From assembly GCA_024404675.1 (NCBI GenBank), contig JAKSPO010000009.1, forward strand, positions 16,196-80,195: DNA of 64,000 nt, in the 5' to 3' direction. Shown one piece after another: positions 1 to 64,000 of this stretch; the first letter of the stretch is position 1, and every line of letters starts with the position of its first letter. Both the position numbers and the translations under genes were made by a program. The notes under the pieces are model-generated. The model worked only from the letters and a program-made list of their open reading frames with translations, was not told the origin of the DNA and did no database searches. The DNA is from Lachnospiraceae bacterium. Lineage in GTDB: Bacteria; Bacillota; Clostridia; Lachnospirales; Lachnospiraceae.

Positions 1-29
1 TGTCGGCGCAATCAGGGAGGTATTTTGTT

Positions 30-2936
30 ATGAAAAGAGGTCTGCTTTGCATTCTGATCGCGGTTACGCTTATCGTCGGAATGATGCCGGTTCACGCCTG
101 TGCTGTGGAGAAGGTTTCTGAAAGCATCGGTACGGAGAGGGTTTCCGGAAGCTCTGAAAAAGGTGCATATGGCAGCTTTACGAGCGGTAGTCAGGTTCTG
201 GCCGATATGATTGCCAATAACGAGGCAAGAGGTACGGCCCATCCGCGAATCATCATGACGGAGGATAAGTTCGCAAAGCTTCGGGCGCACATCGGCGACG
301 GTTCCCAGACGGCGCGGCTTCTGGAGGAGCTCCGTGGTGAGGCGGACAGACACGTCAGTGAGGATCCGGTTTGCGTGTATGATGCATACGGGGATAAGCA
401 TCTTGTTGAAACCTCCAAAACGATACAGCGCCGTGTCTGTGCGCTTGCCCTTGCTTATAATATTTTTGGCGATGATGCGTATGCCCTGCGATGCTATCAG
501 GAGATGAAGGCGGCCTGCAAATTCCCGGATTGGAGCCCGAAGCATTTCCTCGATACCGCTGAGATGTGTACGGCACTTGCACTCGGTTATGACTGGCTCT
601 ACGACTGGTTAAACGATGACCAGAAGGAGATGATTCGAGATTCCTTGATTGTAATGGGACTGAGACCGGTTATGGAGGATTATACGGATACCCCGAGCGA
701 TCGCAAACGTACCTACAAATGGTATCAGGACCTCGAAGGAGACAACTGGCAGCTTGTGTGCACCGGCGGAACGAATCTTGCGGCGCTTGCCATCGGCGAC
801 GAGCCGGAAGCAAAGGATATTGCGGCGAAGGTTCTTACCTATGGTTACAAAAGAGCATACACATTTGTCCGTAATGCTTACCGGGTTAAGGACGGTACCT
901 ATATCGAGGGACTTGGCTACTGGGACTACGCAACATATTATCTCGGTATGCAATCGAGTGCGCTGATCAGTGCGACGGGAACCGACTACGGCCTTGCGGA
1001 TTTTGAGGGGATTCTTAAATCAGCAGAGTTCGTTCGCTATATGAGTTCGAATACACCGAAATCGTTCAGCTTCGGTGATGACAGGGATAGCCGTGACACC
1101 GGCTGGCCTGTATTTCTGTGGCTTGGCGAGCATTATGATCGACCGGACCTTTCCGCAATCCGCCTTGGAAAGATTGACGAGGATAAGGAGTTCCGTTATT
1201 GGGATGTTCTCTGGATTGATGAAAGCAAGCAGACCGGCGTGAAGCTTGAAGAGCCGACCGAATGGGGCTCTGTCGGCGCATGTAACGCAAGCTTCCGTGA
1301 TACCTGGGAAGTGAAGGACGGACTTGTAACGGCGCTTCATGTAGGTGAGAACTGTTATAAATATCATGGTCATTATGACCTGGGCACCTTCTATCTTGAA
1401 TCAAACGGTAACCGGTTCTTCACCGATCTGGGAAATGAAAAATATGACCTGAAGAATCGCCAGTATGCGTACCGAATCAAGGCGGAAGGCCACAATACAT
1501 TGGTAATTAACCCGAAGGACGATATCGACCAGAAGGAAGGCGCGAACTGCCTGATTACCGATTATCGAAGCGGCGACGAGCCCTATGCTATTACCGATCT
1601 TACGGAGGCATACGAGCCAAGCGGCGCGACGAGTGTCGTGCGCGGCCTTAAGATGATTAAGGATAAGAAATGCGTCATTATTCAGGACGAGATCTCGCTG
1701 CAGGCGAAGGGAGAGCTCTACTGGTTCGGTCATACGACGGGAGACATCGAGGTTGCCGCAGACGGTCGAAGTGCAATCATAACGGTCAATGGGGATCGTA
1801 TGTGGGTAGGCATTCTCAGTGAGGGCGGTTGCTTTACCGCGATGGATGCAGTGAAGCTTGATACCTCCCGTAATGTATCGGGACAGACGGACAATGAAGG
1901 CTACCGTAAGCTTGCGATTCATCTCACGAACATCAAGGACACGACCATTTCCGTAGCATGCATCCCGCTAAAGAAGGGGGAGAAGGCGCCGGCATGGACA
2001 CCTGTGGTTACACCGCTTAGCGAATGGGCCGATGATGCAGATATCAGATACTGCAACATCTCACTTTCCGACAATATTGGCCTGAATTTGTATGCCCGTC
2101 TTAAGGACAGTATTGCGAATGCCTCAGGCGCAAGCATGGTATTTACCCTTGACGGAAAGAAGGTTTCCGTTAAGGTTTCTGATGCGGAGAAGGTTAATAT
2201 CGAAGGCGAATCGTTATATAAGTTTACCTGTCCGGTACCCGCATCCCGTATGACCGGTGATATCACCGCGCAGCTGCAGGTGCTTTCCGACGGTAAGCTT
2301 ACAGAGGTTGGCGAGACGTATCATTATTCGGTACGAAATTATGCAGATGAGATTCTTGGTCATTCTGACCGATATGATGCTGAAACGCTTGAGGTCGTAA
2401 AGGCGATGTTAAACTACGGCGCATATGCGCAGGAGTATTTTTCGGTCAATACCGACAGACCGGCCAACAAGAATATATACAAAGAAGCGGAGGATCCCGT
2501 ACTTCTCTTTGACCAGGATCTTTCAGGCATGGAGCTTGGCGACATCGCGACAAAGGGTGACCTCGTATTCTACGGCGCTTCTCTTCTTTGTAACGGTGAA
2601 ACAAGCCTGAAACTGTATTTTCTGAATAAGTCAGGCGCTGCTGTTTCGAGTGGACGTTATACCGTGAAGGCTGTATCCCTTGGTCAGGCGAGAGAATGTA
2701 GCGGTGTAGCGGACGGCAATATGTATGTTGTGACGCTTAGCGGCATTACAGCGCCGGAGCTTAATCAGACCTACGAGTTTACGATTACGGACAGTAAGAG
2801 TAGCAGCAACCGCTTCAGCTTCACATATTCTCCTGTGAATTACATGGCCAATGCGCAGAATTCACCCGATCGTACACTTGTAAATCTTGCAAGAGCAATG
2901 TATCTTTACAACCGCGCAGCTCTTGACTGCCGCTAA
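30..2936 (+). CDS. secreted heparinase II/III-like protein with additional C-terminal domain
   Basis: 968-aa ORF with AGGGAGG RBS upstream. N-terminal signal peptide (MKRGLLCILIAVTLIVGMMPVHA). Central block 'YKYHGHYDLGTFYLESNGNRFFTDLG...AEGHNTLVI' is typical of the heparinase II/III family. Confidence 0.7.
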   Translation: MKRGLLCILIAVTLIVGMMPVHACAVEKVSESIGTERVSGSSEKGAYGSFTSGSQVLADMIANNEARGTAHPRIIMTEDKFAKLRAHIGDGSQTARLLEELRGEADRHVSEDPVCVYDAYGDKHLVETSKTIQRRVCALALAYNIFGDDAYALRCYQEMKAACKFPDWSPKHFLDTAEMCTALALGYDWLYDWLNDDQKEMIRDSLIVMGLRPVMEDYTDTPSDRKRTYKWYQDLEGDNWQLVCTGGTNLAALAIGDEPEAKDIAAKVLTYGYKRAYTFVRNAYRVKDGTYIEGLGYWDYATYYLGMQSSALISATGTDYGLADFEGILKSAEFVRYMSSNTPKSFSFGDDRDSRDTGWPVFLWLGEHYDRPDLSAIRLGKIDEDKEFRYWDVLWIDESKQTGVKLEEPTEWGSVGACNASFRDTWEVKDGLVTALHVGENCYKYHGHYDLGTFYLESNGNRFFTDLGNEKYDLKNRQYAYRIKAEGHNTLVINPKDDIDQKEGANCLITDYRSGDEPYAITDLTEAYEPSGATSVVRGLKMIKDKKCVIIQDEISLQAKGELYWFGHTTGDIEVAADGRSAIITVNGDRMWVGILSEGGCFTAMDAVKLDTSRNVSGQTDNEGYRKLAIHLTNIKDTTISVACIPLKKGEKAPAWTPVVTPLSEWADDADIRYCNISLSDNIGLNLYARLKDSIANASGASMVFTLDGKKVSVKVSDAEKVNIEGESLYKFTCPVPASRMTGDITAQLQVLSDGKLTEVGETYHYSVRNYADEILGHSDRYDAETLEVVKAMLNYGAYAQEYFSVNTDRPANKNIYKEAEDPVLLFDQDLSGMELGDIATKGDLVFYGASLLCNGETSLKLYFLNKSGAAVSSGRYTVKAVSLGQARECSGVADGNMYVVTLSGITAPELNQTYEFTITDSKSSSNRFSFTYSPVNYMANAQNSPDRTLVNLARAMYLYNRAALDCR

Positions 2937-2961
2937 AGTTTATAGGCAATAATATACTACG

Positions 2962-3001
2962 GGCAAATGGTCAGCAATGATCATTTGCCTGTTTTTTTTT
3001 A
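2962..3001 (+). terminator. rho-independent terminator
   Basis: GGCAAATG (2962-2969) pairs with CATTTGCC (2982-2989), followed by a T9 run. Confidence 0.8.
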
Positions 3002-3108
3002 CAGTATCGGTGGCGGAGGCTTCCGATGATGGAAGGACATCGGAGACGTGATCGAAAAGCCCTTTTTCGCGCCTGAAAAATTTTTTCTAAAAAATATGTA
3101 AATACCTA

Positions 3109-3137
3109 TTGACATAGTAGGTAAGTAGGTGTATTAT
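3109..3137 (+). promoter_or_regulatory. sigma-A-type promoter for the metY-cysK leader
   Basis: TTGACA (3109-3114), 17-nt spacer, TATTAT (3132-3137). Confidence 0.6.
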
Positions 3138-3179
3138 AAGCGCATAGACAGAGAGCCGAACAGAAAGGAGATATATAAA

Positions 3180-3296
3180 ATGACAAGTCGTAATATTACA
3201 GTTGATTTTCGAATGTGTAACTGTCGAATGTGTTTCTCCCGGGCATGTCAGTATGGCCAGGTGCATTCGTGTTGCGCGCCGTGCACCGATAGGTAG
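3180..3296 (+). CDS. candidate Cys/Met-rich leader peptide (38 codons)
   Basis: AAAGGAG (3165-3171) lies 8 nt before the ATG at 3180. Translation is MTSRNITVDFRMCNCRMCFSRACQYGQVHSCCAPCTDR, with 7 Cys and 2 internal Met. It lies between a promoter and a terminator hairpin upstream of sulfur amino acid genes. Too short for the supplied ORF track. Confidence 0.45.
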   Translation: MTSRNITVDFRMCNCRMCFSRACQYGQVHSCCAPCTDR

Positions 3297-3328
3297 GTAT
3301 CAAGGAATCAGGATATCTGTTAAGCCAT

Positions 3329-3362
3329 ATGCCCGGGAGGTTAATTACCCCCGGCTTTTTTA
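3329..3362 (+). terminator. leader terminator (attenuator) upstream of metY
   Basis: GC-rich hairpin GCCCGGGAGG...CCCCCGGC (3331-3355) followed by a T-run (3356-3361). Its 5' arm (GCCAT ATGCCCGGG, 3324-3337) can instead pair with CCCGGGCAT (3238-3246) and ATGGC (3253-3257) inside the leader ORF. Confidence 0.6.
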
Positions 3363-3455
3363 TTGAAAAGCTTTTTCGAGAAAGCCGCGGCAGATGCGCA
3401 TCACAGATTATAAATCAATTATAGAAAAGTTAGATACGAAAAGGAGATTACAATT

Positions 3456-4736
3456 ATGAGTAACTATAAATTCGAAACACTTCAGCTTCATGTAGGTCAG
3501 GAACAGGCAGATCCGGTAACCGATTCCCGTGCGGTTCCGATTTACGCAACCACCTCTTATGTATTCCACAATGCCAAACATGCTGCAGACCGCTTCGGTC
3601 TTGCAGACGCAGGCAACATCTACGGTCGTCTTACCAACAGCACGCAGGGCGTATTTGAGCAGCGTATCGCAGCACTTGAGGGCGGCACCGCAGGACTTGC
3701 GGTTGCATCCGGTGCGGCAGCAATTACCTATACAATTCAGGCACTTGCAAAGCAGGGCGAGCACATCGTAGCACAGAAGACAATCTACGGCGGTACAAGC
3801 AACCTTCTGGCACACACCCTTCCGCTTTACGGTATTTCCGCAAGCTTCGTAGACGCGCATAACCTTTCGGAGGTTGAGGGTGCGATTCAGGAGAACACCA
3901 AGGCAATCTACATCGAGACGCTTGGCAATCCGAACTCCGATATTCCGGACATCGATGCAATCGCCGAGATCGCACATAAGCACGGACTTCCGCTTGTTAT
4001 TGACAACACCTTCGGCACCCCTTATCTGATTCGCCCGATCGAGCATGGCGCGGACGTTGTAATCCATTCCGCAACCAAGTTTATCGGCGGCCACGGCACA
4101 ACGCTCGGCGGTGTAATCGTAGACGGCGGCACCTTTGACTGGGCAGCAAGCGGACGTTATCCCTGGATTTCCGAGCCGAACCCGAGCTACCACGGCGTAA
4201 AGTTCACCGAGGCGGCAGGCAAGGCAGCATTTGCTACCTACATCAGAGCAATTCTGCTTCGTGACGAGGGCGCATGCATTTCTCCGTTTGCAGCATTTCT
4301 TCTTCTGCAGGGCACCGAGACGCTTTCCCTTCGTCTTGAGAGACATGCGGAGAACGCTAAGAAGGTTGTAGAGTTTCTTACCAAGCATCCGAAGGTTGCG
4401 AAGGTTAATCATCCGAGCCTTGCGGATCATCCGGACCACGCACTGTATGAGAAGTATTTCCCGAACGGCGGCGCTTCCATATTCACCTTTGAAATCAAGG
4501 GCGGCCAGGCAGAGGCCTTCAAGTTCATCGATAACCTGAAGATCTTCTCCCTCCTGGCAAATGTTGCCGATGTTAAGTCACTTGTAATTCATCCGGCAAC
4601 CACGACGCATTCCCAGCTTACCGACGAGGAGCTTTCTGAGGTTGGCATCAGCCGCAGCACGATCCGTCTTTCCATCGGCACCGAGCATATCGACGATATT
4701 ATCGCCGACCTTGCACAGGCATTTGACGCAGTATAA
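3456..4736 (+). CDS. metY: O-acetylhomoserine (thiol)-lyase / sulfhydrylase, PLP-dependent
   Basis: 426 aa. N-terminus 'FETLQLHVGQE..DP.T.SRAVPIY.TTSY.F' and PLP-lysine motif 'HSATKFIGGHG' are characteristic of the MetY/CysD family. Confidence 0.9.
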   Translation: MSNYKFETLQLHVGQEQADPVTDSRAVPIYATTSYVFHNAKHAADRFGLADAGNIYGRLTNSTQGVFEQRIAALEGGTAGLAVASGAAAITYTIQALAKQGEHIVAQKTIYGGTSNLLAHTLPLYGISASFVDAHNLSEVEGAIQENTKAIYIETLGNPNSDIPDIDAIAEIAHKHGLPLVIDNTFGTPYLIRPIEHGADVVIHSATKFIGGHGTTLGGVIVDGGTFDWAASGRYPWISEPNPSYHGVKFTEAAGKAAFATYIRAILLRDEGACISPFAAFLLLQGTETLSLRLERHAENAKKVVEFLTKHPKVAKVNHPSLADHPDHALYEKYFPNGGASIFTFEIKGGQAEAFKFIDNLKIFSLLANVADVKSLVIHPATTTHSQLTDEELSEVGISRSTIRLSIGTEHIDDIIADLAQAFDAV

Positions 4737-4840
4737 GGACGGCAAATGTGAAAAATAATCTTTCGTTATTGTAATATCGACGAAGAGAATGTATTCTGTA
4801 GAAAGAATCAGTTATCACAAGTAAAGAGAGGACTATTATT

Positions 4841-5773
4841 ATGGCTAAGGTATATACAGCAGTTGATCAGTTGATTGGAGGCACTCCGCTTCTTGAAGTA
4901 AAGCACATTGAGGAGGATCAGGCACTTGCGGCTAAGCTTCTTGTGAAGCTTGAATATTTTAATCCCGCGGGAAGCGTTAAGGACCGTGTTGCAAAATCAA
5001 TCATTGATGACGCAGAGGCGAGCGGAGCCCTGAAGCCCGGGGCAACGCTTATCGAGCCCACCTCCGGTAATACGGGAATCGGTCTGGCTGCAGTTGCGGC
5101 GGCGAGAGGCTACCGATTGATTATTACGATGCCTGAGACGATGAGCATTGAGAGAAGACAGCTGATTAAGGCATACGGTGCAGAAATCGTGCTTACCGAG
5201 GGCGCTAAGGGCATGAAGGGTGCGATTGCAAAGGCAGAGGAGCTGGCGGCAGAGATTGAGAACAGCTTTATCCCCGGTCAGTTTGTGAATCCGGCCAATC
5301 CGAAGGCACATCTTCTTACGACCGGTCCCGAGATCTGGCAGGATACCGACGGCGAGGTTGACATCTTTGTAGCAGGCGTTGGTACCGGCGGAACGATTAC
5401 CGGTGTCGGCGAATATCTGAAGTCCAAGAATCCGAATGTAAAAGTTATTGCTGTTGAGCCTGCAGGCTCTCCGGTTCTTTCTAAAGGCGTTTCCGGCGCA
5501 CATAAGATTCAGGGTATCGGCGCAGGCTTTGTGCCGGATGTTCTGAACACCTCGATTTACGACGAAATCATTCCGGTTGAGAATGAAGATGCTTTTGCAA
5601 CCGGCAAGCTTCTCGGTCGTAAGGAGGGCGTACTGGTCGGCATCTCCTCCGGTGCTTCTTTGTGGGCAGCCATTCAGGTTGCGAAGCGTCCCGAGAATGC
5701 AGGCAAGACGATTGTTGCGCTTCTTCCGGATACCGGAGACCGATATCTTTCCACACCGCTTTTTGCAGACTGA
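4841..5773 (+). CDS. cysK: cysteine synthase A (O-acetylserine sulfhydrylase)
   Basis: 310 aa. Contains '[14 protein letters not shown]', '[12 protein letters not shown]' and '[12 protein letters not shown]' motifs. Confidence 0.92.
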
Positions 5774-5808
5774 TAATCTGCAGAACGGCAATTTCAAAAA
5801 AATATAAG

Positions 5809-5843
5809 TACAAGCGTCGGGGCAACCGGCGCTTGACTTTTTA
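5809..5843 (+). terminator. rho-independent terminator after cysK
   Basis: AAGCGTCGG...CCGGCGCTT hairpin followed by GACTTTTT. It overlaps the -35 of the next promoter. Confidence 0.55.
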
Positions 5844-5861
5844 TCCGAATAAGAGTATCAT
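5833..5861 (+). promoter_or_regulatory. sigma-A-type promoter
   Basis: TTGACT (5833-5838), 17-nt spacer, TATCAT (5856-5861). Confidence 0.55.
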
Positions 5862-5984
5862 ACACAAAAATGCTTTATTCGAGACATCTCGGACGATGGG
5901 AATTTTCCGACGAAGTGATAGAAGAATAATCGTTCTACAAAAGTAGAACAGATTGTGTTCTAATTGAAGAGGAGGTACAATCCA

Positions 5985-6470
5985 ATGAATAGCAAAGTGA
6001 AGTCTTTAAGTATCGGCGCATTGATGATGGCAGCCGTTTTCGTTGTGACAACATATATACAGGTTCCGATTCCGCTCGGATATTTCAATGTCGGCAACAG
6101 TGTGATCATTCTGTTTTGCTTGTTTTTCAGACATCCGTATGCTATAGTGGCATCAAGCCTTGGTTCCGGACTTGCCGATCTTCTGACATATCCGGTTTAT
6201 ACGATTCCGACCGTTTTGATTAAAGCGGCTTTCCCGCTTCTGTTCTTCTTTCTGCTTAAGAAGCTTAAGGGCAGAAAGCTTTCGGTTATTATTGCGGCAG
6301 CGGTTTCTACGCTGATTCCGCTTTTTGGTTACACGCTGACCGGTGCATTTCTCTACGGTGGTCTGGCTGCGGGAATCGCGCAGTTCCCCGGGCTTTTACT
6401 TGAGTATGCTGCCAACCTCGTAATTATCGCCGCGCTTTCCGAGCCGGTGAAGCGTATCGGCAGACTGTAG
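5985..6470 (+). CDS. small polytopic membrane protein, probable ECF-transporter S component (vitamin B6-family substrate guessed from context)
   Basis: GGAGG lies 9 nt before the ATG at 5985 (the track ORF starts at an upstream TTG, 5964). About 160 aa with 5-6 hydrophobic helices. Sits immediately upstream of pyridoxal kinase. Substrate assignment rests on context only. Confidence 0.45.
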   Translation: MNSKVKSLSIGALMMAAVFVVTTYIQVPIPLGYFNVGNSVIILFCLFFRHPYAIVASSLGSGLADLLTYPVYTIPTVLIKAAFPLLFFFLLKKLKGRKLSVIIAAAVSTLIPLFGYTLTGAFLYGGLAAGIAQFPGLLLEYAANLVIIAALSEPVKRIGRL

Positions 6471-6499
6471 GATGTCAGATGAAGGAGTGAAGAAAGTCT

Positions 6500-7357
6500 A
6501 TGGAGACTGTGAATCACAATTTGCAGAAGAAGGTTGCGCTGATCAATGATTTCAGCGGCTTCGGACGTTGCTCCATCGCTGTGGAGCAGCCGATCATATC
6601 CGTTATGGGAATTCAGTGCTGCCCGGTTCCGACGGCAATTTTCTCCAATCATACCGGCTTTCCGAGCTTCTTTCGTGTGGATTATACACCGCACATCGGA
6701 GAGTATGTTGCGGAGTGGAAGAAACTTGATCTTCGCTTCGAGGGTATCTCGACGGGCTTCCTCGGTTCTGAAGAGCAGATCGAACTGGTGAAGCAGTTTT
6801 TGAAGGATTTTAAGACGGAGCAGACCATCGTAGTGGTAGACCCGGTAATGGGAGACTACGGGCGGCTGTATCCTTCCTATTCGGAGAAGCTTGCAGACAG
6901 AATGCATGAGCTTGTGCCGTATGCGGATGTGCTTCTGCCGAATCTGACAGAGGCGTGTATTCTTACGAAGACTCCTTATAAGGAGCATTTCTCTGAAGAG
7001 GAGCTATATAAGATATGCAGTGCGCTTTCCGCGCTCGGCCCGACGAAGATTGTAATATCCGGAATCAGTAACGAGCATAGCCTTGGTAATTACATCTGGG
7101 AGAGCGGTAAGGAAGCGTCGATTCTGTGGACAGAGAAGATCGGCGGCTATCGTTCCGGCTCCGGTGATGTGTTCTGCGGAATCATTACTGCGGATGTTGT
7201 GAACGGGGTACCGTTTGCGAAGGCAGTTCGAAAGGCGGCTGCATTTATCTCGGATGCAATCCGCGAGTCGCTGAGGCTCGGTCTTCCGCTTACAGACGGA
7301 CTTGCAATTGAGCCGTGTCTATGGAAGCTTGGCTCTGATTATTACGATAAGATCTGA
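6500..7357 (+). CDS. pdxK: pyridoxal/pyridoxine/pyridoxamine kinase (ribokinase superfamily)
   Basis: 285 aa. Contains 'VVDPVMGD.GRLY', 'LLPNLTEA' and 'GSGDVFCG' motifs typical of the PdxK/PdxY type. Confidence 0.8.
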   Translation: METVNHNLQKKVALINDFSGFGRCSIAVEQPIISVMGIQCCPVPTAIFSNHTGFPSFFRVDYTPHIGEYVAEWKKLDLRFEGISTGFLGSEEQIELVKQFLKDFKTEQTIVVVDPVMGDYGRLYPSYSEKLADRMHELVPYADVLLPNLTEACILTKTPYKEHFSEEELYKICSALSALGPTKIVISGISNEHSLGNYIWESGKEASILWTEKIGGYRSGSGDVFCGIITADVVNGVPFAKAVRKAAAFISDAIRESLRLGLPLTDGLAIEPCLWKLGSDYYDKI

Positions 7358-7371
7358 CGGAGAATATTACG

Positions 7372-7974
7372 ATGACAATTACTTATCCCGTGAAGAACGG
7401 TATTTATGTGAATATGACCAACCGCTGCCCATGCGCCTGCACCTTCTGCTTAAGACAGAATAACCCGGGTGTGTTCGGCTCCGATTCTCTCTGGCTTGAA
7501 AGAGAGCCTTCGGTGGAGGAGGTCTGCGAAAGCCTTGCGCAGTGGAAGCTCGCTGAAAAGGATGAGATTGTATTCTGCGGCTACGGTGAGCCGACGGAAC
7601 GCCTTTATGAGCTCTTGCAGGTGGCTGCCTGGGTGAAGGAGCGTTACAATATTCCGATTCGATTGAATACGAACGGACTTTCCGATCTGATTTACGAAAA
7701 GGCTACCGCACCGCTTCTTGCGGGACTTATCGATACTGTTTCCGTTAGTTTGAATGCGAACAATGCGGAGGATTATCTCAAGCTGACGCGTGCAAAATTC
7801 GGCATCGGTTCCTGGCAGGCAATGCTTGATTTTACGAAGCAGTGTACGCTTTATGTGCCGAATGTTGTGATGACGGTAGTCGATCAGGTTACCACGCCTG
7901 CTGAGCAGGAGGAGGCCGGTCGGATCTGCGAGTCAATCGGCGCTACGCTTCGTGTAAGACCGTTTGAGAGCTAG
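7372..7974 (+). CDS. radical SAM protein (TatD-associated radical SAM family-like)
   Basis: 200 aa. CxxxCxxC within 'NRCPCACTFCLRQ'. 'LWLEREPSVEEV' and 'FCGYGEPT' resemble the small TatD-linked rSAM family. Confidence 0.65.
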   Translation: MTITYPVKNGIYVNMTNRCPCACTFCLRQNNPGVFGSDSLWLEREPSVEEVCESLAQWKLAEKDEIVFCGYGEPTERLYELLQVAAWVKERYNIPIRLNTNGLSDLIYEKATAPLLAGLIDTVSVSLNANNAEDYLKLTRAKFGIGSWQAMLDFTKQCTLYVPNVVMTVVDQVTTPAEQEEAGRICESIGATLRVRPFES

Positions 7975-8045
7975 GTGCCTTCTCTTATCGGGTGAATATT
8001 ACGGGGGACTGATTCCCTAAGAGACAATTTGTATTAAAGTAGGGT

Positions 8046-8079
8046 CGTGAGAATGGGCATCCATTTCACGGCCTTTTTC
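8046..8079 (+). terminator. probable terminator after the radical SAM gene
   Basis: CGTGAGAATGG...CCATTTCACG hairpin followed by GCCTTTTTCGTTT. Confidence 0.45.
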
Positions 8080-8132
8080 GTTTGATAGGCTCAGGACTTT
8101 CTCGCTAATTCGTGAGAATCGGAAGAGTGGCT

Positions 8133-8160
8133 TGTATTTTCCTTCGGACAATGCTATAAT
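8133..8160 (+). promoter_or_regulatory. sigma-A-type promoter
   Basis: TTGTAT, 17-nt spacer, TATAAT about 110 nt upstream of the 8271 start. Confidence 0.45.
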
Positions 8161-8270
8161 CCATATGTTACGAAGGGACGCTTCGGAGTGGCCTTTTGTG
8201 ACAGAGGAGATGATTATAGATGAAAAAATCGAAAGGAGTACGGAGTGCATAGGCACTCGCTGGAAGAAGT

Positions 8271-8726
8271 ATGAAGACTTTAAAAACACTTTTGACACTT
8301 GCGGTTCTTGCCGCTATCGTGATTGCAATTCTTTCCGGCATTATGCCGAAGATTGCCTACAATCAGAAGAAGGCGCTCTTCGATGGCTACAAGATTGCTA
8401 AGAAGCTGACGGATACGGACGATACCTACATCATTCGTGTGAATCTCTCAAAGGGTACCTGGGAAGACCTTGAGATGCAGCTTGACAGAGACGGCTGGAA
8501 GCCCGAAGCAGAAGCTAAGTACTGGAAGGCATCCCCGAACAAGGAGCTTTTCACCGCGAAGGAGATTCAGGCTTTTCAGAAGGAGTATGTGAGAATGTCC
8601 ACGAAAAAGCTTCCGATTCAGCAGAAGTATTTTGTGGAATATCTTGCTGTAATGCAGGACAGTGAAGGGGTATACCTTTACTTTGAGGTACAGATGCAGG
8701 ATTCGGAGGTTACTCCCTGCCACTAA
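8271..8726 (+). CDS. hypothetical membrane-anchored protein
   Basis: 151 aa with one N-terminal hydrophobic helix (LLTLAVLAAIVIAILSGI). No recognisable motifs. Confidence 0.5.
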   Translation: MKTLKTLLTLAVLAAIVIAILSGIMPKIAYNQKKALFDGYKIAKKLTDTDDTYIIRVNLSKGTWEDLEMQLDRDGWKPEAEAKYWKASPNKELFTAKEIQAFQKEYVRMSTKKLPIQQKYFVEYLAVMQDSEGVYLYFEVQMQDSEVTPCH

Positions 8727-8787
8727 CGTTGCATTTCCCGCTTTCACGCGGGTTTGTATAATATGTTTACGTGAAGGAGATTGATTT

Positions 8788-10002
8788 ATGAAGAAAACGC
8801 TGATTTTGTGCACGGCGCTTCTGGTGCTTATGTGCGGTATCATCGGTTGCGGCAAGAAGGACAATACGTCGACCGTGACACCGACCGTAGAAGCAACCCC
8901 GACGGCAACCGAGGCACCTACGGCGACCCCTACCCCCAGTCCTGTTCCGACCCCTCCGGAGGTGTATCTTCGTGAGCTTTTTGCGGAGCACGGAATGAAG
9001 GTTGGTACCTGTCTTACCACACAGATGATCAACAATAAGCTGATGAGTGAGCTGATTGTTGAGCAGTACAGCAGTGTTACCATGGAGAACTCCATGAAGC
9101 CTGATTACATCTTCAACAAAGAGAAGAGTATTGAGGCCGGTGACCTGGTTGTAGAATTCAATACCGATATGGTGCAGATGCTTGACTGGGCCAAGGAGAA
9201 CGAGATGGCTGTTCGCGGTCATACACTTGTATGGTACAGCCAGACCCCTGCGTGGATCTTCTATGAGGATTTTGATCAGTCGAAGGAGCTTGTAAGCCGA
9301 GAGGTTATGCTTGCACGTCTTGACAGCTACATGAAGCAGGTATTTTCGATGCTTGAGGAACAGGGATATTCCGATATCATCTATGCTTACGATGTTGTAA
9401 ACGAAGCAATCATGGAGGATGGAAAGCTTCGTATGCAGATGAACAACTGGTATGCTACAATCGGTGATGACTTCATCCTGCAGGCATTTATCACGGCCAA
9501 CCGTTACGCTCCCGAGAACATTGCTCTGTTCTATAACGACTACAATGAGCAGTTCAAGACGCAGGCACTTGTGGACCTTGTGAAGTCCCTTGTGGACGAG
9601 GATGGGAACTCCCTGATTGACGGTATCGGTTTCCAGGCACACCTCTATACAGAGGATAATCTTACGACCTACTTTAAGACTGTTGATGCCCTTGCCGAGC
9701 TTGGCATTACGGTTGAAATCACCGAGCTTGATGTATCTCTTGGTGCATGGCAGCATGAGAAGAGAGCCAATGAGGAGACGCTTGCGGAGCAGGGTCGTTA
9801 TTACTACAACCTGATTAACGGCATTCTTGAGAGAAAGGATTCCGGAAAGCTGAATATCGATGCGCTTACCTTCTGGGGTGTGTCCGACGGACAGTCCTGG
9901 AGAAAGTCGGCAAGCCCGCTTCTTTATAATTCTGCTTTCATGAAGAAGCCCGCCTTCTACGGCGCAGCACAGCTTAAGGATTTCGCAGGCTTTACGGAAT
10001 AA
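8788..10002 (+). CDS. GH10 endo-1,4-beta-xylanase, lipoprotein
   Basis: 404 aa. Lipobox 'LMCGIIGCGKK', Thr/Pro linker, 'YAYDVVNEA' (acid/base region) and 'ITELDVS' (nucleophile region). Confidence 0.88.
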   Translation: MKKTLILCTALLVLMCGIIGCGKKDNTSTVTPTVEATPTATEAPTATPTPSPVPTPPEVYLRELFAEHGMKVGTCLTTQMINNKLMSELIVEQYSSVTMENSMKPDYIFNKEKSIEAGDLVVEFNTDMVQMLDWAKENEMAVRGHTLVWYSQTPAWIFYEDFDQSKELVSREVMLARLDSYMKQVFSMLEEQGYSDIIYAYDVVNEAIMEDGKLRMQMNNWYATIGDDFILQAFITANRYAPENIALFYNDYNEQFKTQALVDLVKSLVDEDGNSLIDGIGFQAHLYTEDNLTTYFKTVDALAELGITVEITELDVSLGAWQHEKRANEETLAEQGRYYYNLINGILERKDSGKLNIDALTFWGVSDGQSWRKSASPLLYNSAFMKKPAFYGAAQLKDFAGFTE

Positions 10003-10057
10003 GCTTGAGGGACTTCGGATTTTCAGGACAATAAATGGCTTAATTAGCATTTCTAAG

Positions 10058-10100
10058 ACGGACCGATGGTTTGGGTGACTGAATCGTTGGTCCGTTTTTT
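10058..10100 (+). terminator. rho-independent terminator
   Basis: ACGGACCGATG (10058-10068) pairs with CGTTGGTCCGT (10085-10095), 11 bp including G-U pairs, followed by T6. Confidence 0.7.
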
Positions 10101-10168
10101 GCTTCCATAGTGCAGATTTTGATGGAAAATAAAACTGCAATTTTACGCACATGACGGCGGGAAGAAAG

Positions 10169-10197
10169 TTGCATTTACAGTCCTTTCATGGTATAAT
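10169..10197 (+). promoter_or_regulatory. sigma-A-type promoter of the tldD-like operon
   Basis: TTGCAT (10169-10174), 17-nt spacer, TATAAT (10192-10197), with TG two nt upstream of the -10. Confidence 0.6.
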
Positions 10198-10226
10198 AGA
10201 TAAAATGCTTTTCGGGGGAGAACGAA

Positions 10227-11573
10227 ATGGAAAGAGAGTATCAATACCCCGTGAATCTGTTCACGGAGGTCAGAATCGAAAATCGCTGGACGGCGGTTTA
10301 TGTTGTGCAGAACGGAGAGGTCATGCGGAACCTTGAGACCGAGACCACCGGTGCAATTGTTCGTGTATATGACGGGCAGATGTGGTACACGAGTGTGACG
10401 AACGCAATGGAGGATATCCAGAAGGAGATTGACGGTCTTGCGGCACTCGCAACACCCAATCCTGAGATCTATGAGCATCCGACGGTGCGCAATTTCGGCG
10501 ATTGCCGGGATACCGTGCTTCGTTATCAGGGGGAGGACAGTTTAAGAAAGGTTTCCGAGGAAGAGCGAGAGAAGCTAGTCTGGGACTATGTTAAGGTTTG
10601 TGAAGACAATCCGATTCCCGAGGTTGCGTCCTATCGTGCTATACTTAATCTCGAGAATCTGAAGAAGGAATACTATTCGAGTAAGGGTGCAGCAATCTGT
10701 CAGGATCAGCAGTCGGCTTTGTTTTTCCATGTGTCCGGCATTCTGATTGACGGTATTACCACCGGAGCGGCTAAGGGCTATTCCGTTACAAGCTTTGCGG
10801 AGCTTAAGGGACATGAAGAGGAGATTTTAGCGGAGCGGGAGCGTTATCTTCGCTACGCTAAGGAGGCTGTCGATGTTAAGCCCGGTGACTACACCTGCGT
10901 ACTCGCACCGAGTGTTACGGCGATGTTTACACACGAGAGCTTCGGTCACAAGAGTGAGTCCGACTTTATGCTGAACGATAAGACCCTTCGCGAGGAGTGG
11001 ATTCTTGGAAAGAAGGTCGGCAGCGAGCTTGTATCCATCAGTGATGACGGCGCCCTTCCGTATAGCGGCTATGTGCCTTATGACGATGAAGGCAACCGTG
11101 CGGTAAGAACGGATCTGATTACGAAGGGTGTTCTGACGGGACGGCTTCACGACAGCCATTCCGCAGCGGTGCTCGGTGAGACGATTACCGGCAATGCAAG
11201 AGCCCAGAGCTATTATTTTTCGCCGGTAGTGCGTATGACCAATACGATTATGGCAGCGGGCGAAAGCGATCCCGAGGATATTATCGCAGGCGTTCAGGAC
11301 GGCGTGTATATCTACGGTGTAAACTACGGAACCGGTTCCGCAACCTTCACGCTTCAGCCGAACTGCTGTTATAGAATTCGCGACGGAAAGCTTTGTGAGC
11401 CGCTTCGCGTCAATGTTGTTACCGGCAGTGTTTTTGAAGCGCTGTTCGATGTGGATGCAGTCGGAAATGACCTTCGGATTATCAACGAGGGCGTGTGTGG
11501 GAAGAACGGTCAGTCCGTGAACGTTTCGATGGGCGGACCGACGATTCGTGTGAAGAAATTATCCGTTAACTAG
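10227..11573 (+). CDS. tldD: TldD-family metallopeptidase
   Basis: 448 aa. HExxxH in 'THESFGHKSE' and C-terminal 'CGKNGQSVNVSMGGPTIRV' are typical of the TldD/PmbA fold. Confidence 0.8.
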   Translation: MEREYQYPVNLFTEVRIENRWTAVYVVQNGEVMRNLETETTGAIVRVYDGQMWYTSVTNAMEDIQKEIDGLAALATPNPEIYEHPTVRNFGDCRDTVLRYQGEDSLRKVSEEEREKLVWDYVKVCEDNPIPEVASYRAILNLENLKKEYYSSKGAAICQDQQSALFFHVSGILIDGITTGAAKGYSVTSFAELKGHEEEILAERERYLRYAKEAVDVKPGDYTCVLAPSVTAMFTHESFGHKSESDFMLNDKTLREEWILGKKVGSELVSISDDGALPYSGYVPYDDEGNRAVRTDLITKGVLTGRLHDSHSAAVLGETITGNARAQSYYFSPVVRMTNTIMAAGESDPEDIIAGVQDGVYIYGVNYGTGSATFTLQPNCCYRIRDGKLCEPLRVNVVTGSVFEALFDVDAVGNDLRIINEGVCGKNGQSVNVSMGGPTIRVKKLSVN

Positions 11574-11581
11574 GGGGAGCC

Positions 11582-12790
11582 ATGAAAGAGAAATATACCT
11601 ATCGATGCGTATCCGCGCAGGTGCGTTTTCAGGAGAACGCCATCGAGACATTTGCCAAGAATACAGAAATATCCTACTCCTTCCGTGTACAAAGGGACGG
11701 CTATCTCGGTGTACACTATCAGGAAGGGGAGATGACGGACGAGGAGGGCTATCGCCTCGCTACCGAGAATCTGAAGCGGAAGCGCCCGTACAAATACGCA
11801 CCGGAGACCGGTGTGCGCGAGCGTGACAAGTCCGAGCAGGAGATGAGCGACAGAGAGCTTCTTGACTTCGGTCGGGAATTGATTACAACACTCCACGAGA
11901 AGTATCCGGACTTTACCTTAAGCGGCAGTCTTCACAGCAGTCGCGAGGAGTCCGGAATGTATAACGACGCCGGGCTTTCCTATCGAAACAGAGATTGCAC
12001 CTACGGCATGGATATCATATTCAAGCATAAGGACAGTAAGGATCTGATGGACGGCTCCTTCTCCTACGGCTTCCGCAGGCTTGAAAAGGAAAAGGCGTAC
12101 AGAACGGCCGAGAATTATCTTTCGGCTTTTGTAAAGAAAGCGGAGCTTCCGGAGGAACTGATTATTCAGATGCCTGTATACGGCTTCATCGGAAAGCTCG
12201 TAAACCAGCTCGAGGGAGAGAATATGGCGCGCGGCACATCGCTTCTTTCCGGCAGAATCGGTGAGAAGGTATTCTCCGAGAAGCTGACGCTTTATAATGA
12301 CCGCTCCGATCTGACGACCTGGGCTACGCCTTTCTTTGACGGCGAGGGTGTTGTGATGGAGGGCGACAGGCAGGTATTTATCGACAAAGGTGTGGTTGTG
12401 CGGGCATATGCCGACAAGGCAACCGCAGAGCGCTACGGCATCGAGCATACTGCAACGGCCGGAAGAGTATTTGCCGATATTCCGACGAACGGGAATTTCT
12501 CCGGATACATCGAGCGTTCCGAGAAGACTACGAAGGAGCTTCTTCAGGGCAGACTTTCCGTTGTGCCGCTTTACTACGATGGCGGCGGCTTTAACGAGAA
12601 GGGTGATTATGTGATGCCTGTGCAGAGAGCATATCTGTGCGACGGTGAGAAGCTGATCGGTATGCTTCCGGAGTTTACGATGACCTCGAACCTGTTTGAC
12701 ATGTTCGGAGATGACTTCATCGGAATCGGAAGCGATGAGCCGGTATATAATGATAAGTGTATCTTAATACGTATGAAATACGGACATTAA
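11582..12790 (+). CDS. pmbA: PmbA/TldE-family partner protein (no HExxxH)
   Basis: 402 aa, starting 9 nt after tldD. TldD/PmbA-like length and C-terminal Gly-rich region. Lacks the metal-binding motif, as expected for the TldE partner. Confidence 0.65.
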   Translation: MKEKYTYRCVSAQVRFQENAIETFAKNTEISYSFRVQRDGYLGVHYQEGEMTDEEGYRLATENLKRKRPYKYAPETGVRERDKSEQEMSDRELLDFGRELITTLHEKYPDFTLSGSLHSSREESGMYNDAGLSYRNRDCTYGMDIIFKHKDSKDLMDGSFSYGFRRLEKEKAYRTAENYLSAFVKKAELPEELIIQMPVYGFIGKLVNQLEGENMARGTSLLSGRIGEKVFSEKLTLYNDRSDLTTWATPFFDGEGVVMEGDRQVFIDKGVVVRAYADKATAERYGIEHTATAGRVFADIPTNGNFSGYIERSEKTTKELLQGRLSVVPLYYDGGGFNEKGDYVMPVQRAYLCDGEKLIGMLPEFTMTSNLFDMFGDDFIGIGSDEPVYNDKCILIRMKYGH

Positions 12791-12801
12791 AGGAGACGAA
12801 G

Positions 12802-13584
12802 ATGAGACGATTTTGGTTAATGGTTGTAGCGCTTCTGCTTCTGTGGATCGATGTCGGATTCGTGACGGATATCAAGTATCCGGAGTATATATTCGACGAG
12901 GACTACGGCAGAGTGACGCAGAGCTTTGTGATGAATGAGGTGGTCGGAGACCATATGCGGATTGATCTGGTTACCGATATCCCGGGGCTTTTGATCCTCG
13001 CGTGGCTTGTGGTTACCGGCGGTCCCGGCGTTCGCCCGCTTGTTATTGAGGAGCAGGACGGTAAGCGAATCTCGCGTCATATCGGCAAGATGACGAAGCT
13101 ATCCAAAACGCATCTCAGGGATTCGATTCTTGGCTTTCTGCTTAGCATCGCGTCGGCCGGCTGCATCGTTGCGATGCGTATCCTGCCGCTTTATACAAAC
13201 GGCGTTCGCTGCTACGGCGCGGAATATATCATTCATCTGGTGGATATCATTCTTCCGCTTCTTGCAGTATATTATGTGATGATCGAATGGATTGAGCGTA
13301 CCGACCTGCGTACGACGCATCGAGAGACTGACGTAGCGGCACTTCTGATGATGGTTTCGCTGTTCGCCGGCTTCTTCTCTCGCTTTGCGAGACTGTACGG
13401 CTTCCATGGTGTTGATCGCTTTTCGTGGTACATCGAGGGCTTTTTGATGCTCATTGCGCTGTATTCGATGTGGGTCAGCCTGAAGGAAAATGCGAGAAAG
13501 CTTCAGCTCGGAGAGCTCGAATCACTCTACGAGAAGCGTAAGAAAAAGGACGATGATTCGAATTACGTTGACTACTATATGTAA
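12802..13584 (+). CDS. hypothetical polytopic membrane protein
   Basis: AAAGGAG lies 7 nt before the ATG at 12802 (MRRFWLMVVALLLLW...). About 260 aa with at least 6 hydrophobic segments and an acidic/basic C-terminal tail. Sits 12 nt downstream of the pmbA-like stop. Confidence 0.6.
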   Translation: MRRFWLMVVALLLLWIDVGFVTDIKYPEYIFDEDYGRVTQSFVMNEVVGDHMRIDLVTDIPGLLILAWLVVTGGPGVRPLVIEEQDGKRISRHIGKMTKLSKTHLRDSILGFLLSIASAGCIVAMRILPLYTNGVRCYGAEYIIHLVDIILPLLAVYYVMIEWIERTDLRTTHRETDVAALLMMVSLFAGFFSRFARLYGFHGVDRFSWYIEGFLMLIALYSMWVSLKENARKLQLGELESLYEKRKKKDDDSNYVDYYM

Positions 13585-13680
13585 AGAAACACATGCCGGC
13601 AGGTGGGGCCATAGCGCTTGTGCTTATATTTGGAACAACACAATCGGGACGTCGTAGGAGGTTTCGGTGTTGCAAGATAG

Positions 13681-13904
13681 AATCATCCTTTTGCTTCGCA
13701 AAAGCATGACAAAGGAATCATCCTTTTGCTATGCAAAAGCATGACAAAGGAATCATCCTTTTGCTACGCAAAAGCATGACGAAGGAATCATCCTTTTGCT
13801 TCGCAAAAGCATGACAAAGGAGCACACGCTGAATGAATACTCGCTCCGCGAGTAAGCGTGTACGTAGGTCATCCTTTTGCTTCGCAAAAGCATGACAAGA
13901 AAGG
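13681..13904 (+). repeat. five copies of a 35-nt hairpin-plus-AAGGA unit (4 tandem, 1 separated by a 48-nt nested palindrome)
   Basis: Copies at 13681-13715, 13716-13750, 13751-13785 and 13786-13820 (AATCATCCTTTTGC-TTC/TAT/TAC-GCAAAAGCATGACAAAGG), and a fifth at 13869-13904. Each holds a 12-bp imperfect inverted repeat TCATCCTTTTGC/GCAAAAGCATGA with a 3-nt loop. 13821-13868 holds nested inverted repeats ACACGCT..TACTCGC-TCC-GCGAGTA-AGCGTGT. Confidence 0.9.
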
Positions 13905-13915
13905 AAGGTACTTGT

Positions 13916-15898
13916 ATGCTGTATTATGTTAATCAGGCAGCTGCCTGTGAGGGGGATGGAAGTAAGAACCGGCCGTTTAAGCGCATCAGTGATGCCGCAA
14001 GAGTTGCAATGCCCGGCGACGAGGTAATCGTTGCAAAGGGTGTATATCGTGAGTACGTGAATCCGTTCCGTGGCGGTACGAAGGATGCAAGAATCGTATA
14101 TCGTTCGGAGGAGCCGCTTGGGGCGGTTGTAACCGGCGCCGAAAAGCTGTCCGGCTGGACACGGTATCAGGATTATGAGAATGTCTGGACCGTCCGTGTG
14201 GACAACGGTATCTTCGGGGATTACAATCCGTACACGACCGAGGTTTACGGCGACTGGTATTTTGCTCCGGCAGTGAGACACACCGGTGCGGTATATCTGA
14301 ACGATGTTATGCTTTACGAGACGGAGTCCTTAGAGGAATGTATCGAGGGAAAGGTCTACACGCCTTCCTGGGACCCGGACAAATCAATCTACAAATGGTA
14401 CACCGAGCAGGATAACGGTGAGACCGTTTTGTACGCGAATTTCCAGGGCTATGACCCGAATAAGGAAAATGTCGAAATCAACGTTCGTCGCCGTTGCTTC
14501 TTCCCGAGCAACACCGGCAGAGGCTACATCACCGTAAGCGGCTTTGTTTTCACAAAGGCTGCAACGACCTGGGCGCCTCCGGCAGCCTTCCAGGACGGCA
14601 TGGTTGGCCCGCACTGGAGCAAGGGCTGGATCATCGAGGATTGTGAGGTTTCCAACAGCAAATGCTGCGGTATCTCCCTCGGTAAGTACTATGACGCAGA
14701 GAATGACCACTACTTCACAAAGAAGCATATGAAGAGCCCCACGCAGATGGAGCGTGATGCCGTATGCCGCGGTCAGTATCATGGCTGGCTGAAGGAGAAG
14801 GTTGGTTCCCACATCGTACGTCGCTGCCACATCCATCATTGTGAGCAGACCGGTATCGTAGGACGTATGGGCGCCGTATTTTCCCTGATTGAAGACAATC
14901 ACATTCACCATATCAACAATATGCAGCAGCTTGGCGGTGCTGAGATTTCCGGTATCAAGCTTCACGCTGCAATCGACGTAGTAATCCGCCGTAACCACAT
15001 CCATCATTCCACGATGGGTATCTGGTGTGACTGGGAGGCACAGGGCACCCGCATCAGCCAGAACCTCCTGCATGACAACTATCGCCCGGATTTCTGCACC
15101 TGGGCCGAGGGCGGTATGGGCAGCCAGGATATCTTCGTTGAGGTTGGTCACGGTCCGACCCTGATCGACAATAACATCATGCTCTCAAAGGCATCGCTGA
15201 TGATTGCTACCGAGAGTGTTGCGATGGTACATAATCTGATTCTTGGTGCATTTCTCAATGTCGGTGCCGGAACCGGAGAACGTTATACGCCTTATCATAT
15301 CCGTCACCGGACAGAGGTTGCGGGCTTTATGACGATTCTTCACGGTGATGACCGCTTCTACAACAACATTTTCGTCCAAAAATGGCCGATCATCGTTGAC
15401 AAGGAGACCGGCGAGAAGAAGGAGAAGGATTCGCTTGTCGGAACCTGGCAGTTTGACGAGTATCCGACCTACGAGGAGTGGATTCCGCACTTTGATCTGG
15501 ATGTTGCAAGACCGGATATGGGCAAGCTTGCACAGTGGCACGAGAGAGAGCATCTTCCGGTTTGGGCCGGCGGCAACGCTTATCTCGGCGGTGCAAAGCA
15601 GTGGAAGAAGGAGACAAACTACTTCTTCGACGATGCGCAGGAGATTCAGGTTGAGCTTGTCGAAAAGGATGGTCAGTACATGCTTGAGACCAACGTTTAC
15701 GACATCATCAAGGACTACACCGCAGGAATTATTACCAGTGATATTCTTGGCAAGGCATTCCAGCCTGAGCAGCGTTTCGAGAATCCGGACGGCTCGGCAA
15801 TTACCTTCGACAGAGATTATTTCGGCGATGCGAGAGGACTTCGTACCGTACCCGGTCCCTTCGTTTCCGCGGACAGCTTAAAAAAGAAGGTCTGGTAA
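13916..15898 (+). CDS. right-handed beta-helix glycoside hydrolase, GH120 beta-xylosidase-like (XylC-like), no signal peptide
   Basis: About 660 aa. RBS AAAGGAAGG before the ATG at 13916; an in-frame ATG also exists at 13892. Motifs 'NPYTTEVYGDWY', 'YANFQGYDPNKENVEINVRR', 'GIKLHAAIDVVIRRNHIHH..GIWCDWEAQGTR' and 'HGDDRFYNNIF' match my recollection of the GH120 family. Family call is from memory, not from a search. Confidence 0.6.
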   Translation: MLYYVNQAAACEGDGSKNRPFKRISDAARVAMPGDEVIVAKGVYREYVNPFRGGTKDARIVYRSEEPLGAVVTGAEKLSGWTRYQDYENVWTVRVDNGIFGDYNPYTTEVYGDWYFAPAVRHTGAVYLNDVMLYETESLEECIEGKVYTPSWDPDKSIYKWYTEQDNGETVLYANFQGYDPNKENVEINVRRRCFFPSNTGRGYITVSGFVFTKAATTWAPPAAFQDGMVGPHWSKGWIIEDCEVSNSKCCGISLGKYYDAENDHYFTKKHMKSPTQMERDAVCRGQYHGWLKEKVGSHIVRRCHIHHCEQTGIVGRMGAVFSLIEDNHIHHINNMQQLGGAEISGIKLHAAIDVVIRRNHIHHSTMGIWCDWEAQGTRISQNLLHDNYRPDFCTWAEGGMGSQDIFVEVGHGPTLIDNNIMLSKASLMIATESVAMVHNLILGAFLNVGAGTGERYTPYHIRHRTEVAGFMTILHGDDRFYNNIFVQKWPIIVDKETGEKKEKDSLVGTWQFDEYPTYEEWIPHFDLDVARPDMGKLAQWHEREHLPVWAGGNAYLGGAKQWKKETNYFFDDAQEIQVELVEKDGQYMLETNVYDIIKDYTAGIITSDILGKAFQPEQRFENPDGSAITFDRDYFGDARGLRTVPGPFVSADSLKKKVW

Positions 15899-16013
15899 TC
15901 AGACCGAGTGATTATAGGGGCGACAGTCATCGTGGCTGCCGCCCGTATATGTTCCGGCGCTTTGAAGGAGCCGGAGCATTTCATTTTTCAGTGTCAGGAA
16001 GGTGGAGAAAAGG

Positions 16014-16739
16014 ATGAGTAAGGTACTGTTTTGCTCGGATATACACGGCAATATGCCTGCGGCGGAAGCGTTGGAAGCAGAAATCGAAAGGCTGAAACCG
16101 GATGATATTTATTTCCTCGGTGATGCGGTCGGCAAAGGACCGGAGAGCCATAAGGCAGTCGACTGGGTGCAAAGAGTGTGCCGGCACGCCATAAAAGGTA
16201 ACTGGGACGATTCCGTATGTAAGAGTATCACGCGGGTAACTTCCATGGATGAGCTATTCTATGCACCGCAGATCGGTCCCGAACGTCTTGCCTGGCTTAA
16301 TAGCCTGGCGCTTGAGGATGAGGTGCTGATCAGCGGAGTGTGGTTTCGACTGGTGCACGGCAGACCGGGCGACAGGTTGTATCAGGCCTACGACAGCTTT
16401 GCCGAGATGGAGGAAGGCTTTGTTTCAAAGGTAAGTAACCGTACCTACGGCGGCTATGTGTGCGGGGACTGCCATATGCCATACGTGCGCGAGAGCAGCA
16501 AAGGATATGTCGTGAATTGCGGAAGCGTCGGCAATAATCTTGGGGTTCCCAAGGTACATGCGGCGCTCATTGAAGGAGAGCTTGGGAGCACGGAACCGGG
16601 GACGATTCGGATTCAGATTCTTAGCATCCCCTACGATAACCGGAGGGCTGCGGCGCTTGCGGACGAGTATCCGGATATGCCAAACATGGAGGCCTACAAG
16701 CATGAGGTCATGACGGGTGAATATGTCAGAAGACAGTGA
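16014..16739 (+). CDS. metallophosphoesterase family protein
   Basis: 'VLFCSDIHGN' and 'YFLGDAVGKGP' motifs. GGTGGAG RBS before the ATG at 16014. Confidence 0.75.
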   Translation: MSKVLFCSDIHGNMPAAEALEAEIERLKPDDIYFLGDAVGKGPESHKAVDWVQRVCRHAIKGNWDDSVCKSITRVTSMDELFYAPQIGPERLAWLNSLALEDEVLISGVWFRLVHGRPGDRLYQAYDSFAEMEEGFVSKVSNRTYGGYVCGDCHMPYVRESSKGYVVNCGSVGNNLGVPKVHAALIEGELGSTEPGTIRIQILSIPYDNRRAAALADEYPDMPNMEAYKHEVMTGEYVRRQ

Positions 16740-16752
16740 AGGAGAGAGAACG

Positions 16753-17778
16753 ATGCTTTGTTTTACAAGTGATTATATTGCGGGAGCGCATCCCGAGGTT
16801 TTGAAACGGCTGAATGAGACCAACCTGGAGACGCTTCCCGGCTACGGAAGCGATCGTTACTGTGACAGTGCGGCCGAGAAGATTCGCGCGGCCTGTGCCT
16901 GCCCCGATGCAGAGGTGTTCTTCTTAGTCGGAGGGACGCAGACGAACCAGATTGTGATCGATACGATGCTTCAGCCCTACGAGGGTGTGATTGCTGCTTC
17001 GACCGGACATGTCAATGTTCATGAGGCCGGCGCAATCGAGTTCAGCGGGCACAAGGTACTCAGTGTGGAAAGCAGAGAAGGAAAGCTCAGTGCTGACTCT
17101 GTGGCAAAGCTTTGTGCGGGCTTCTATGCGGACGGAAGCCACGAGCATATGGTATTTCCGGGAATGGTTTATATCTCGTTTCCGACGGAATACGGTACGC
17201 TTTACAGCCTTTCCGAGCTTGAGGCAATCGCTGCGGTCTGCAGAAGCTATGAAATGCCTCTGTATATTGACGGCGCCCGCCTTGCATATGGTCTTTCGGG
17301 AATGGGCAATGATGTGACGCTTCCCGATATTGCAAGGCTTGCGGATGTGTTCTACATCGGCGGAACCAAATGCGGCGCGCTTTGCGGTGAAGCGGTTGTA
17401 TTTACAAAGCACAACGCACCGAAGCATTTTACTACCCGTATGAAGCAGCACGGCGGTCTCCTGGCAAAGGGAAGAGTGCTTGGAATCCAGTTTGATGCGC
17501 TCTTTTCAAACGGCTTATACGACCAGATCGGCGCGCATGCGCTTACATTGGCAGCACGCTTGAAGGCTATGTTCGCCGCCAAGGGCTATCGGCTTTTCAT
17601 CGATTCACCGACCAATCAGCAGTTTGTTATCCTTTCGAACGACAAGCTTGAGGCGCTTTCTTCGCTTGTGGCCTGTGAGGTGTGGGAGCAGTACGATTCG
17701 GAGCATACGGTTGTGCGCTTTGCGACCTCGTGGTCAACTACGGCGGAGGAGCTTTGCGAGTTAGATAAGCTTCTGTAG
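16753..17778 (+). CDS. low-specificity threonine aldolase / beta-eliminating lyase family PLP enzyme
   Basis: About 341 aa. 'FTSDY..GAHPEVL..L', 'GGTQTNQ' and 'GGTKCGALCGEAVVF' (PLP Lys) motifs. AAGGAGAG RBS. Confidence 0.7.
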   Translation: MLCFTSDYIAGAHPEVLKRLNETNLETLPGYGSDRYCDSAAEKIRAACACPDAEVFFLVGGTQTNQIVIDTMLQPYEGVIAASTGHVNVHEAGAIEFSGHKVLSVESREGKLSADSVAKLCAGFYADGSHEHMVFPGMVYISFPTEYGTLYSLSELEAIAAVCRSYEMPLYIDGARLAYGLSGMGNDVTLPDIARLADVFYIGGTKCGALCGEAVVFTKHNAPKHFTTRMKQHGGLLAKGRVLGIQFDALFSNGLYDQIGAHALTLAARLKAMFAAKGYRLFIDSPTNQQFVILSNDKLEALSSLVACEVWEQYDSEHTVVRFATSWSTTAEELCELDKLL

Positions 17779-17839
17779 GTTATGCCGGCGCGGCTGTTGG
17801 GCTGCAGAGGCGGTCTGCGAGGGGAGATGTGACACGGAT

Positions 17840-18703
17840 ATGATGGATTTTGAAGCATTTGTCAAAGACATATCAGACAATGGCTGGGCGGTGCACGGCG
17901 CGGAGGTTTATGAGAACGGAGTGCTGCTCAATAGCTTTGGCGATACCTGTGACAATATTTATGATTTATATTCTGCAACCAAGGCAGTTGTTTCCTGCGC
18001 TTGCGGTATTCTGTACGATCGCGGAATGCTCGATTTGCACGCGCCGATTCTTACCTATATGCCGAAGGCAAGGCTTGGGAGGATGTCTGCCGAGCAGCGG
18101 GAACGCTTTGCGGAGATTACCGTGGAGCGTCTTCTGACGATGTCGGTTGACGGCTTTCCCTTTCGACCGGAGGGGGACAGCTATCTGGATTTCAGCCTTG
18201 CTTGTTTGATTACGAATCCTTCGGCAGTTGTTTTCAATTATAACAACATTAACGCCTACCTGATCGGTGTGGCGCTTACCGAAATACTGGGAAGGGACCT
18301 TGGCGCATTTATCGAGGAGGAACTGTTTAAGCCTCTCGGCATTGCAAACTATACGTACGGCCGCTGCCCGGAGGGATACTTCTACGGTGCCAGCAAGCTG
18401 AAGCTTTCCGTGCATGATTTCAGCCGTTTCGGGTTGATGCTTTGTAACGGCGGCGTGTATAACGGAAAGCGCATCCTGTCGGAGGAATATATTCGACTCG
18501 CCACTTCCGGACACCTCCTTGTTCGGGAAGGACACTACGGTTATTTTATCTGGGGACTGCCAGCCGGCGGCTTTCGCCTGAGCGGCAAATGGGGCCAGAA
18601 ATGTTTCTGCTTCCCGGAGAGAGGCCTTGTAATCACTTACCTTAGCAATATGGAGGAAGGCTCTGAAGCGGTTGCACAGAGTATGGAGCGGCATCTTTTA
18701 TAG
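17840..18703 (+). CDS. serine hydrolase, beta-lactamase/transpeptidase-like family
   Basis: 287 aa. S-x-x-K motif 'YSATKAV' near the N-terminus, with class C beta-lactamase/esterase-like length. Confidence 0.6.
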   Translation: MMDFEAFVKDISDNGWAVHGAEVYENGVLLNSFGDTCDNIYDLYSATKAVVSCACGILYDRGMLDLHAPILTYMPKARLGRMSAEQRERFAEITVERLLTMSVDGFPFRPEGDSYLDFSLACLITNPSAVVFNYNNINAYLIGVALTEILGRDLGAFIEEELFKPLGIANYTYGRCPEGYFYGASKLKLSVHDFSRFGLMLCNGGVYNGKRILSEEYIRLATSGHLLVREGHYGYFIWGLPAGGFRLSGKWGQKCFCFPERGLVITYLSNMEEGSEAVAQSMERHLL

Positions 18704-18764
18704 AACCGATGGGATCTGAAGGAAGCGTATGCAGATCGGAAATCCCTAAAACGTAAAAGCATAT

Positions 18765-18839
18765 AAAAACCACCCTTTCGGTGTTCGGGCCTACCGGTTG
18801 AACGGTTAAGTCCCGACACTGTTGAAAGGGTGGTTTTTT
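18765..18839. terminator. bidirectional terminator between convergent genes
   Basis: AAAAACCACCCTTT (18765-18778) and AAAGGGTGGTTTTT (18825-18839) close a long stem, with A/T runs on both sides. Confidence 0.75.
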
Positions 18840-18862
18840 AGTTCTGTGGAATCAGCCCACGA

Positions 18863-20461
18863 TTATTTCTCTACCAGAATGACGTTGAAGGACAACGGTT
18901 TTACATGTGTCTTCAGAACGCCTGCCTTGATGGCAGCTTCCTTGTTGGCCTTCGGTGTGAAGAGCTCATCGTTTCCAAAGCTGCTCTTGGCATCCGGATC
19001 CTCGGTGGCAATCTCAAGGTGCGTGCAGCTCTTGTAGCCGGTGAAGCCCTTAACGTCAAGCTCGAGCGCGTAATCATCGGTTTCGTTACGGTTGATTACG
19101 AAGATGGCGAGACGGTCATTGGCCTTATCCCATGCACAGGCGCTGTCGATATAGTTGAGGCCTTCCTTACCGGTGTATTGCGAGGTGTCATCAATCGCAT
19201 AGCCGGGGATGTCAAAGGTTTCACTGTCCACGCTTACCTGCATGGAAGTGCCCTTTGCATAATTGAGAAGGGACATGAATGCGTAGTGGGAAGCGGAACG
19301 CCATACATTGTCATGGTTAGAGGAGCAAAGTGCGCCGAGGCCGCCGGTCATGCAGCCAATCTTCACGCGGTCTGCGTGACGAAGGAAGGCGAGCTGAATC
19401 GAAGCCATGGAAAGCATATGGATGCGGTCTCCGCCGGGCCACTGACGATCGGGCATCTTGTCCGGGTCGTGGAGAATGTATTTGCGGTTCGGGTCGAAGC
19501 GATAGTGGCTTCTTGTCATATTGTAGCGTCCCCAGCCGGGATTTAACGGGCTGTTCGGACGAATCATTCCGCCGTACTCGTCGAAGGAAATCATAATCTT
19601 CTTCGGGGAGCGATGCTTGGACTGCACGAAGTCGCACATTGCGATTTCCGTGTTGATGAAGTCCTCGTAGTATTCTGCGCCGCCGAGAAGAGAGAGAACG
19701 TCTCCGGGAGGTGCGCTGTGATAGTGGTGTACGGACAGGTAATCAACTGCATCGTAGCATACGTCAAGAACCTTCTCGTCCCACTCCGGAAAATGCTCCA
19801 TGAACGGTGCGGAGGAGCCACATACGCCGAGCTCAATCGTCGGATCAATCCACTTCATTGCCTTACCGGTTTCGTTACACATTACACCGTAGCCGAAGGG
19901 ATCCTTGTCCCACGAGCCAAGCTGCCAAGGGCCGTCCATCTCGTTTCCGAGATACCAGGTCTTAACGCCGTAGGGCTTCTCGTGGCCATTCTTGCGGCGA
20001 AGGTCGGACCAGTAGGTGCCGCCCTCGTGATTGGTATATTCCAGAAGGTCAAGTGCATCCTGGGTTCTGCCGATACCAAGGTTGACGGTGTACAAAGGTT
20101 CAGTCCCAATCTTCTCAGCCCACTGCAGGTACTCATCGTGACCAACCTCGTTGGTGATGTACTGATACCAGGCGGGATCAAGGTGAACCTTTCTTTCCGA
20201 CTTCGGGCCGATGGAATCCTTCCACTGCCAAGCGGAAACAAAGTTGCCGCCGGGAAGACGAACAGCCGGGAGACCGGTACTCTTCAAAGCATTGATGACG
20301 TCGGTACGAAAGCCCTGCTCATCGGCGGTCGGATGCTTCGGATTGAACATCGTGCCGTTGACCATGGTTCCGATCGGCTCAAGAAATGCCGAGAACAGGC
20401 GGTTTGAAATTTCCCCGATTTCAAACCTGGGATGAACCGTAATGGTTGCTTTCTTAGCCAT
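18863..20461 (-). CDS. GH51 alpha-L-arabinofuranosidase
   Basis: 532 aa. 'RLFSAFLEPIG', 'LPGGNFVS.W.W.D.IGP' and 'WYLGNEMDGPWQ' (acid/base Glu region) are typical of AbfA. Confidence 0.88.
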   Translation of the reverse strand: MAKKATITVHPRFEIGEISNRLFSAFLEPIGTMVNGTMFNPKHPTADEQGFRTDVINALKSTGLPAVRLPGGNFVSAWQWKDSIGPKSERKVHLDPAWYQYITNEVGHDEYLQWAEKIGTEPLYTVNLGIGRTQDALDLLEYTNHEGGTYWSDLRRKNGHEKPYGVKTWYLGNEMDGPWQLGSWDKDPFGYGVMCNETGKAMKWIDPTIELGVCGSSAPFMEHFPEWDEKVLDVCYDAVDYLSVHHYHSAPPGDVLSLLGGAEYYEDFINTEIAMCDFVQSKHRSPKKIMISFDEYGGMIRPNSPLNPGWGRYNMTRSHYRFDPNRKYILHDPDKMPDRQWPGGDRIHMLSMASIQLAFLRHADRVKIGCMTGGLGALCSSNHDNVWRSASHYAFMSLLNYAKGTSMQVSVDSETFDIPGYAIDDTSQYTGKEGLNYIDSACAWDKANDRLAIFVINRNETDDYALELDVKGFTGYKSCTHLEIATEDPDAKSSFGNDELFTPKANKEAAIKAGVLKTHVKPLSFNVILVEK

Positions 20462-20527
20462 AAAAAACCTCCAAACAAATATAGTTTATTAATACCGTAA
20501 TCGGTAGTAATCATAAGTAAGTCCGGT

Positions 20528-21985
20528 CTATCGGCCGGTGGAAATCTTCTTAATCCAGCGCTCACTCTTAAGACGGAAATAGCACCAGACTGTCTTGATA
20601 ATCTGGTCGGACTTCAGACAGATGTATACGAAGAAGGGTGAAAGCTTCAGAACAAAGCCTGCTACCGCACCGAGCGGAAGAGCAATCGCCCAGAGGTAGA
20701 TATTGTCCATCAGCATCAGCATCTTCGTGTCGCCGCCGCCGCGGAGCACGCCCTTGGTCATAATACTGTTGGCAGCCTGGAAGATGATGATCAGGCTGAT
20801 GGCATCCATCAGATGATTGGCAATTTCCTTATCGGAAGCGGTAATATCGTAGCCGGAAAGAATCAGCGAGCGGAAGCTGAAGATGAAAAGTGCCGAAATC
20901 GCACCGAGTGCAAGTCCGAGACCAAAGAACATCCAGCCCTGACGCATTGTCTTCTCGCGGTCGCCGGTTCCGAGCGTCTGACCCGTCACGATTGCACCGG
21001 CCTGGCTGACACCCTGAATACCGACCGTACTCATCTGCTGGGTTACGGCGGTTACCGAGTTCGCAGCGCCGAAGCCGAGCTTACCGATAATCATGGCAAA
21101 TGTGTTATTACCGAAAGCAAGCAGACCGTCGCTGATGAGTACCGGAATACAGATACGGATGTATTCCCCGATCAGGCTTATGCAGGACATAAACATGTGT
21201 CTGATGCGGAAGGCAATCTTCTTATCCACAACGAAGAGATAGAAGAGGATGCAGGAAGCTTCGAATATTCTTGCAATCAGTGTTGCAAGTGCGGCACCCT
21301 CGACCTCCATACGGGGCGCGCCCCATTTGCCGAAGATGAGCATATAGTTCGCAATCAGGTTTACAAAAAGTGCGCCGATGGAAACGAACAGGGGATAAAG
21401 TGCCTGTCCGACGCTTCGAAGCACGATTGTGGTTGTAAGCGATGTGCCGAGGAAGAAATATGTTACAACGGAATAGCGCAGATAGCCGGAACCGCGGGCA
21501 ATAATATCCGAGGCCTGTGAATCCTTAAGGTTGACGTAGGACTTCATAATGGACTCGGGCATTGCCAACGTGATAACGGCGAAGATGAGCGCGAGACCGA
21601 TTGTCAGGCGAAGCATCAGGCTTATGGTCTGTCTCAAGGCGTGTTCGGCCTTGCCGTTACCGGTTACGGGATCGAGCTCGTCGCCCTTCTGCTTCATACC
21701 CCAGTAACGGGATACAAGCACGGAAGCACCCATACCGAGTCCCATGCAGAGAATGTGATAGATGCTGATGAAGGAGTTGGCAAATGCGGCCGCCGACACC
21801 GAGTTACTGCTGACAATCTTGGAGGCCTCCTCACCGATGGTCGGCGCAAGGCTGCTTCCGATTCTTCCGAGCATGATGGTATCAAGCATATTTACGCCGA
21901 CCGTCAGAAGGCTCTGCAGGGCAATCGGCAATGCAAGAATCAGAACGCGTTTGTAAAATGGCATGTCTTTTTGAAATAACTTCAT
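20528..21985 (-). CDS. MATE family efflux transporter
   Basis: 485 aa with 12 predicted helices. N-terminal 'LALPIALQSLL...NMLDTIMLGR' signature. Confidence 0.8.
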   Translation of the reverse strand: MKLFQKDMPFYKRVLILALPIALQSLLTVGVNMLDTIMLGRIGSSLAPTIGEEASKIVSSNSVSAAAFANSFISIYHILCMGLGMGASVLVSRYWGMKQKGDELDPVTGNGKAEHALRQTISLMLRLTIGLALIFAVITLAMPESIMKSYVNLKDSQASDIIARGSGYLRYSVVTYFFLGTSLTTTIVLRSVGQALYPLFVSIGALFVNLIANYMLIFGKWGAPRMEVEGAALATLIARIFEASCILFYLFVVDKKIAFRIRHMFMSCISLIGEYIRICIPVLISDGLLAFGNNTFAMIIGKLGFGAANSVTAVTQQMSTVGIQGVSQAGAIVTGQTLGTGDREKTMRQGWMFFGLGLALGAISALFIFSFRSLILSGYDITASDKEIANHLMDAISLIIIFQAANSIMTKGVLRGGGDTKMLMLMDNIYLWAIALPLGAVAGFVLKLSPFFVYICLKSDQIIKTVWCYFRLKSERWIKKISTGR

Positions 21986-21997
21986 ATCCTTTGTCCT

Positions 21998-24196
21998 TTA
22001 TATGGATTTCTTTTGATCACTGACTTTATATTCGCCGGAAATGATGTGCAGGCGAAGCTCGTGCGCGAAGGAGCGGTCTCCCTGCTTCGCTACCGTGATC
22101 TTCTTTCGTCCGCTGTCGTAGTGAAGCTTTGACAGGCAGCAGGCGCCGTTTTCATAATCATATCCGTCACCGGCGTCATCATATAAGAGAAAATCACCGT
22201 CGGCGCCGTCATAAACATACACCTCGTAGGGGGCATTCGGAACCTCGTCCGTGTACTGCATGGTCCGGACGGTCGGGATGATCGCACCGGCACGCGCGAA
22301 GACGGGAATCGTCTGAAGCGTGACAGAAACGGTATGTAAACCGCCCTGCAGGCAACGGCCGCTGTATAAATCGTACCAGAGTCCCTCCGGCAGGAAGATC
22401 TCCATCGAGGTGATACCGGGCTTTGTTACCGGGCATACTAACAGATCACCAAGCATAAACTCCTCGTACGCCTTATGGTGCGTAACACCGGGGTACGAAA
22501 GCGCCAGAGGCTTGATCATCGCTTTTCCATACATCGAATAGGCGGCACTCAAAGAGTACAGGTACGGTACAAGTCTGGTACGGAACCGGATTGTCTCGGC
22601 AATCGCATCGTAGAACGGCGTTCCGGCTTCGCCAAAATGCCAGATTTCTCTTGGTGTGTCACTGCCGTGGGAGCGCATCATCGGGGTAAATGCGGCAAAT
22701 TGCAACCATCTCGTGTAGAGCTCCCGGTACAGAGGATCCTCGCAGCCATTTGTGTATTCGCCCTTTCGGAACCAAAGCGGCGCGGAGGCTGTGAAGAAGC
22801 CGCCGATGTCGCTGTTCCAGTAGGCCTCACCGGAGGAGCAGTAGTTCTGTAGAATATGTACCTGACGCCGTAGCGTCTCCCAGGACGCGCTTACATCGCC
22901 GGACCAGACGACGGTGCCGTAGCGATGCTGTCCCGCAAAGGCGGAACGGGTCAGGTTCAGAACTCTCTTCGTGCTTACCCTCCGCTGGTTTTCGTAGATG
23001 CCGCGGGAGTGAAAGAGCGAGTAGGCATTGATCAGGGAATCGTCAATATTATTCTTGAATTCGGAAACGGAGCGGGCGCATGACTCGGCAGCCTCCGGTC
23101 GCACCTCGCCACCCCAGACAGCATCGTAGGGCTCGGAGGAATCACACCACCAGGCATCGATTCCGTGACGGAAAAGTCCCTCCTCGGCCTGCTTCCAGTA
23201 AAGTGCCCTTGCCTCTTCGGAAAAAGCGTTGTAGACGCTTCCGTCCGGTAACAGAAAGCCGGCCTCCTCCATCTCCCGATGGTTACTGCCGCCGATCATA
23301 TTCGGCCAGATGGAAATCATCGCATGTGCGCCCATATCGTGGACGCGGCGGAGACAGTCGGCTAAGTCTTCGTAGCGTGCGGGGTCGAGCACCTTCTCGC
23401 CCCATTGACCGTCCTTCCAATAGAACCAGTCCTGCACGATTCCGTCAAGCGGAACCCTTCGTTTACGGTATTCCGAAACAACCTCCGGAAGCTCGGAGGC
23501 ACGGACGTAGCGTTCCTTTGATTGAATGTAGCCGAAGCTCCATTTCGGAAGAAGCGGCGCGGGGCCGGTTAGCTCCCGATAGCTTTGGCATATATGATCA
23601 TAGCTGCCGGTCAGAAGATAAAGTGTCACATTCTCGGCGGCGTCAATGTAGAGTCGGATGGTAGAGGGCTCGGAATTGTCAAAACACATATAAGAGGCGT
23701 TGTCAATGAGACAGGCATAGCCCCTTGCGGAAACGAAGAAGGGAACGGCAATCCGCATATTTTCCTGATAAAGCCGCACGGTACGGCCATTCAGACAGGC
23801 ATAGCCCTCCTCGTGGCTACCGAGTCCGAAGAGCGGCGCGTCGTCTACGGTGAAGGAAAAGCGGGCGTGACGGTCGGTTCTTACGGTATGTGTCTTACCT
23901 TCGGTGCGCATGGTGCGAACACCATCGACCGTGTCCCTCGTAAGGATGCTGCCGCCTCCCTTACGGGTAACCTCGTAGGGCTCAAATTCCGGTGCGGAGA
24001 GTACGGTGAGTACCTCGCCCTGAAAGCGAAGCGTAAGTGTGCCTCCATCGTCCGTAAGTGTATAATCGGACGAGCCCAAAGGCAGTTCTTCGCAGGACCA
24101 ATCCTTCGTAACGGCAAGTCCTTTGGCGGAAGAATCTCCGAGTGAGATTCGGAATACGCCCGGCATACATTCATAAAAAGAATACTGTTCCTGCAA
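21998..24196 (-). CDS. GH31 alpha-glycosidase (alpha-xylosidase/alpha-glucosidase type), cytoplasmic
   Basis: 732 aa. 'PKWSFGYIQSKERY', 'PLDGIVQDWFYW', 'IDAWWCDSSEP' and 'VVWSGD' blocks resemble the GH31 catalytic domain. Substrate not determinable by eye. Confidence 0.75.
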   Translation of the reverse strand: MQEQYSFYECMPGVFRISLGDSSAKGLAVTKDWSCEELPLGSSDYTLTDDGGTLTLRFQGEVLTVLSAPEFEPYEVTRKGGGSILTRDTVDGVRTMRTEGKTHTVRTDRHARFSFTVDDAPLFGLGSHEEGYACLNGRTVRLYQENMRIAVPFFVSARGYACLIDNASYMCFDNSEPSTIRLYIDAAENVTLYLLTGSYDHICQSYRELTGPAPLLPKWSFGYIQSKERYVRASELPEVVSEYRKRRVPLDGIVQDWFYWKDGQWGEKVLDPARYEDLADCLRRVHDMGAHAMISIWPNMIGGSNHREMEEAGFLLPDGSVYNAFSEEARALYWKQAEEGLFRHGIDAWWCDSSEPYDAVWGGEVRPEAAESCARSVSEFKNNIDDSLINAYSLFHSRGIYENQRRVSTKRVLNLTRSAFAGQHRYGTVVWSGDVSASWETLRRQVHILQNYCSSGEAYWNSDIGGFFTASAPLWFRKGEYTNGCEDPLYRELYTRWLQFAAFTPMMRSHGSDTPREIWHFGEAGTPFYDAIAETIRFRTRLVPYLYSLSAAYSMYGKAMIKPLALSYPGVTHHKAYEEFMLGDLLVCPVTKPGITSMEIFLPEGLWYDLYSGRCLQGGLHTVSVTLQTIPVFARAGAIIPTVRTMQYTDEVPNAPYEVYVYDGADGDFLLYDDAGDGYDYENGACCLSKLHYDSGRKKITVAKQGDRSFAHELRLHIISGEYKVSDQKKSI

Positions 24197-24445
24197 GCTG
24201 TTATTCTCCTCTCCGTAAAATCGCTTCTGTGAGTCGCGTCCCGAGTTAGTATAACATTGAAAATATCAAAAAACAACCTCTCTGATGCGAAAGAATTGAA
24301 AGTATGGAATCCTTTTGTAGTATGTTATCTTTTTCGGGGCAGGGGTTGAGGGTTTTTCTTTAAAATGTTATAATGATTATAATGTACGGGCGGTATTATT
24401 CGGCGCCCGGCGGATTAGAATTTTTATGGAAAGGATATAGATCGA

Positions 24446-26530
24446 ATGGCTGAGAAAACAATTCTTAACGAGGTCTACAAGGACTATTTCAAAATCGGCG
24501 TTGCTGCGGAGAGAGTGCATGAGCGCAATCCTAACAACGAGATTGGCAATCCCGCGAAGGAGGCAGTGATTGCCGAGCAGTTCGGCAGTATGACCTTCTG
24601 TAACGAGTTAAAGCCGATGTACAATATGGGCTTTACCGCACCGGAGGCTAAGGAGGATTATCTTCCCTTTGTCATCAATGAGAATGCAAAGGAGCTGCTT
24701 GACTGGGCGAAGGCGAACGGAATGCCCGTGCGCGGTCATGTGCTTGTATGGCACAGCCAGTGCCCGAAGGAGGTATTCTGTAAGAATTATACCCCGGTTA
24801 CCATCCCGACCGATCCGGAGCTTCTTAAGGAGCGTCCGATGCTTAAGCACTTCGAGAAGCTTGATCCGGTATGCTATGTGGACCGCGAGACGATGCTTAA
24901 GCGACTCCGCAGCTATATCTATTCTCTGATGGAATATATGTATGCGAACGATTATGCAACCACCATTTATGCGTGGGACGTAGTTAACGAAGCAATCGAG
25001 CTTGCCGACAAGACTGAGACCGGACTTAGAAATTCCTACTGGTATCAGGTAATCGGTGATGATTTCATCTACTGGGCATTTCTCTATGCAAGAGGCGCAG
25101 AGCTTGAGATGTCTGCCCGCTATGCGGCACGCTACGGCATCGATCCGAAGGACGAAGCCGGACTTAGGAAGATTCAGCCGAAGCTTTTTTATAACGATTA
25201 CAACGAGTGGATGGCCGACAAGAAGGCAGCCATCATCGGTGCGCTGACAAGAGAGACCGCCGAGCACGGAAGCATCGTTTCGGAGGGACTGATCGACGGT
25301 ATCGGTATGCAGGGACACCTGTCCGATAACAACAATATCGATGAGTATATCGCAGCACTTGAGGAGTACGCAAAGCTTGTTTCCGAGGTTCATATTACGG
25401 AGCTTGACGTCAAGTGCACCTGTACGAACCGCAATGCGGAATACTATCAGGCTTTGTTCTACAGAAACCTGTTTGAGCGCTTGCTTCAGGCAAAGCGTGA
25501 GGGCAATAATCTGACGGCGGTTACGCTTTGGGGTCTCACGGACGATAACTCCTGGATTCGTGGCGCAAACCCGCTTCTCTATCATGCGGACCTCTCTACG
25601 AAGAAGGCTTACGATGCTCTGATTTATGCGGTACAGGGCGGCGACCTCGGACAGCCCGAGAAGATTATTCTCGATCTTTCCGATCGTCACTTCGACTTTG
25701 AGCCGAAGGCAGACGGAACGCCTGTTAAGCTTGAGGAGCTTGGCTTTAAGATGCGCGGCTTCGGTGAGATTGAGCTTACCGATAAGGTGGTTCACAGCGG
25801 TAAGTATGCGCTTGCCAACGAGAAGCGTTTCGGTGACTGGTGCGGCATCAGCCTGAATGTAAGCGATTTCATCGGCCAGACGATTCGCGTAAGCGGCTAT
25901 GTCAAATCCGCAGCAGAGGCTGTCAATCTGACCGCAGATCTCGGAAACGAGTATCCGTTAATCTGTACGGCGAAGACCGCAGACGGCGAGTGGGCATATA
26001 TGGAAGGCACCTACACGATTCCCAGTGATGTTTATGCGATGTTTTTGAACTTCAGTGCGGTTGAGCCTGCGGGGCAGAACAACGCTGTTTATGTGGATGA
26101 TATGGAGATCAAGCTCCTCGGTCTTTACGAGAGCTTTGAGGGACGTGCCAATATTGCGGCAATCAGAGGCGCAGGCCATCTGCCGTTCCTCTATGTAAAC
26201 GATAAGGAATCTCGCGACGGAAAGAGCCATTCGCTCTGTGTAACCCGTCAGGAGAAGGACGCTACCGTGAAGCTGAATATCGCACCTTATATCGGTCATA
26301 CCGTTTCGGTAACCGTATTCGTAAAGACAACCGACAAGGTTGCCCGTATCGGTCTTGACGGTGCCGTTCCGACGAAGCTTACCGAGATTTCCGTAGTGCC
26401 CGGAGAGTGGAACGAGATCAAGGCTTGTGTAACGCTTCCTGAGGAGCTCAACTCTGCGGAAATCTATGTGGAGACAGACGGCAATGCCGACCTTTATCTG
26501 GATGACATTTCCGTTGTTATGTGCGAATAA
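24446..26530 (+). CDS. GH10 endo-1,4-beta-xylanase with two C-terminal CBM4_9/CBM22-like modules, no signal peptide
   Basis: 694 aa. 'YAWDVVNEAIE' and 'HITELDV' motifs. Two ~140-aa C-terminal modules end in 'VYVDDMEIKL' and 'LYLDDISVV', typical of CBM4_9/22. The N-terminus MAEKTILNEVYKDYFKIG is not hydrophobic. Confidence 0.85.
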   Translation: MAEKTILNEVYKDYFKIGVAAERVHERNPNNEIGNPAKEAVIAEQFGSMTFCNELKPMYNMGFTAPEAKEDYLPFVINENAKELLDWAKANGMPVRGHVLVWHSQCPKEVFCKNYTPVTIPTDPELLKERPMLKHFEKLDPVCYVDRETMLKRLRSYIYSLMEYMYANDYATTIYAWDVVNEAIELADKTETGLRNSYWYQVIGDDFIYWAFLYARGAELEMSARYAARYGIDPKDEAGLRKIQPKLFYNDYNEWMADKKAAIIGALTRETAEHGSIVSEGLIDGIGMQGHLSDNNNIDEYIAALEEYAKLVSEVHITELDVKCTCTNRNAEYYQALFYRNLFERLLQAKREGNNLTAVTLWGLTDDNSWIRGANPLLYHADLSTKKAYDALIYAVQGGDLGQPEKIILDLSDRHFDFEPKADGTPVKLEELGFKMRGFGEIELTDKVVHSGKYALANEKRFGDWCGISLNVSDFIGQTIRVSGYVKSAAEAVNLTADLGNEYPLICTAKTADGEWAYMEGTYTIPSDVYAMFLNFSAVEPAGQNNAVYVDDMEIKLLGLYESFEGRANIAAIRGAGHLPFLYVNDKESRDGKSHSLCVTRQEKDATVKLNIAPYIGHTVSVTVFVKTTDKVARIGLDGAVPTKLTEISVVPGEWNEIKACVTLPEELNSAEIYVETDGNADLYLDDISVVMCE

Positions 26531-26551
26531 ATGGCGTGAGCCAACTATGAT

Positions 26552-26584
26552 ACCGAGAATGTCAAAAGGGCATTCTCGGTTTTG
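26552..26584 (+). terminator. rho-independent terminator
   Basis: ACCGAGAATG (26552-26561) pairs with CATTCTCGGT (26571-26580), followed by TTTG. A second hairpin GCCGCTTGCGGC with a T7 run follows. Confidence 0.7.
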
Positions 26585-26654
26585 TGCCCGTATGGCAAGC
26601 CTTGCCGCTTGCGGCATGTTTTTTTGAATGAAATGTATTTTGGAGGGATGAAAG

Positions 26655-27308
26655 ATGAGATCAATAAAAGTAACCGGTAAGGGCCTTCTGAAGGTTAAGC
26701 CGGACACCATGAGACTTTTGCTAACAACAACGGATACGAAGAAGGATTACGCGGATGCGCTTCAGGCCTCTGCGGATATGACCGGAATTCTTCGCGGTGT
26801 GGCAGCAGAATGCGGGTTTACGGAAGAGGAGCTTAAGACGACAAGCTTCGTTGTGGACCCGGACTATGAGGGCTATCAGGATAAGAACGGCAACTGGCGT
26901 CAGAAGCTTAAGGGCTACCGCTATACTCATGAGCTGAAGCTTGAGTTCCCGCTTGACAATGAGCGACTCGGAAGACTCCTGTATGCGCTTTCAAAAAGCG
27001 GCAGTAAGGCGGAGTTTCGCATTCAGTATACCGTAGCCGATATGGAGGCAAGCCGCAACGAGCTCCTTCGCCTTGCGGTAGAGGATGCAAAGCGGAAGGC
27101 AACGATTCTTGCGGAGGCAGCCGGCGTTTCGCTTGGTGCGCTGAATACAATTGATTATTCCTTCGGTGCAAGGGACTTTGTTGCGGAGCCGATGGCATTT
27201 CGCGAGTGCAGCAAGGCATCCGATGGGGTGTACGGCATGGCGCTTGACATGACGCCGGACGAGATTCGTGCGGAGGACAGTGTAACCGTTCTCTGGGAGA
27301 TCCGTTAA
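26655..27308 (+). CDS. SIMPL (DUF541) domain protein
   Basis: 217 aa. 'IKVTGKGLLKVKPDTMRLLL' start and overall beta-alpha pattern are typical of the SIMPL/26-kDa periplasmic immunogenic protein family. Confidence 0.6.
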   Translation: MRSIKVTGKGLLKVKPDTMRLLLTTTDTKKDYADALQASADMTGILRGVAAECGFTEEELKTTSFVVDPDYEGYQDKNGNWRQKLKGYRYTHELKLEFPLDNERLGRLLYALSKSGSKAEFRIQYTVADMEASRNELLRLAVEDAKRKATILAEAAGVSLGALNTIDYSFGARDFVAEPMAFRECSKASDGVYGMALDMTPDEIRAEDSVTVLWEIR

Positions 27309-27408
27309 TGTATTTATAGAGAATAGTACAACTTCCCGATGAAAACAGCTAACATTCTTTGCGAAGAATGTAGTATAATGAACTCTGCCAAAGGAGGGCG
27401 CGTAATAT

Positions 27409-29856
27409 ATGGATAAATGGGCAAGAGCAAAATACTGTCCGAATCTTCCCGTCGGATTGGACGGACAGTACGTAACAAGCAGTAAGGAACACAAGGAGCT
27501 TTCTAAGTATGCGGCAAAGTGCGGCATGGTGCTTCTTGAGAATGTGAACAACACACTTCCGCTTAAGGAGGGCACGAGGGTGGCCCTTGTCGGCAAAGGA
27601 ACCTTTGACTATGTTAGAGGCGGCGGTGGAAGCGGTGACGTATACTGCGAGTATTCAAAGAATATTTATGACGGTTTGAAGGAGCTTGGTAAGACCTCGA
27701 TCTTCGAGCCCCTTTGCGATTATTATCGCGATGCGGTTAATGCGCAGTATGAAAAGCATATCGCACCGGGAATGACCGAGGAGCCCGGTGTGCCGGAGGA
27801 GCTTCTTTCGGAGGCTGCGGCTTATGCCGACACCGCAATCGTAACCATCAGCCGTTTCAGCGGCGAGGGCTGGGACCGTTCCGAAGTATCCTTCTATGAG
27901 GACGAGGTCAATCCCTGGATTATCGGTCAGGATGACGGCGAGAGCTTTGAGAACCTTGTAACACCGATGAATGAGCTTTCGGCGAGAATTTTCCCGAAGA
28001 GAGACTTCTACCTGACGGATGCGGAGGAGCAGATGCTTGCTAAGACCCGCGAGGCATTCAAGAAGGTAATCGTTCTTCTGAATGTCGGCGGTATGATGGA
28101 TTTAAGCTTCCTTCGCAGGATGAAGGTTGATGCGGCAATGTTTCTGTGGGCACCCGGTATGGAGGGCGGCACGGCTGCGGCTGAGCTGCTGCTTGGTTTA
28201 GACAATCCTTCCGGTAAGCTTCCGGATACCTTCGCCGACTCCCTCGATGCATATCCGTCGACCGCACGCTTCCACGAGAGCGGACGCTATGCACCTTATG
28301 ATGAGGACATTTATGTAGGCTATCGTTATTTTGAGACGGTGCCCGGCGCAAAGGAGCATGTGGTATATCCCTTCGGCTACGGTCTCAGCTACACAAGCTT
28401 TGAGATTACCTGTGACGAGATGAAGGTGAACGAGAAGGAGGTTTCCGTTCTGTTCGCTGTATGCAATACCGGTAATGTTCCCGGACGTGAGGTCGTACAG
28501 CTTTATGTTGAAGCACCGCAGGGCAAGCTGGGAAAGGCAAAGCGCAGCCTGATCGGCTTTGCGAAGACAGAGCTTCTTATGCCCCGTGAGCGTAAGCATA
28601 TCGAGCTGATTGTTCCGACCTCGTCCTTTGCGAGCTATGATGATCTGGGAAAGGTTTCGAAGAATTCCTATGTACTTGAGGCAGGCAAATACAGCTTCTA
28701 CCTCGGCAATTCCGTAGAAGACGCAGAAAGACTTCCGGTTACTTTGACGATTGCTACGGATACAATCGTGGAGAAGCTTTCGAGTAAGCTTGCACCGACC
28801 TCTCTTTCGGAAAGACTTCTTGCGGACGGCAGTATGGAGAAGCTTCCTACCTCCGAACCGCTTGATCCCGATGAGGATGCAATCGGTCGAGTTGCCAAGG
28901 GTGCCGATGCGGGCTACACTCCTTATATCCGTTCAAGAGAGCAGCATCTGATCAACAGACCTTATCGTGACGGCGTAACGCTTCCTACGGAGATGGGCGG
29001 CAAGGCAACGCTTGATGAGTTTATTTCCGATCTGACAGACGATGAGCTGATTCACCTGCTCGGCGGACAGCCGAATACCGGTATGGCCAACACCTTCGGT
29101 ATGGGTAATCTTCCCGAGGTTGGGCTTCCGTCCTTTATGACCGCGGACGGTCCTGCAGGACTTCGTCTTGGAGAGTACTGCGGTGTTCATGCGACCTGCT
29201 GGCCGTGCGCATCGTTACTTGCATCCAGTTGGGATGAGGAGCTGATGCACCATGTCGGTACGGCAGCCGGTGCTGAGGTGAAGGAGTGCAATATCTTCAT
29301 GTGGCTTGCTCCTGCAGTCAATATTCACCGGAATCCGATGTGCGGACGTAACTTTGAGTATCTTTCCGAGGATCCGCTTCTTGCCGGCAAGCTGGCAGCA
29401 GCCGAGGTACGCGGTATTCAGAGCAACAAGGTAGCTGCAACGATTAAGCATTTTGCCTGCAACAATAAGGAGACCAACAGAATCTACTGTGACGCGCTTG
29501 TTTCCGAGCGTGCGCTTCGTGAGATTTACCTGAAGGTTTTTGAAATCATTGTTAAGGAAGCAGATCCCTGGTGCGTGATGAGCTCCTATAATCTGATTAA
29601 CGGCCGTCGCTGCTCCGAGTCTAAGGAGCTTCTTACCGACATCCTTCGTGATGAGTGGGGCTTTAACGGAATGGTTATGACCGACTGGTGGAACCGTGGT
29701 GAGCACTATAAGGAGGTTCTTGCCGGCAACGATGTGAAGATGCCTACCGGCTTCCCGGATCGTCTTAGAAGAGCCATGGAGGTTGGCGTCCTCAAGCGTG
29801 AGGACCTGGAGCGAAGCGTCAGAAGACTCCTCACACTTCTCTTCAAGTTTGAGTAG
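27409..29856 (+). CDS. GH3 beta-glycosidase with permuted domain order
   Basis: 815 aa. The alpha/beta-sandwich ('LLENVNNTLPLKEGTRVALVGKG') and Fn3-like ('VVQLYVEAPQGKLGKAKRSLIGFAKT') modules come first. The (beta/alpha)8 catalytic module with 'KHFACNN' and nucleophile motif 'GMVMTDWW' is C-terminal. Confidence 0.85.
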   Translation: MDKWARAKYCPNLPVGLDGQYVTSSKEHKELSKYAAKCGMVLLENVNNTLPLKEGTRVALVGKGTFDYVRGGGGSGDVYCEYSKNIYDGLKELGKTSIFEPLCDYYRDAVNAQYEKHIAPGMTEEPGVPEELLSEAAAYADTAIVTISRFSGEGWDRSEVSFYEDEVNPWIIGQDDGESFENLVTPMNELSARIFPKRDFYLTDAEEQMLAKTREAFKKVIVLLNVGGMMDLSFLRRMKVDAAMFLWAPGMEGGTAAAELLLGLDNPSGKLPDTFADSLDAYPSTARFHESGRYAPYDEDIYVGYRYFETVPGAKEHVVYPFGYGLSYTSFEITCDEMKVNEKEVSVLFAVCNTGNVPGREVVQLYVEAPQGKLGKAKRSLIGFAKTELLMPRERKHIELIVPTSSFASYDDLGKVSKNSYVLEAGKYSFYLGNSVEDAERLPVTLTIATDTIVEKLSSKLAPTSLSERLLADGSMEKLPTSEPLDPDEDAIGRVAKGADAGYTPYIRSREQHLINRPYRDGVTLPTEMGGKATLDEFISDLTDDELIHLLGGQPNTGMANTFGMGNLPEVGLPSFMTADGPAGLRLGEYCGVHATCWPCASLLASSWDEELMHHVGTAAGAEVKECNIFMWLAPAVNIHRNPMCGRNFEYLSEDPLLAGKLAAAEVRGIQSNKVAATIKHFACNNKETNRIYCDALVSERALREIYLKVFEIIVKEADPWCVMSSYNLINGRRCSESKELLTDILRDEWGFNGMVMTDWWNRGEHYKEVLAGNDVKMPTGFPDRLRRAMEVGVLKREDLERSVRRLLTLLFKFE

Positions 29857-30141
29857 AATGTCCCTTAGAAATTATTGATTTTTTGTGCCGCCGAACCGGT
29901 TTCGTTCGGTGTCAATCGGGCCCTGAAGAATGCATTGCATGATTCGGGGCCTTTTTTATGTGAGGTGGCAGGATTTCTTACGCAAAAACACTGATTTTGC
30001 TTGCTTTTTCGAAGAAAATGTGTTGAATGTTTCCTTTTATTCGTGTATTATTTATAGTAAGGTTTTTGTGTGGTGAGAGAGGAATTCTTCGGGGGAATGT
30101 GCATTTTTCGTGCGCGAAAATATGACGTCGGAGGGATTTTT

Positions 30142-32031
30142 ATGGCAGGAGGAATGTATGGCGGACTCGGTCCGCGCGGACATCTCACAGACGAAGAGAA
30201 GGCGAACAAGCCGCATGTCACAAAGGGCTTGCTGCTTCGCATTCTTGGCTATTTGAAGCCTTACTGGATTCAGTTTGTCTTCGTATTCATCACCATCCTT
30301 ATTTCTGCGGTGGTCGGACTGCTTCCGTCCATCATCACCGGACGAATTGTCGATGAGGCACTTGTTCATCCGAATATGAAGCTTCTGTTGGAGCTTTGTC
30401 TTGCAGCATTTGCCGCAGTCGGTGTGAGCCAGATCATCGGCGTACTGGAGAGCTATATCAATGCCTGGATCAGCCAGCGCATTATCTTTGATATGAAGAA
30501 CCAGATGTATTCGCATCTTCAGCGAATGCCGCATGCGTTCTTCACCTCTGAAAAGCAGGGCGATATCATCACCCGAATGAATACCGATATCAACGGTGTC
30601 AGCTCCGTTATCAGCGGAACGCTTACAAGCATTGTAAGTAATGTAGCGACGCTTGTTACCACGCTTGTCGCACTTTTCATGATGAGCTGGAAGCTTGCAC
30701 TGATCGGTATGATTGTTATTCCGCTTCTGATTATTCCTTCCCGTGTGGTGGGAAATACCCGTTTCAAGCTTGTCACCAAGAGCCACGAGAAGCAGGACGA
30801 GATGAACCAGATCATCAACGAGACACTGAGTGTCAGCGGTTCCATGCTCGTTAAACTTTTCACAAGAGAGCAGAAGGAGTATGACAGCTTTGTTAAGAAG
30901 AACGAGGAGGTCACGAAGCTTTCTCTTCGGGAAGCCCAGAGCGGACGCTGGTTCCGTGTAGTCATGGGTATGTTCACACAGATCGGACCCTTGCTCATCT
31001 ATCTTGCCGGCGGATATTTCCTGATTCGTGGCAACGATCCCGGCTTGAGCGTCGGTACGATTACCGCAACGGTAGCCCTGATCAACCGTTTGTATAGGCC
31101 GGTGGAATCGCTTTTGAATCTCGGCGTGGATTTCACCCGTTCCCTTGCTTTGTTTACGAGAATATTCGATTATCTTGACAGACCGATTACAATCTCTTCG
31201 CCGGAGAACGGCAAGAAGCCAGAGCTTGCGAAGAAGGACATCACATATCAGAATGTGGAATTCTATTACAGCGAGGATAAGCCGCTTCTGACCGATGTGA
31301 ACTTTACGGTTCCCGGCGGCTCGATGTATGCAATCGTCGGCCCGTCCGGTTCGGGTAAGTCGACCGTAGTCAATATGCTGCCGCGTCTTTACGATGCAAT
31401 CAGCGGTACGGTTTCGGTCGGTGGTGTGGATGTCCGTGAGATGGATCTGACATGGCTTCGTTCGCAGATCGGTGTTGTTACGCAGGATACATACCTGTTC
31501 AACGGAACCGTTCTTGAGAACCTTCGTTATGCGAAGGAGGATGCGACCATGGAGGAAATCGAGGACGCCTGCAAGAAGGCAAGCATTCACGATTTCATCA
31601 TGTCTCAGCCGAAGGGCTACGATACCGAGGTCGGTAACCGCGGTTTGAAGCTTTCGGGCGGTGAGAAGCAGCGTCTTTCCATTGCACGTGTCATTCTGAA
31701 GGATCCGAAGATTCTGATTCTTGACGAAGCAACCTCGGCACTCGATTCTATTTCGGAGAATGCGATTCAGGGTGCACTCGAGACGATGATGGTCGGGCGC
31801 ACCAGTCTTGTTATTGCGCACCGCCTGTCAACCATTCTGAAGGCGGATCGTATTCTGGTAGTTTCCGGCGGTGTCATCGCGGAGCAGGGTACGCACGAGG
31901 AGCTGCTTTCGATGAACGGCGTATATCGTGAACTCTATGAGACGCAGTTCCGTACGGTTATTACCTACGAAACGAACGGTCACGAGGAAGAGAAAGAGGA
32001 TAAGAGCAAGCAAAAGGAAGTAATGGGATAA
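30142..32031 (+). CDS. ABC exporter, fused permease/ATPase (MsbA/lipid A-type family)
   Basis: GGAGGG RBS before the ATG at 30142. Six N-terminal helices, Walker A 'GPSGSGKST', signature 'LSGGEKQR', Walker B 'ILILDEATS'. Confidence 0.85.
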   Translation: MAGGMYGGLGPRGHLTDEEKANKPHVTKGLLLRILGYLKPYWIQFVFVFITILISAVVGLLPSIITGRIVDEALVHPNMKLLLELCLAAFAAVGVSQIIGVLESYINAWISQRIIFDMKNQMYSHLQRMPHAFFTSEKQGDIITRMNTDINGVSSVISGTLTSIVSNVATLVTTLVALFMMSWKLALIGMIVIPLLIIPSRVVGNTRFKLVTKSHEKQDEMNQIINETLSVSGSMLVKLFTREQKEYDSFVKKNEEVTKLSLREAQSGRWFRVVMGMFTQIGPLLIYLAGGYFLIRGNDPGLSVGTITATVALINRLYRPVESLLNLGVDFTRSLALFTRIFDYLDRPITISSPENGKKPELAKKDITYQNVEFYYSEDKPLLTDVNFTVPGGSMYAIVGPSGSGKSTVVNMLPRLYDAISGTVSVGGVDVREMDLTWLRSQIGVVTQDTYLFNGTVLENLRYAKEDATMEEIEDACKKASIHDFIMSQPKGYDTEVGNRGLKLSGGEKQRLSIARVILKDPKILILDEATSALDSISENAIQGALETMMVGRTSLVIAHRLSTILKADRILVVSGGVIAEQGTHEELLSMNGVYRELYETQFRTVITYETNGHEEEKEDKSKQKEVMG

Positions 32032-32072
32032 GGCTTGCATTGGGGATAAGCAGCGAAGGAGGTATTGGTTAT

Positions 32073-33089
32073 ATGAAGTGTGCAATATACGGAGCAGGTT
32101 CTCTCGGAACCGTGCTTGGAGCATATATGAGTCGTGCGGGTGTACCCGTTGAGCTTGTCAATCGGAATAAGGCACATATTGCCATCCTGAAGGAAAAGGG
32201 TGCAACCATTCGCGGCACTGTGGATTTTAACACTCCGGTGTGCGCATTGACGCCGGAGGAGATGCAGGGATCTTATGATGTCATCTTCCTGATGACGAAG
32301 CAGCTACAGAACCGCGAGGTTGTTACATTTTTGAAGCCGCTTCTTTCCGAAACGGGCGTTGTGGTTACCTTCCAGAACGGTATTCCGGAGCCCGGCATTG
32401 CCGAGATTATCGGCAGTGACCGTACCATCGGCTGTGTCGTTGAGTGGGGTGCTACGCTCTCAGAGCCCGGTGTTTGTGTGATGACGAGTGATCCGTCCGC
32501 CCTGTCCTTCCATATGGGACGTATGGAGGGTATTACTGATGCGCAGTTCGAGCTTGTTAAGGGCCTTCTGACGAAGATGTGTCCCGTAGACGTAGAGGAG
32601 AATCTGATTGGCGCTCGCTGGTCGAAACTTTTAATCAACGCCACATTTTCCGGCCTCGGTACGGTAATCGGCGGTCTGTTCGGTGATGTGTCCGGTTCGT
32701 CTTCGGGCCGTGAGCTTGCTATCCGTACGATGAAGGAGTGTATCGATGTCGGACATGCAGCCGGCGCAAGCTTTGTTCCGGTTCAGGGCAAGGACATCAC
32801 GAAGCTTTTTTACTATAAGTCCGCAGCGAAGAAGGCCTTCGGCAAATTCCTGCTTCCGATTGCTATGAAGAAGCATCGTCTGATTGAGCCTTCGATGTAT
32901 CAGGATATCAAGAAGGGCAAGCCCTGTGAGATTGATGCCATCAACGGCGTGGTATGCGAATGGGGCAGAAAATGCGGTGTCCCGACACCCTTCAACGATC
33001 GCATCGTAGAAATTGTTAAGAAGATCCAAAATGGCGAGCTTAGCTGTTCGAAGGACAACTTCGGGCTTTTCGCCGACTTGATAAAATAG
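32073..33089 (+). CDS. panE: 2-dehydropantoate 2-reductase (ketopantoate reductase family)
   Basis: 'MKCAIYGAGSLGTVLGAYM' Rossmann start, 'RWSKLLINA' and 'QDIKKGKPCEIDAINGVV' motifs typical of ApbA/PanE. Confidence 0.75.
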   Translation: MKCAIYGAGSLGTVLGAYMSRAGVPVELVNRNKAHIAILKEKGATIRGTVDFNTPVCALTPEEMQGSYDVIFLMTKQLQNREVVTFLKPLLSETGVVVTFQNGIPEPGIAEIIGSDRTIGCVVEWGATLSEPGVCVMTSDPSALSFHMGRMEGITDAQFELVKGLLTKMCPVDVEENLIGARWSKLLINATFSGLGTVIGGLFGDVSGSSSGRELAIRTMKECIDVGHAAGASFVPVQGKDITKLFYYKSAAKKAFGKFLLPIAMKKHRLIEPSMYQDIKKGKPCEIDAINGVVCEWGRKCGVPTPFNDRIVEIVKKIQNGELSCSKDNFGLFADLIK

Positions 33090-33111
33090 TGGTACCCGGA
33101 GGAATGCATTT

Positions 33112-33699
33112 ATGGCATTGAAGAAACTGATTCTGATCAGTGGATCACCGTGTGTGGGCAAATCAACGGTGGGGAAGAGAATTTTTGAGCATTATGAGAA
33201 CAGTGCCTTCTGTGACGGTGACTGGTGCTGGTGCGTCAATCCGCTTTCGATAGAGGATACCCGTGTTCGTAACGGGGACAGAAATATGGCATATCTTGTG
33301 TCAAATTATCTGAAATCGGATTTTGAATATGTTGTCTTTGCCTCGGTGGTACTGACCGACCCGACGGCGCGCGAGAATATACTTAATAACATCGATGCAG
33401 AGGATTATGAGGTGTTAAGCTTTCAGCTGACATGTACGGAGGATTATCTGAAGCCGCGTCACGATGAGCGCGGACTTAGTGACGAAGTATCCTTCTGCTG
33501 GCTGCAGCTGCCGCCTTATCCCGGTGAGACGGTCATCGATACGGATGCGAAGACCCCCGACCAGGTGTGCGATGAGATCTGCCGTTTGATCGATTCGAAG
33601 AAGGTTAAGGCGTTGAAAACGGTGAAGAAGACTGCGAGCAGTAAGAAAGCTACTGCGAAGAAGACTACCGCTAAGAAGAGTGCTTCGAAGGCGGAGTAG
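33112..33699 (+). CDS. P-loop NTPase/kinase-like protein with Lys/Ala/Thr-rich C-terminal tail
   Basis: 195 aa. Walker A 'GSPCVGKST'. The last ~35 aa are 'KKVKALKTVKKTASSKKATAKKTTAKKSASKAE'. Confidence 0.55.
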   Translation: MALKKLILISGSPCVGKSTVGKRIFEHYENSAFCDGDWCWCVNPLSIEDTRVRNGDRNMAYLVSNYLKSDFEYVVFASVVLTDPTARENILNNIDAEDYEVLSFQLTCTEDYLKPRHDERGLSDEVSFCWLQLPPYPGETVIDTDAKTPDQVCDEICRLIDSKKVKALKTVKKTASSKKATAKKTTAKKSASKAE

Positions 33700-33717
33700 G
33701 GGTGCATTTTCCGTGTA

Positions 33718-33746
33718 TTGCCAGAATCGGGAATGTGTGTTATAAT
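33718..33746 (+). promoter_or_regulatory. sigma-A-type promoter of the B12-regulated operon
   Basis: TTGCCA (33718-33723), 17-nt spacer, TATAAT (33741-33746), with extended TGT. Confidence 0.65.
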
Positions 33747-33771
33747 CCGAAATAATTGAATATTGATATGG

Positions 33772-33950
33772 AAGATACGGTTTGAAAGTTGTAATAATGA
33801 GTAGATTAATAGGGAATCCGGTTTGAGTCCGGAACAACCGCCATTACTGTATTTGATGAAGAGGGCACGGAATACCATTGGTGCAAGCCGAGAAGGTGTG
33901 CCTTCGCGCAGGAACTGCTATACCATAAGTCAGGAGACCTGCCGTATCTT
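33772..33950 (+). promoter_or_regulatory. cobalamin (B12) riboswitch aptamer
   Basis: P1 is AGATACGG (33773-33780) paired with CCGTATCT (33942-33949). Conserved core 'AATAGGGAATCCGGTTTGAGTCCGGAACAACCGCCATTACTGTA' and B12 box 'AAGTCAGGAGACCTGCC' (33927-33943). Confidence 0.85.
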
Positions 33951-34065
33951 TTTAGGTTTTTCACGCTTGGGCAATGGGAGAGTGCAGCCGGTATATCGTT
34001 ACAGGGCCTTGACACTTTTCCGAGGGAACGTGTTGTGTGCCTGTTTTTGCTTGCGATTTATCAGT

Positions 34066-34098
34066 TGCTCCTCAGTTTTGAGGAGCATTTTTATTTTT
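34066..34098 (+). terminator. riboswitch expression-platform terminator
   Basis: TGCTCCTCA (34066-34074), GTTT loop, TGAGGAGCA (34079-34087), followed by TTTTTATTTTT. Confidence 0.8.
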
Positions 34099-34196
34099 AG
34101 ATATTTGGTCGCTTGCCGTTCAGCCGGCTGGTGACCGGGGCGAACCTGCCCGGAGCTTAGAATCTGTGTTGTGTGCTTTCAAAGAGGAGGAAATGT

Positions 34197-35072
34197 ATGG
34201 CTTACGAACGAAGGCATCCGTCGGTACTTCTTGTCTATTACCTGTCGGTGACCTTGTTTCTGATGTTTACTTCCCATCCCTTACTCCGACTGATTGCTTT
34301 ATGTGGTGCAGTACTTCTGATGCTTTCGACCGGGGAGCGGGCGCCTAAGCTAAGAACGGTACTTTTTCTTAGCGGAATGGTCGTTCTGACGATTATCATA
34401 AATCCGCTTTTTTCGCACCGCGGAGCGACGGAACTGTTCTTTTTCAATAACCGGCCAATTACCCTCGAGGCGATTATGTACGGCGCAGGCGTCGCCTGTC
34501 TGATGCTTTCGGTTATCCTTTGGTTTCACCTTCTTAGCCGGATGCTTGACAGTGAGAAGCTTCTGACGCTTCTTGGCGGGGTGATGCCGAAGACGGCTTT
34601 TCTCGTCTCCTCGGCGTTACGAATGATTCCCTTTCTTCGAAGGCGTGCGGAAGCGATTCAATCGACGGGACGGTCGATGGGACTCTACGGAACCGAAAGT
34701 ATTCCGGAGAAGCTTTCGGGTAGCGGCAAAGCATTCTCGGCGCTTGTGACCAATTCAATGGAGCACGCGATGGATGCGGGTGCTTCGATGAAGGCAAGAG
34801 GCTACGGATCGCATAAAAGAACACATTATAAAAGATATCGTTTTCGGCGGGGTGACCTTGCTGCAATTGTCCTTATTCTTTGTTTGGATGCGGGAATCTC
34901 GGTAGGGCTTGCAAGCGGGGAGGTTTGGTTCACCTACTACCCAAGACTTGCGATGCATACCGGTCCTATGACTAATCTGGTGCTTATTCTCTATGCGCTG
35001 CTTGTGTTACTTGGTCCCGTAGCAGAGTGGAAAGAAAGACTGAAATGGAAATATTACGTGTCGAAAATCTGA
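34197..35072 (+). CDS. ECF transporter T component (CbiQ/EcfT family)
   Basis: GGAGG lies 6 nt before the ATG at 34197. About 290 aa, polytopic, with an 'ALRMIPFLRRRAEAIQSTGRSMG' CbiQ-type coupling-helix region. Confidence 0.75.
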   Translation: MAYERRHPSVLLVYYLSVTLFLMFTSHPLLRLIALCGAVLLMLSTGERAPKLRTVLFLSGMVVLTIIINPLFSHRGATELFFFNNRPITLEAIMYGAGVACLMLSVILWFHLLSRMLDSEKLLTLLGGVMPKTAFLVSSALRMIPFLRRRAEAIQSTGRSMGLYGTESIPEKLSGSGKAFSALVTNSMEHAMDAGASMKARGYGSHKRTHYKRYRFRRGDLAAIVLILCLDAGISVGLASGEVWFTYYPRLAMHTGPMTNLVLILYALLVLLGPVAEWKERLKWKYYVSKI

Positions 35073-36721
35073 CCTTTTCTTATCCGGAAGCGGCTAAGCC
35101 TGCGCTTTCGCAGGTGAGCTTTTCGCTGAAGGAAGGGGAATTCGCAGTTTTGTGCGGGTTGTCGGGCTGTGGCAAGTCAACGCTTTTAAGACTTCTAAAA
35201 AAAGAGCTTGCCCCCTACGGCAGTTGTACGGGAGAGATTACAATCGGTGTTCTGTCCGGGAAGGATAAGGATGCTTCTATGGCTACGGAGACGGCGCTTC
35301 TTCGGCAGAATCCGGACAGCCAGATCGTTACGGATGTTGTGTGGCATGAGCTGGCATTTGCCCTTGAAAATATGGGAACGCCGCAGGAGATTATTCGAAA
35401 GCGTGTGGCGGAGATTGCCACATTCTTCGGAATGGAAGGCTGGTATCATCGTAAGGTGGATGAGCTTTCCGGCGGACAGAAGCAGCTGTTGAATCTGGCT
35501 TCTGTGATGACGCTTGCACCGCAGGTGCTTCTTTTGGACGAGCCGACTGCGCAGCTCGATCCGATTGCAACGGGGGAGTTTATTCATATACTGGAACGGC
35601 TTCATCGGGAGCTTGGCATCACGATTCTGATTGCGGAGCATCACCTCGAGGAGGTGCTGCCGCTTGCGGATCGGGTGCTGATACTCGAGGAGGGAAGACT
35701 TTCCTATGACGGTAGTCCCGCAGCGCTTTCTGACTTCTTTCAAGATAAGGTGGAGCATCCGTTGCTTCCTTCCTTGCCTGCTGCCTCGAGAGTGTTTCGC
35801 GCCCTTTTGGGAGAAGGTGCGCTTCCGATTTCGGTTGCCGACGGGCGAAGCTTTGTAAGAGCGCATTACGGACAAGGCATTCCTAGACTTGAGAGAACTT
35901 CGCATATACCGAAGAACGAGCCGGCAACGGTTTTAAAGGAGATCTGGTTTCGTTACGAAAGAAATGCGCCGGATGTACTTCGTTCGGCAGAGCTTACCAT
36001 ATATCAGGGAGAGCGGCTGTGCCTTCTTGGCGGAAACGGAAGCGGTAAGACAACCCTACTTTCTCTCTTAGCAGGCATCCGTAAGCCCTATGCCGGAAGT
36101 ATCACGCTGTTCGGGCGAAAGCTTTCCGGGTACCGGCCGGAAGAACGGTATCGAAACAACATCGGGTATTTGCCGCAGAATCCGCGTGAGGCCTTCGTCG
36201 GAGAGACAGTGCTTGAGGATTGGAAGCTTGCGTGCCGCGCCATGGAGTATTCCACGGAGGAAGGCGATGCGCAGATTGCAGCGATGGCTGAGAAGCTGTC
36301 GCTTACGGAGCTTCTTCGGCGTCATCCGTCCGACCTGAGCGGCGGAGAGCTACAGCGGGCAGCGCTTGGAAAGGTACTTCTTCTTAAGCCGAGACTTCTT
36401 CTTTTAGATGAGCCGACTAAGGGCATTGACGCCAGGTTTAAGATGGAGCTTACAAAGCTTCTGAAAGCACTTTCGGAAGATGGCATAACAGTTGTTACGG
36501 TAACACATGATGTGGAATTTGCCGCAGAAACCGCGGAGCGTGTCGGACTGGTCTTCGACGGAGAGGTTACCTCCGTACAGGAGACGACGGACTTCTTTAC
36601 GGGCAATACCGTTTATACAACAGAAGCGGCGCGCATCGCGAGAAATTATTACGAAGAAGTGACACGGACGGAGGAGCTGATTGCTTTGTGCCGGTTGAAT
36701 GGACGGGGTGAGCAGGCATGA
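35045..36721 (+). CDS. ECF/ABC transporter ATPase, duplicated (A1-A2 fusion)
   Basis: Two ABC cassettes: Walker A 'GLSGCGKST' with 'LSGGQKQ', and 'GGNGSGKTT' with 'LSGGELQ'. Start is ambiguous (GTG 35027 or ATG 35045) and overlaps the T-component stop. Confidence 0.85.
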   Translation: MEILRVENLTFSYPEAAKPALSQVSFSLKEGEFAVLCGLSGCGKSTLLRLLKKELAPYGSCTGEITIGVLSGKDKDASMATETALLRQNPDSQIVTDVVWHELAFALENMGTPQEIIRKRVAEIATFFGMEGWYHRKVDELSGGQKQLLNLASVMTLAPQVLLLDEPTAQLDPIATGEFIHILERLHRELGITILIAEHHLEEVLPLADRVLILEEGRLSYDGSPAALSDFFQDKVEHPLLPSLPAASRVFRALLGEGALPISVADGRSFVRAHYGQGIPRLERTSHIPKNEPATVLKEIWFRYERNAPDVLRSAELTIYQGERLCLLGGNGSGKTTLLSLLAGIRKPYAGSITLFGRKLSGYRPEERYRNNIGYLPQNPREAFVGETVLEDWKLACRAMEYSTEEGDAQIAAMAEKLSLTELLRRHPSDLSGGELQRAALGKVLLLKPRLLLLDEPTKGIDARFKMELTKLLKALSEDGITVVTVTHDVEFAAETAERVGLVFDGEVTSVQETTDFFTGNTVYTTEAARIARNYYEEVTRTEELIALCRLNGRGEQA

Positions 36722-37407
36722 GAAAGGGAATCACAATCTTTCTCGAGCTGATTCTGATTCCGCTTATCATAATAGGCGGAGCGCTTCTGTTTCGTGAGAA
36801 ATACTATGTCTGGATCGCATTTTGTGTGGCGGTTATTTCGGTCGTTCCGCTTCTTTATAGCTTTGAGAGGCGGGACAGCACGGCGAAGGAGCTGATGGTG
36901 CTAGCGGTATTGATTGCACTGTCGGTTGTCGGTCGCTTCGTGTTCTTTGCACTGCCGGGCTTTAAACCGGTGGCTGCGCTTGTAATCATTGTCGGCGTAT
37001 GGCTCGGCGGTGAGGCAGGCTTTGTCGTTGGTTCGCTGACGGCACTGGTATCCAATTTCTATTTTGGACAGGGTCCGTGGACACCCTTTCAGATGTTTTC
37101 GTGGGGTGTGATCGGACTTGCGGCGGGAATGCTAAGCGGTATGCTTAAAAAGCATCGCCTGCTGCTTTATGGCTTCGGTATCTTGGCGGGCGTCGCCTTC
37201 TCGCTTATGATGGACATCTGGACGGTCCTGTGGGCGGACGGGCAGCTGCTTCCGTCAAAATATAAGGCGGCTCTGCTTGCAGCGCTGCCGGTTACGGTGG
37301 AATACGCCGTATCAAATGTTCTCTTCCTGATGCTCCTTGCGGAGCCTATCGGAAGAAAACTTGACAGACTCAAAAAAAGAGACGGATTATTTCTGTCTCA
37401 AAAATAG
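36718..37407 (+). CDS. ECF transporter S component (predicted cobalamin-specific from riboswitch context)
   Basis: 229 aa with 6 helices, 'NFYFGQGPWTPFQM' motif, ATGA overlap with the ATPase gene. Substrate inferred only from the upstream B12 riboswitch. Confidence 0.7.
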   Translation: MRKGITIFLELILIPLIIIGGALLFREKYYVWIAFCVAVISVVPLLYSFERRDSTAKELMVLAVLIALSVVGRFVFFALPGFKPVAALVIIVGVWLGGEAGFVVGSLTALVSNFYFGQGPWTPFQMFSWGVIGLAAGMLSGMLKKHRLLLYGFGILAGVAFSLMMDIWTVLWADGQLLPSKYKAALLAALPVTVEYAVSNVLFLMLLAEPIGRKLDRLKKRDGLFLSQK

Positions 37408-37480
37408 CGGAGCACATGCGGGCAACCGTAAATCTACTGTGCTTCGTCGGGTAGAAAATACCCGAAGCAATGGAGGTAAC

Positions 37481-38275
37481 ATGAAAAAGTTTCTCACAAT
37501 GATGCTGATGCTTTCCATGCTTCTGTGCCTTTTAGGTGTTGCAAGCGCGGAAGATGGCGGGGATGCGGGCATCAAAGTAACCGTTTCTTTCTCTAAGGAG
37601 GGAAATGCGGTAGTTAATCGTAAGTCCATCAATGTTGTGGATGCAGATAGCGACGGCGCATATACCTTTTATGATGTATTCGTAGCACTTCACGAAACCT
37701 GCTATTCCGGTCAGGACGGCTTTGCGGCATCTCAGAGTGGCTGGGTTACCAAGTTCTGGGGCGTAGAAAATCCGAGCATGGGCTATATTCAGAACAATAC
37801 CGTACAGCCCTACAGCGCAATGGATCCGGTTCAGGCAGGAGATTTCGTCAATGTATTCTTCTATCAGGACACCCTCGGCTATTCCGATCAGTGCACCTTC
37901 TTCAATAAGGTCAGCACGAGCGGTAAGGTTGATACCCCGATTGAACTTAAGGTTTCCGGCGCAGGCTATGATGCAAGCTGGGCATTTGCCGTAAATGGAC
38001 TTGCAGACACCCCGATTAAGGTAAATGGCGCTGCTTCCGAGTACACGACCGACAGTGAGGGTAATGTTACCGTTACCTTTAACGAGCCCGGTACCTATGT
38101 CCTTAGCGTATCCGGCACCAATCTTGTGCCGTCTACCTGCACGGTAATTGTTACCGCAGGCAACGATCCCGCACCGCCGACCGGTGATGTAACCTCTATG
38201 CTGATTCTTTGCATGGTTGCTGCATTGGCTATGGCCGGTATGATTGTGGTTGTCAGAAGACGTAACGCTTTATAA
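37481..38275 (+). CDS. cell-surface DUF4430 (transcobalamin beta-domain-like) protein with LPXTG-like C-terminal sorting signal
   Basis: GGAGG RBS before the ATG at 37481. Signal peptide MKKFLTMMLMLSMLLCLLGVASA. 'SGWVTKFWGVEN...AGDFVNVFFY' resembles the DUF4430 signature. C-terminus is 'APPTGD' + hydrophobic helix + 'RRRNAL'. Confidence 0.65.
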   Translation: MKKFLTMMLMLSMLLCLLGVASAEDGGDAGIKVTVSFSKEGNAVVNRKSINVVDADSDGAYTFYDVFVALHETCYSGQDGFAASQSGWVTKFWGVENPSMGYIQNNTVQPYSAMDPVQAGDFVNVFFYQDTLGYSDQCTFFNKVSTSGKVDTPIELKVSGAGYDASWAFAVNGLADTPIKVNGAASEYTTDSEGNVTVTFNEPGTYVLSVSGTNLVPSTCTVIVTAGNDPAPPTGDVTSMLILCMVAALAMAGMIVVVRRRNAL

Positions 38276-39891
38276 TGCGCAGACTGTTTCAAAAACTGAG
38301 CTATCTCCTGTGCGTACTTTTCGTTCTTACGATGGTTGGAACGGGGCACGCACAGGTGTTAAAGAAGAGCCGGCAGGAGGAGGCAATCCTTGGCCGGCTT
38401 TTCGGCATGTCCGGGGCAATGGATGCGCAGACCTGGCTTGACCGCGCATCGGAGCAGTATAAAAGCCTTCCGCTCTCCTGGTACTATCCGGCGATCAGAC
38501 AGAGCGGCGAGGCATATGATTATACGGCCTTTGGCGACTTTTATGAGGCTTATGTAAAAGAGGCCGGGGACAATATGGCGGCAGCCTCCTGGCTGAACGC
38601 ACAGCTATTCCTGTATTCTCTCGGGCGGGAGCTTCCGGACCGGGAGACCGTGCTTTCCCGTATCAGTGAGCGAAGTATTATGAGCCTTATCTACGGGCTG
38701 CATCTGTCGAACAACACCGGAGAGGAATATGTAAGAATAGATTCGGTGCTTTCGTTACAGTGCCCGGACGGCGGCTTTGGCTTTGGCGGCGAGAACGGAG
38801 ACGTGGATGTAACGGCGATGATGCTTGCGGCACTTGCACCGCATCAAAAGGATGCCTTGGTTTCGGCAGCTGTGGAGCGTGCCCTTACCTTTCTTTCTAA
38901 TCGGCAGCTCATGGACGGTGGCTTCTTCACCGCGGGAAGCTATAACAGTGAGAGTATCTCTGTTGTCATCATCGCCCTTTCTTCGCTTGGCATCGACTGT
39001 GAAACGGACAGCCGTTTTCAGAAGGGAGAGGGCCTTCTCGGAGCCTTGTTACGTTTTTACAGCGAGGAGGGCGGCTTTCGTCATACAAGCGACGGAAATG
39101 TGAATGAGCTTGCGACGGCCGAAGGGCTTTGTGCGCTCGTTGCGATGCGTAGAAATGCTTCCGGTCAGAAGAGCCTGTATCTGATGGATCCGCTTCCGAA
39201 GGAGCCTTCACACGAAGAGGGGCCGACATCCGACGTTGAGAAGCCGACACCCGGTGCGGACCGGCCTACAGAGGGACCCATGGAGAAGCCCGCGGAGGAA
39301 TCGAATACGGTTGCGAAGACGCCTGCCTTATCCGGCTACAAGCTTTATGCTTCGGTGGGAATCATCCTTGCGGGAGCGCTATTACTTATCGTTTTGGCAC
39401 TTCGGAAAAGGCTTCGCCGAGGAAATGTGCTTACCATATTCATTCTTATGGCAGCAGCGCTTGCCTTTGTACTTCTTACGAATTTTGAAAGTGTGGATAA
39501 GCACTATTCTACGGACAAATCACCCGTAGACTTCGTAGGTGAGGTAACGCTTTCGATACGATGCGATACCGTAGCCGGGAAGAAGGGTGCACCGAAGGAG
39601 GAGTATATGCTTTCTGTAGGTACGTACCGGATCGGGAGCGAAACGACAGTCTTTGAGGTGCTCTCTGAGGCCTGCAGACAGAATCGTATCGCATTGTCCT
39701 ACACGAGTGTGGGCGGTATTTATATAAAGGGCATCGGAGAGCTTTATGAGTTTGATTTCGGCGATCTGTCCGGCTGGATGTACGCAGTCAACGGAACCTT
39801 TCCGTCCGTTGGCGCGGGCGATTACCGCCTAAGCCCCGGCGACAGCATCGAGTTTCGATATACCTGCTCCTTGGGAAACGATCTGCAGTGA
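38275..39891 (+). CDS. prenyltransferase/terpene-cyclase-like alpha/alpha-toroid domain + 2 TM helices + C-terminal DUF4430 domain
   Basis: 538 aa. Signal peptide (..VGTGHA/QV). Repeats 'LQCPDGGFGF', 'RQLMDGGFF' and 'YSEEGGFRH'. Pro/Glu linker. TM pair 'LYASVGIILAGALLLIVLAL-RKRLRRGN-VLTIFILMAAALAFVLLTNF'. C-terminal 'LSGWMYAVNGTFPSVGAGDYRLSPGDSIEFRY' matches the DUF4430 signature. Confidence 0.7.
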   Translation: MRRLFQKLSYLLCVLFVLTMVGTGHAQVLKKSRQEEAILGRLFGMSGAMDAQTWLDRASEQYKSLPLSWYYPAIRQSGEAYDYTAFGDFYEAYVKEAGDNMAAASWLNAQLFLYSLGRELPDRETVLSRISERSIMSLIYGLHLSNNTGEEYVRIDSVLSLQCPDGGFGFGGENGDVDVTAMMLAALAPHQKDALVSAAVERALTFLSNRQLMDGGFFTAGSYNSESISVVIIALSSLGIDCETDSRFQKGEGLLGALLRFYSEEGGFRHTSDGNVNELATAEGLCALVAMRRNASGQKSLYLMDPLPKEPSHEEGPTSDVEKPTPGADRPTEGPMEKPAEESNTVAKTPALSGYKLYASVGIILAGALLLIVLALRKRLRRGNVLTIFILMAAALAFVLLTNFESVDKHYSTDKSPVDFVGEVTLSIRCDTVAGKKGAPKEEYMLSVGTYRIGSETTVFEVLSEACRQNRIALSYTSVGGIYIKGIGELYEFDFGDLSGWMYAVNGTFPSVGAGDYRLSPGDSIEFRYTCSLGNDLQ

Positions 39892-39946
39892 CCCGAGCGA
39901 TGTCGCATACGACTTGCTTTGTACAAAGGAAGTATAAGGTTGTCTA

Positions 39947-39976
39947 TTGAATCGGCAAGAAATCACATTGTATAAT
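39947..39976 (+). promoter_or_regulatory. possible sigma-A-type promoter
   Basis: TTGAAT (39947-39952), 18-nt spacer, TATAAT (39971-39976). Confidence 0.45.
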
Positions 39977-40005
39977 GACCATAGCGTCCGTTACTGCGCG
40001 TACGG

Positions 40006-41094
40006 ATGGAGAGAAGGTTTATACAGTCGACTGTCGACGGAAAGGGACATATCGTGAATGTAGCAATTCTTGGAACGGGAACAATCGCCCGCGCTATGGC
40101 AACGGCGTTGAACGGCATTAAGGAGGAGGTTACTGCTTATGCGGTAGCATCCAGAAGTCTTGAAAAGGCACAGGCATTTGCCGACACATGGGGTTTCGAA
40201 AAGGCATACGGCTCCTATGAGGAGTTAGCAAAGGATCCGGCAATCGATCTGATTTATATTGCGACGCCGCACTCCGAGCATTTTTCAAATACGAAGCTTT
40301 GCCTCGAGAACGGACGCAACTGTATCGTTGAGAAGGCATTCTGCGCAAACCGCAAGCAGACACAGATTCTTATCGACCTTGCGAAGTCGAAGGATCTTCT
40401 TTTGGCTGAGGCAATGTGGACAAGGTATCTGCCGTCTACGGCGATGATTCAGAATCTCCTTGCGGAGGGAAGAATCGGCGAGCCGAAGTATCTGGAGTCT
40501 GATTTCTCGGTGAATGCAGAGCAGGTAGAGCGTATGTGGAATCCGTCTCTTTGCGGCGGTGCACTTTTGGACCTCGGAATCTATTCTCTGACCTCCTGCG
40601 CACTGTTCTTTGGAACGGATATTGTGAAGATCCATTCGGACGTAAAGATGTATTCTACAGGAGTAGACGTTACTAACGAAACGACTTTCACTTATAGAGA
40701 TGGCAAGGTTGCCAAGGCGATTTCTTCCTTCAGCGGACGCGAATGCAACGCTTGTAGGATTGAGGGAACGAACGGTAGTCTTGTATTCGGACCGATCAAC
40801 AACCCGGAGTATCTTCGTGCCTACGATCTGAACGGAAACCTTACGGAGGAGTTTGTGATTCCGCCGCAGGTGAACGGCTATGAGTATGAGATTCTTGCCT
40901 GCAAATGTGCGATGAATCACGGCAAGAAGGAGTGCCGCTCCCTGCCGCACAGTGAGATGCTTCGTATGATGGGCTGGATGGACAGCCTGCGTAATCACTG
41001 GGGCATGGTATATCCTTTTGAGGAGGCTACGGATATCGCACTTACCGATGAGGTTGTCTGGGGCGTAAAAGACATTTTCGATGATGCGAAATAG
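40006..41094 (+). CDS. Gfo/Idh/MocA family NAD(P)-dependent oxidoreductase
   Basis: 'VAILGTGTIARAMA' Rossmann motif and 'EKAF' motif region. The true start may be GTG at 40054 (GAAAGGG RBS) rather than ATG at 40006. Confidence 0.75.
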   Translation: MERRFIQSTVDGKGHIVNVAILGTGTIARAMATALNGIKEEVTAYAVASRSLEKAQAFADTWGFEKAYGSYEELAKDPAIDLIYIATPHSEHFSNTKLCLENGRNCIVEKAFCANRKQTQILIDLAKSKDLLLAEAMWTRYLPSTAMIQNLLAEGRIGEPKYLESDFSVNAEQVERMWNPSLCGGALLDLGIYSLTSCALFFGTDIVKIHSDVKMYSTGVDVTNETTFTYRDGKVAKAISSFSGRECNACRIEGTNGSLVFGPINNPEYLRAYDLNGNLTEEFVIPPQVNGYEYEILACKCAMNHGKKECRSLPHSEMLRMMGWMDSLRNHWGMVYPFEEATDIALTDEVVWGVKDIFDDAK

Positions 41095-41172
41095 CATTCT
41101 CTGATTGACAACCTTCCCCGAATTGAATACAATGAAATTAATCGTATTTCTTAATGTGAGGAGGATTTTGTC

Positions 41173-41988
41173 ATGTTGTTTGGAATGCCTACTTTGATTG
41201 AGCATAAGTCACTTGCAGAGGACGTAAAGCTCTGTGAGCGTCTTGGGCTTGCTTTTGTAGAACTGAATATGAATTTTCCTGCTTATCAGATTGATAAGCT
41301 TGAGAATACCGCATATTTTCGTGCGGAGGCCGAGAAGGCCGGTATCTTTTACTCGATTCATCTTGAAGAGGGCTTTGATGTAGCGAACAGTAACCCGCTT
41401 GTTTCGGAGGCATATCTTGAGACAATGCGCAGAGTGATTCGTGTAGCGAAGAAGCTTTGCGAGCTGAATCCCGAGGACAGTCCGTTCATCATCAATATGC
41501 ACCTGGTACACGGTGTGCATATTACACTTCCGAACGGACGTGTGATGATCTATGACACCAACAAGGAAGCATATCTGAAGGCTTTTGAGAACTTCCGTAA
41601 TCTGGTGGAGGAGTGGATTGGAAACGAGAAGATTCTTGTTACCGTAGAGAATAACGACGGCTTCACCCCTTATGAGATGGAAGCAATCGATGTTCTTCTG
41701 AAGAGCTCTAAGTTTGCTATGACCTGGGATATCGGACATTCCAAGGCAACCGGCGAGGCTGATATGCCTTTCCTTTTGAAGAATTGGAACCGTATCGTTC
41801 ATTTCCATGTACATGACGGAAAGGACAACCCGCCCACCAATCATCTTGGACTCGGCGACGGTGATATCGATCTTCAGACGAGACTTGAGTTTGCACAGAA
41901 GTGTAACGCAAACTGTGTGCTTGAGACGAAGACCGCGGATGCGCTTGAGCAGAGTAAGACCTGGCTGATCGGTCATAACTGGGCATAA
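41173..41988 (+). CDS. sugar phosphate isomerase/epimerase (xylose isomerase-like TIM barrel)
   Basis: 271 aa. '...VELN...', 'SIHLEE', 'VTVENN', 'WDIGH' and 'HFHVHDG' metal-ligand pattern typical of the AP_endonuc_2 family. Confidence 0.7.
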   Translation: MLFGMPTLIEHKSLAEDVKLCERLGLAFVELNMNFPAYQIDKLENTAYFRAEAEKAGIFYSIHLEEGFDVANSNPLVSEAYLETMRRVIRVAKKLCELNPEDSPFIINMHLVHGVHITLPNGRVMIYDTNKEAYLKAFENFRNLVEEWIGNEKILVTVENNDGFTPYEMEAIDVLLKSSKFAMTWDIGHSKATGEADMPFLLKNWNRIVHFHVHDGKDNPPTNHLGLGDGDIDLQTRLEFAQKCNANCVLETKTADALEQSKTWLIGHNWA

Positions 41989-42031
41989 GCGATGGTCTGC
42001 AGCGGCAGAGCATAATAGCATGTAATTCATT

Positions 42032-42065
42032 GGGTGGATACCATTTTTATGGCGCCACCCTTTTT
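42032..42065 (+). terminator. probable terminator
   Basis: GGGTGG (42032-42037) pairs with CCACCC (42055-42060), followed by TTTTT. Confidence 0.45.
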
Positions 42066-42122
42066 GGCTGTAAATGGGGCTATCATTTCCCGATACAGTG
42101 AGAGAAGAAAGCTGGTAGGAAT

Positions 42123-42584
42123 ATGAAAAAATGTGAGTATGAAATCAGAGTTATGACGATGGATGATTACAAGGCAGTGTATGCGCTTTGGCAGAGCATT
42201 CACGGCTTCGGTATTCGTTCAATCGACGATTCGGAGGAGGGCGTCAGAAGATTTATCGACAGAAATCCGAATACCAGTATGGTAGCGGTTTGCGAGGGTC
42301 GAATCATCGGCGCGATTCTGTGCGGTCATGACGGACGCCGGGGAACCTTCTACCACGTATGCGTGCAGGAGGAGTATCGTAAGCAGGGTATCGGTAAAGC
42401 AATGGCGGTTGCCTGCATGCGTGCACTGAAGGAGGAGCATATCAACAAGGCAACGCTTGTTGCCTTCACGAGCAACTCACTCGGAAACCAGTTCTGGAAG
42501 GGCGCAGGCTGGACGTATCGTGAGGATCTGAATTACTATGATTTTACGTTAAATGAGGCCAATATTACGGAATTCAACAAGTAA
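42123..42584 (+). CDS. GNAT family N-acetyltransferase
   Basis: 153 aa with acetyl-CoA binding motif 'RKQGIGKAMAVA'. Confidence 0.75.
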   Translation: MKKCEYEIRVMTMDDYKAVYALWQSIHGFGIRSIDDSEEGVRRFIDRNPNTSMVAVCEGRIIGAILCGHDGRRGTFYHVCVQEEYRKQGIGKAMAVACMRALKEEHINKATLVAFTSNSLGNQFWKGAGWTYREDLNYYDFTLNEANITEFNK

Positions 42585-42619
42585 TGAATGCAATTTGTAA
42601 CCTGAGTGGGGAGTATAAC

Positions 42620-44125
42620 ATGCGAGGTAAGTTTCTTGCCGGTGTGCTTCTTGTGCTGACGATGCTTTTAATCGGTTGCGGCAAGAAGACAGAGTTCAAG
42701 CCGGCGGATGATTCGACAATCGAAGAGCCTACGGACACCCCGATGCCCGAGCCGACACCGCAGCCGATTACGGAGGAGTATGCGGGGCGTATTTCCTATG
42801 TCTACGGGAACAGTATGGTTTGGGATGTGTCGGGAAAGCTGCACTTTGAAGCCATCGAGCGAGGCACCGGGAAGGACGGCGACTGGAGCATTCCGGCGCT
42901 GCTTTTGGGGTATGAAGCGGAAAGTACGGCCGGGGAAGAGCTGTTTCGGATTACGACCGAGCAGTCTACGGAGGGTGTATCCTTCACCCTTCGGATTGGA
43001 ACGATGGAAGGCTTGCTACTGACAATTCCCGCGGGGGAAGCGTGGGATTTTACGCTTTACCATGACGGCAACCGCTACACATTTGTCCAGAACGGTTTCA
43101 CGCTTCTTTCCATCGCAGCGGATGCCGAGTTTATGACGGTGATGGTAGGAAGCGAGCAGAACGCGACGGCTTACCGTTACCCGGTCAGACAGTTTGCGGT
43201 AAGACCGCTTCCGCAGGGCAATATCGTAAGTGCTGAGAGGAGCAGATTGCTCCCGACGCTTCAGACGCTTACGGATATTTATGACGGCAAATACCTTGGT
43301 TCGATTGTAGACTCCGTGCGAAAGAATGCACGCGAGGAGTGGCCTGCCGATTATGTGCAGATTACGAAGGAGCGAATCAACGCAAACGGCGGCTGGACGG
43401 AGTATAATGTCATCTATAAGGCCAATACCGTTGTGGTGGACCGTACCGACAGCAGTGCACCGAGCACAATCACGGAGTATGCCTTCAATGAGCTCTCGGA
43501 GGGCATCCCGAACGTGGAGTATTACATTTATGAGGGACTTTCTGAGAAGCTTCGTTACACCTTTGACGGTGCTGCACTGGACCGCTACCGCTTGGCAATC
43601 TACGAGGAAGAATCGGCAGAGCTTAGGCGTATGGAGAGTATCGGACTCGGGAAGATTCCGCTTCTTTTAGAGTGGACCGACTTCGGCTTTGTGGAGCGCG
43701 GCATCGTGGAGGCTTCGGAAGAAGAGCAGGAATATGTTAGATTCCATTATGCCGACGGAACGGTATACGGTGACGTGTGGGCAGTTTACGCGGACGGAAC
43801 CAGACCGGTTACGGTGTATATCGATAGACTCGGCGCGAAGGATTGCTTTTACGCGGACGGGCGCATCATACCGGGAACGTATCCGAACCGTGAGCTTGTC
43901 AGAAGAAGCTACGACAAATACGGTGTGCTGACCGAGGAAACCAATGCCGCCGGTGTGATACGATATAGCTATACCTTCAGCGATTTCGCCTATGGCGGGG
44001 CGGACGATACGATTCGCCATGAGTGGCAGAAGCTGATGCCTTATCTGGAGAAGGCGGACAAAAAGCCTGCGGAGGAGCCTGACGACGGGGAGAACGAGAT
44101 TCACGAGGAGTTTTTAAGTGAGTAG
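42620..44125 (+). CDS. hypothetical lipoprotein
   Basis: GGGGAG RBS before the ATG at 42620. Lipobox 'LTMLLIGCGKK' and Pro/Thr/Glu linker. About 500 aa with no recognisable catalytic motif. Confidence 0.6.
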   Translation: MRGKFLAGVLLVLTMLLIGCGKKTEFKPADDSTIEEPTDTPMPEPTPQPITEEYAGRISYVYGNSMVWDVSGKLHFEAIERGTGKDGDWSIPALLLGYEAESTAGEELFRITTEQSTEGVSFTLRIGTMEGLLLTIPAGEAWDFTLYHDGNRYTFVQNGFTLLSIAADAEFMTVMVGSEQNATAYRYPVRQFAVRPLPQGNIVSAERSRLLPTLQTLTDIYDGKYLGSIVDSVRKNAREEWPADYVQITKERINANGGWTEYNVIYKANTVVVDRTDSSAPSTITEYAFNELSEGIPNVEYYIYEGLSEKLRYTFDGAALDRYRLAIYEEESAELRRMESIGLGKIPLLLEWTDFGFVERGIVEASEEEQEYVRFHYADGTVYGDVWAVYADGTRPVTVYIDRLGAKDCFYADGRIIPGTYPNRELVRRSYDKYGVLTEETNAAGVIRYSYTFSDFAYGGADDTIRHEWQKLMPYLEKADKKPAEEPDDGENEIHEEFLSE

Positions 44126-44684
44126 AACAGGGCTTACGGGCAATAGAAAAAAGAATAGACGACGCAGAATCTGCATTGCGGCAGCACTCCTTTTGATATC
44201 GGTGCTGCTGCTTTCGATTTATATCAGGCGGGACGGCTTTGGGCTTCTTTCACGCGGTAGAAGTGAGATTGACGAGGTCGTTCTTACGGAGGTCTACGAC
44301 GGAGACACTATCCGGGTTCGCTTCCGGGACGGGCGTGAGGAGACAGTACGCCTTCTGATGATTGATGCGCCGGAAAGCGTTCACCCGGACGAGGAGCGGA
44401 ACACCGAGGAAGGACGAAGGGCAGCAGCCTTTCTTAGAGAGCTTCTTCCAAAGGGGACGAAGCTATACCTCGAATATGAGCAGGGCAAGAATAGAAAGGA
44501 TATCTACGGACGTACGCTTGCGTATGTATGGTTAACGGATTCTACAAGTGTAGAACCAAATAATATAAAGAATAATATGGTGAATGCGATTCTGCTTCAA
44601 AGGGGACACGCGGTATTTCACCTATACGATAACGGCAATCCGATCAATGAAAAGTATCGGCGGGTTTTGGAGGGAATTCGATGA
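44118..44684 (+). CDS. membrane-anchored thermonuclease (staphylococcal nuclease family)
   Basis: GTG start overlaps the previous stop by 8 nt. Arg-rich N-terminus plus TM helix. 'VYDGDTIRV...VRLLMIDAPES...GRTLAYVW' SNase motifs. Confidence 0.75.
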   Translation: MSRTGLTGNRKKNRRRRICIAAALLLISVLLLSIYIRRDGFGLLSRGRSEIDEVVLTEVYDGDTIRVRFRDGREETVRLLMIDAPESVHPDEERNTEEGRRAAAFLRELLPKGTKLYLEYEQGKNRKDIYGRTLAYVWLTDSTSVEPNNIKNNMVNAILLQRGHAVFHLYDNGNPINEKYRRVLEGIR

Positions 44685-45868
44685 CAGAAAGACTTTATGA
44701 GGAGCAATCCTATGCGGTGACATTTGACGCTAGTGTCGCTAATGCAGAGTACGACGGTGATAAGACGAAGGTGGTGCTCACCCGCACGCTGTTCTTCCCG
44801 GAGGAGGGTGGACAGTCTGCGGACAGAGGCACGCTGAACGGCCTTCCGGTCCTCGATGTGCAGCTTCAAAACGGCGAACCCGTCCACACTGTCGCCGGCC
44901 TTTTGAACCCTGGGGACGGGGTTAAGGGCTCACTTGACTGGGACTTCCGCTTCCGCAATATGCAGATGCATTCCGGCGAGCACGTATTTTCCGGCCTGGT
45001 GCACACCCTGTTCGGATATCGAAACGTCGGCTTTCACCTGAGCGAGAACAGCGCGACGATGGATTATAGCGGCAAGCTCACCGAGGACGACATTCACATG
45101 CTCGAGAGAAGGGCAAATGCGGTGATCGCCGAGAATCACGCGATTCGCGCCTGGTATCCGACCGCGGAAGAGCTGTCAAAGCTTGACTATCGAAGCAAGA
45201 AGGAGCTCGACGGTCCGATCCGACTTGTGGAAATCGAAGGCGTCGATCTGTGCGCCTGCTGCGTACCGCACATTCGCTCCACCGCGGAAATCGGTTGCCT
45301 GAAGATTACTGCTTTCGAGAATTATAAAGGCGGCGTCCGCCTGCATTATCTGTGCGGCCTTCGTGCGATGGAGCACTACTATGATTGCCTGACTTCCTTA
45401 ACCGAGGTCGGCCGTATGCTTTCGGTGAAGCCGGAGGCGGTATGTGAGGCGGTTGATAAGCTTAAAAAGGAAGCGAAGGAGCTAACCTTTCGCGTAACGG
45501 CTGCGGAGAGAAGGGTAGTGGCTTCGGAAATCAGACTTCGCTACTTCGCGGACGGCGGAACCGATGAGGGTGCACCGCTTATTAAGGCACCGCTTCTCTT
45601 TCTTAACGGGGAGGCCGGCCTTTTGCGATTTGCCATGGATGAACTGAAGAAATATTACAGCAAGGCCTGTGCAATCTTCTGCGGTGAGGACGGCCAAGGC
45701 TACCGCTATCTGGTAGAATGTGCGGGTGGTGGCATCGGCGCGCTTCAGGCAGTGCTTCGCACTGAGCTTGCCGCAAGGGGCGGCGGTTCGGACATCTCCG
45801 TCAGCGGCAGTGTGCAGGCGAGCGAAGAGCAGATCAGAACGATTATGAATAGGTATGGAATCGATTGA
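44681..45868 (+). CDS. alaX: alanyl-tRNA editing protein (AlaX-L type, tRNA_SAD + DHHA1-like)
   Basis: 395 aa. 'HSGEHVFSG' (HxxxH) and 'CACCVPH' (CxxxH) zinc motifs of the Ala/Thr-tRNA synthetase second additional domain. ATGA overlap with the nuclease gene. Confidence 0.75.
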   Translation: MTERLYEEQSYAVTFDASVANAEYDGDKTKVVLTRTLFFPEEGGQSADRGTLNGLPVLDVQLQNGEPVHTVAGLLNPGDGVKGSLDWDFRFRNMQMHSGEHVFSGLVHTLFGYRNVGFHLSENSATMDYSGKLTEDDIHMLERRANAVIAENHAIRAWYPTAEELSKLDYRSKKELDGPIRLVEIEGVDLCACCVPHIRSTAEIGCLKITAFENYKGGVRLHYLCGLRAMEHYYDCLTSLTEVGRMLSVKPEAVCEAVDKLKKEAKELTFRVTAAERRVVASEIRLRYFADGGTDEGAPLIKAPLLFLNGEAGLLRFAMDELKKYYSKACAIFCGEDGQGYRYLVECAGGGIGALQAVLRTELAARGGGSDISVSGSVQASEEQIRTIMNRYGID

Positions 45869-47058
45869 TGAAAAATGACAGAGGGACTATTTTAGCGAGC
45901 TACCTTGGCTTTGTGGTGCAGGGAATCGTCAACAACATAAACCCGATTTTTTTTGTAATCTATCGGGAGCGGTTCGGTTTGAGCTTTGCGCAGGTCGGCG
46001 CACTGATTACCGTCAATTTCGGCGTGCAGATACTGGTTGATTTCACGGCGGCGCAGGTGGCCGGGAAGCTTTCCTATCGGAAGGGTATGATTGCTTCAAG
46101 CATCTGCAGCTTCACCGGCTTGTGCGGCATCGGCTGCATGGCATTTCTCCGCTCCGGGCATTTTGCCTGGATTCTCGGCTGCGTCATCTTAAATGCCATC
46201 GGCGGCGGGCTTTTGGAGGTGCTCGCAAGTCCTCTAGTAGAGGCGGTACCTTCCTCTTCGGCAAAGGATAAGGCGATGAGCCTGCTGCATTCCTTCTACT
46301 GCTGGGGCTGTCTCACATTTGTCGGTGTATCCACAATCCTATTGAAGCTGCTCGGTGACGAGCGCTGGTACATCATACCGTTTCTCTGGGCGATATTACC
46401 GCTTCTTGACGGAATTGCCTTCTGCTTCGTGCCGATCTACACGCTTCCTTCTGATGCGCAGATTGTTAAGCGGCGCAGTTTGTTTGGAAATCCGATGTTT
46501 CTATTACTGATGTTTATGATGCTGATGGCAGGGGCGTCGGAGATGGGAATGTCGCAGTGGGCCTCCTATTTTGCTGAGACCGGACTCGGGGTGGATAAGA
46601 CAATCGGCGATTTGTGTGGTCCGTGCTTCTTCTGCCTGATGATGGGACTAGCGAGACTTCTGTTCGGTCGTTCCGGTGACCGTCTTCCTTTGAGACGCTT
46701 TTTTGTGTACAGTTGCCTGCTGGGCGTTGCGACATACCTGCTCGCTGCACTTTCCCCGCTTCCGTGGCTCGGGCTTCTCGCTTGCGGCTTCTGCGGTCTG
46801 TCGGTCGGAATTATGTGGCCGGGAACGTACAGCATCGCCTCGGTGGAATGCAAGGAGGGCGGCACGAGAATGTTCGCATTTCTCGCATTGGCGGGTGACC
46901 TGGGGTGCACAGGTGGCCCGAAGCTTGTGGAATTCGGTGCAGAGCTCTTTCCGGAGAAGGGACTTTCAGCGGGGTTACTTCTGGGAGCGATCTTTCCGTT
47001 TCTACTTCTGTGCTCGGTGGTCGTTCTTGGTATGATGACGAACAAAAAAGGACAATAA
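45868..47058 (+). CDS. MFS transporter
   Basis: About 396 aa with 12 hydrophobic segments. The start overlaps the alaX stop. Confidence 0.7.
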   Translation: MKNDRGTILASYLGFVVQGIVNNINPIFFVIYRERFGLSFAQVGALITVNFGVQILVDFTAAQVAGKLSYRKGMIASSICSFTGLCGIGCMAFLRSGHFAWILGCVILNAIGGGLLEVLASPLVEAVPSSSAKDKAMSLLHSFYCWGCLTFVGVSTILLKLLGDERWYIIPFLWAILPLLDGIAFCFVPIYTLPSDAQIVKRRSLFGNPMFLLLMFMMLMAGASEMGMSQWASYFAETGLGVDKTIGDLCGPCFFCLMMGLARLLFGRSGDRLPLRRFFVYSCLLGVATYLLAALSPLPWLGLLACGFCGLSVGIMWPGTYSIASVECKEGGTRMFAFLALAGDLGCTGGPKLVEFGAELFPEKGLSAGLLLGAIFPFLLLCSVVVLGMMTNKKGQ

Positions 47059-47074
47059 AGGAGAACAGGCGATT

Positions 47075-47761
47075 ATGAAGAAACTTGTTTACGCATTGCT
47101 TCTGATTACCGTACTTATCACATTTTCCGCCTGTGGAGGAAGTGATGACGAAGAGAGCAATATGATTTCAGCGGTTAAGGTTAACCGAAAATGGATGAAA
47201 AAGCAGGCTAGTAAGCTTGCTGAGGAGCTGACCACGGAGATGAAGGACGGCCGGATGTACACCCTTTCGTACCGGGATTATGAATCGGCGCTTCGGACGG
47301 CGGGGGTGGCCGATATTGAATTTGATGAGAAGAAGGATATCATGGTGCTTGAGCTCTCCGAGAAAATGCTTCGCCGGAAATATCTGGAGGCCTTCGAGGA
47401 TACAAAGGAGCTTCCGGAGGAGTATTACGAAAGGATGCGCGCACTTGTATATGCGTCCGCTCCTATGAGCCTTACCATGGCAACCGGAGAGAACAGACTT
47501 GAGCCTGTGAACGAGAGAATCGTTCTGTGCAGCGCAAGCAGAACCGGATGCTCCTATGCGACGGTCGAAAAGAGCGGCGAGACGGAGTACTGGCTTCTTC
47601 CCACCAATTGTGACAACGCGTACATTTCAGTTGCTTTCGAATACAGTGGGGATCATGTGATTCAGCTCACCGCATCGCTTGTACTTCTTGCAAAGGATCT
47701 TAGCCTCGAGGAGGCTGCCGAATGCATTGATTTTGAATTGAAGAAGCTTTCCGAAGAATAA
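47075..47761 (+). CDS. hypothetical lipoprotein
   Basis: 228 aa. Lipobox 'ITFSACGGSDD'. No known motifs. Confidence 0.55.
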   Translation: MKKLVYALLLITVLITFSACGGSDDEESNMISAVKVNRKWMKKQASKLAEELTTEMKDGRMYTLSYRDYESALRTAGVADIEFDEKKDIMVLELSEKMLRRKYLEAFEDTKELPEEYYERMRALVYASAPMSLTMATGENRLEPVNERIVLCSASRTGCSYATVEKSGETEYWLLPTNCDNAYISVAFEYSGDHVIQLTASLVLLAKDLSLEEAAECIDFELKKLSEE

Positions 47762-47790
47762 CGGTCGGAAGGCCCGAACGGGGGAACGGA

Positions 47791-49404
47791 ATGGAACGAA
47801 TCAAGGGACGCAGCCTTTCGGCGCAGATTGTAATGGGAAATATCCGCATATGCGGCAGAACCCTGAGACGCCCGGCACCGGCTACGGTTAAGGACGTCGA
47901 AGCGGAGGTACTGCGCTATGAGGAGGCGGTTTCGGTTGCCGCGAAGGAGCTTCGCGCGCTTTCCGTTCAGGCGGGGCAAAGCGTCGGCAGCTGGAACGCA
48001 CGTATTTTCGATGTGCATGCGATGATGGTGGAGGATCCGGAATACCGCGAGCAGGTTGTCGGAACAATCCGCCAAAGCGGATTTGACGCTGCCTATTCCG
48101 TGATGCTCATCGGAGAGCGGTACGTCAGTCTTTTCGATGGCATGGAGGATGAATATTTTCGCGCGCGGGCGCAGGACGTGGCCGATATCACAGAGAGACT
48201 TCTGCGGATTCTTCTCGGGGAAGCGGGGGAGACGGCAGCGGAGGCTCCGGCGATTATCGTTACCAAGGAGATTACGCCCGGCGAGCTTGTGCAGCAGGCA
48301 AATGGCAGCGTTCTCGGGGTGGTAACGTCTCAGGGCGCTTATTATTCCCACGCCTCCATTCTTGCAAGAAGTATGGAACTGCCGGCAGTTGCAGGCATCA
48401 CGGTCAATGCATCCATGAATGGTCATCCGGCAATTCTTGACGGTGTGAAGGGGGTTCTGATCCTTGACCCGGACGAGGCAACAATCGAGGAATATACGAG
48501 GCTTCTTTCGGAAAGAGAGCATAACAAAGCAGTACTTCTTGCGGGCGGCAATGCGCCTACTGTGACAAGAACCGGAAAGCATATTCCACTTCGTGCAAAT
48601 ATCGGGGAGCTTTCGGAGCTTAAGACCGCTTTGGAGCTCGGCGCGGATGGAATCGGGCTTCTTCGTACGGAGTTTCTCTTCCTGAACGCAGAGCATCTGC
48701 CGAACGAAGAGGAGCAGTTTCTTTTCTACAAAAAAGCGGTGGAAGCGATGTCCGGGCGTAAGGTTGTGATTCGGACTTTAGATATCGGCGCAGACAAGCC
48801 TATGCCGTATCTTAAGCAGGATGAGGAGCAGAATCCGGCACTTGGCTGTCGGGCAATTCGTTATGCGTTATCGAATCCGTCGCTGTTAAAGACGCAGCTT
48901 CGTGCGATCAGACGTGCTTCCCTCTATGGCGATGTTTTGGTACTGTATCCGATGATCAGTGCGGAATGGGAGCTTACGGCGCTTGCGGCAATCGAGGAGG
49001 AGGTTGAGGCAGCTCTTATTGCGGAGGGCTATACCCTGCCCCGGGCAGCTCGAGGGATCATGATTGAAACACCGGCAGCCGCAATCCTCAGTGACCGACT
49101 TTCGGAGCGGGTCGATTTTTTAAGCATCGGTACTAACGATCTGGCACAGTACGTTCTTGCGGTGGACAGACAGAACAGCAGTCTTTCCGACTATTACGAC
49201 CCGGGAAGCGAGGCGGTGCTTCGGATGATTTCTATGGTAATCGGCAATGCACACCGAAAGGGTATACCGGTTTCCGTGTGTGGCGAGCTTGCCGCAGATG
49301 CTACGGCCACGGCGAAGCTGATCGAAATGGGGGTGGATGAGCTTTCGGTAACACCGATGCATTTACCTGCAGTTCGAAAGGCAATCCGTGACTGTGAAGC
49401 ATAG
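47791..49404 (+). CDS. ptsI: phosphoenolpyruvate-protein phosphotransferase (PTS enzyme I)
   Basis: 537 aa. Phosphohistidine region 'GAYYSHASILARSMELPAV', 'GLLRTEFLF' and 'IGTNDLAQY' motifs. Confidence 0.9.
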   Translation: MERIKGRSLSAQIVMGNIRICGRTLRRPAPATVKDVEAEVLRYEEAVSVAAKELRALSVQAGQSVGSWNARIFDVHAMMVEDPEYREQVVGTIRQSGFDAAYSVMLIGERYVSLFDGMEDEYFRARAQDVADITERLLRILLGEAGETAAEAPAIIVTKEITPGELVQQANGSVLGVVTSQGAYYSHASILARSMELPAVAGITVNASMNGHPAILDGVKGVLILDPDEATIEEYTRLLSEREHNKAVLLAGGNAPTVTRTGKHIPLRANIGELSELKTALELGADGIGLLRTEFLFLNAEHLPNEEEQFLFYKKAVEAMSGRKVVIRTLDIGADKPMPYLKQDEEQNPALGCRAIRYALSNPSLLKTQLRAIRRASLYGDVLVLYPMISAEWELTALAAIEEEVEAALIAEGYTLPRAARGIMIETPAAAILSDRLSERVDFLSIGTNDLAQYVLAVDRQNSSLSDYYDPGSEAVLRMISMVIGNAHRKGIPVSVCGELAADATATAKLIEMGVDELSVTPMHLPAVRKAIRDCEA

Positions 49405-49519
49405 AGCGTAGGACCGGCAGGAGCCCTGGATGATTTGTTGGATAATCCCCCTCGGAAGTATCGGTAGTACCGAACATAGGCAGATAGCTTCCGAAGGGGC
49501 AACAATATAGAAAAAAATG

Positions 49520-49548
49520 TTGACAAGCATATATAATCGTGGTAATTT
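49520..49548 (+). promoter_or_regulatory. promoter of the cold-shock gene (long 5' UTR)
   Basis: TTGACA (49520-49525), 17-nt spacer, TAATTT (49543-49548) with TGg extension. This leaves a ~130-nt leader, as is common for csp genes. Confidence 0.55.
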
Positions 49549-49685
49549 TAAAATGCAGTCAGGTGAATAGACAGACCCACAAGTTGTGTGTATTACATGA
49601 TTTGTCGGTTTGTTTTTTATTTTTAGGGAGTAATATCTTTAGAACGTTTGATGTGCAAGATTTTTTATGAAGGAGGTACTGGTTC

Positions 49686-49895
49686 ATGACTGGTACAGTT
49701 AAGTGGTTCAACGCTCAGAAGGGTTATGGTTTCATTAGCAACGATGAGGGCGGCGAGGATGTATTCGTACATTTCTCCGCTATTCAGAGCGAAGGCTTTA
49801 AGACTCTTGAAGAGGGCCAGAAGGTTTCTTTCGAGACCGAGCAGGATCCTAAGGATTCCAAGAAGCTTCGTGCTGTAAATGTTGTTGCTATGTAA
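49686..49895 (+). CDS. cold-shock protein (CspA family)
   Basis: 69 aa. '[15 protein letters not shown]' (RNP1) and 'DVFVHFSAI' (RNP2). Confidence 0.95.
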
Positions 49896-49933
49896 TATAT
49901 CAATAACAGCGAACAGAATGCGAACTTGAAAAG

Positions 49934-49965
49934 GGCTGCACACATAGTTGTGTAGCCTTTTTTTC
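49934..49965 (+). terminator. rho-independent terminator after csp
   Basis: GGCTGCACA pairs with TGTGTAGCC, followed by T7. Confidence 0.75.
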
Positions 49966-49999
49966 TTTATGGGAAGGTTCGATTTTTTTTTATAAAAAA

Positions 50000-50027
50000 T
50001 GAATGTCAGGACTGTTTCATTCGTCTA
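50000..50027 (+). promoter_or_regulatory. ECF-sigma-type promoter candidate (copy 1)
   Basis: TGAATG (50000-50005), 16-nt spacer, CGTCTA (50022-50027). A near-identical element recurs at 51814-51841. Confidence 0.55.
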
Positions 50028-50061
50028 TCAGATGTCCGAAAGGAACGACGAATAAAGGAGA

Positions 50062-51651
50062 ATGATGAATATGGATTCAAAAATGGATTTTGAGAAGCTT
50101 TACAGGGATAATTATCAGGCGGTATATTATACCGCGCTGCAGCTGATGGGGGATTCGTATGCAGCGGAGGATATCACGCAGGAAGTGTTTATTACGGCAT
50201 TTACCAGATATGAGAGTCTGCGGGATACGGACAGCTTTCAGGCGTGGGCGAAGAAAATCGCTGCGAACAAATGCATCGATGAGCTGCGAAAGAAGCGCCC
50301 GATCGCCATGGAGGATTCGGATCTGGAGGCTGTCGCAGAGCTCGAGCCGGAGGAGAATTTTCTTCCGGAGGAATATGTGTTGAACGCAGAAAAGCGTCAG
50401 ACAGTTCTTGGAATTATGAAACAGGTGCTCTCAAAAAAGCAGTACGAAACCGTGTTTCTTTACTATTTCGATGAGCTTTCCATGACGGAGATTGCAAAGC
50501 TTCAGAACATTCCCGAGGGAACGGTACTGTCCAGATTATCGAATGCGAGGGCGAAGATCAAAAAGGGAGTTCTGGAGCACGAGAAGAAGCATGACGAGAA
50601 GCTTTACAGTACGGCAATCGTTCCGCTGCTTGCGCTTCTGTTCCGCTATGAGGCCGAGTCGGTAGGAATTCCTGCAGCTATGCCGCCGGCTGTTGCGAGT
50701 GCGATTTCATCCGGCAGCTCAGCGGCGGAGGGAGCCGGTTCGGCGGCAGGTGTAACGGCAGGCGGCGCGTCGGCCGGAGCAGCCGCAGGAAAGGGACTTA
50801 GTATGGCAATCATTGCTGCCGTTACGGTATTGGTTGCCGGAGCTGTTCTGGCAGCAGTTCTTTTTTTCAACCGCGGCGGGGAGCAGGACACGAAATCTAA
50901 GGCTGAAACCGAACAAAGCGGTGTAAAGCGTGAGGAAAGTAACCCGACACCGGAGGCTGAACCGACTATAGAGGTGACGCAGCAGCCGAGTCCCGCTGTA
51001 ACAGCAGTGCCCACCGAAGAACCGATTCTGACACCGACACCGGAACCGACATCAACACCCGGTGCGATTATAGAGGGAATTACGGTCTCCTTTGACGGCC
51101 TCAGCATTGAACTCGGAAAGACGACCGTTCGCGATATTATCGACGATGAGAAGACCGACTGGGTATCCGATCTGTGGTACCGGGAGGAGGGGATGCTTCT
51201 GCCGGGAACGGAGGGTATGTATCCATTGAAGAGCTATTATTGGCTCAGTGTTTCTCAGGGGGAGAACTTCGACAGCCTGAGCGAAGAGGACAAGAAATAT
51301 CTTTATGGTGACGGGGAAGAATATCTCTTCGATATCTGCAACCTGTCGGAGAAGGAGGTCGCGGAGGCTGACGGGGTCATCATCGGATTTTCCTTCACGG
51401 CTCCCGAATCCGACTGGCGTCGTTCACCGTCCATCGAGGTAAACGGTCTGCGCTTCGGAAACAGTATGGATGAGGTCAGAGCGACTATGGGAGATCTTTC
51501 CGTTACACACAGCGAAGCATTCGATGGAACTGAAACCTGGTATTATTCAGACGGGCATGACTGCTTATATTTCCATTTTACGGAGGATGGCAGAGTGAAC
51601 GGCATCAGCTTCAGCTATGATTATGAGGGAAAGCCGGTGGAACGCGAATGA
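50062..51651 (+). CDS. ECF-type sigma-70 factor fused to a TM segment and ~260-aa extracytoplasmic domain
   Basis: 529 aa. Region 2 ('EDITQEVFITAF...FQAWAKKIAANKCIDELRKKRP'), region 4 ('YETVFLYYFDELSMTEIAKLQNIPEGTVLSRLSNARAKIKKG'), an Ala/Gly-rich stretch, TM 'MAIIAAVTVLVAGAVLAAVLFF', a Pro/Thr/Glu linker and a C-terminal globular part. The start could be ATG at 50062, 50065 or 50071. Confidence 0.75.
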   Translation: MMNMDSKMDFEKLYRDNYQAVYYTALQLMGDSYAAEDITQEVFITAFTRYESLRDTDSFQAWAKKIAANKCIDELRKKRPIAMEDSDLEAVAELEPEENFLPEEYVLNAEKRQTVLGIMKQVLSKKQYETVFLYYFDELSMTEIAKLQNIPEGTVLSRLSNARAKIKKGVLEHEKKHDEKLYSTAIVPLLALLFRYEAESVGIPAAMPPAVASAISSGSSAAEGAGSAAGVTAGGASAGAAAGKGLSMAIIAAVTVLVAGAVLAAVLFFNRGGEQDTKSKAETEQSGVKREESNPTPEAEPTIEVTQQPSPAVTAVPTEEPILTPTPEPTSTPGAIIEGITVSFDGLSIELGKTTVRDIIDDEKTDWVSDLWYREEGMLLPGTEGMYPLKSYYWLSVSQGENFDSLSEEDKKYLYGDGEEYLFDICNLSEKEVAEADGVIIGFSFTAPESDWRRSPSIEVNGLRFGNSMDEVRATMGDLSVTHSEAFDGTETWYYSDGHDCLYFHFTEDGRVNGISFSYDYEGKPVERE

Positions 51652-51794
51652 TGACGGAAGGAATGGGTGAAGCGGAGGAGCCGATTCTTACACGCATTTT
51701 CCGGGCAGAGGCTGAAAGGATAGAGGTTCCGAAGGATATTCCGGAGACTCTTATAGAGGAATTATTGCGGAAGCAGTCGGGTTATGAGAAATAA
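51648..51794 (+). CDS. possible small acidic protein (48 aa), translationally coupled to the sigma-fusion gene
   Basis: The ATG at 51648 overlaps the TGA of the upstream gene (ATGA). Translation is MMTEGMGEAEEPILTRIFRAEAERIEVPKDIPETLIEELLRKQSGYEK. No independent RBS and no known family. Confidence 0.3.
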   Translation: MMTEGMGEAEEPILTRIFRAEAERIEVPKDIPETLIEELLRKQSGYEK

Positions 51795-51813
51795 AAATTT
51801 TTTTCAAAAATAA

Positions 51814-51841
51814 TGAATGCAGGACGCGTTTATTTCGTCTT
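51814..51841 (+). promoter_or_regulatory. ECF-sigma-type promoter candidate (copy 2)
   Basis: TGAATG (51814-51819), 16-nt spacer, CGTCTT (51836-51841). Flanks (AATGAATG..CAGGAC..CGTCT.ATCAG.TGTC) are shared with 49998-50035. Confidence 0.55.
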
Positions 51842-51878
51842 ATCAGTGTCAGAACAAAAAACAAGGAGAACATGAAGT

Positions 51879-53234
51879 ATGTTTAGAAAAAAATTGATGA
51901 AACCGCTTCTTCTGGTTTGTATGGGAGCAATGCTTCTTACCGGGGTAACGGGTTGCGGAAACAGCTCGGACGGTACGAGCAATTCAAAGACCGGGAAAGG
52001 CGAAGAAAGTGACAAGAAGGGTTCCCTGTTCGAAAAGGAGGACCCGGATGCGGAGGGCAGGCTGACGCTTGCCGACGGAGACCTTAGCTATACGGATTAC
52101 CCGGATTATAACGCAAAGGGAGAATATGCCGGAAACCTTCGTGTATATACGAATCATACCGATAGGGATATCGAGCTTCTTATCACGAACGAAGGCAATG
52201 AGACGCCGCTTCCGATGTTTCTTCCGGCCGGCGGAACTACCTGCCGCTATTTTGGTAACGCGGTGAAGCTTGGGATTACCGATGTTGCCGGCTTCAAAAT
52301 CGTTGAGGTGCCGTATGCCTACGCGGGAGGAGAGGCACATGACGCCGCGGAAGAATACAAGCTTATGCTCTGGAAGACGAGGTCCTCTCTGGAAATGACG
52401 ATTGAGTATGTCGGAAACGATACGGAGCCGTTTGATTGTATGGGCAACTACTATGTCGTTTTTTATGACGCCGACGGACAGGTGCTTTGTGTAAATCATG
52501 TCACCTATACCGATTTCCGAAACACGAAAAAGGGCGACCGTACCGCGGGCTTTTCGACCTTCTTCCGCTGGGCGGACAAGACCTATGACCATGTTGAGGT
52601 ATTCTATCAGCCCGGTGTGAAATTCTACAACGCTACCGACTACAAGGATGCAATCACGATGAGTGAGCTTGCTGTTTATAAGCGATCCAACACTGAACTG
52701 GAAGCGCTTCTTGCGGTGAAGAACACTACCGATGAGCCGTTGTCCGGAAGCTTTTCCATAATCGGATACGATAAGGAGGGAAATGTTGCTGCAACAGCTG
52801 CCGTAGTGGATACGCTTGTTCTGGAAGCAGGTGCCGACACATATATCACGGAGCGAATGAGCCTGTGGCAGGGTTACGACAGCGCAGACTGTATTGACCA
52901 TCTGGAATTCCGTCTGAATTATGTTAGCAGGGTGGAAAAGGATTCAAAACTGTACTATTATGACCTGACCGATAAGCTGACCTGGGGTGCCCCAGAGAAG
53001 GATCCATACATAAACTCCTGGCACATTGATATGAAGAACAATGCGGACGAGCAGGCGGACGTACGCGGCTGCTTCCTGTTCTATGATGCGGCCGGGAATC
53101 TGATCGGCGGCAAATCCTCCAGAACCAGTCTGAAAGCGGGAGAGGATACCGAATTCCGCGTCCTCCCGGACGAGGAGCTTGTAGGCGATGCCGACCATTG
53201 CGAATGCTTCATCCGGGCTACGAAGTCTCATTAA
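51879..53234 (+). CDS. hypothetical lipoprotein
   Basis: 451 aa. Lipobox 'LTGVTGCGNSS'. AAGGAG RBS. No known motif. Confidence 0.6.
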   Translation: MFRKKLMKPLLLVCMGAMLLTGVTGCGNSSDGTSNSKTGKGEESDKKGSLFEKEDPDAEGRLTLADGDLSYTDYPDYNAKGEYAGNLRVYTNHTDRDIELLITNEGNETPLPMFLPAGGTTCRYFGNAVKLGITDVAGFKIVEVPYAYAGGEAHDAAEEYKLMLWKTRSSLEMTIEYVGNDTEPFDCMGNYYVVFYDADGQVLCVNHVTYTDFRNTKKGDRTAGFSTFFRWADKTYDHVEVFYQPGVKFYNATDYKDAITMSELAVYKRSNTELEALLAVKNTTDEPLSGSFSIIGYDKEGNVAATAAVVDTLVLEAGADTYITERMSLWQGYDSADCIDHLEFRLNYVSRVEKDSKLYYYDLTDKLTWGAPEKDPYINSWHIDMKNNADEQADVRGCFLFYDAAGNLIGGKSSRTSLKAGEDTEFRVLPDEELVGDADHCECFIRATKSH

Positions 53235-53252
53235 TAGAAGTGTATCGGATAT

Positions 53253-53312
53253 AAAAAAAGGATCAATGGCTTTGGTGACTTTTTGGGGCACCAAAGACCA
53301 TTGGTCCTTTTC
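53253..53312. terminator. bidirectional terminator between convergent genes
   Basis: AAAGGATCAATGGCTTTGGTG (53257-53277) pairs with CACCAAAGACCATTGGTCCTTT (53289-53310), flanked by A-run and T-run. Confidence 0.75.
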
Positions 53313-53328
53313 GTAGTTAAACAGTAAT

Positions 53329-54522
53329 TCATTCGCCTTCCATGGGGACGCCGGTACCGCTCCAGCCATCTTCGAAATCAGGACCGATTGTCGGCTCCGG
53401 GGACTGTGTCGGCGTCTCGGCTGCAGTCGGTGTCGGAGTAGGAGTAGGCGTCAGGGAAAGGGCAGGCGTAGGCGTCAGGGTAGGCGTCGGTGTAGGCGTC
53501 TCGGTAGGAGCCACGGTAGGTGTCGGCGTCTCGGTAGGAACCTCAGTCGGCTCCGGCGTGGGAGTCGGCGTGGGCGTCGGTGTCGGAAGCTTCGGATGCG
53601 GTGTCGGAATCGGTTCACCGTTCTTGTAAGCGACATACTCCTCGAGGCACATGCCAAGCTCCTTGATCTCTGCGGCGGCCTCTAAGCCGACATAACGGAA
53701 ATGCCACTGCTCGTACATGATACCGGTAATTCTTGTCTTGTTGGAAGGATAACGAAGGATGAAGCCGTACTTGTAGCAGTTCTGGTGCAGCCATTCGTAA
53801 TCATACTCGATCAACCAGACATCTACACCAAGACCGGTACGGTGCTCGCTCGCATTGCCGGGAATCGTTCGCGGCGGATTGTTGTAGGGGTCGAAACCGT
53901 AGTTCGGATCCTCCGAAATATGAGACTGCCAGAAGCCGTCCTGTGTTGCAAAGGTACGATAGCCGCCTGTGGTGGAAATCTTAACCTTAGAGCAGCCCGC
54001 AGCCCGTGCATCGCGGCACATCTTATCGAGCGCCTCGAGCGCAACGCGGTTCAGGCGTCCGTTCTCCTTGTCCTCGATGATATATTCATTCGTATCAAGA
54101 ACATCCGTAAGCTTGCAAAGTCCTTCGGGGTTGCCGGAATACTTTAAGCGACTCTCCCAGTTTACAAGCATCAGATAGTCAATCTCCCAGTTGTCTCCGG
54201 GAAGCGGTGCGGAAGACACATCGGTCGTAACACTACTGCACTGTCCGTATATATAAACGGTCGGCGTCGGTGTCTCGGTCGGCGTGTCACTCGGGGTATC
54301 ACTCGGCGAAGCACCGGGACTCAGGGGAGCGCCGCTCGCCGGACGATCCGGCGTATTCGTTGCAGGATCCGCTCCGGGAGTGTCCTTTTTATGACAGCTG
54401 ACAATAATCAGCACAATAATCAGAATTATAATAACCAAAAGCAGCGAAAGCTCCAGACGACTGGTGGCAAATGCCCGTCTGAGAAATGCCTGAAGGCCGC
54501 TTTCCTTACGTCGATTGCTCAT
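53329..54522 (-). CDS. membrane-anchored M15B (VanY-type) D-alanyl-D-alanine carboxypeptidase with Pro/Thr-rich N- and C-terminal linkers
   Basis: Start chosen at MSNRRK (54522, GGAAAGG RBS); the track ORF extends to 54633. TM '[15 protein letters not shown]'. '[12 protein letters not shown]' and 'EQWHFRYVG' zinc-ligand motifs. C-terminal ([11 protein letters not shown]...) tail. Confidence 0.75.
53400..53600 (-). repeat. low-complexity Pro/Thr-coding repeat inside the VanY-like gene
   Basis: Imperfect GGCGTCGG/GGTGTCGG iterations encode PTPTPTP...ETPTPT on the minus strand. Confidence 0.7.
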
Positions 54523-54760
54523 ACCTATTACCTTTCCGGCGTTCGATCCTTCAAGACGAAGGGCGTCTTTTACTAATCTTGTATTCTTTATACATCGCGC
54601 AAAAAATGAAAATACACCAAAATTATACCACATATTAAATAAAAAAGATAGTTTTTTTTACGGCGGGGATGTGTTATACTATGGGTAGTGTCGGCGCGGG
54701 TACGCTCCTTTCGGAGATACGGCGCAGAATATGACAGTAATGATAAAGAGAGGCATAACA

Positions 54761-56107
54761 ATGGCTAATGTAACATTTGACAGCTCCTTCGCAGCAAAGT
54801 TTATGCGTGAGGATGAGCTGGCACAGATCAAGACCGCTGCAGAGGCAGCAAAGAACGAGCTCGTGAGTAAGTCCGGCGCAGGCAATGATTTCCTTGGCTG
54901 GATTGATCTCCCGGTTGCTTACGACCGTGAGGAGTTCGCACGTATTAAGAAGGCAGCAGAGAAGATTCAGAGCGATTCCGAAGTACTCCTTGTTATCGGT
55001 ATCGGCGGCTCCTATCTCGGCGCAAGAGCTGCAATCGAGTTCCTTCGTCACAGCTTTTATAACAGCGTTTCCAAGGAGATTCGTAAGACTCCCGAGATTT
55101 ATTATGTAGGTAACAGCATCAGCTCCACCTACATCGCACATCTGAAGCAGGTAATCGGCGACCGTGATTTCTCCATCAATATGATCAGTAAGTCCGGTAC
55201 CACGACCGAGCCCGCTATCGCTTTCCGCGTATTTAAGAAGATGCTTATCGAGAAGTACGGTAAGGAAGAGGCGAACAAGCGTATCTATGCTACCACCGAT
55301 AAGGCAAGAGGAGCCCTCAAGAAGGTTGCCAACGAGGAAGGCTATGAGAGCTTCGTTGTTCCGGATGATGTAGGCGGCCGTTTCTCCGTTCTTACCGCAG
55401 TAGGTCTTCTGCCGATTGCAGTAAGCGGTGCCGATATCGACCAGCTGATGGCCGGTGCGGCAGCAATGCGTGAGCAGTGCCTGAACAATGCTTATGAGAA
55501 GAATGATGCCGTGAAATATGCGGCTGTTCGTAATATTTTATATCGTAAGGGTAAGGGTGTTGAGGTTCTTGCAAACTATGAGCCCTCCCTGCACTTTGTT
55601 TCCGAGTGGTGGAAGCAGCTTTACGGTGAGTCCGAGGGTAAGGATCAGAAGGGTATTTTCCCGGCAAGCGTTGATCTTACCACCGACCTTCATTCCATGG
55701 GTCAGTTCATTCAGGACGGCGCAAGAATCATGTTCGAGACCGTTATTGAGCTGACGAAGAGCACCGAAGAGATCGTTCTCGAGGCTGAGGATGTAGACCT
55801 CGACGGTATGAACTATCTTGCAGGCAAGACCGTAGATTTCGTAAACAAGAGTGCTATGAAGGGTACTCAGCTTGCACACATCGACGGCGGTGTTCCGAAC
55901 CTTATGATCAGAATTCCCGAGCAGAATGAGTTCTGCCTCGGCCAGCTGTTCTACTTCTTCGAGTTCGCCTGCGGCGTAAGCGGATATATGCTTGGCGTGA
56001 ATCCGTTCAACCAGCCCGGTGTTGAGAGCTACAAGAAGAACATGTTCGCTCTTCTTGGTAAGCCCGGCTACGAGGAGATGCGCGAGGAGCTTTTGAAGAG
56101 ACTGTAA
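54761..56107 (+). CDS. pgi: glucose-6-phosphate isomerase
   Basis: About 448 aa from MANVTFD (AAGAGAGG RBS). '[11 protein letters not shown]', 'SKSGTTTEP' and '[14 protein letters not shown]' motifs. Confidence 0.92.
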
Positions 56108-56116
56108 TGTAGTGTA

Positions 56117-56144
56117 AAGGGGCTGCTTCGGCAGTCCCTTTTTG
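56117..56144 (+). terminator. rho-independent terminator after pgi
   Basis: AAGGGGCTGC-TTCG-GCAGTCCCTT followed by TTT. Confidence 0.7.
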
Positions 56145-56204
56145 GATAGTTCGGGAGACGCTTTAGCGAGATTCCCGGGTAAGAAAATGGATCGGAGGCA
56201 ATGT

Positions 56205-56960
56205 ATGTATCAGTTTAATGCAGAGCAGGCGGCAAATGCCTGCATCGAATGGATTCGTCGTTTTTTTGATGAGAACGGAAAGGACTGCAATGCAGTGCTT
56301 GGCATATCCGGCGGAAAGGACAGCACCGTGTCCGCCGCACTTTGTGCAAGAGCACTCGGACCGGATCGGGTAATCGGTGTTCTGATGCCGAACGGAGACC
56401 AGGCGGATATCGACTGCTCCTTCCAGATCTGTAAGCACCTGGGAATCCGTCATTATGTCATCAATATCAAGGATAGCTTCGACGGACTTAAGAAGGCACT
56501 TTCCGAGCAGATGGAGCTTTCCGCACAGACGACCATCAATATGGCACCAAGAATCCGTATGACTACGGTATATGCGGTTTCGCAGAGTCATAACGGTCGC
56601 GTAGTAAATACCTGCAATCTTTCCGAGGACTGGGTCGGTTATTCTACACGCTACGGCGATTCGGTCGGCGATTTCAGCCCGCTGTCGCATTTTACGGTAC
56701 AGGAGGTTAAGGCAATCGGTCGTTACCTCGGGGTTCCGATGAATCTTGTCGAGAAGGCACCTTCAGACGGTCTGTGCGGCCGTACCGATGAGGATAACCT
56801 CGGCTTTACCTATGCAGAGTTAGACCATTACATCCGTACCGGTGAGATCGAGAACGAAGAGCACAAGGCACTGATCGATCGGAAGCATCGCATCAACCTT
56901 TTTAAGCTTGCCCTGATGCCGTCCTTCGATATGGGTATCGAAGTAGCAATTCCGGAATAA
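56205..56960 (+). CDS. nadE: ammonia-dependent NAD+ synthetase
   Basis: About 251 aa from MYQFNAEQ (GGAGG RBS). PP-loop 'GISGGKDSTV' and 'EDWVGYSTRYGD' motifs. Confidence 0.88.
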   Translation: MYQFNAEQAANACIEWIRRFFDENGKDCNAVLGISGGKDSTVSAALCARALGPDRVIGVLMPNGDQADIDCSFQICKHLGIRHYVINIKDSFDGLKKALSEQMELSAQTTINMAPRIRMTTVYAVSQSHNGRVVNTCNLSEDWVGYSTRYGDSVGDFSPLSHFTVQEVKAIGRYLGVPMNLVEKAPSDGLCGRTDEDNLGFTYAELDHYIRTGEIENEEHKALIDRKHRINLFKLALMPSFDMGIEVAIPE

Positions 56961-56962
56961 AG

Positions 56963-56989
56963 AAAGCCGCCCTTTTGGGGCGGCTTTTG
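56963..56989. terminator. bidirectional terminator
   Basis: AAAGCCGCCC (56963-56972) pairs with GGGCGGCTTT (56978-56987). Confidence 0.8.
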
Positions 56990-57016
56990 TAACCTGAGTT
57001 AAATATTTACGCGTCA

Positions 57017-57592
57017 TCAACCCTTCTCGTGGCCGGCCATAAAAAGACCGAAGGTGCCGCCGCAGCAGCCGCCGACGATATGCGCGAGCTGGGAGATGTT
57101 GTCCTGACGGAAGCAATCCATAATCTGTCCGCCGAGGAAGATGATGCAGATGATGATAAATGTGATCGGAATCTCACCGCTCTTTACATTGGAAATAGAG
57201 GAGAGAATGATCAGCATGAATACAACGCCGCTTGCACCGAGAAGACCGTACTGCGGGAAGAAGATGCCATGGATAATGGCGGTCAGAACGATCGTGACGG
57301 CCATCATTTCCGCAAGTCCCTTGCTGCCGTACTTCTCCTCAACCAGAGGTCCGAGCAGAAGAATATAAGTGATGTTGCCGGCGAAATGTTCCCAGTTTGC
57401 ATGGCCGAAAGCATAGCCGATGGCACGAATGTAGGTCATCGGATTCAGAAGACCGGAATTGTAGGTAGAGAACAGTGTCCGGTTGGCCCAGCCGTTTGTA
57501 AGATTGTCTAGCAGAAGGGCAAGACCGCACATGCCTGCGAAGAAAAGTGTAACCGGTGCGTTAAAGCGAAAACGTCCCAAAAACTTTTTCAT
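57017..57592 (-). CDS. rhomboid family intramembrane serine protease
   Basis: Start at MKKFLG (AAAGGAGG RBS). 'HANWEHFAGN' (HxxxxHxxxN) and 'GASGVVF' (GxSG) motifs, with 6 helices. Confidence 0.8.
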   Translation of the reverse strand: MKKFLGRFRFNAPVTLFFAGMCGLALLLDNLTNGWANRTLFSTYNSGLLNPMTYIRAIGYAFGHANWEHFAGNITYILLLGPLVEEKYGSKGLAEMMAVTIVLTAIIHGIFFPQYGLLGASGVVFMLIILSSISNVKSGEIPITFIIICIIFLGGQIMDCFRQDNISQLAHIVGGCCGGTFGLFMAGHEKG

Positions 57593-57745
57593 GCGTGTTC
57601 CTCCTTTGAAACAGATTTTTTTAGATCCACACAAGTTCAATTTATCATAAGCGGCTGTGAATGTCAATGACTTTTACATTTGCCGCACTTGAAATCATAC
57701 CCGGAAGACGATATAATAATAGAATAATAAATCGGAGGCTTTGCA

Positions 57746-58417
57746 ATGAAGGCTGTTATTTTCGACATGTTTGAAACCCTGGTTTCCCTGTTCCATGGAA
57801 GAACGTATTTTTCGGAGGATATTGCTAAGGACCTGGGCATCCCTGAGGAGGAATTCAGAACTGCCTGGCATGCAACGGAATATGCCCGTACAATCGGTCA
57901 GTACACGATGGAGGAGGGCGTTTCCTTATCCCTTAAGGCAATCGGCAGATATTCCGAGGAGGCGGTGCGCCTTGTGGTCGAAAAGCGCCTTGCGGCACTG
58001 ACGGATACCTTTCAGTCTATCCCCGAGGAGACATTTGCACTTCTTACAGAGCTTCGGCAGCGTGGGCTTTATGTAGGGCTCATCAGCAACTGCTTCTCCG
58101 ATGAATGTGCCCTGATGCAGGCCTCGCCGTTATATCAATATTTCGATACGACGAAGCTTTCCTACGAGCAGGGCATCGCAAAGCCGGAGCAGACGATTTT
58201 CTTCCGCGCAATTGATGAACTCGGTATTGAACCGGAGGACTGCCTGTATGTCGGCGACGGCGGCTCGGGTGAGCTGGAGGCGGCAACCGCAATCGGTATG
58301 AAGGCGGTGCAGGCACAGTGGTTTCGAAAGGGATTTTATGAGCCGCACGTACCGTGCCCGGTGAAGACAGAGTTTGCACAGGCGCAGCACTGGCAGGACG
58401 TTCTTAAGTATCTCTAG
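57746..58417 (+). CDS. HAD superfamily hydrolase (subfamily IA)
   Basis: 223 aa. Motif I 'VIFDMFETLV', 'GLISN' and 'VGDGGSGEL'. Confidence 0.75.
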   Translation: MKAVIFDMFETLVSLFHGRTYFSEDIAKDLGIPEEEFRTAWHATEYARTIGQYTMEEGVSLSLKAIGRYSEEAVRLVVEKRLAALTDTFQSIPEETFALLTELRQRGLYVGLISNCFSDECALMQASPLYQYFDTTKLSYEQGIAKPEQTIFFRAIDELGIEPEDCLYVGDGGSGELEAATAIGMKAVQAQWFRKGFYEPHVPCPVKTEFAQAQHWQDVLKYL

Positions 58418-58435
58418 TTGGAAGGTTTCTTTGGT

Positions 58436-59479
58436 ATGAATAAGCTTTCGAACCGAACAATCGGATGGATATATGCCTATATTCATTTTACGGTAGAGGT
58501 TGTGTGCTTTCGGTGGTTTTACCTGCACGCGCACGACTGGGATGTGAATGCGGCATGGACCTACGCGCTTTTATATGACTGCCTGGCCTTCGTGCCACAG
58601 GCTTTGCTTGGAAGAATTACCGACCGTTATCCGAAGCTTCGCATCGGACCTGTCGGGGTAGCTTTATTGGCGGCGGGAATGTTTACGCCGTGGAATCCGC
58701 TTGCGTTACTCCTTCTTACGGCCGGCAATTGTGCCCTTCATGTAAGCGGTGCCAATGCTTCGCTTCGCGGGGCGAACGGGAAGCTTGGTCCAAGCGGAAT
58801 CTTCGTTGCGGGCGGTTCGGTCGGCGTGGTTTTGGGAACGCTTCTTGGGAGGTATCGGTATAGTTATGCACCGGTTCTTCTTTCTATTCTGTTAATAGCA
58901 GCCTTTTTGCTTACGATGTATCTTTGCAACCATACTGATATGACAAAGGATGCAGAAGGGTTTCACATTGCGGCCGATAAGCCGGTGCTTGCGATCATTC
59001 TTCTGACCTTTTTGGTCGTCTGCGCAAGGTCCTATGTCGGCTATGCGATTCCGATCGGCTGGAAGAAGGAGGACTGGCAGACGGTCATGCTCTTTTTGTG
59101 TATGGCCCTCGGCAAAGGAGCCGGTGGCGTTCTGGCGGACCGATTCGGTGCAAGAATAACGGCGGTTATGAGCCTTACTATTGCACTTCCGCTTCTGTGC
59201 TTCGGCAATTCCCTGATGCTTGTGTCGCTTCTCGGGGTGGCTTTGTTCAGCATGACGATGGCCATAAGCCTCGGTGCGTTGGTGTCTGTGATGCCAAGGG
59301 AGCCGGGCAGGGCGTTCGGAATTACGACGGTTGCGTTGTTTCTAGGAAGCCTGCCTCGCTTTTTTGTGAAACCGGAGGGGCTTACGGCACAGATTATAAT
59401 TGTTATTGTACTTTCACTTGCGGCAATCCTTTGCTGCATGCTTTCGCTGCGCGGTAGACGCGATAAGGAGATTATATGA
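58436..59479 (+). CDS. hypothetical polytopic membrane protein
   Basis: About 347 aa with roughly 10 hydrophobic segments. Begins 19 nt after the HAD stop. No family recognised. Confidence 0.55.
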   Translation: MNKLSNRTIGWIYAYIHFTVEVVCFRWFYLHAHDWDVNAAWTYALLYDCLAFVPQALLGRITDRYPKLRIGPVGVALLAAGMFTPWNPLALLLLTAGNCALHVSGANASLRGANGKLGPSGIFVAGGSVGVVLGTLLGRYRYSYAPVLLSILLIAAFLLTMYLCNHTDMTKDAEGFHIAADKPVLAIILLTFLVVCARSYVGYAIPIGWKKEDWQTVMLFLCMALGKGAGGVLADRFGARITAVMSLTIALPLLCFGNSLMLVSLLGVALFSMTMAISLGALVSVMPREPGRAFGITTVALFLGSLPRFFVKPEGLTAQIIIVIVLSLAAILCCMLSLRGRRDKEII

Positions 59480-59661
59480 TTGATTGGATGCTTTTTCTGG
59501 ATGAGGTTGTGATAGACAGACCCGATGCCCTGCTTGGGGAGAAGGGCATCGTTGCCCTGATTATCGCAGGAGCACTTACGTTACTTTCGCTTTTGGCTCT
59601 TTTCTTTACAAAGGGAAAGAGTGCGAAGAAGCGTGAAGATGCGGAAGAAGAGAAGAACTGA
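59476..59661 (+). CDS. small membrane protein (61 aa), hypothetical
   Basis: ATGA overlap with the upstream gene. One TM (IVALIIAGALTLLSLLALFF) and a charged tail. Confidence 0.45.
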   Translation: MIDWMLFLDEVVIDRPDALLGEKGIVALIIAGALTLLSLLALFFTKGKSAKKREDAEEEKN

Positions 59662-59666
59662 GTGTT

Positions 59667-60017
59667 ATGCGAAGCTTATACTATCTGATGCTTGCACTGC
59701 TTGTGACCATCCTTGTCGAAGGGTGTATCGTAGCGCTTTGGAAGCGAAATCGTCGCTTTCTTATGTGCAGTGTACTTTGCAATATCGCAACCAATCCGCT
59801 TCTGAATGTTTTCTTGCTGATTCTTCGCGAGCAGTTTGGAATCGGTGGAGCATACCATGCGATGGTTGCGGCAGGAGAGATACTCGTTGTTTTGTTTGAA
59901 GCCTTTCTCTATTCGGTATATATGGGAAGGAGCTACCGGAGCTGTCTTTTGGTTTCCCTTGTACTGAATCTTTCGAGTTACGGCTTCGGAATTGTGTTCG
60001 GAGATTTGATATGGTAA
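59667..60017 (+). CDS. hypothetical membrane protein (116 aa)
   Basis: Four hydrophobic segments. Overlaps the next gene by 7 nt. Confidence 0.5.
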   Translation: MRSLYYLMLALLVTILVEGCIVALWKRNRRFLMCSVLCNIATNPLLNVFLLILREQFGIGGAYHAMVAAGEILVVLFEAFLYSVYMGRSYRSCLLVSLVLNLSSYGFGIVFGDLIW

Positions 60018-60553
60018 AGCTGAGAGCTTATTCGAAAAGTGATGCGGAGACGATCGTACGGTGGATCTCCGATGAGAAGATGTTTTATTTGTGGAGCGCG
60101 GGACGTCACGGCGTATACCCGCCTACGCCGGCTACAATCAACAGAACCTATGCCGGCTCGGATACGGACAATGATTTCTTCCCATTTACCGCCTACGATG
60201 AGACGGGAATTGTCGGGCATATGATCATGCGTTATCCCGATTCGACCGACCGGACGAAGCTTCGTTTCGGTTATATTATTGTCGATTCCGCAAAGCGCGG
60301 GAAGGGCTACGGCGCGAAAATGCTGCGGGAGGCTCTCCGCCTTGCGTTTGAACAGTATGCAGTCGAGCAGGTAAGCCTCGGTGTATTCAGAGACAATACG
60401 TCTGCTTCGCTATGTTATCTATCCGTCGGATTCCATGTTCCTACGGAGGGCGAGCTGCCCGCGCAGGAACGGGAGATGATTCAAAACGAGGAATGGATTG
60501 TCTATAATCTGGTCATGAACAGAGAAGATTACTACAAGAGTAGAACGCGGTAA
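60011..60553 (+). CDS. GNAT family N-acetyltransferase
   Basis: 180 aa with 'KRGKGYGAKMLREAL' acetyl-CoA motif. Confidence 0.75.
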   Translation: MVKLRAYSKSDAETIVRWISDEKMFYLWSAGRHGVYPPTPATINRTYAGSDTDNDFFPFTAYDETGIVGHMIMRYPDSTDRTKLRFGYIIVDSAKRGKGYGAKMLREALRLAFEQYAVEQVSLGVFRDNTSASLCYLSVGFHVPTEGELPAQEREMIQNEEWIVYNLVMNREDYYKSRTR

Positions 60554-60588
60554 ATGCAGGAACGTCCGACGTTTCCAGGAAGCTCCCC

Positions 60589-61725
60589 TTAGTCCTCGGG
60601 AAGCTTCAGATCGTTCTCCTTGATCCAGCCGAGCTTACGAAGCAGTTCGCAGAGGGCTACGGAGATGACTGCGGGAAGCACGAAGCTGATCAGGACAAGA
60701 CCAATCCAGTCCATGGCAAGCGGTGTATGTCCGGTATTGCTCCAACCGGTGATGACACCGATCTGGCCGACAAGACCACAGGTACCCATACCGCCGCATA
60801 CGCCGGCGCCGTCCATACGAAGCTTGAAAACACAGGTCGAAAGCGGACCGGTGATTGCGGAAGCAATAATCGGCGGGAGCCAGATGCGGGGATTTCTGAT
60901 GATATTGCCCATCTGTAGCATACTGGTGCCAAGACCTTGGGAAAGAAGACCGCCGACGCGGTTCTCACGGAAGCTCATAAAAGCAAAACCGATCATCTGC
61001 GCAGAGCAGCCGGCAACCGCCGCACCACCTGCAAGACCGGAGATACCGATTGCAGCACAGATTGCGGCACTGCTGATCGGAAGCGTTAAAGCAATACCGA
61101 TAACAACGGCAATCAGAAGACCCATCACGAACGGAACCTGCTCCGTTGCCCAGTTGATGAAGGTACCGATCTCACTCGCCCATTTGCCGATGGTAGGAGC
61201 GCAAAGGATTGCGAGAATGCCGCCGGTGAAGATTGTTACGAACGGTGTAACAAGGATGTCCACCTTGGTTTCTTTTGAAACGAGCTTACCAAGCTCGACT
61301 GCAATGATTGTGATCAATAGAACCGCGAGCGGACCGCCTGCGCCGCCTTCTGCATTGGCGGCTACGCCGACAGCGAGAGACGAGAACAGAACAAGCGGCG
61401 GAGCCTGCAAGGCATACGCGATGGCAACTGCCATGGCAGGACCTGCGGCATTCTTTGCAAAGCCGCCGATCTTAACGAAATATTCGCAAAGCCGCTGAAG
61501 CCAGGTGATATCTGCGGGCAATGCCTTGGCACACTGCTCACCGAGTGTAGCGATAATGGTGCCGATTAATAAAGATGCGAATAAGCCATGCGCCATTGCA
61601 CCGAGTGCATCGATGCCGTAACGCTTGCCGGATATCACGATATTCTTCTTCGTGAGAAAATGTCTGAAGCCGCCCTTATTCTCCTGCTTAGGGGTGCTTA
61701 CAGCTTCTGTGTCGTTCTTTTTCAT
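60589..61725 (-). CDS. polytopic membrane protein, PTS EIIC_2-like (putative permease)
   Basis: 378 aa, Gly/Ala-rich with about 10 helices. 'GIDALGAMAHGLFASLLIGTII' resembles stand-alone EIIC_2 family proteins as I recall them. Low certainty. Confidence 0.4.
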   Translation of the reverse strand: MKKNDTEAVSTPKQENKGGFRHFLTKKNIVISGKRYGIDALGAMAHGLFASLLIGTIIATLGEQCAKALPADITWLQRLCEYFVKIGGFAKNAAGPAMAVAIAYALQAPPLVLFSSLAVGVAANAEGGAGGPLAVLLITIIAVELGKLVSKETKVDILVTPFVTIFTGGILAILCAPTIGKWASEIGTFINWATEQVPFVMGLLIAVVIGIALTLPISSAAICAAIGISGLAGGAAVAGCSAQMIGFAFMSFRENRVGGLLSQGLGTSMLQMGNIIRNPRIWLPPIIASAITGPLSTCVFKLRMDGAGVCGGMGTCGLVGQIGVITGWSNTGHTPLAMDWIGLVLISFVLPAVISVALCELLRKLGWIKENDLKLPED

Positions 61726-61966
61726 AGTCAGTCCGCCTTTCTGATACGGATTTCCGACGCTACGCGTCGAATCGGTACGAAACGTGGGTACGCTTCGGTT
61801 GAATAGATAGTATCATATTGCTACCAATGAAGCAATGGTAAATATTTACATAAAAAAATGTTTGGCTAAACGGTATTTCGGCATTTTCCCAAACGTAAAA
61901 ATAGTATGCTATAAGGGTATGGTTTTATTTTCTCCGAAGGGACTTCGGAGGGAAATGTGAGGCAGA

Positions 61967-62542
61967 GTGCAGATGGACGGAGATTTGTTGGAACTGAAGG
62001 AGCAGGCCGCCGCAGCAACGGAGGAATTGATTGCCCTTGCGGGACTTAGCGCAGGCAGTCTTTTGGTTGTCGGTTGTTCCTCAAGTGAGATTGCGGGCAG
62101 CAGAATCGGAAGCGATTCGAGACCGCAGGTTGCCGATGCGGTATATGAAGGAATCGCAGGCGTCCTTTCTAAGCACGGAATCTATCTTGCGGCACAGTGC
62201 TGTGAGCATCTGAACCGTGCGCTGATTGTTGAGAAGGAATATTTCGACCGTGAGCTTCGGTTCTTCACGGAACGCGTGAATGTCATTCCGCAGCCGAAGG
62301 CAGGCGGTTCGTTTGCAACAGCCGCATACCGGGAGATGAAGGCCCCCGTTGCGGTAGAGGAGGTAAGAGCCGACGCCGGCATGGATATCGGCGGAACGCT
62401 TATCGGAATGCACCTTAAGCGGGTGGCGGTTCCGGTGCGCCTCAAAGTAAAGCAGATCGGTGAGGCTTCCCTTCTGGCGGCAAGAACGAGACTTAAGTTT
62501 ACCGGTGGTCAAAGAGCCGTGTATGATGAAAGCCTGAACTGA
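61967..62542 (+). CDS. TIGR01440/DUF436 (UPF0340) family protein
   Basis: 191 aa. 'LLVVGCSSSEI.G..IG' and 'AAQCCEHLNRAL' motifs typical of this family. Confidence 0.6.
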   Translation: MQMDGDLLELKEQAAAATEELIALAGLSAGSLLVVGCSSSEIAGSRIGSDSRPQVADAVYEGIAGVLSKHGIYLAAQCCEHLNRALIVEKEYFDRELRFFTERVNVIPQPKAGGSFATAAYREMKAPVAVEEVRADAGMDIGGTLIGMHLKRVAVPVRLKVKQIGEASLLAARTRLKFTGGQRAVYDESLN

Positions 62543-62624
62543 TTTTCAGATAGGTTATAGCTATTTTACGAAAGCGGTATCATAGCATTTTACAACGAAA
62601 ATATTTGGAAGAGAGGAACGGAAT

Positions 62625-64000
62625 ATGGGCGGATTTTTTGGAGTAGCAGCGAAAGAGGATTGTGTTTTTGATTTGTTCTTCGGAACGGACTATCATTCAC
62701 ACCTTGGAACAAGAAGAGCCGGAATGGCGGTTTATGACAAGGAGGAGGGCTTTGCGAAGGCAATCCACAAGATTGAGAATTCTCCCTTCCGTACCAAGTT
62801 TGACAAGGAAGCCAACACGATGCACGGTTGCTACGGAATCGGTTCCATCTCCGATTTCGAGCCCCAGCCGATTATGGTACATTCGCACCACGGTACATTT
62901 GCCGTAACAACGGTCGGTAAGATTAACAACGCCGATACGCTGGTGGAGGAGATTTTGAAGAATCATTCTCACTTCTTTGTAATGAGTAACGGCAATGTCA
63001 ACCCGACTGAGCTGGTTGCCGCGCTGATTGATCAGAAGGAGAACTTTATTGACGGTATCCGTTACGCCCTCGATGTTATCGACGGAAGCCTTTCTGTTTT
63101 AGTACTTACGGAGCGCGGTATCTATGCGGGTCGTGACAATCACGGACGTACGCCGATCAGCATCGGTCGTAAGGACGGCGCAATCTGCGCAACCTTCGAG
63201 AGCAGTGCTTTCACGAACCTTGGTTATGCACCGCTTCGCGAGCTGAAGCCCGGTGAGATCGTTGTATTCGACTCCGAGAAGCTGCATACCCTTTCCGAGC
63301 CCGAGAATGCCCGCATGAAGATCTGTACCTTCCTTTGGATCTACTACGGCTATCCGTCAACCTCTTATGAAGGCATCAGTGTTGAGAAGATGCGTTATCA
63401 TTGCGGTGAGAAGCTTGCAGGACGTGACAATGTTAAGGCTGACATCGTTGTCGGCGTTCCGGATTCCGGTACCGCACATGCAATCGGCTATTCCAACGCC
63501 GCAGGCATTCCCTTCTCAAGACCGCTCATCAAATATACCCCTACCTGGCCTCGTTCCTTTATGCCGACGATGCAGCAGAACCGTGACCTGATTGCTAAGA
63601 TGAAGCTGATTGCGGTTCCCGACCTCATCAAGGGCAAGAGCATGGTAGTAATTGACGACTCCATCGTGCGCGGAACACAGCTTCGCGAGACCGCTGAGTT
63701 CCTGATCGAAAGCGGTGCAACGGAGGTACATGTAAGACCTGCCTGCCCGCCGATCATGTATGGCTGCAAATACCTGAATTTCTCCCGCTCCAAGTCCGAG
63801 ATGGAGCTGATTTCAAGAAGAACCATCGTTGCGCTTGAGGGCACCGAGGATGTCAGCAAGGAAGTACTGAAGGAGTACTGCGATCCGGATTCCGAGCGTT
63901 ACCAGCGTATGGTTGACAGCATTTGCAAGCAGTTGAATTTCACATCCTTGCGTTATCACCGTTTGGATGATATGATAGAATCTGTGGGTATTGAACCTGA
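62625..64000 (+). CDS. purF: amidophosphoribosyltransferase-like class II glutamine amidotransferase (3' end beyond window)
   Basis: The ATG at 62625 (GAGAGGAA RBS) stays open to the window end, so it is not in the ORF track. 'MGGFFGVAAKEDCVFDLFFGTDYHSHLGTRR', PRPP motif 'MVVIDDSIVRGTQ' and 'VGVPDSG'. Confidence 0.75.
   Translation, partial: MGGFFGVAAKEDCVFDLFFGTDYHSHLGTRRAGMAVYDKEEGFAKAIHKIENSPFRTKFDKEANTMHGCYGIGSISDFEPQPIMVHSHHGTFAVTTVGKINNADTLVEEILKNHSHFFVMSNGNVNPTELVAALIDQKENFIDGIRYALDVIDGSLSVLVLTERGIYAGRDNHGRTPISIGRKDGAICATFESSAFTNLGYAPLRELKPGEIVVFDSEKLHTLSEPENARMKICTFLWIYYGYPSTSYEGISVEKMRYHCGEKLAGRDNVKADIVVGVPDSGTAHAIGYSNAAGIPFSRPLIKYTPTWPRSFMPTMQQNRDLIAKMKLIAVPDLIKGKSMVVIDDSIVRGTQLRETAEFLIESGATEVHVRPACPPIMYGCKYLNFSRSKSEMELISRRTIVALEGTEDVSKEVLKEYCDPDSERYQRMVDSICKQLNFTSLRYHRLDDMIESVGIEP

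Follow-up and report, generated by a model that had tools for sequence, protein, structure and literature searches.

We found that one open reading frame in the analysed window, a 64,000-nucleotide stretch of a Lachnospiraceae bacterium contig, encodes a toroid domain and a beta-grasp domain, the counterparts of the alpha and beta domains of transcobalamin, with a two-helix membrane hairpin between them. Drawing on its established domain folds, operon, riboswitch, hairpin conservation, and split and permuted relatives, we propose, with a probability of roughly 60%, that this protein (here, the target) captures corrinoids at the cell surface while tethered to the membrane and serves as an accessory to a dedicated B12 importer of the ECF-CbrT type. 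From the same evidence, we infer that the target binds corrinoid and hands it over to a CbrT-like S component.

The target gene (38275 to 39891, plus strand, as are all features below) encodes 538 amino acids (aa) from an ATG start, and its product consists, in order, of a signal peptide, toroid, Pro/Glu linker, transmembrane (TM) helix 1, basic loop, TM helix 2, and DUF4430 domain. The signal peptide (38275 to 38355, aa 1 to 27) begins with MRRLFQK, continues with a hydrophobic core, and ends at a predicted cleavage site, GHA/QV. It is followed by the alpha/alpha toroid (38362 to 39174, approximately aa 30 to 300), with QxxDGGF repeats represented by the motifs QCPDGGFGF (aa 161 to 169), QLMDGGFF (aa 211 to 218), and EEGGFRH (aa 264 to 270). 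A disordered Pro/Glu/Thr-rich linker (39175 to 39342, aa 301 to 356) leads to TM helix 1 (39343 to 39402, aa 357 to 376), the loop RKRLRRGN (39403 to 39426, aa 377 to 384), which is predicted to be cytoplasmic, and TM helix 2 (39427 to 39483, aa 385 to 403). The DUF4430/SLBB beta-grasp domain and stop codon (39523 to 39891, aa 417 to 538) complete the gene, with the motifs LSGWMYAVNG (aa 498 to 507) and GDSIEFRY (aa 522 to 529). The protein contains two hydrophobic 19-mers, with mean Kyte-Doolittle values of 2.58 and 2.45, in addition to the N-terminal signal-like segment. A sequence-only reading of the window had described this ORF, its motifs, and its toroid-linker-hairpin-DUF4430 layout, and all are present in the sequence and in the AlphaFold2 model. 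That the ORF is an artefact, two genes joined by a misassembly or a frameshift, was considered and rejected, since the same continuous hairpin ORF is found in hundreds of independent genomes; nor is the architecture due to chance, because the whole layout is kept in hundreds of species.

The AlphaFold2 model of the target (pLDDT, 85.5) has about 12 helices at aa 35 to 295, membrane helices at aa 355 to 376 and 382 to 401 (pLDDT, 93 to 95), and a disordered stretch at aa 312 to 353 (pLDDT, <50). When this model was compared to the PDB with Foldseek, ranks 1 to 14 were occupied only by transcobalamin, intrinsic factor, and haptocorrin, with both domains aligned and E values from 8e-9 to 3e-6, in agreement with the transcobalamin-like fold that the sequence-only reading had anticipated. 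Squalene-hopene cyclase, drimenyl-PP synthase, and prenyltransferase beta subunits ranked below the transcobalamin family. In the same comparison, the isolated transcobalamin beta domain 5no0 matched the target with a TM score of 0.77 and an rmsd of 2.8 Å, and 3u7z matched its beta domain with TM scores of 0.69 to 0.74. The two-domain superpositions had, by Foldseek, an rmsd of about 13.5 Å and a TM score near 0.47, with target-normalised TM scores of 0.40 to 0.50. The model suggests that the domain orientation differs from that in holo-transcobalamin, the closed clamp not being reproduced.

We also compared the target to sequence databases. DUF4430 (PF14478) was found by Pfam at aa 457 to 530 with an E value of 1.8e-18, passing the gathering score, while the toroid matched Prenyltrans (E = 2.4e-5) and SQHop_cyclase_C (E = 3e-3), both under the gathering score, and Cobalamin_bind (PF01122) was absent among the matches at E ≤ 0.01. 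PDB searches with a single sequence or a profile did not reach transcobalamin with either domain and returned class II terpene cyclases only, the toroid matching these with an E value of 3e-12 when a 32-sequence family profile was used. The link between the target and transcobalamin rests on the Pfam DUF4430 match and the fold. The toroid is closer by sequence to terpene cyclases and prenyltransferases than to transcobalamin, and the alpha domain belongs to the transcobalamin/intrinsic factor/haptocorrin family by predicted fold only.

All orthologues that we could test have the hairpin. The stretch from the alpha to the beta motifs contains exactly two hydrophobic segments in all 76 locus orthologues examined (76/76) and in 231 of the 263 relatives from databases, and an N-terminal signal-like segment is present in 236 of 241 relatives. 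Across the 56 orthologues scored for charge, the loop between the TM helices always has at least 3 K/R and almost no D/E residues (56/56; means, 4.0 K/R and 0.05 D/E), and the 15 residues past TM helix 2 carry a net charge of -1.6. The loop is 6 to 8 residues long and ends with N in most orthologues, and the linker ranges from 25 to 141 aa. The sequence-only reading had placed both domains outside the cell, and the prediction from our data is the same, because of this charge distribution and because related systems have the two halves as separate surface proteins, both exported. The TM residues of the family are poorly conserved. This speaks for a tether that is passive, and nothing in it points to a dedicated site for docking to the transporter. 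We also considered a CbiN-like component. CbiN has both ends in the cytoplasm and its loop outside; this candidate was rejected, since the charge distribution of the target predicts the opposite orientation.

The target family is found in at least 579 GTDB species and comprises 1,010 clusters (50% identity) at E ≤ 1e-30; all of the 80 loci listed are from Clostridia, and cultured Ruminococcus flavefaciens (Y1 and YL228) is among the carriers. Our literature searches turned up no experiments on the Clostridial family. A survey of orthologues and more distant relatives recovered hairpin forms, two-gene splits, permuted forms, and hairpin-less giants, with the toroid and DUF4430 domain occurring together in every one of these module arrangements. 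For example, in Latilactobacillus curvatus (CP117684.1, L083), a gene for an alpha toroid with MucBP repeats and an LPQTG anchor is separated by 10 nt from a beta gene, encoding MSKKR, a TM anchor, a linker, and DUF4430, and the genes for T, A-A', and S follow; its alpha domain matches that of the target with an E value of 1e-14. In Bacillus (L084), a DUF4430-linker-toroid-LPKTG protein (alpha, E = 8e-18; beta, E = 1e-10 versus the target) and a lipoprotein with DUF4430 are encoded ahead of T, A-A', and S. The hairpin looks like the fusion scar of two anchors, best read as a junction to which an alpha gene contributed its C-terminal anchor helix with the charged tail and an adjacent beta gene its charged N terminus with the signal-anchor helix, with the fusion presumably having run from separate genes to a single chain.

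The target is the last of five genes that lie behind a cobalamin riboswitch on the same strand in an unbroken row, packed tightly or overlapping, with start and stop codons of neighbouring genes overlapping. The operon context proposed by the sequence-only reading thus holds: the aptamer (RF00174, 33761 to 33960) scores 90.4 bits (E = 4.6e-21) over the full model, 1 to 189, against a gathering score of 31.5 bits. Directly before it is a sigma-70-like promoter (33718 to 33746; TTGCCA, a 17-nt spacer, TATAAT, and an extended TG), which is a consensus match only, with 11 of 12 consensus positions, and is the best site of the region. Between the aptamer and the first gene, a terminator-like hairpin (34066 to 34097; a 9-bp stem with 5 GC pairs, then TTTTTATTTT) is, judging from its position, probably the expression platform of the riboswitch. 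The first three genes encode a CbiQ-like ECF T component (34173 to 35072; Pfam CbiQ, E = 2.2e-8), a fused ECF A-A' ATPase (35027 to 36721; two ABC_tran domains, E = 9e-58; NCBIfam ECF_ATPase_1, 340 bits, above the cut-off), and a CbrT-related ECF S component (36718 to 37407; 6fnp_A, E = 3.5e-8; Pfam ECF-ribofla_trS, E = 1.3e-8), so that Pfam and NCBIfam place both EcfT and two ATPase domains in the operon. The sole significant PDB sequence match of the S component is 6fnp_A, the CbrT protein of Lactobacillus delbrueckii, over 167 residues (aa 57 to 223), and its scores are under the NCBIfam cut-offs of the named S-component families.

This arrangement is common among orthologous loci, with T, A-A', and S on the same strand within 5 kb of the target in 70 to 74 of 82 loci (74 for T). 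In 12 of 20 loci, the orthologous module is preceded by a cobalamin-clan riboswitch that reaches the Rfam gathering score, and the other 8 show none at that score; when 5 riboswitch-negative loci were searched at permissive thresholds, 2 had sub-threshold matches in the right place and 3 had none. Searches ahead of the L. curvatus and Bacillus modules detected no cobalamin riboswitch. The riboswitch supports transport of cobalamin or cobinamide by the window operon only indirectly.

The fourth gene (37481 to 38275) encodes a second surface protein, the partner, of 264 aa from an ATG behind a GGAGG site. Its layout is a signal peptide, a domain of about 110 aa (here, the N-terminal domain), an Ig-like domain, a sortase-like APPTG motif, a TM segment, and an RRRN tail. 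The partner gene is directly upstream of the target gene in 74 of 82 loci, and the partner is fused ahead of the target in two single proteins (P0247 and P0312). We found no relationship between the partner and the beta domain: hhalign gave a probability of 1.8% when a 74-sequence partner alignment was compared to the beta-domain alignment, three more runs with the N-terminal domain of the partner gave probabilities of ≤1.3%, and PF14478 matched none of 48 partner members at E ≤ 1. The N-terminal domain, with two strands, a helix, and three strands, is beta-grasp-like in element order only, and Foldseek with the whole partner model returned Ig-like matches only, driven by the C-terminal domain. 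The partner probably works together with the target.

We propose the following mechanism. TM helix 1 would re-enter the membrane, leaving the basic loop in the cytoplasm, and the DUF4430 domain would be exported via TM helix 2, so that both halves would lie outside the cell, the toroid on a long, flexible leash and the beta domain kept about 18 residues off the membrane. A corrinoid would be bound between toroid and beta domain in the fashion of transcobalamin and passed on to the CbrT-like S component of the same operon. The sortase-type partner probably acts with the target, possibly as the outer station of a wall-to-membrane relay, and plentiful B12 would turn off the whole module through the riboswitch. 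One published view counts against an accessory binding protein of this kind, since ECF transporters are generally held to need no extracytoplasmic binding proteins (PMC5997447).

Some of these data would also fit a protein in which only the DUF4430 domain binds corrinoid, the toroid serving instead to dock the partner, to bind glycans that are lipid linked or part of the cell wall, or to act as a spacer, for example, and the resemblance to the clamp being one of architecture only. In gut Clostridia, DUF4430 also occurs as a protein of its own (3u7z, from R. gnavus), DUF4430-only proteins occur in the same module type (in Bacillus the lipoprotein, in L. curvatus the beta protein), and the human transcobalamin beta domain alone has been crystallised with cyanocobalamin (5np4); the missing closed orientation and the sequence kinship of the toroid point the same way. 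However, the constant pairing of toroid and DUF4430 is expected of a two-part binding site, and the best full-length structural matches are transcobalamin-family chains, so we regard binding by the beta domain only as a minority possibility. We consider it very unlikely that the toroid is an active extracellular enzyme, whether terpene-cyclase-like, prenyltransferase-like, or corrinoid-modifying, although class II terpene cyclases are its closest PDB sequence relatives and D178, invariant in the family, aligns with the mutated position of the D303E drimenyl-PP synthase entry (DVDVT in the target, DVDDT in the wild-type synthase, and DVEDT in the mutant). The target lacks a complete DxDD motif, as Val179 replaces the last Asp, and the family-wide form of the motif is D-x-D-[VAT]-T. 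The prenyltransferase Zn-ligand pattern, D-x-C, is also lost, with DVT at that place; in addition, the toroid is exported, apart from isoprenoid diphosphate substrates, and its genomic context is that of a vitamin transporter.

Two further alternatives concern what the module carries and whether the target delivers it. A heme-uptake role has been reported for Lactobacillus sakei Lsa1836-1840, an ECF module with separate transcobalamin-like alpha and beta proteins (bioRxiv 10.1101/864751), and import of heme or another tetrapyrrole would suit the L. curvatus and Bacillus modules, which have no cobalamin riboswitch that we could find upstream. We think this improbable for the window operon, given the 90-bit cobalamin riboswitch ahead of it, the riboswitches at orthologous Clostridial loci, and an S component for which the B12-specific CbrT is the one significant match by sequence in the PDB. 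We assign a somewhat smaller chance still to a target that hoards or senses B12, starving competitors or signalling, and does not deliver it to CbrT. Gut Bacteroides are documented to compete for B12 by capturing it at their surface (PMC6143338), nothing in our analysis ties the target physically to the S component, and the poor conservation of its TM residues leans in this direction; against it, the gene lies close to T, A-A', and S and in the same orientation in most loci, start codons overlap with stop codons within the window operon, and repression by B12 fits an uptake function.

A fuller version of corrinoid capture by the target, which we offer tentatively and think doubtful as a whole, is a wall-to-membrane relay in gut and rumen Clostridia, from the sortase-anchored partner to a stapled split transcobalamin to CbrT. 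If this were true, the partner would carry a previously undescribed N-terminal domain, the halves of the target would close over B12 just above the membrane, and an ECF transporter would be working with extracytoplasmic binding proteins. The hairpin would then be a snapshot of separate alpha and beta genes turning into a single-chain transcobalamin, an architecture that animals have been proposed to have acquired from Gram-positive bacteria. Corrinoids, including B12, are contested in the gut, and their surface capture is well studied in Bacteroides and hardly in Gram-positive bacteria. If the target binds corrinoid, this large, B12-controlled family would provide a testable case of an ECF transporter with extracellular binding proteins, a bacterial counterpart in which to study the working and the origin of the two-domain transcobalamin clamp, and a new marker of B12 scavenging in fibre-degrading gut Clostridia.

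Among known systems, transcobalamin, intrinsic factor, and haptocorrin (2bb6, 2pmv, and 4kki) are the best PDB structural matches of the target and are alike in extracellular location and B12 context. They are soluble and have a short soluble linker, whereas the target has a leash of 25 to 141 aa and a two-helix membrane hairpin; its toroid also retains prenyltransferase/cyclase-type QxxDGGF repeats, and PDB searches detected no sequence similarity to transcobalamin. In Bacteroides, the surface lipoproteins BtuG and BtuH have unrelated folds, BtuG being a beta-propeller, and they serve a TonB-dependent transporter in the outer membrane of Gram-negative cells. The likeness of BtuG and BtuH to the target is a functional analogy, that of riboswitch-controlled surface corrinoid binders feeding a membrane transporter in gut bacteria (PMC6143338; PMC13616437). 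ECF-CbrT of L. delbrueckii (6fnp; PMC5997447) has a homologous S component and likewise a T component and two ATPase domains, but there the ECF module is general and shared and no extracellular accessories are described, whereas the window module is dedicated, is under riboswitch control, and has two extra surface proteins.

The closest precedents are bacterial. Burroughs, Balaji, Iyer, and Aravind (2007; PMC1796856) predicted toroid plus SLBB surface proteins in such operons and a role in B12 scavenging, and the target has the extracytoplasmic signal, SLBB-toroid fusion, and CbiQ-like and CbiO-like neighbours of that class. Their B. cereus LPXTG protein (gi 42782379) shares the domain pair and signal peptide with the target, and their operons share the CbiQ-like T component, the CbiO-like ATPase, a "TM protein" that corresponds to the S component, and a second surface protein. 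In contrast to the target, the Bacillus member, whose layout we confirmed at L084, is wall anchored and has the order beta-linker-alpha-LPXTG, its two domains not being separated by a TM segment, and the Clostridial partner has no detected SLBB domain, unlike the second surface protein of those operons. In the supplement text of that paper, as far as it was available to us, a "toroid+TM" or "TM+SLBB" architecture is absent. The L. sakei locus, assigned to heme uptake by its authors (bioRxiv 10.1101/864751), and that of L. curvatus resemble the target module in combining ECF S, A-A', and T components with exported alpha and beta proteins. They differ in having separate alpha and beta genes, an LPXTG-anchored alpha protein with MucBP repeats, a beta protein that starts with a TM anchor and reaches DUF4430 over a long linker, and a locus in which no cobalamin riboswitch was found. 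The shared architecture that the sequence-only reading had called notable is therefore present, but it is not new in general: the protein class was predicted in 2007, the split version is published for L. sakei, and what is new here is limited to the layout with the hairpin and to the partner. With the general idea 19 years old, the gain is no new principle but a new layout with a clear experimental handle.

The open reading frame at 38275 to 39891 (+) has an ATG start and encodes a protein of 538 aa, the target of this analysis; every motif that the sequence-only reading quoted is present in its translation. It lies in an operon in which a promoter-like site (33718 to 33746, +), a cobalamin riboswitch (33761 to 33960, +, 90.4 bits), and a terminator-like hairpin (34066 to 34087, +) with a T-run behind it precede genes for a CbiQ-like ECF T component (34173 to 35072, +), a fused A-A' ATPase (35027 to 36721, +), and an ECF S component (36718 to 37407, +). 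The next gene, behind a GGAGG site, encodes a 264-aa surface protein that we call the partner (37481 to 38275, +), and the target ATG overlaps the preceding TAA (TAATG). The sole significant PDB sequence match of the S component was CbrT of Lactobacillus delbrueckii (6fnp_A, E = 3.5e-8), which is specific for B12 (PMC5997447). Together with the riboswitch context, this match indicates that the operon encodes a dedicated, B12-repressed importer of the ECF-CbrT type plus two extra exported proteins. Elsewhere in the window, a predicted 513-aa lipoprotein with an LLIGCG lipobox and no Pfam match at E ≤ 1e-5 is encoded at 42584 to 44125 (+), and plant-polysaccharide enzymes are abundant at 1 to 30000 (a GH10 xylanase with CBM4_9, GH3, GH31, a GH120-like enzyme, an arabinofuranosidase, and a heparinase II/III-like protein), which fits a fibre-degrading Lachnospiraceae host.

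Pfam searches placed a DUF4430 domain at target aa 457 to 530 (E = 1.8e-18, above the gathering score) and gave sub-threshold matches to Prenyltrans (aa 150 to 273, E = 2.4e-5) and SQHop_cyclase_C. When a profile of 32 family members was compared with the PDB, the toroid signal rose to E = 3e-12, with class II terpene cyclases as the matches. A hydrophobicity scan also detected two strong hydrophobic 19-mers (aa 358 to 376 and 383 to 401) besides a signal-like segment at the N terminus. The AlphaFold2 model, built with the family alignment (mean pLDDT 85.5, pTM 0.63), contains approximately 12 helices at aa 35 to 295, a disordered stretch at aa 312 to 353, two confident helices at aa 355 to 376 and 382 to 401 (pLDDT 93 to 95), and a beta-rich C-terminal domain. 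The architecture reported earlier, a toroid (alpha half) and a DUF4430 domain (beta half) separated by a membrane hairpin, was thereby confirmed as a whole. The toroid also has a weak match to the NCBIfam "SCO2321 family membrane protein" (E = 4e-4), which hints at another membrane-anchored alpha half in Actinobacteria.

The sequence-only reading had likened this layout to transcobalamin (TC), and the fold search supports the likeness. In a Foldseek comparison of the model with the PDB, ranks 1 to 14 were held only by transcobalamin, intrinsic factor, or haptocorrin of bovine, rat, or human origin, in alignments of approximately 520 to 550 columns that span both domains (E = 8e-9 to 3e-6); squalene-hopene cyclase, drimenyl-diphosphate synthase, and prenyltransferase beta subunits came next (E ≥ 7e-5). 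The human TC beta domain alone (5no0) matched the model with a TM score of 0.77 and an rmsd of 2.8 Å, and 3u7z, a stand-alone DUF4430 protein of Ruminococcus gnavus, scored 0.69 to 0.74. Full-length superpositions on the TC family gave an rmsd of approximately 13 to 16 Å and target-normalised TM scores of 0.40 to 0.50, so the domains are TC-like one by one and their arrangement in the model is unlike that of holo-TC. PDB sequence and profile searches did not reach TC from either target domain, and Pfam Cobalamin_bind did not match the target.

Database searches returned hundreds of full-length relatives (32 to 45% identity), the named ones labelled only "DUF4430 domain-containing protein," and NCBIfam has no model covering the hairpin family. 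An exhaustive HMMER scan found 10,093, 6,403, and 1,010 clusters at 50% identity for E ≤ 1e-3, ≤ 1e-10, and ≤ 1e-30, respectively. Scanning one genome per GTDB species confirmed at least 579 loci, and the 80 listed are all from Clostridia, chiefly gut or rumen metagenome-assembled genomes, with carriers in Lachnospiraceae, Oscillospiraceae, Acutalibacteraceae, and Ruminiclostridium; cultured Ruminococcus flavefaciens strains (Y1 and YL228) are also among them. The nearest orthologous locus belongs to an uncultured Lachnoclostridium. Across 82 loci, the partner gene is directly upstream of the target gene in 74, and 70 to 74 have same-strand T, A-A', and S genes no more than 5 kb away. Two gene orders occur, partner-target-T-AA-S in most loci and T-AA-S-partner-target as in the window. 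A cobalamin-clan riboswitch was found upstream of the module at the Rfam gathering score in 12 of 20 loci, and 2 further loci have correctly placed sub-threshold matches. Some orthologous loci have a second cobalamin riboswitch (L007, 9574 to 9714; L006, 14105 to 14304); that of L007 separates the transcobalamin-like gene from the T gene and would split the module into two units under separate control.

Exactly two hydrophobic segments separate the alpha and beta motifs in all 76 locus orthologues that have both motifs, and in 231 of 263 database relatives; the other 32 are 20 giant proteins and 12 of normal length in which one motif pattern was missed. A signal-like N-terminal segment is present in 236 of 241 relatives. 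The loop between the helices has 6 to 8 residues, typically KKRxxKN, with a mean of 4.0 K/R and 0.05 D/E in the 56 orthologues scored, and the 15-residue stretch C-terminal to TM2 has a net charge of −1.6. By the positive-inside rule, these charges predict a cytoplasmic loop and both domains outside the cell. The linker from alpha to TM1 varies from 25 to 141 residues and the spacer from TM2 to beta is almost constant at approximately 18, which suggests a leashed toroid and a beta domain kept close to the membrane. Residues within the TM segments are poorly conserved but their flanks are conserved (YKxW ahead of TM1, TDFxSxxDYY after TM2), which points to a passive tether.

Plasmid records searched by tblastn showed that other Bacillota also have this ECF module. 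Two neighbouring genes of Latilactobacillus curvatus (L083) carry the halves. The first encodes a signal peptide, a toroid (E = 1e-14 against the target toroid), MucBP, and an LPQTG anchor, and its product ends with a hydrophobic helix plus the tail FKRQVEHR; 10 nt further on, the second encodes MSKKR, a TM anchor, a low-complexity linker, and DUF4430, with T, A-A', and S genes downstream. Joined end to end, these genes would give alpha, TM, basic loop, TM, beta, the Clostridial architecture; the joining of two anchors is thus a likely candidate origin of the hairpin (fusion, with fission the alternative). Both halves are exported in this split system, which, like the charge pattern, supports the earlier proposal that both target domains are outside the cell. 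In Bacillus sp. N5-665 (L084), T, A-A', and S genes are preceded by those for a lipoprotein-DUF4430 and for a protein arranged as signal peptide, DUF4430, repeat linker, toroid, and LPKTG, which matches the window protein in both the alpha (E = 8e-18) and beta (E = 1e-10) domains. Neither of these two modules showed an upstream cobalamin riboswitch, and regulation, perhaps also substrate, may differ among lineages. L084 also has a SAM riboswitch downstream, at 11862 to 11960. Giant surface proteins of 1.2 to 2.3 thousand residues (P0246, P0248, P0250, P0257, P0263, and P0294 among them, with 3 to 8 toroid repeats) combine multiple toroids and DUF4430 domains without an intervening TM segment; P0248 has, by eye, an S-layer-homology-like region. 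In Vescimonas fastidiosa (L085, NZ_AP023416.1), a 1,097-aa "prenyltransferase/squalene oxidase repeat" protein is encoded approximately 3 kb downstream of a DUF4430 protein of approximately 2,200 aa, with two genes between them.

Partner orthologues have a signal peptide, a conserved N-terminal domain of approximately 110 aa with no Pfam match, and an Ig-like domain of the CarboxypepD_reg type. Many end in an [SP]PxTG-like sortase signal (SPKTGD, SPETGD; APPTGD in the window) with a TM segment and basic tail behind it, and Pfam Gram_pos_anchor matches 9 of 48 members; others are lipoproteins or have amphipathic C termini. Of the scored candidates, 822 clusters matched the partner at E ≤ 1e-5. 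Residues that are invariant or nearly so include H71, W93, G94, Y102, D121, and D136. In the AlphaFold2 model (pLDDT 80), the N-terminal domain runs two strands, helix, three strands, a predicted order compatible with beta-grasp; hhalign and Pfam revealed no relation to DUF4430, and Foldseek returned Ig-like matches only. Partner forms of approximately 500 aa reach roughly double the score, as would be expected from a tandem duplication, and some have dockerin domains. In P0247 (741 aa) and P0312 (736 aa; E = 3e-33 against the partner), a partner without its anchor is fused to a target without its signal peptide, and a CbiQ T-component gene follows that of P0312 (L086, 3001 to 5211). These natural fusions are good evidence that the two proteins act together outside the cell.

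By analogy with TC, we propose, with a probability of roughly 0.6, that the target is a membrane-tethered corrinoid catcher serving the ECF-CbrT importer. The tethered protein would catch corrinoid outside the cell and hand it over to the importer, and the partner might be an outer station. The analysis shows the domain folds, the operon with its riboswitch, the conservation of the architecture, and the relatives with other layouts, and from these the topology, corrinoid binding, and hand-over are inferred. That the beta domain alone binds the ligand is possible but distinctly less probable. Heme, the substrate claimed for Lsa1836-1840 of L. sakei (bioRxiv 10.1101/864751), seems unlikely here, and slightly less likely still is a target that hoards or senses B12 without supplying uptake. 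An enzymatic toroid is very improbable: the whole family keeps Asp178, the counterpart of the position altered in the D303E drimenyl-PP synthase entry, but Val stands in for the final Asp of the DxDD motif (DVDVT against DVDDT), which is therefore broken. This relic of the class II terpene cyclase motif (aa 176 to 180, window 38800 to 38814) could have a structural role or form part of the ligand cavity lining.

The proposed corrinoid catcher has computational precedents. Burroughs, Balaji, Iyer and Aravind defined the SLBB superfamily in 2007 and described bacterial fusions of SLBB and alpha/alpha-toroid domains in both orders, with signal peptides and Gram-positive anchors, in operons that combine CbiO-like and CbiQ-like genes with one for a second SLBB protein, the carriers being mostly without B12 synthesis (PMC1796856). 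The accessible part of their supplement text includes the Bacillus layout and lists no "toroid+TM" or "TM+SLBB" architecture (PMC1796856), and our literature search yielded no experimental report on the hairpin family of Clostridia. The novel points are a membrane-hairpin layout that is conserved and probably arose from two anchors, the family's size and habitat, and a conserved partner bearing an undescribed domain. The hairpin family is a variation on a computationally predicted class, not a new principle. In the L. sakei system, alpha and beta are separate proteins encoded with an ECF module (bioRxiv 10.1101/864751), whereas the Clostridial target carries both in one chain with a hairpin.
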